A model generated the notes under the pieces. The model worked only from the letters and a program-made list of their open reading frames with translations. It searched no databases and had not been told where the DNA came from. Shown in pieces: positions 1 to 20,087 of a DNA stretch of 20,087 nucleotides (position 1 is the first letter of the stretch; every line of letters begins with the position of its first letter). The position numbers and the translations under genes are program-made. Source of the stretch: a virus. The stretch covers positions 1-20,087 of the IMG/VR virus record IMGVR_UViG_3300022227_000002; one strand, given 5' to 3'.

Positions 1-247
1 CTCTGTCTACTCTGACTCCAGCTTGATTAAGTGTTACACCTACACCATTTTCACCACTATTAACTTCTATAATATTATCTTTAACAGTTAGTTCATTTGA
101 TGTTACTTGAGTTTGAGTTCCTTCAACAATTAAATTTCCTGTTACTCTAGTATTACCTACACCAACTCCAGTGTCTAGTTTTATTTCTCCACCAGATTGA
201 ACTTTTACTTTATAATCACCATTTGGTACTGTAACAAATCTTGACAT
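1..247 (-). CDS. Virion structural protein (tail-fibre/beta-strand-rich type), 5' part only; runs off the window edge
   Basis: Not in the ORF track. Manual translation from ATG at 247 (SD-like AGGGA upstream) gives MSRFVTVPNGDYKVKVQSGGEIKLDTGVGVGNTRVTGNLIVEGTQTQVTSNELTVKDNIIEVNSGE..., open to base 1. The VTGNLxVxGT...VKDNII pattern is typical of T4-like phage structural proteins. Confidence 0.7.
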   Translation of the reverse strand, partial: MSRFVTVPNGDYKVKVQSGGEIKLDTGVGVGNTRVTGNLIVEGTQTQVTSNELTVKDNIIEVNSGENGVGVTLNQAGVRVDR

Positions 248-257
248 TTATAAATCC

Positions 258-635
258 CTATACCGCAGTTAAAACCATTTGGCTAGAAGTTGAGTCATCT
301 GTAACTGACCACTTATAACGGACTCCAGAAAAGTCAATTGCGGTTTTATTAAACACTTTTCTAAGTCTAACTCCGTCACCAGCTCCGCCTATGTAACCTG
401 TTAAAGACATTTCATTATCATTTAAACTATTAATGTCTTTATCAACTAACCTACATACTCCTTCATTTCCGGAATCATCATTAGCATCATCTACCATAAA
501 TTTATTAGATCCACGCTGTCTTTTAATGATTCCAACTGCCGAAACTGCGTTTGTACCCACTTTCACAGTAACAACAAAATTGTTGTCTGAACCACTAACG
601 ATCCCAAAATGCTTCTTATTAACTGGTCTACCCAT
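258..635 (-). CDS. Small putative virion protein, MGRP-N-terminus paralogue 2
   Basis: 125-aa ORF similar to 717..1082 (MGRPxNKxxFG, IxxQRxxxKFxV, LVxK); preceded by a CATAAATA late box. Confidence 0.7.
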   Translation of the reverse strand: MGRPVNKKHFGIVSGSDNNFVVTVKVGTNAVSAVGIIKRQRGSNKFMVDDANDDSGNEGVCRLVDKDINSLNDNEMSLTGYIGGAGDGVRLRKVFNKTAIDFSGVRYKWSVTDDSTSSQMVLTAV

Positions 636-654
636 ATTCTTATTATATTATACT

Positions 655-662
655 TATTTATG
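655..662 (-). promoter_or_regulatory. T4-type late promoter box CATAAATA
   Basis: Lies directly after the terminator U-tract and about 20 nt upstream of the ATG at 635. Confidence 0.6.
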
Positions 663-663
663 C

Positions 664-692
664 AAAAAGGGGAAGCGTGAAAACTTCCCCTT
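664..692 (-). terminator. Rho-independent terminator
   Basis: AAGGGGAAG (667-675) pairs with CTTCCCCTT (684-692), with a T-run on the minus strand, downstream of 717..1082. Confidence 0.8.
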
Positions 693-716
693 ACAATGCG
701 TTACTAGTTTATATTA

Positions 717-1082
717 TTAAATTACGTCTACAGTTCTAACTGCTGAAGTAGCCGCATTAGCGTCGCTTAACGTATATTTGAAATTAGCTGTTCCTTCTGT
801 TTGAACAGTTCTGTTACGAAGTTTTGTAACTTGCGTAGCAGTTCCACTATCGTCTTTAGCATTGATTATGAATTCACTCGCCGCTAAAGCACCTTGTGCC
901 TTATTAACTAGAGTCATTACTTCTTCTGCACCATTGGCATTAACAAGAAATTTTCTAGTTGATCTTTGTCTAACGATTGAACCAGCTGTTTGTGACTCCG
1001 CACCAGCGGCTTTTCTCCAAGATGTAACTTGAATATTGCCTGCACCAGTTCCGAAGTTTCTTTTGTTGATAGGTCTTCCCAT
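717..1082 (-). CDS. Small putative virion protein, MGRP-N-terminus paralogue 1 (possible capsid decoration protein)
   Basis: 121-aa ORF with SD AAGGGAG, its own late box and terminator; G/A/T/S-rich composition; located downstream of the capsid gene. Confidence 0.7.
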   Translation of the reverse strand: MGRPINKRNFGTGAGNIQVTSWRKAAGAESQTAGSIVRQRSTRKFLVNANGAEEVMTLVNKAQGALAASEFIINAKDDSGTATQVTKLRNRTVQTEGTANFKYTLSDANAATSAVRTVDVI

Positions 1083-1099
1083 TTTTTTTCTCCCTTTAA

Positions 1100-1167
1100 C
1101 GTTCTATGTTATACGCAGTTGTGTCTGCATAAGACTAGACAAGGTGTCTAGTTCAATGGTATTTATC
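1100..1167 (-). promoter_or_regulatory. Late box GATAAATA (1160-1167) followed by a two-hairpin 5' leader
   Basis: Inverted repeats at 1134-1141/1145-1152 (ACTAGACA/TGTCTAGT) and 1112-1118/1125-1131. Confidence 0.55.
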
Positions 1168-1444
1168 CTTTTGAGAGGGAAGTCAAAAGCTCTATTTTAC
1201 TGAAATATTTTAAGGAATTAATTGCTTGTTGTAGTTTTAGATCAGCACGTTCTTGGTAAATTTGTCTTTTAGTTTGTCTTAACATTATTAATTCATCTAA
1301 TCTTTCATTTAATAATGCATCTACTGTTCGTTCTAATTTTTGAATATCTTTGATAAAAATGCCATGATTTTTCTTCCAAACATCTAGTCTACTTCTGTAT
1401 TCTAAATATTCATTATACAGTTCATTTGAAGTTATTTCTATCAT
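1163..1444 (-). CDS. Hypothetical protein (charged, predicted helical)
   Basis: 93-aa ORF; TGTAAATA box (1450-1457) ends 5 nt before the ATG. Confidence 0.65.
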   Translation of the reverse strand: MIEITSNELYNEYLEYRSRLDVWKKNHGIFIKDIQKLERTVDALLNERLDELIMLRQTKRQIYQERADLKLQQAINSLKYFSKIELLTSLSKG

Positions 1445-1467
1445 ACAAATATTTACAAGTAATAAAA

Positions 1468-2271
1468 TTATTCTAGCTTATTCACCAGGTTTCTAGCGCC
1501 ATATGTCACTAAAAAGGACGCATTGGCTCTTTTGTATATGGTTGCAATTTCTAATTGATGTTGAATAGTTGGTAGTCCTATATATTCATCTGATACTTGA
1601 AACAATCCAACTTGTTTATATGTTCCTGCTTTAACTAATCCAAATACATCCATACTGTGACTTGCAGGCTTTAATAATAATGCATCTGCACCATCGGCCA
1701 CATATTGATGTGATCGTGATGTCATACCCCATTCATTTTTAACATTTAATTGATAAGTTCTTTCACTAGAAGGTTTACTATCTGATACATCTCTAAATGT
1801 ACTATAAAATACACTTCTCCATTTTACATATGCCATTATTAATTTAGATGTTTCTACTTTAAGATTTTTAACTGTATTTTTTCCCATGTCACTTGGTGCT
1901 AAAACATCTGCTCCTGCAGATTCTAATTGTTTTCCTAAATTTACTAATAATTGTTCACTGGTATCTGGTTTATCTAATACGCAACAATGACCATCTGGTA
2001 GTGTTGAACATAAACATACATCTACACTTAATTGTATTTTTGGGAATTTTGTTTTAATTTTGTTTACAACTTCTGCTTGGAATTTCCAATCAGGTGTCCA
2101 AGTTTTTTTATTAGGTGTTATGAATAATAGAAAATCTTCTAGACCAGAGTCTATGTCTGTTTGAATTCTGTTGTTAATGTCTTTAAGACTATAACTTGAA
2201 TTGTCTGGGCCTAATCCAGCTTCATATGTTTCACCAGACTGGTTGACAAAGATTGGCTGGAGTAAGTCCAT
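1468..2271 (-). CDS. hemB: Porphobilinogen synthase (delta-aminolevulinic acid dehydratase)-like protein lacking the N-terminal arm
   Basis: Ordered PBGS motifs: DLLQPIFV; DVCLCSTLPDGHC (Zn site CxCx7C); AGADVLAPSDM; IMAYVKWRSVFYSTFRD (first catalytic Lys); RTYQL; DGADALLLKP (second catalytic Lys); FQVSDEY; KRANASFLVTYGA. Confidence 0.9.
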   Translation of the reverse strand: MDLLQPIFVNQSGETYEAGLGPDNSSYSLKDINNRIQTDIDSGLEDFLLFITPNKKTWTPDWKFQAEVVNKIKTKFPKIQLSVDVCLCSTLPDGHCCVLDKPDTSEQLLVNLGKQLESAGADVLAPSDMGKNTVKNLKVETSKLIMAYVKWRSVFYSTFRDVSDSKPSSERTYQLNVKNEWGMTSRSHQYVADGADALLLKPASHSMDVFGLVKAGTYKQVGLFQVSDEYIGLPTIQHQLEIATIYKRANASFLVTYGARNLVNKLE

Positions 2272-2277
2272 TTATGT

Positions 2278-2469
2278 TTATTCTGCGATTTGATCGCACA
2301 TTTCTTTTGTTGCTTTGTTTCCAGCTTCTTTGTCATAAACCCAAAGGTAAGAATATACAATTTGGTCACCTTTTTGCATACATCTTTTACCTAAATCTAA
2401 TGCAGGATTTTTTACTGAACAAGCTGTTAATACTAACAACGAAAGAAAAAATATAGCTATTGTTTTCAT
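2278..2469 (-). CDS. Small lipoprotein
   Basis: MK + hydrophobic stretch + lipobox LTA/C; two further Cys in the mature part. Confidence 0.8.
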   Translation of the reverse strand: MKTIAIFFLSLLVLTACSVKNPALDLGKRCMQKGDQIVYSYLWVYDKEAGNKATKEMCDQIAE

Positions 2470-2475
2470 ACTAAC

Positions 2476-2503
2476 ATTATAGCGTATTTTGGTAAAAAGT
2501 CAA
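2476..2503 (-). promoter_or_regulatory. Sigma70-type (early) promoter TTGACT-N16-TATAAT
   Basis: -35 at 2498-2503, -10 at 2476-2481; only 6 nt between -10 and the lipoprotein ATG. Confidence 0.75.
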
Positions 2504-2511
2504 GTTTTGAT

Positions 2512-2613
2512 TTACCAAAAAGTAAACCCTAATATGCTAGATAATATGTTGGTGAATAGTACGATTAAAGATATTTGAATTCCAAGTTTTGATAAAATGA
2601 ATAGTGTAATCAT
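2512..2613 (-). CDS. Putative 33-aa hydrophobic membrane peptide
   Basis: Manual translation MITLFILSKLGIQISLIVLFTNILSSILGFTFW*; below the ORF-track cutoff; fills the intergenic gap; no clear SD. Confidence 0.45.
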   Translation of the reverse strand: MITLFILSKLGIQISLIVLFTNILSSILGFTFW

Positions 2614-2630
2614 AGTTATAGTTATTGCTT

Positions 2631-2653
2631 AGGTGGCACCATAAGTACCACCC
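2631..2653 (-). terminator. Stem-loop downstream of the 77-aa gene (possible terminator or RNA-stabilising hairpin)
   Basis: GGGTGGTAC-TTATG-GTGCCACCT on the minus strand; no good U-tract. Confidence 0.4.
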
Positions 2654-2682
2654 AAGATTAGGTTAAGTTATCTAAATCTATA

Positions 2683-2916
2683 TTATTTTCTATTGAAGAT
2701 ATGATATAGTATCCAAACCGCTACTAAACCTAGTAATCCTTGATCACTAAATCCAGAGAGTACGCCCTGTACATTTCCTATCACAGAAACATTTGGCCAG
2801 AACGGAATACCTTGACCGTTGAAAAGAATTTCTAAAACGATTCCTAATGCGATGAAAGATACACCAACATCAGCAATTCCTTTTGCCCATCCTTTAACTT
2901 TTTGTAAAATATCCAT
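2683..2916 (-). CDS. Small membrane protein (about 2 hydrophobic segments)
   Basis: 77 aa, strong SD AAGGAGG, hydrophobic segments VGVSFIALGIVLEILF and GLLGLVAVWILYHIF; upstream late box CCTAAATA (2973-2980). Confidence 0.8.
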   Translation of the reverse strand: MDILQKVKGWAKGIADVGVSFIALGIVLEILFNGQGIPFWPNVSVIGNVQGVLSGFSDQGLLGLVAVWILYHIFNRK

Positions 2917-3088
2917 TGTGGACCTCCTTTACAAATTTAAATTACATTCCTCTAAACTTGGGAACGTGACATTATTTAGGTAAAGGTATTCTGAAAGATA
3001 AAACTACACATTTTTGACAGACATCAAAAATACTGGTTTAATTTATTAAGTGTGTAGATATTAAAGGTTGTAAGGTAGTTTAATCGTG

Positions 3089-3116
3089 AAAAAAGGCGAC
3101 CCGAAAGCCGCCTTTT
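3089..3116 (-). terminator. Rho-independent terminator of the capsid operon
   Basis: GGCGGCT-TTCG-GGTCGCC followed by TTTTTT on the minus strand (UUCG loop), just after the gp23 stop. Confidence 0.9.
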
Positions 3117-3139
3117 CTCGTATTTTGTTCTACTCGCGA

Positions 3140-4312
3140 TTACGCAAAAGTTACGTTCGCAACAGAGATCTCTCCCAAGTAGTCAGCCGCATTACCTAAA
3201 GATGATGCAGTGTTTGACAATTCTACGTAGCCGTATCTAGTCATAAAAGATACAACTGGTTCGAAAGTACCTGGATCAAGAACAACACCACTTGACATTA
3301 ACGGTATGTATGGGCAGTAGAATGCCGCCGCGTCTGCTTCAGACGAGCCTTTATATCCTACTAATACAGCCGTTCCGTCAGCCGCGTATGTGTCAGCGTA
3401 CACTTTCATTGAACCATTTAAAGTACCAACCATTTTTTGGTTAGTAGGTGCTTCGAAAGTTCCTTCAGTTGTTCTTGCGAACGCTGAAGTTGTTGCTGAT
3501 TGAAGAACTGTTAAAGCGTGAGGGCTTACTACAGTCCAGTTACCAGCACCACGTCTTGTACGTTGAGCTATCTTGTTTGCTACTCTGTTAATCATTACAG
3601 CCAAAGCCGCGTGTTCATCACCAACGAATGTAGCAGTTCCTGATACCGCCGCTTGGTCATATGCTTCTTCTGTAGGTGCTAGAGATCTTAAAGAATTAAT
3701 TACTTCTTGATCAATTTCAGCAGTAATTTCTTGGGCTAATGCCGCCATAATTTCTGCTTCTACGTCTACACCTTGCTGTGCTTGAGCATCTTGAGCAGAT
3801 TCAAAAGTCCATCTAGCTGATAATTTTCTAGTTTTGGCTTCTACAACCTGTTTCAAGATTTGAATTGATAGTCTGTTACCACCAGTGCCTTCTAAGCCGG
3901 CTGTTCCGCCACCTTTTCCAACTGTTTTGTCTCCAGAATAGGCTTGACCTATTTTGAATGGTGATAATGCCTCTTCGCCTGCAGTTACATCATTATCTGT
4001 ATTTGTGGCGTCGTTGGCATCAGCATATCTAACTCTTAGTGTGTGGATTTGACCAACTGGGCCAGTCATCGGTTGAACTCCAACCAATTCGTTAGCTATT
4101 ACAGTCGGCATAACCCGTCTAATCACCGGTAGGATCACTCTGTTTAAAGTAGCCACGTTACCAGCCGAAGTTGCTCCAGCTGTTGCCGCCTCTGCCAAAT
4201 ACTTTCTAGTATTTTCGAGAGTTGCTTCCATTACAGACTTCTTATTGCCTGCTAGGCCTTCAAGTAACGCACTCTTTGTATCCTGCCAGCGTGTTTCTGT
4301 TAGTTCTGACAT
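3140..4312 (-). CDS. gp23: Major capsid protein, T4 gp23 family
   Basis: LENT, IRRVMP..IA.ELVGVQPMTGPVGQI, VEAKTRKLSARWTFE.AQD, EIDQE, GYKGSSE.DA..FYCPYIPL, DP.TFEP...FMTRYG; SD AAGGAG. Confidence 0.97.
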   Translation of the reverse strand: MSELTETRWQDTKSALLEGLAGNKKSVMEATLENTRKYLAEAATAGATSAGNVATLNRVILPVIRRVMPTVIANELVGVQPMTGPVGQIHTLRVRYADANDATNTDNDVTAGEEALSPFKIGQAYSGDKTVGKGGGTAGLEGTGGNRLSIQILKQVVEAKTRKLSARWTFESAQDAQAQQGVDVEAEIMAALAQEITAEIDQEVINSLRSLAPTEEAYDQAAVSGTATFVGDEHAALAVMINRVANKIAQRTRRGAGNWTVVSPHALTVLQSATTSAFARTTEGTFEAPTNQKMVGTLNGSMKVYADTYAADGTAVLVGYKGSSEADAAAFYCPYIPLMSSGVVLDPGTFEPVVSFMTRYGYVELSNTASSLGNAADYLGEISVANVTFA

Positions 4313-4329
4313 TGTGTTTTTCTCCTTTT

Positions 4330-5421
4330 TTAGATTCCTGCGAGTCTTTTTATATCTACAATATTTCTATTGAATTGACTCACATTACCAATGTTATTTT
4401 CAATTTTATCGCCTGTTATTTCTGTGCCTGTACTTGAGCTTGCCTTTTTCGCTGGCGTCCTACCGTTTATTACAGCGGGCATATATTTGTCAAATTGCTT
4501 ACGCAATTTTCCAGTTTCTACGCTCTCCAGTAAATTCGTCATTATTTCTTTTTGTTCTGTGTTTAATGGAGTAATTAACTCATTAACTACAGATTCTCTT
4601 TCAGCTTTGTTTTTAAGACCATCGATTTCTGATTGTTTAGACTCGACTATCTTTTCTTTCTCATCAGCTGATTTCTTCGCGTCTTCTAATTGTTGTTTAG
4701 TTAAATCAACAACTTTTAAAAGTTTAGACGTTTCAGATTTGCTATTCAAGAATGAATTAGTATATTCTTGTGCATAAACCTCAAACAATCTACGACCAAA
4801 GTCGTTTTTACGTGATGCATCAATATCGTCTTTTAATTGGCTTATTTCTTTTTTCAAGTGTTTACCAACTACTTCAGATACTTTTTCAGCACCTTTTTTA
4901 ATAAAGTTTTGTCTTACTTTTTCAAAATGTGCCTTTGCTTCACGAATTAGACGTACTTTTGTTTCAGCAACGTCTTTCTTATCTTCGTGGAATTCCGCGA
5001 TTTCTTTAGATAAAGCGTCAACCACAAATTCCTCAAGTTTAGCAAAATTAGTTGCCATAACTTTTTGGTCTTCGTGTAATTCAGCAATTTCAGATTTAAG
5101 TTGTTCAAAAACAAATTTTTTCAAATTATCTGAATGTTCTTTCATATGAACCGCATACTTGGCTTTTTGCTCTGCAAGTTGTTTACGGTCATCGGCGAAC
5201 TCTGCGATCTCTTGTTCAAGTTTTTCTTGAACCATGGCATTTACAGCATCAGTTAATGTTGCTTTATCGTGCTCATACTTCTTTGCAAACTCTTCTCTAA
5301 GTTCCGCAGTAACTTCAAGACGGTTTTCACCAATCTTTTTGTTCCATGCTGACTCTATTTCCGCTCTGATCTCTTTCGAAATTGCGTCGTTCTCAAAAAG
5401 TGATTTCAGTGCATCTAACAT
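4330..5421 (-). CDS. gp22: Prohead scaffolding (core) protein, gp22-like
   Basis: E/K-rich coiled-coil ORF between protease and capsid genes; FGRRLFE motif; SD AAGGAG. Confidence 0.85.
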   Translation of the reverse strand: MLDALKSLFENDAISKEIRAEIESAWNKKIGENRLEVTAELREEFAKKYEHDKATLTDAVNAMVQEKLEQEIAEFADDRKQLAEQKAKYAVHMKEHSDNLKKFVFEQLKSEIAELHEDQKVMATNFAKLEEFVVDALSKEIAEFHEDKKDVAETKVRLIREAKAHFEKVRQNFIKKGAEKVSEVVGKHLKKEISQLKDDIDASRKNDFGRRLFEVYAQEYTNSFLNSKSETSKLLKVVDLTKQQLEDAKKSADEKEKIVESKQSEIDGLKNKAERESVVNELITPLNTEQKEIMTNLLESVETGKLRKQFDKYMPAVINGRTPAKKASSSTGTEITGDKIENNIGNVSQFNRNIVDIKRLAGI

Positions 5422-5438
5422 TATGTTTTCTCCTTATG

Positions 5439-6071
5439 TTATTGGAGTTTGTTAATTATATTAATTAACGAATCCTTTAAATAATTTTCTGCCTGTCCTT
5501 CTTTTGCCATGTTTAAAGCCTTATATCCACCTCTTTGGTTTAACAAGTGTTCATAAATGGGAGTTGGATAAGCCCCCGGAGCACTTGGTTGAGCTACGAT
5601 ATCAACGGTAATTATTTCAAAATCTTTAACTTCACCTGAACCATAAGGTCCCATGCCGTCTTCATGAACATTACCACTACCACGCGATGAGACTCCTAAT
5701 TTAACTCCGCTGTTAAGCATTGTTTCTACTAGTTTTCCCATCGGCGTTGGTAATACTTTTAGTTTTCCGTAACCATTAGGTCCGTCCATCCACATACTTG
5801 ATAACATATGGGACACACGGTCCAAATTTATTGTAAGACCTTCAGGATGATCAACTTCACCTAGAACTGAATATCCGCCTTCAATTTGATCGTTGAGTGT
5901 ACTGACAGCCCGTTGGATTTCACTAACAGGATATACCCGTTGGTTAGCGTTTTTAACGCCACCTTGGATACAAATGCCCTTCATATATAAGGACTTCCCG
6001 CTCTTTTCATCTTTGGACTCAACGACAATTTTTGCTTGGTCGAAGGTCAGTGTCTCACGTAAAGATATCAT
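5439..6071 (-). CDS. gp21: Prohead protease, T4 gp21 family
   Basis: GIC.Q..VKN.NQRVYP, LGEVDHP, INLDRVSH, TPMG, LGVSSRGSG, DIVAQPSAPGA. Confidence 0.95.
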   Translation of the reverse strand: MISLRETLTFDQAKIVVESKDEKSGKSLYMKGICIQGGVKNANQRVYPVSEIQRAVSTLNDQIEGGYSVLGEVDHPEGLTINLDRVSHMLSSMWMDGPNGYGKLKVLPTPMGKLVETMLNSGVKLGVSSRGSGNVHEDGMGPYGSGEVKDFEIITVDIVAQPSAPGAYPTPIYEHLLNQRGGYKALNMAKEGQAENYLKDSLINIINKLQ

Positions 6072-6098
6072 CTATACTATGTCCTACTTTTCTTATTA

Positions 6099-7181
6099 TT
6101 AACTGCCAATAGCTGATTTCTTAGCAGAACCATCAGTTCCGTCAGCTTTGTTAGCCTTTGCTGGTTTTAATTTAGAACCATCTTTTGAGCCAGGTGTGTT
6201 GATGTTTCCACCAGATAGATCTCCTGCTTTAGGAGCCTTTCCACCTTTTTCTTCAGAAGTAGAAGTACTTACTGCTGGCGCTGATGCTGTTGCACCTTTA
6301 CCACCGTCAGCATTAACTGGAGATTTGCTATTATCAGTACCATCTGTATTAGATGCTGTTACTTTATTAACATATTCTCTCATTTGCTCTCTAGGTGATT
6401 GAGTTGCTGTAGCTTTTGCTTCAACTGTTTTACTTTCAACTTTTGGTTGCTCTATTTCCTGCTCTTTTCCAGCAAGTTCGGAAGTAGCTTCTGCTTCTCC
6501 CTCTGCATCATCGTCGCCTTCTGCGTCATCACCAGCTTCGTCGTCTGCTGGAGCTTCTGCATCGCCACCATCTGACATCATTGCGTCAAATTCAGCTTTA
6601 AGTTCGTCGATTGCATCTTCTAAGTCAACTACACGATCTTCAAGGTCTTCACCATCTGAAGGCGCTTCGTCGCCATTATCTTTGTCACCGTCTACTTCAA
6701 TATCACCGACCATGTCGTCTGTTGCGTCACCGCCAATACCTATTTCTGAAGTTGGTGTTGTTGCTACTTCTGGAGCCGGTTGTTCAACTGGCTGTATGTC
6801 AACAAGTGTTTCTTTAGTTACTTCGTCTTTTTTATCATCTTCTTTAGCAACTTCTTCAACTTTTTCTTCCTTGTCGTCTTCTTTTGTAGCTTCTTTTGTA
6901 TCTTCATCAGCTTCTGCTTTGTCATCTTCTTTTTTATCTTCAGATGTTACAGCTTCAGCTGTTTTTACGTCCTTACTAGCCTCTGGAGTTTCGATTTCTT
7001 TAATATCATCTTCCAATAGGTCTTCGTAAATGCTTCTTGATTTTTCTACCACTATCTCGTGGAATAGATCATCCGCGCCTGCTCTGTCATCAGCAACTAG
7101 TTTTTCAAGCATTTGCTCAAATTTACTAGGGGCTTCCACAGATTCAGCTTTTACAGATGTGTTTTCTTTTTTATCTGACAT
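6099..7181 (-). CDS. Highly acidic prohead core/scaffold-associated protein (gp67/gp68-like position)
   Basis: Low-complexity D/E-rich 360-aa ORF upstream of gp21; SD CAGGAG; TGTAAATA late box at 7223-7230. Confidence 0.7.
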   Translation of the reverse strand: MSDKKENTSVKAESVEAPSKFEQMLEKLVADDRAGADDLFHEIVVEKSRSIYEDLLEDDIKEIETPEASKDVKTAEAVTSEDKKEDDKAEADEDTKEATKEDDKEEKVEEVAKEDDKKDEVTKETLVDIQPVEQPAPEVATTPTSEIGIGGDATDDMVGDIEVDGDKDNGDEAPSDGEDLEDRVVDLEDAIDELKAEFDAMMSDGGDAEAPADDEAGDDAEGDDDAEGEAEATSELAGKEQEIEQPKVESKTVEAKATATQSPREQMREYVNKVTASNTDGTDNSKSPVNADGGKGATASAPAVSTSTSEEKGGKAPKAGDLSGGNINTPGSKDGSKLKPAKANKADGTDGSAKKSAIGS

Positions 7182-7256
7182 TTTTATCTCCTGTTATGTG
7201 TATTCTAGACTGTCCGTCAATTTATTTACACAAAATCGTTATTTTTTAGTCGAAAT

Positions 7257-7278
7257 AGGCCCAACAGGACCTTTTTTG
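7257..7278. terminator. Small hairpin, possible terminator
   Basis: AGGTCC-TGTT-GGGCCT on the minus strand followed by ATTT; T6 run on the plus side. Confidence 0.4.
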
Positions 7279-7286
7279 AACAAATT

Positions 7287-7883
7287 TTATAGATTGTATC
7301 TTTGTTTGAACTCAGAAACTTTTAATTCATGATAATTTGTAAATTTCTTAAGATCTACAGCCTTAAATGTAGGATCTGTTCGGTCGGCAATTACACGAAT
7401 ATAAGTTTTGGAAGGATTTTTTTGTAAGATAATGCAACATTGTCTATTCCAATTACCATGGTACGTTGCAACATCAGAGCTTTTTTTATAATTTTTACTA
7501 TCAGAGTATAAGTTGTTATGTTTACCTTCGGGTGTACCCATAAAATCAAAGCCTAAAATATAGATAAGTTTGTGTCTATGTATACTAGCCAGGTGTAAAG
7601 CAGTTGGACCTGAGCTCCAACCTAAACTAGGTTCAAAGAAATTTAAATGTTGAAACTTTTTATATGATCTATTAGGGTTTGTCCAAACTGGAGTTTTATT
7701 AGGTATGTTATTTTCAACTAATTCAAAGACCATTTTAGAATCTACAGCAATAATATGATTGCATAAGCCAGGGTAATCTCTATATATGGCATTACACCCG
7801 TAAATTTTACCTTTTTCTTTTAATGGTTCTAGTGGAATTACTTTTCTACTGATACCATTGCCTAATACAAAAGCAACGGACAT
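7287..7883 (-). CDS. DUF115/Maf-CstII-like nucleotide-sugar (sialyl-type) transferase-fold protein
   Basis: AFVLGNGISR, IYGCNAIYRD, IAVD, SSGPTALHLA, IYILGFD. This matches the GNGPS...N...TSG..A...IYL.G.D motif order of the Maf/DUF115/GT42 fold. Confidence 0.6.
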   Translation of the reverse strand: MSVAFVLGNGISRKVIPLEPLKEKGKIYGCNAIYRDYPGLCNHIIAVDSKMVFELVENNIPNKTPVWTNPNRSYKKFQHLNFFEPSLGWSSGPTALHLASIHRHKLIYILGFDFMGTPEGKHNNLYSDSKNYKKSSDVATYHGNWNRQCCIILQKNPSKTYIRVIADRTDPTFKAVDLKKFTNYHELKVSEFKQRYNL

Positions 7884-7886
7884 AGA

Positions 7887-14972: not shown

Positions 14973-16740
14973 AAACCTCCATATCGTTAGCGTATGACGT
15001 AAATCCATTTTCTTTTATTACTTTAAGTACATTATTCACACGTCCTATTAATTCATCTTTGTGACTTATAAGGAATATGTTTTTACTTCTTTCTCTACTC
15101 ATCTTTTTAAGAATTGCTAAAGAACTTTCTACTCCTGCTACATCCATACCACTATCTATTAATTCATCTATAAACAATAAATTAATTTGTTGATATAAAT
15201 TTTCCCAAACATCTCTAAATGCAAAACTTAATCCTAATATTAATCTGTTTCTTTCACCTCTACTTAAATTATCAAAGTCTAAATCTTGTCCTAATTGTGT
15301 TATTTCTACAGTTAAATCGTTTTTAAATGTAACAATATGAGGTAAACCTAATTGATCCAAATATTTCATTAATCTACTATTAAGGAATCCTAGATTTTGA
15401 TCTATAATTTTCTTTCTAATAAAACTGTCTTTGTTAGTTAATAACTTCATTAAAAACTCTTGGTGTTCTTTTAGTGTTTGCATTGTATTAACATTATCCC
15501 ATTTAATTTCTTGTACTGCTTGATTTTTAAGTTCATTAACTTGGTCAGTGTAAGGATTTTCATCTAAATATTTTGTTTTAAGATTTGATTTTAAATTATC
15601 TAAATGGTTTTTATGTTCATATGCATCTGTAACTGTATCATAAAATGTTTCAGGTTTGGTTCCAAGTTTTCCTAATTTTCCTATTTCATTTTCAACTTTA
15701 CTTAATTTTATACTTAAATCTATAACATAACTATTTGCTTCGCCATATTCTTCTTCTAATGTTCTTTGCATACCTCTTATTTTTTCTATTGGTAAATCTT
15801 GACCACAAGCATAACATATAGCTTCTTTATGTAAACCTTCTAAATCTATATCTATTTTCTTTGCAACTTTGTCGGATTGTTCAATTGTAGATTCATAATT
15901 TTCTACATCTGTTTGTAATTGCATTATTTTGTCATTAAGTTTATTCCAAGATTCTAATTCTTTATGTAATTTTAATTCTTTTTCAATATCTACAGATTCT
16001 AATTTTTTAATAGTGTCTTGCATATCTTTTAAATCTACTTGTTTTTGTGTTTCCCATGCTTTTGATTTATTTGTAAGTGATACTATTGTTTCTTCAATTC
16101 TATCATTGCTAATTTTAATTTGTTCTAATCTTGCAGTTTCTAATGCAATTTCTTCTTTCATTCCTTTAATTTTTTCTTTAAGTATTGCCGCCTTTTCAGA
16201 TAATAATGTTATACCCAATAATTGTTCAATTATATCCTGTTGTTCTGTATGATGTAAACTTAAAAAAGGTTGTGTATATGTGTTTAAAGCAACAATATGT
16301 TTAAACATCCTTGAACTTATACCCAGCATACGGCTTATATCTTCTTGTGTTTTTCTGCTGTCTCCTTGGGCATCTTCGGACATTTCTTGTTCTTGATCAT
16401 TTACATAATACTTCAATATGTTTGGTTTTCGTCCACGTTCTATTCTATATTTTGTTGATGCTTTTTCAAAAGTTATTGTAACCATCATATTTTTATTATT
16501 GGTTTTGTTAACTAAATTATCTCTTTTAATTTTGGTTAATGCTTCACCAAATAATGCATAACTTAAAGCATTTATAATGGTTGTTTTACCTGTACCATTT
16601 CTACTTCCAGCGTCATCACCACCCATATCAAGATTTTCTCCTAATACTAATGTTAGTAATTGTTGTTGGAAATTTATTGCTTGGGTTTGTTGTCCCACGC
16701 TCATGAAATTTTTTACTGTCAGGTTATTAATTTTAATCAT
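14953..16740 (-). CDS. gp46: Recombination endonuclease ATPase subunit gp46 (Rad50/SbcC)
   Basis: KNFMS, Walker A NGTGKTT, coiled coil with Zn-hook CYAC, signature LSRGE, Walker B LLFIDE, ISH. Confidence 0.95.
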   Translation of the reverse strand: MIKINNLTVKNFMSVGQQTQAINFQQQLLTLVLGENLDMGGDDAGSRNGTGKTTIINALSYALFGEALTKIKRDNLVNKTNNKNMMVTITFEKASTKYRIERGRKPNILKYYVNDQEQEMSEDAQGDSRKTQEDISRMLGISSRMFKHIVALNTYTQPFLSLHHTEQQDIIEQLLGITLLSEKAAILKEKIKGMKEEIALETARLEQIKISNDRIEETIVSLTNKSKAWETQKQVDLKDMQDTIKKLESVDIEKELKLHKELESWNKLNDKIMQLQTDVENYESTIEQSDKVAKKIDIDLEGLHKEAICYACGQDLPIEKIRGMQRTLEEEYGEANSYVIDLSIKLSKVENEIGKLGKLGTKPETFYDTVTDAYEHKNHLDNLKSNLKTKYLDENPYTDQVNELKNQAVQEIKWDNVNTMQTLKEHQEFLMKLLTNKDSFIRKKIIDQNLGFLNSRLMKYLDQLGLPHIVTFKNDLTVEITQLGQDLDFDNLSRGERNRLILGLSFAFRDVWENLYQQINLLFIDELIDSGMDVAGVESSLAILKKMSRERSKNIFLISHKDELIGRVNNVLKVIKENGFTSYANDMEVYEPTGR

Positions 16741-17744
16741 TACAAGTCTCTATAAATTGACAACAATACTTTTTTATCGTAGTTGTCAGAATCAATTGCT
16801 TCTATTTCTTTTGAAACAATTTGATCCACAGATTCAAATTTTGTAACATCCAAATCTGTATGAATTTCTTCATCTTTCTTACTAGGTATTAATACAATTT
16901 CTCTACAATTATACTCCTTCATGAAATTTTCTTTAATAAAACTTGCTTCTTCATAACTAATATCTACATCCAAAGTTACTCTTAAATGCATTTTTGGTTT
17001 CATTATTTCTTTTGTTTTATCTAGTAATTCACTTAATTTAACATTTTTATATTTTGGACAGTTCCACCAATTAATATATTCAGGTTCTTTGCCCCATTCT
17101 AAAAACATCATTCCTCTTTCATTGTCATCAACATCTGCGTAATTGTGTGGCATAGCATTACCAATATAAGTTATATTTTTAGCTGTTTGTCTTTTATGAA
17201 AGTGTCCAGAAAATACATACTCTTGATTTTTAAAATTAGCAGGCATTAATTCTCCAGTATCTGGCATTTCTATCATAGCGTTCATTAAGAAATGTGGTAA
17301 TTCAAAATGTCCAAACATATATTTGGCTTTTATTTTGGTTACTTTTTTCCATTCATCACCAATCATCCATGGAACCATAGTTACCTCTCCTATAGTAGTG
17401 ACTTCATTAACAATAGTAATACCTGGAATAAATTTTCCAAATTCTACAGAATGAATATCTCGTTTATCTTTAAAGTATAAATCGTGATTACCCGGAAAAA
17501 AATAAAAATTTTTAAAAGCCTTACCTAATTTTTCTAAACTTCTTAAAGAAGCGTCCATAGTTGTTAAATTTAATGAATTTCTATTATGATGCCAATCACC
17601 GCAAAACATTCCTGTTTCACAACCTCGTTCTTTGGCTTGTTCTATATACCAATCTATAAATTCTTCGCAATCGTTATTATGAATTTTTGAATTTGATTTT
17701 AGTCCAAAATGAATGTCCGTGAATACTGCTAATTTTTTAAACAA
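16740..17744 (-). CDS. gp47: Recombination endonuclease subunit gp47 (Mre11/SbcD)
   Basis: Phosphoesterase motifs DIHFG, GDWHH, GNHD, GHFE, SGHFH; TTG start 7 nt after AGGAG; TAATG overlap with gp46. Confidence 0.95.
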   Translation of the reverse strand: MFKKLAVFTDIHFGLKSNSKIHNNDCEEFIDWYIEQAKERGCETGMFCGDWHHNRNSLNLTTMDASLRSLEKLGKAFKNFYFFPGNHDLYFKDKRDIHSVEFGKFIPGITIVNEVTTIGEVTMVPWMIGDEWKKVTKIKAKYMFGHFELPHFLMNAMIEMPDTGELMPANFKNQEYVFSGHFHKRQTAKNITYIGNAMPHNYADVDDNERGMMFLEWGKEPEYINWWNCPKYKNVKLSELLDKTKEIMKPKMHLRVTLDVDISYEEASFIKENFMKEYNCREIVLIPSKKDEEIHTDLDVTKFESVDQIVSKEIEAIDSDNYDKKVLLSIYRDL

Positions 17745-17775
17745 GTCATATCTCCTGTATTTTAGTTTGCTCTTT

Positions 17776-17804
17776 AGTTTAAACTAAATTTATTTTTATG
17801 TCAA
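17776..17804 (-). promoter_or_regulatory. Sigma70-type promoter TTGACA-N17-TAAACT for gp47-gp46
   Basis: -35 at 17799-17804, -10 at 17776-17781. Confidence 0.75.
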
Positions 17805-17806
17805 CC

Positions 17807-18658
17807 TTAACGGCTTTTTTTCTTAACCGGTTTCTTTGTAGGAGTTGGTGGAGGTGGTGTTCCGGGTGCTGTATTGGAAGCCTGAGCTTGTCTGGTGCTA
17901 CTAGGCATCATATCATTCATTTCCAATATATCATCTCTAATATTTTGATTTCTTTTTTCGATATTAATAATTCGAACAAATGAATTTGTAACTGCCGCTG
18001 TATAGTATGCAAAAGGGTTATTAGATTTTGATTCATCAAATTGTAAACCAATTTGTGCTAATTGTAATATAGCTTGACCTTGCATTTCATCGTTGTAAGT
18101 ATATCCTCTTACATTACCTCTAGTAGAATAACGTTCACAAAGTTTCATCCACATTTGTGCTAATCTTGTAGTAACTTGACCGATGTCTTTATTAAATTTA
18201 CCATTATGTAATCCACCTTCCCAATGACTTTTTCCTACACATACCAAATTACCAGCTTCGTTATATTTCCAATGTTGAAATGGTGGAAAATTTACTTTAA
18301 TTTTTGTATCTGCAATGGTTCTAGGATTTCTTCTACGTCCAGGCTCATCTGGAATATGATTGTATGTCATTACTCTGAATACTAAATCATTTTTAGGAAT
18401 TTTTTGATATCTTATTTCACAATCACTATATCTTATTTTTGGATTAAGTTTCTTTTGCTTTTCATAGTCTCGTTGGGATATTCTTTTAGCTTGATTACGT
18501 TTAGCTTGGGCTATGGTTCTTACGTTAATTTTCTCTATAAATGGTACTATTAAATCGTATTGGGAGTCGGTTTCGTCAGGAAAACTGCAATAACTGACCT
18601 TGGATCTGTGTATTTCTAACAATAAGTCTTTATTATTTAGGTAATTTACTTTTTTCAT
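17807..18658 (-). CDS. gp55: Late-transcription sigma factor, T4 gp55 family
   Basis: NYLNNKDLL at the N-terminus; RGYTYNDEM, FDESKSNNPFAYYT, FVRIINIEKR; upstream of gp47/gp46 as in T4-like phages. Confidence 0.88.
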   Translation of the reverse strand: MKKVNYLNNKDLLLEIHRSKVSYCSFPDETDSQYDLIVPFIEKINVRTIAQAKRNQAKRISQRDYEKQKKLNPKIRYSDCEIRYQKIPKNDLVFRVMTYNHIPDEPGRRRNPRTIADTKIKVNFPPFQHWKYNEAGNLVCVGKSHWEGGLHNGKFNKDIGQVTTRLAQMWMKLCERYSTRGNVRGYTYNDEMQGQAILQLAQIGLQFDESKSNNPFAYYTAAVTNSFVRIINIEKRNQNIRDDILEMNDMMPSSTRQAQASNTAPGTPPPPTPTKKPVKKKSR

Positions 18659-18681
18659 AGAATACTTTGTAATTAGTCTAC

Positions 18682-18710
18682 ATTATAAACAGAGCACTTA
18701 ATTTTGTCAA
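18682..18710 (-). promoter_or_regulatory. Perfect sigma70 consensus promoter TTGACA-N17-TATAAT for gp55
   Basis: -35 at 18705-18710, -10 at 18682-18687. Confidence 0.9.
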
Positions 18711-18717
18711 CTAAATA
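18710..18717 (+). promoter_or_regulatory. Late box ACTAAATA for baseplate genes
   Basis: 16 nt upstream of ATG 18734; SD AGGAG at 18725-18729. Confidence 0.6.
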
Positions 18718-18733
18718 TTTGCATAGGAGTATT

Positions 18734-19660
18734 ATGGCATTCAGTAGTGATAACATAACAAATAAGGTTAAACAAAATGCAGAGTCTTATGCTAAAGGAT
18801 TCAACAAAGGAGCTAACCTAAAAAAAACAGCTAACCTACTTGCGTCCAATGTTAAAGACGGTTTATCTAGTGCTGTGGGTAAATTTAAAAGAACAACCAA
18901 TTCTATAATTTCAAAATTAATGGATGGAATACCAGATAACTTATTGGCTAAAAAAATGACTGAAGCCAAATTGATTACTAAATCTGGAGAACAAGATTGG
19001 CGAGTAAGATTAAGTTTACCAGCAGATTATCAAAGAATGACAGGTCAAGATGATCTTTTGGCTCCTTTATTAGATACAGCAGGATTAGTATTTCCTACAA
19101 ACCCAACAGTACTTGTTTCACATGAAGCAAATTATAATTCATTACACCCTGTTCATACAAACTATCCTTTTTGGGCTTATCAAAATAGTGCAATAGGACA
19201 AATTACAATTACTGCAAATTTTCCTGTACAAAATTCTTTAGAAGCTAGATATTGGGTAGCTTGTATTCATTATTTGAGAAGTGTAACAAAAATGAATTAT
19301 GGACAAGGACCTAATGCAGGTTCTCCCCCACCAGTAGTAAGATTTAATGGATATGGTGATTATGTTTTTAAAAATGTACCAGTTATAGTTACAAGTTTTC
19401 AATTTGATATGCCACAAGATGTAGATTATATTAGCTGTGGCTTTAAAGAAGACGCGGCTTCTAATAATCCAATTCATAATAGTGAACAGTTCCAAGAAGC
19501 AAGTGGAAAACCAGAATCAGGTCCATCATCTTGGGCACCGTCAACAAGTTTATTAACAGTATCAGTTGTTCCTCAATACAGCAGAAGAGATGTTTCTAAA
19601 TTTGATATGAAGAGTTTTGTTAAAGGTGAATATGGATCAGGAGATACAGGATTTATTTAA
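18734..19660 (+). CDS. Baseplate/tail-tube initiator-type protein (gp48/gp54-like)
   Basis: Start moved from TTG 18704 to ATG 18734 because of SD AGGAG; FP..P.V...H.ANY, G.PPPVVRFNGYG.YVFKNVPVIVTSF motifs of contractile-tail tube-initiator proteins. Confidence 0.65.
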   Translation: MAFSSDNITNKVKQNAESYAKGFNKGANLKKTANLLASNVKDGLSSAVGKFKRTTNSIISKLMDGIPDNLLAKKMTEAKLITKSGEQDWRVRLSLPADYQRMTGQDDLLAPLLDTAGLVFPTNPTVLVSHEANYNSLHPVHTNYPFWAYQNSAIGQITITANFPVQNSLEARYWVACIHYLRSVTKMNYGQGPNAGSPPPVVRFNGYGDYVFKNVPVIVTSFQFDMPQDVDYISCGFKEDAASNNPIHNSEQFQEASGKPESGPSSWAPSTSLLTVSVVPQYSRRDVSKFDMKSFVKGEYGSGDTGFI

Positions 19661-19662
19661 TT

Positions 19663-19968
19663 ATGGCAAATAAAGTTTATTCAAAAACTAGTCCTTGGCA
19701 TTCAACAGATATGGAACCAACTCGTTTAGGACATTTTAAAATAAGACCTGTTCCTGAAAGTGGTGATGATTTTTTATATACAGTAGAACCTCAATATAAT
19801 CATAGACCAGATTTATTAGCTTATGACATTTACGATAATCCTAAATTATGGTGGGTGTTTGCTCAAAGAAATATGAACGTCTTAAAAGATCCAGTATTTG
19901 ATTTAGAACCTGGTGTAGAAATTTATATTCCACAAGGACCTAGATTAAGAGAATTATTGGGATTATAA
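19663..19968 (+). CDS. Baseplate wedge protein, gp53-like (LysM-like fold)
   Basis: RPDLLAYDIYDNPKLWWVFA..N..DP..D...G..IYIP. Confidence 0.8.
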   Translation: MANKVYSKTSPWHSTDMEPTRLGHFKIRPVPESGDDFLYTVEPQYNHRPDLLAYDIYDNPKLWWVFAQRNMNVLKDPVFDLEPGVEIYIPQGPRLRELLGL

Positions 19969-19969
19969 A

Positions 19970-20087
19970 ATGACAGGAGCAAAAGTACTTAAAGCACAGT
20001 CTAAAAAGATTGAAAACAAAGTCAATGCTGTCACAACTAAAGTAGCAAAAGATGCCTTTCATGGAAAAATCTCACAGGCTGATATGA
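19970..20087 (+). CDS. Start of the next gene (probably baseplate/tail), truncated by the window
   Basis: ATG 1 nt after the gp53-like stop; open to the end (MTGAKVLKAQSKKIENKVNAVTTKVAKDAFHGKISQADM). Confidence 0.6.
   Translation, partial: MTGAKVLKAQSKKIENKVNAVTTKVAKDAFHGKISQADM

Follow-up and report, generated by a model that had tools for sequence, protein, structure and literature searches.

Porphobilinogen synthase (PBGS) is a textbook 'morpheein', an enzyme whose activity is set by an arm-dependent equilibrium between octamer and hexamer. What, then, is a phage doing with a PBGS that has no N-terminal arm at all? The question is raised by a gene in a 20,087-nucleotide stretch of viral DNA (positions 1 to 20,087 of IMG/VR record IMGVR_UViG_3300022227_000002), referred to here as the window. 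The source record is a 104.7-kb fragment, estimated to represent 30% of the genome, and the GC content of the window is 29-40% in 2-kb windows, mostly near 34%. The initial annotation of the gene described a minimal PBGS with an altered allosteric site, and proposed either a deregulated low-order oligomer or a modulator that co-assembles with the host enzyme.

The gene, its family and its neighbourhood

Two features define the gene and its limits:

1468..2271 (-): viral hemB, coding for a 267-aa porphobilinogen synthase without an arm (Pfam ALAD; AF2 model; Foldseek)
2272..2277 (-): 6-nt spacer, in which the TAA of the upstream ORF is followed by ACA and an in-frame TAA that abuts the ATG

The product of 1468..2271 (-) starts MDLLQPIFV. 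An ORF in the same strand and frame (2278..2469) stops 6 nt before the hemB ATG, and the in-frame TAA directly before that ATG excludes a longer N-terminus. Thus, the initial annotation was correct in giving the protein as 267 aa, beginning at DLLQPIFV with no longer start available.

Against the Pfam ALAD profile (PF00490, EC 4.2.1.24) the protein scores 140.2 bits (cut-off 24.6; E 1.1e-40), with a match spanning profile positions 26-315 of 317. Its 126 bits for the NCBIfam equivalog PRK09283 fall below the cut-off of 297 because of divergence and deletions, and such a score would stop the protein from being named a PBGS automatically. For annotation this means that equivalog thresholds miss the arm-less HemB family. 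The AF2 model (pLDDT 95.8) is a TIM barrel that Foldseek matches to solved PBGS structures at a TM of 0.89-0.92 (best E 3.4e-21), with 0.90 for 1B4E and 0.91-0.92 for human PBGS. The model superposes on the E. coli, human, P. aeruginosa, yeast and T. gondii enzymes at a TM of about 0.9 over the query. Judged by its sequence, the ORF is a real gene and a member of the porphobilinogen synthase family. Arm-less HemB is a variant of a known enzyme family, and a search of the literature for phage hemB or PBGS returned no published description.

The carrier of hemB is a marine T4-like giant phage. The gene follows a gp23-type capsid gene of like orientation, 0.9 kb further downstream, and relatives keep this position: independent contigs show the order T4-type portal, S77 protease, scaffold, gp23-type capsid, two small ORFs and ALAD, and the gene order of the window matches the conserved capsid-to-ALAD synteny. 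This is the late structural module, an odd location for a metabolic gene. Elsewhere in the window, 14207-17744 (-) encodes a PDDEXK nuclease, a Rad50-like SMC/AAA_23 protein and an Mre11-like metallophosphatase, which are ordinary T4-like replication and recombination genes. The only Megablast matches of the window were to jumbo phages, in fragments of capsid and recombination-nuclease genes.

The T4 late-promoter motif TATAAATA was observed once (3.4 expected), and the 11 sigma-70-like sites are not above chance (11.7 expected). An 11/12 sigma-70-like site (TTGACT-16-TATAAT) lies at 2476-2503 (-), before the 63-aa ORF at 2278-2469 (-). This ORF, just upstream of hemB, has a lipoprotein-like signal at its start (…LLVLTAC), and together with hemB it may form a small transcription unit inside the late module. 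Downstream of hemB, 258-635 (-) and 717-1082 (-) encode paralogous proteins of 125 aa and 121 aa, both of which start MGRP(I/V)NK…FG and match no PHROG.

Relatives of the gene are numerous among viral contigs. IMG/VR contains at least 135 contigs with an arm-less HemB relative, and identity within the viral clade is 38-99%. Additionally, a large protein database yielded 45 clusters of 263-284-aa relatives (38-97% identity) on contigs of up to 372 kb, and a HMMER scan of 1.8 billion representatives displayed a score gap between the viral relatives and ordinary enzymes of 320-340 aa. PHROGs holds no family for arm-less HemB. The median pairwise dN/dS is 0.20 (248 usable pairs), with values of 0.02-0.2 in close pairs, indicating that the gene is under purifying selection. 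The decay of the gene under relaxed selection, which the initial annotation had considered, is not what a ratio of about 0.2 among viral homologues describes.

Active site, allosteric column and subunit interface

The following residues were placed by alignment with E. coli HemB from MG1655 as the reference, the last in the light of the predicted dimer as well:

1984..2016 (-): codons of the catalytic Zn site, Cys86, Cys88 and Cys96 (CxCx7C), invariant in all aligned viral and cellular relatives
1822..1824 (-): Lys150, the Schiff-base lysine corresponding to E. coli K195
1714..1716 (-): Arg186, where E. coli has Glu232, the ligand of the allosteric Mg
1669..1671 (-): Lys201, the Schiff-base lysine corresponding to E. 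coli K247
1558..1590 (-): Asp228 (QVSDEY) to His238, a region 9 residues shorter than in cellular PBGS and part of the predicted dimer interface

The CxCx7C triad and both catalytic lysines, already recognised in the initial annotation, are present in the alignment with E. coli; K150 and K201 are invariant, as are the substrate carboxylate ligands S227 and Y257 (P side) and R160 and Q174 (A side, where PBGS has two Arg and a Gln). The active-site metal site of PBGS is either a Cys3 site for Zn or an Asp-rich alternative, and the phage protein has the former. Across the viral clade, D84, S127, K150, R160, R171, Q174, K201, S227 and Y257 are kept together with the Zn triad. R171, the second lid Arg, sits one residue away from the position of E. 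coli R216, nearer the YQ motif. The near subclade has a one-residue deletion just before Lys150 (AY-VKW). One relative (L030, IMG/VR contig 3300022836_000022) reads QVGDEY, not QVSDEY, with Gly at the substrate-binding Ser column.

The claim of an altered allosteric site holds in part. The Glu is indeed absent, but the DGAD motif to which the change had been assigned is the wrong spot and was rejected as the Mg-binding region: it aligns with E. coli QGAD, and the ligand column, 15 residues before the second Lys, contains Arg186 instead. In E. coli this column is Glu232, the allosteric Mg ligand according to structural work on the E. coli and P. aeruginosa enzymes. The site is phylogenetically variable: Glu occupies the column in 80 of 113 representative homologues and another residue in the remaining 33. 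At this position Ser is found in HIMB59 HemB, the nearest cellular enzyme, and Ala in the Devosia-like enzymes, the next cellular relatives. Because the nearest cellular relatives also lack the Glu, the change predates the phage; on the evidence of the alignment, the Mg-site alteration is inherited and is no phage invention.

Similar to the catalytic residues, the replacement of QVSGEY by QVSDEY was read correctly at the outset and appears in the alignment. Outside the near viral subclade, Asp occurs at the Gly column in one of about 115 aligned sequences, and Asp228 is essentially specific to that subclade. Each of the 33 D-type sequences has Asp228 together with His238, whereas no G-type sequence has the pair, a co-occurrence that is clade-linked and hence suggestive only.

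The arm reported missing from the window protein is absent across the viral clade, as indicated by sequence alignment and by start sites. Two residues precede the LIQP strand in phage HemB, against a median of 30 in representatives, and nearly all viral relatives have ATG directly before [DEKQR][LF]IQP. One viral subclade retains a stub of 11-13 aa without the R-rich motif. In a phmmer comparison with the PDB, phage residue 2 aligns with position 29 of E. coli PBGS, a chain of 323 residues. In addition to the arm, the window protein lacks 4 residues that follow the Zn loop, 6 that precede the first lysine strand, 1-2 of the lid and another 9 behind SGEY. Compared with the HIMB59, P0051 and E. 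coli proteins, the deletions are at shared sites and there are essentially no insertions; the sole insertion relative to HIMB59 is one extra C-terminal residue. Three cellular PBGS among the representatives looked arm-less. The two for which DNA could be read, P0180 (L257 2336-3343) and P0108 (L258 2135-3220), proved to be start-codon miscalls, each with a normal RxRRLR arm upstream; the third is P0169. Among the sequences compared, true arm loss appears to be viral so far, with HIMB59 half-way.

The arm of cellular PBGS is about 25-30 residues long and wraps around the barrel of its partner, and the enzyme is an octamer or hexamer composed of dimers. In cellular PBGS, an octamer-specific contact between arm and barrel stabilises the closed active-site lid, octamer/hexamer (morpheein) control requires the arm, and the assembly state governs activity (PMC7729013). 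An arm-less enzyme might therefore have a poor Km or poor activity unless the loss is compensated. A two-copy complex prediction for phage HemB gave a symmetric homodimer with a score of 0.75, the best of three controls reaching 0.00; contact agreement between runs was 100% and the partner pLDDT was at least 92. The mark applied is reached by 20 of 30 proteins solved as one-chain pairs and, among those solved as single chains, by 1 of 23, although these calibration counts hold only roughly for a prediction made with a custom alignment. Additionally, structures of PBGS oligomers already exist, and the pass may stem from resemblance to these and is no demonstration of binding. The predicted interface comprises residues 153-155, 177-180, 204-211, 228 and 231-249. 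It takes in the segment shortened by 9 residues, and Asp228 pairs with His238 of the other chain.

Taken with the absent arm and a dN/dS of about 0.2, the predicted homodimer makes it a fair inference that the canonical arm-dependent octamer/hexamer control has been lost. The proposal of a deregulated low-order oligomer accordingly survives in part: the arm is absent, a homodimer is predicted and the gene is not decaying, but the Mg change that was to contribute to deregulation is inherited.

Probable cellular origin and haem-pathway context

A search of 185,579 species genomes found no HemB of the short clade. The best cellular matches were HIMB59-type marine Alphaproteobacteria at 35-40% identity, and the window protein is 36% identical to HIMB59 HemB. 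In a PMSF tree the viral clade (support 99) is sister to the HIMB59 HemB clade (99), the two being joined at 96, although the tree was built from a quick search and AT-rich composition could pull the viral and HIMB59 sequences together. The pair nests inside other proteobacterial HemB, and the sister placement was repeated in a second tree.

HIMB59-type HemB (L085-L090) shares with the phage protein the Zn Cys triad, the lack of Glu at the Mg column and a shortened N-terminus. It differs in its length of 306-307 aa, in a 17-18-aa stub before LIQP that lacks the RxRRLR motif, and in keeping four internal segments, of 4, 6, 2 and 9 residues, which are absent from the phage protein. A stop is found just upstream of HemB in 6 of 6 HIMB59-type genomes. 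The initial annotation had asked whether close cellular homologues might be equally armless; they go half of that way, HIMB59 having only its stub of 17-18 aa. The HIMB59 operon reads hemC-hemB-hemE-hemH-hemF, with hemB overlapping the end of hemC, and this setting indicates a housekeeping enzyme. HIMB59 hemC (L090 1475-2953 (+)) encodes 492 aa, with the deaminase domain only in residues 4-229; what follows may be a second domain fused to it, perhaps HemD. Based on these comparisons, viral hemB most likely derives from a HIMB59-like marine alphaproteobacterial lineage, probably one close to the host. The tetrapyrrole gene set likewise suggests that AT-rich Alphaproteobacteria of the HIMB59-like kind are the donors and also the likely hosts.

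The window also contains a second candidate gene of the pathway:

13245..13817 (+): HemD-like ORF of 190 aa with the uroporphyrinogen-III synthase fold (AF2 pLDDT 85; Foldseek)

The 13 best Foldseek matches of this ORF in the PDB are all uroporphyrinogen-III synthases (E 3.5e-6 to 5.6e-4). It has no Pfam match at E<0.01 (HEM4 reaches 13 bits, under the cut-off) and a profile search of PDB sequences returned nothing relevant, so that only the fold search identified it. The ORF is conserved in relatives, and the UniRef name of one cluster begins 'Tetrapyrrole biosynthesis'. Going by the modelled fold, the HemD-like ORF is a probable pathway partner of HemB.

Further steps of the pathway are found on related contigs. 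Contig G038 (L255 2656-6185, 13841-15046) has a tight hemF-hemC-hemE-hemB operon with alaS 7.6 kb away, and on contig G029 (L256 7333-9980) about 1.5 kb separates hemE-hemB-hemC from T4-type baseplate wedge genes (phrog_219, E 3e-181). G004 and G025 each carry alaS (TIGR01821, above cut-off) together with hemB, and G055 has hemB and hemE on the same contig. The HemB of all five starts at ALAD profile position 26-27. Co-occurrence of alaS and arm-less hemB extends to four contigs. In most records, that of the window included, hemB appears alone, but these records are fragments of 2-37% of a genome. No alaS, hemC or hemE was found in the 104.7-kb record (about 30% of the genome), and no haem oxygenase (PF01126) was found in five records. 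Relatives of the viral 5-aminolevulinate synthase are far commoner than hemB, occurring on 557 viral stretches in IMG/VR (loci L168-L247); hemB is present on only 2 of 30 larger alaS contigs.

The known tetrapyrrole auxiliary genes of phages are alaS, hemO, pcyA/X and pebS. Contigs with hemB and with hemC, hemE, hemF or alaS extend this set to the middle of the pathway, and no description of a multi-step phage haem pathway of the G038 and G029 type was found in the literature. Viral alaS has been described with hemO and pcyA/X in aquatic myophages, and the viral AlaS is without the regulatory (haem feedback) site (Wegner et al. 2024, PMC11480375). In the main text of that paper there is no mention of hemB, hemC, porphobilinogen synthase or PBGS, and uroporphyrinogen III comes up a single time, solely as a pathway intermediate. 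The cassette of viral alaS with hemO/pcyX resembles arm-less hemB in being a set of tetrapyrrole auxiliary metabolic genes of marine or freshwater T4-like or pelagimyophage-like phages (PMC11480375). It covers the first step and haem catabolism only, whereas arm-less HemB belongs to the middle of the pathway.

Proposed role, alternatives and comparison with solved enzymes

Considering the evidence as a whole, we think it quite likely that the gene encodes an active, streamlined auxiliary metabolic enzyme. The analysis shows its sequence and fold, the conservation of its residues, purifying selection, the phylogeny and the gene contexts; from these we infer that the protein is active and unregulated, how it oligomerises and what it does during infection. 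The phage PBGS would be a Zn-dependent enzyme that converts two 5-aminolevulinate to porphobilinogen and has been pared to a bare TIM barrel. Its donor would have been a HIMB59-like hemB from which the allosteric-Mg ligand and half of the arm were already gone, and the phage lineage would then have shed the rest of the arm and four surface segments. The working form is probably a homodimer joined barrel to barrel, or a larger complex made up of such dimers, with no arm-dependent switch. In the near subclade, a new Asp228-His238' contact may patch the shortened interface. During infection, the flux of ALA towards uroporphyrinogen and haem would be kept or raised. HemB would have the HemD-like protein encoded alongside it as a partner, and related phages would add viral AlaS, HemC, HemE and HemF. 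Counting against an active enzyme are two unusual changes of the near subclade beside catalytic residues, the AY-VKW deletion before Lys150 and the Asp in the SGEY motif, as well as the low equivalog score, the possible cost of arm loss for closing the lid, the location in the late module and the lack of alaS, hemC and hemE in the 104.7-kb record.

The modulator proposed in the initial annotation is disfavoured, and we regard it as unlikely. According to this proposal, the arm-less subunit joins host HemB via the barrel interface and shifts or locks its quaternary state, as an activator or as a dominant negative. The predicted interface does consist of barrel surfaces that are also found in cellular PBGS, the phage protein is 36% identical to HIMB59 HemB, and PBGS activity depends on the assembly state (PMC7729013). 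A modulator, however, need not retain every catalytic and substrate-binding residue at a dN/dS of about 0.2, and the operons with hemC, hemE and hemF, with alaS nearby, in which related phages have the gene are the setting of a working pathway enzyme. The interface shortened by 9 residues and the clade-specific Asp-His pair argue for pairing with itself and not with the host subunit. Additionally, there is little to deregulate in the enzyme of the likely donor or host, which is without an Mg switch and whose arm is a mere stub.

A weakly active or non-catalytic protein with another role, such as binding of ALA or Zn or a virion-associated function, seems slightly more improbable still. The conserved place behind the capsid gene (0.9 kb, same strand) would suit a virion protein, the arm that helps to close the lid is missing, and the NCBIfam equivalog cut-off is not reached. 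Yet the full catalytic set is conserved, sister lineages have operons with successive enzymes of the pathway, and a HemD-like partner is encoded in the same genome; phage metabolic genes, too, are often scattered among structural genes.

Lastly, a bacterial hemB wrongly joined to phage DNA by contamination or chimeric assembly is effectively refuted. In its favour, a tblastn search of 50,697 isolate-phage records found no true isolate-phage homologue: the matches did not exceed 26-29% identity and were mostly to short unannotated records resembling host DNA. Against it, the same portal-to-ALAD order occurs in many independent contigs from different samples, and no member of the short clade was found in the 185,579 species genomes, where the best match is 40% identical.

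Returning to the active, streamlined enzyme, we suggest more tentatively, and at somewhat less than even chances, a broader reading. The phage clade would possess a fully active PBGS without arm or allosteric metal, in an assembly unlike that of any cellular PBGS. This enzyme would be part of an undescribed, near-complete pathway from ALA to coproporphyrinogen or protoporphyrinogen (AlaS, HemB, HemC, HemD-like, HemE, HemF) spread over genomes. If so, the arm would be a regulatory add-on and not a catalytic necessity. A diverse arm-less family under selection offers a direct natural test of what the PBGS arm does: should these proteins be active, the arm is dispensable for catalysis, and the shortened interface, the Asp228-His238' pair and the lid deletions would show how its loss is compensated.

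Compared with canonical octameric PBGS (E. coli 1B4E/1I8J, human 1E51, P. aeruginosa 1B4K), the phage protein has the same TIM barrel and the same two lysines. Its Zn site is of the E. coli and human type, and the substrate-binding Ser, Tyr, Arg and Gln are common to the canonical enzymes. It differs from them in having no arm (28 E. coli residues are missing) and no Mg-ligand Glu, and is 56-57 residues shorter overall. The hexameric low-activity forms (human F12L, 1PV8, and the Rhodobacter capsulatus hexamer), in which the arm lacks the octamer-specific contact, are the nearest known analogues of an enzyme that works without support from arm to barrel. These hexameric forms nonetheless still have an arm and assemble through it, whereas the phage protein has none and its barrel-to-barrel dimer is a prediction.
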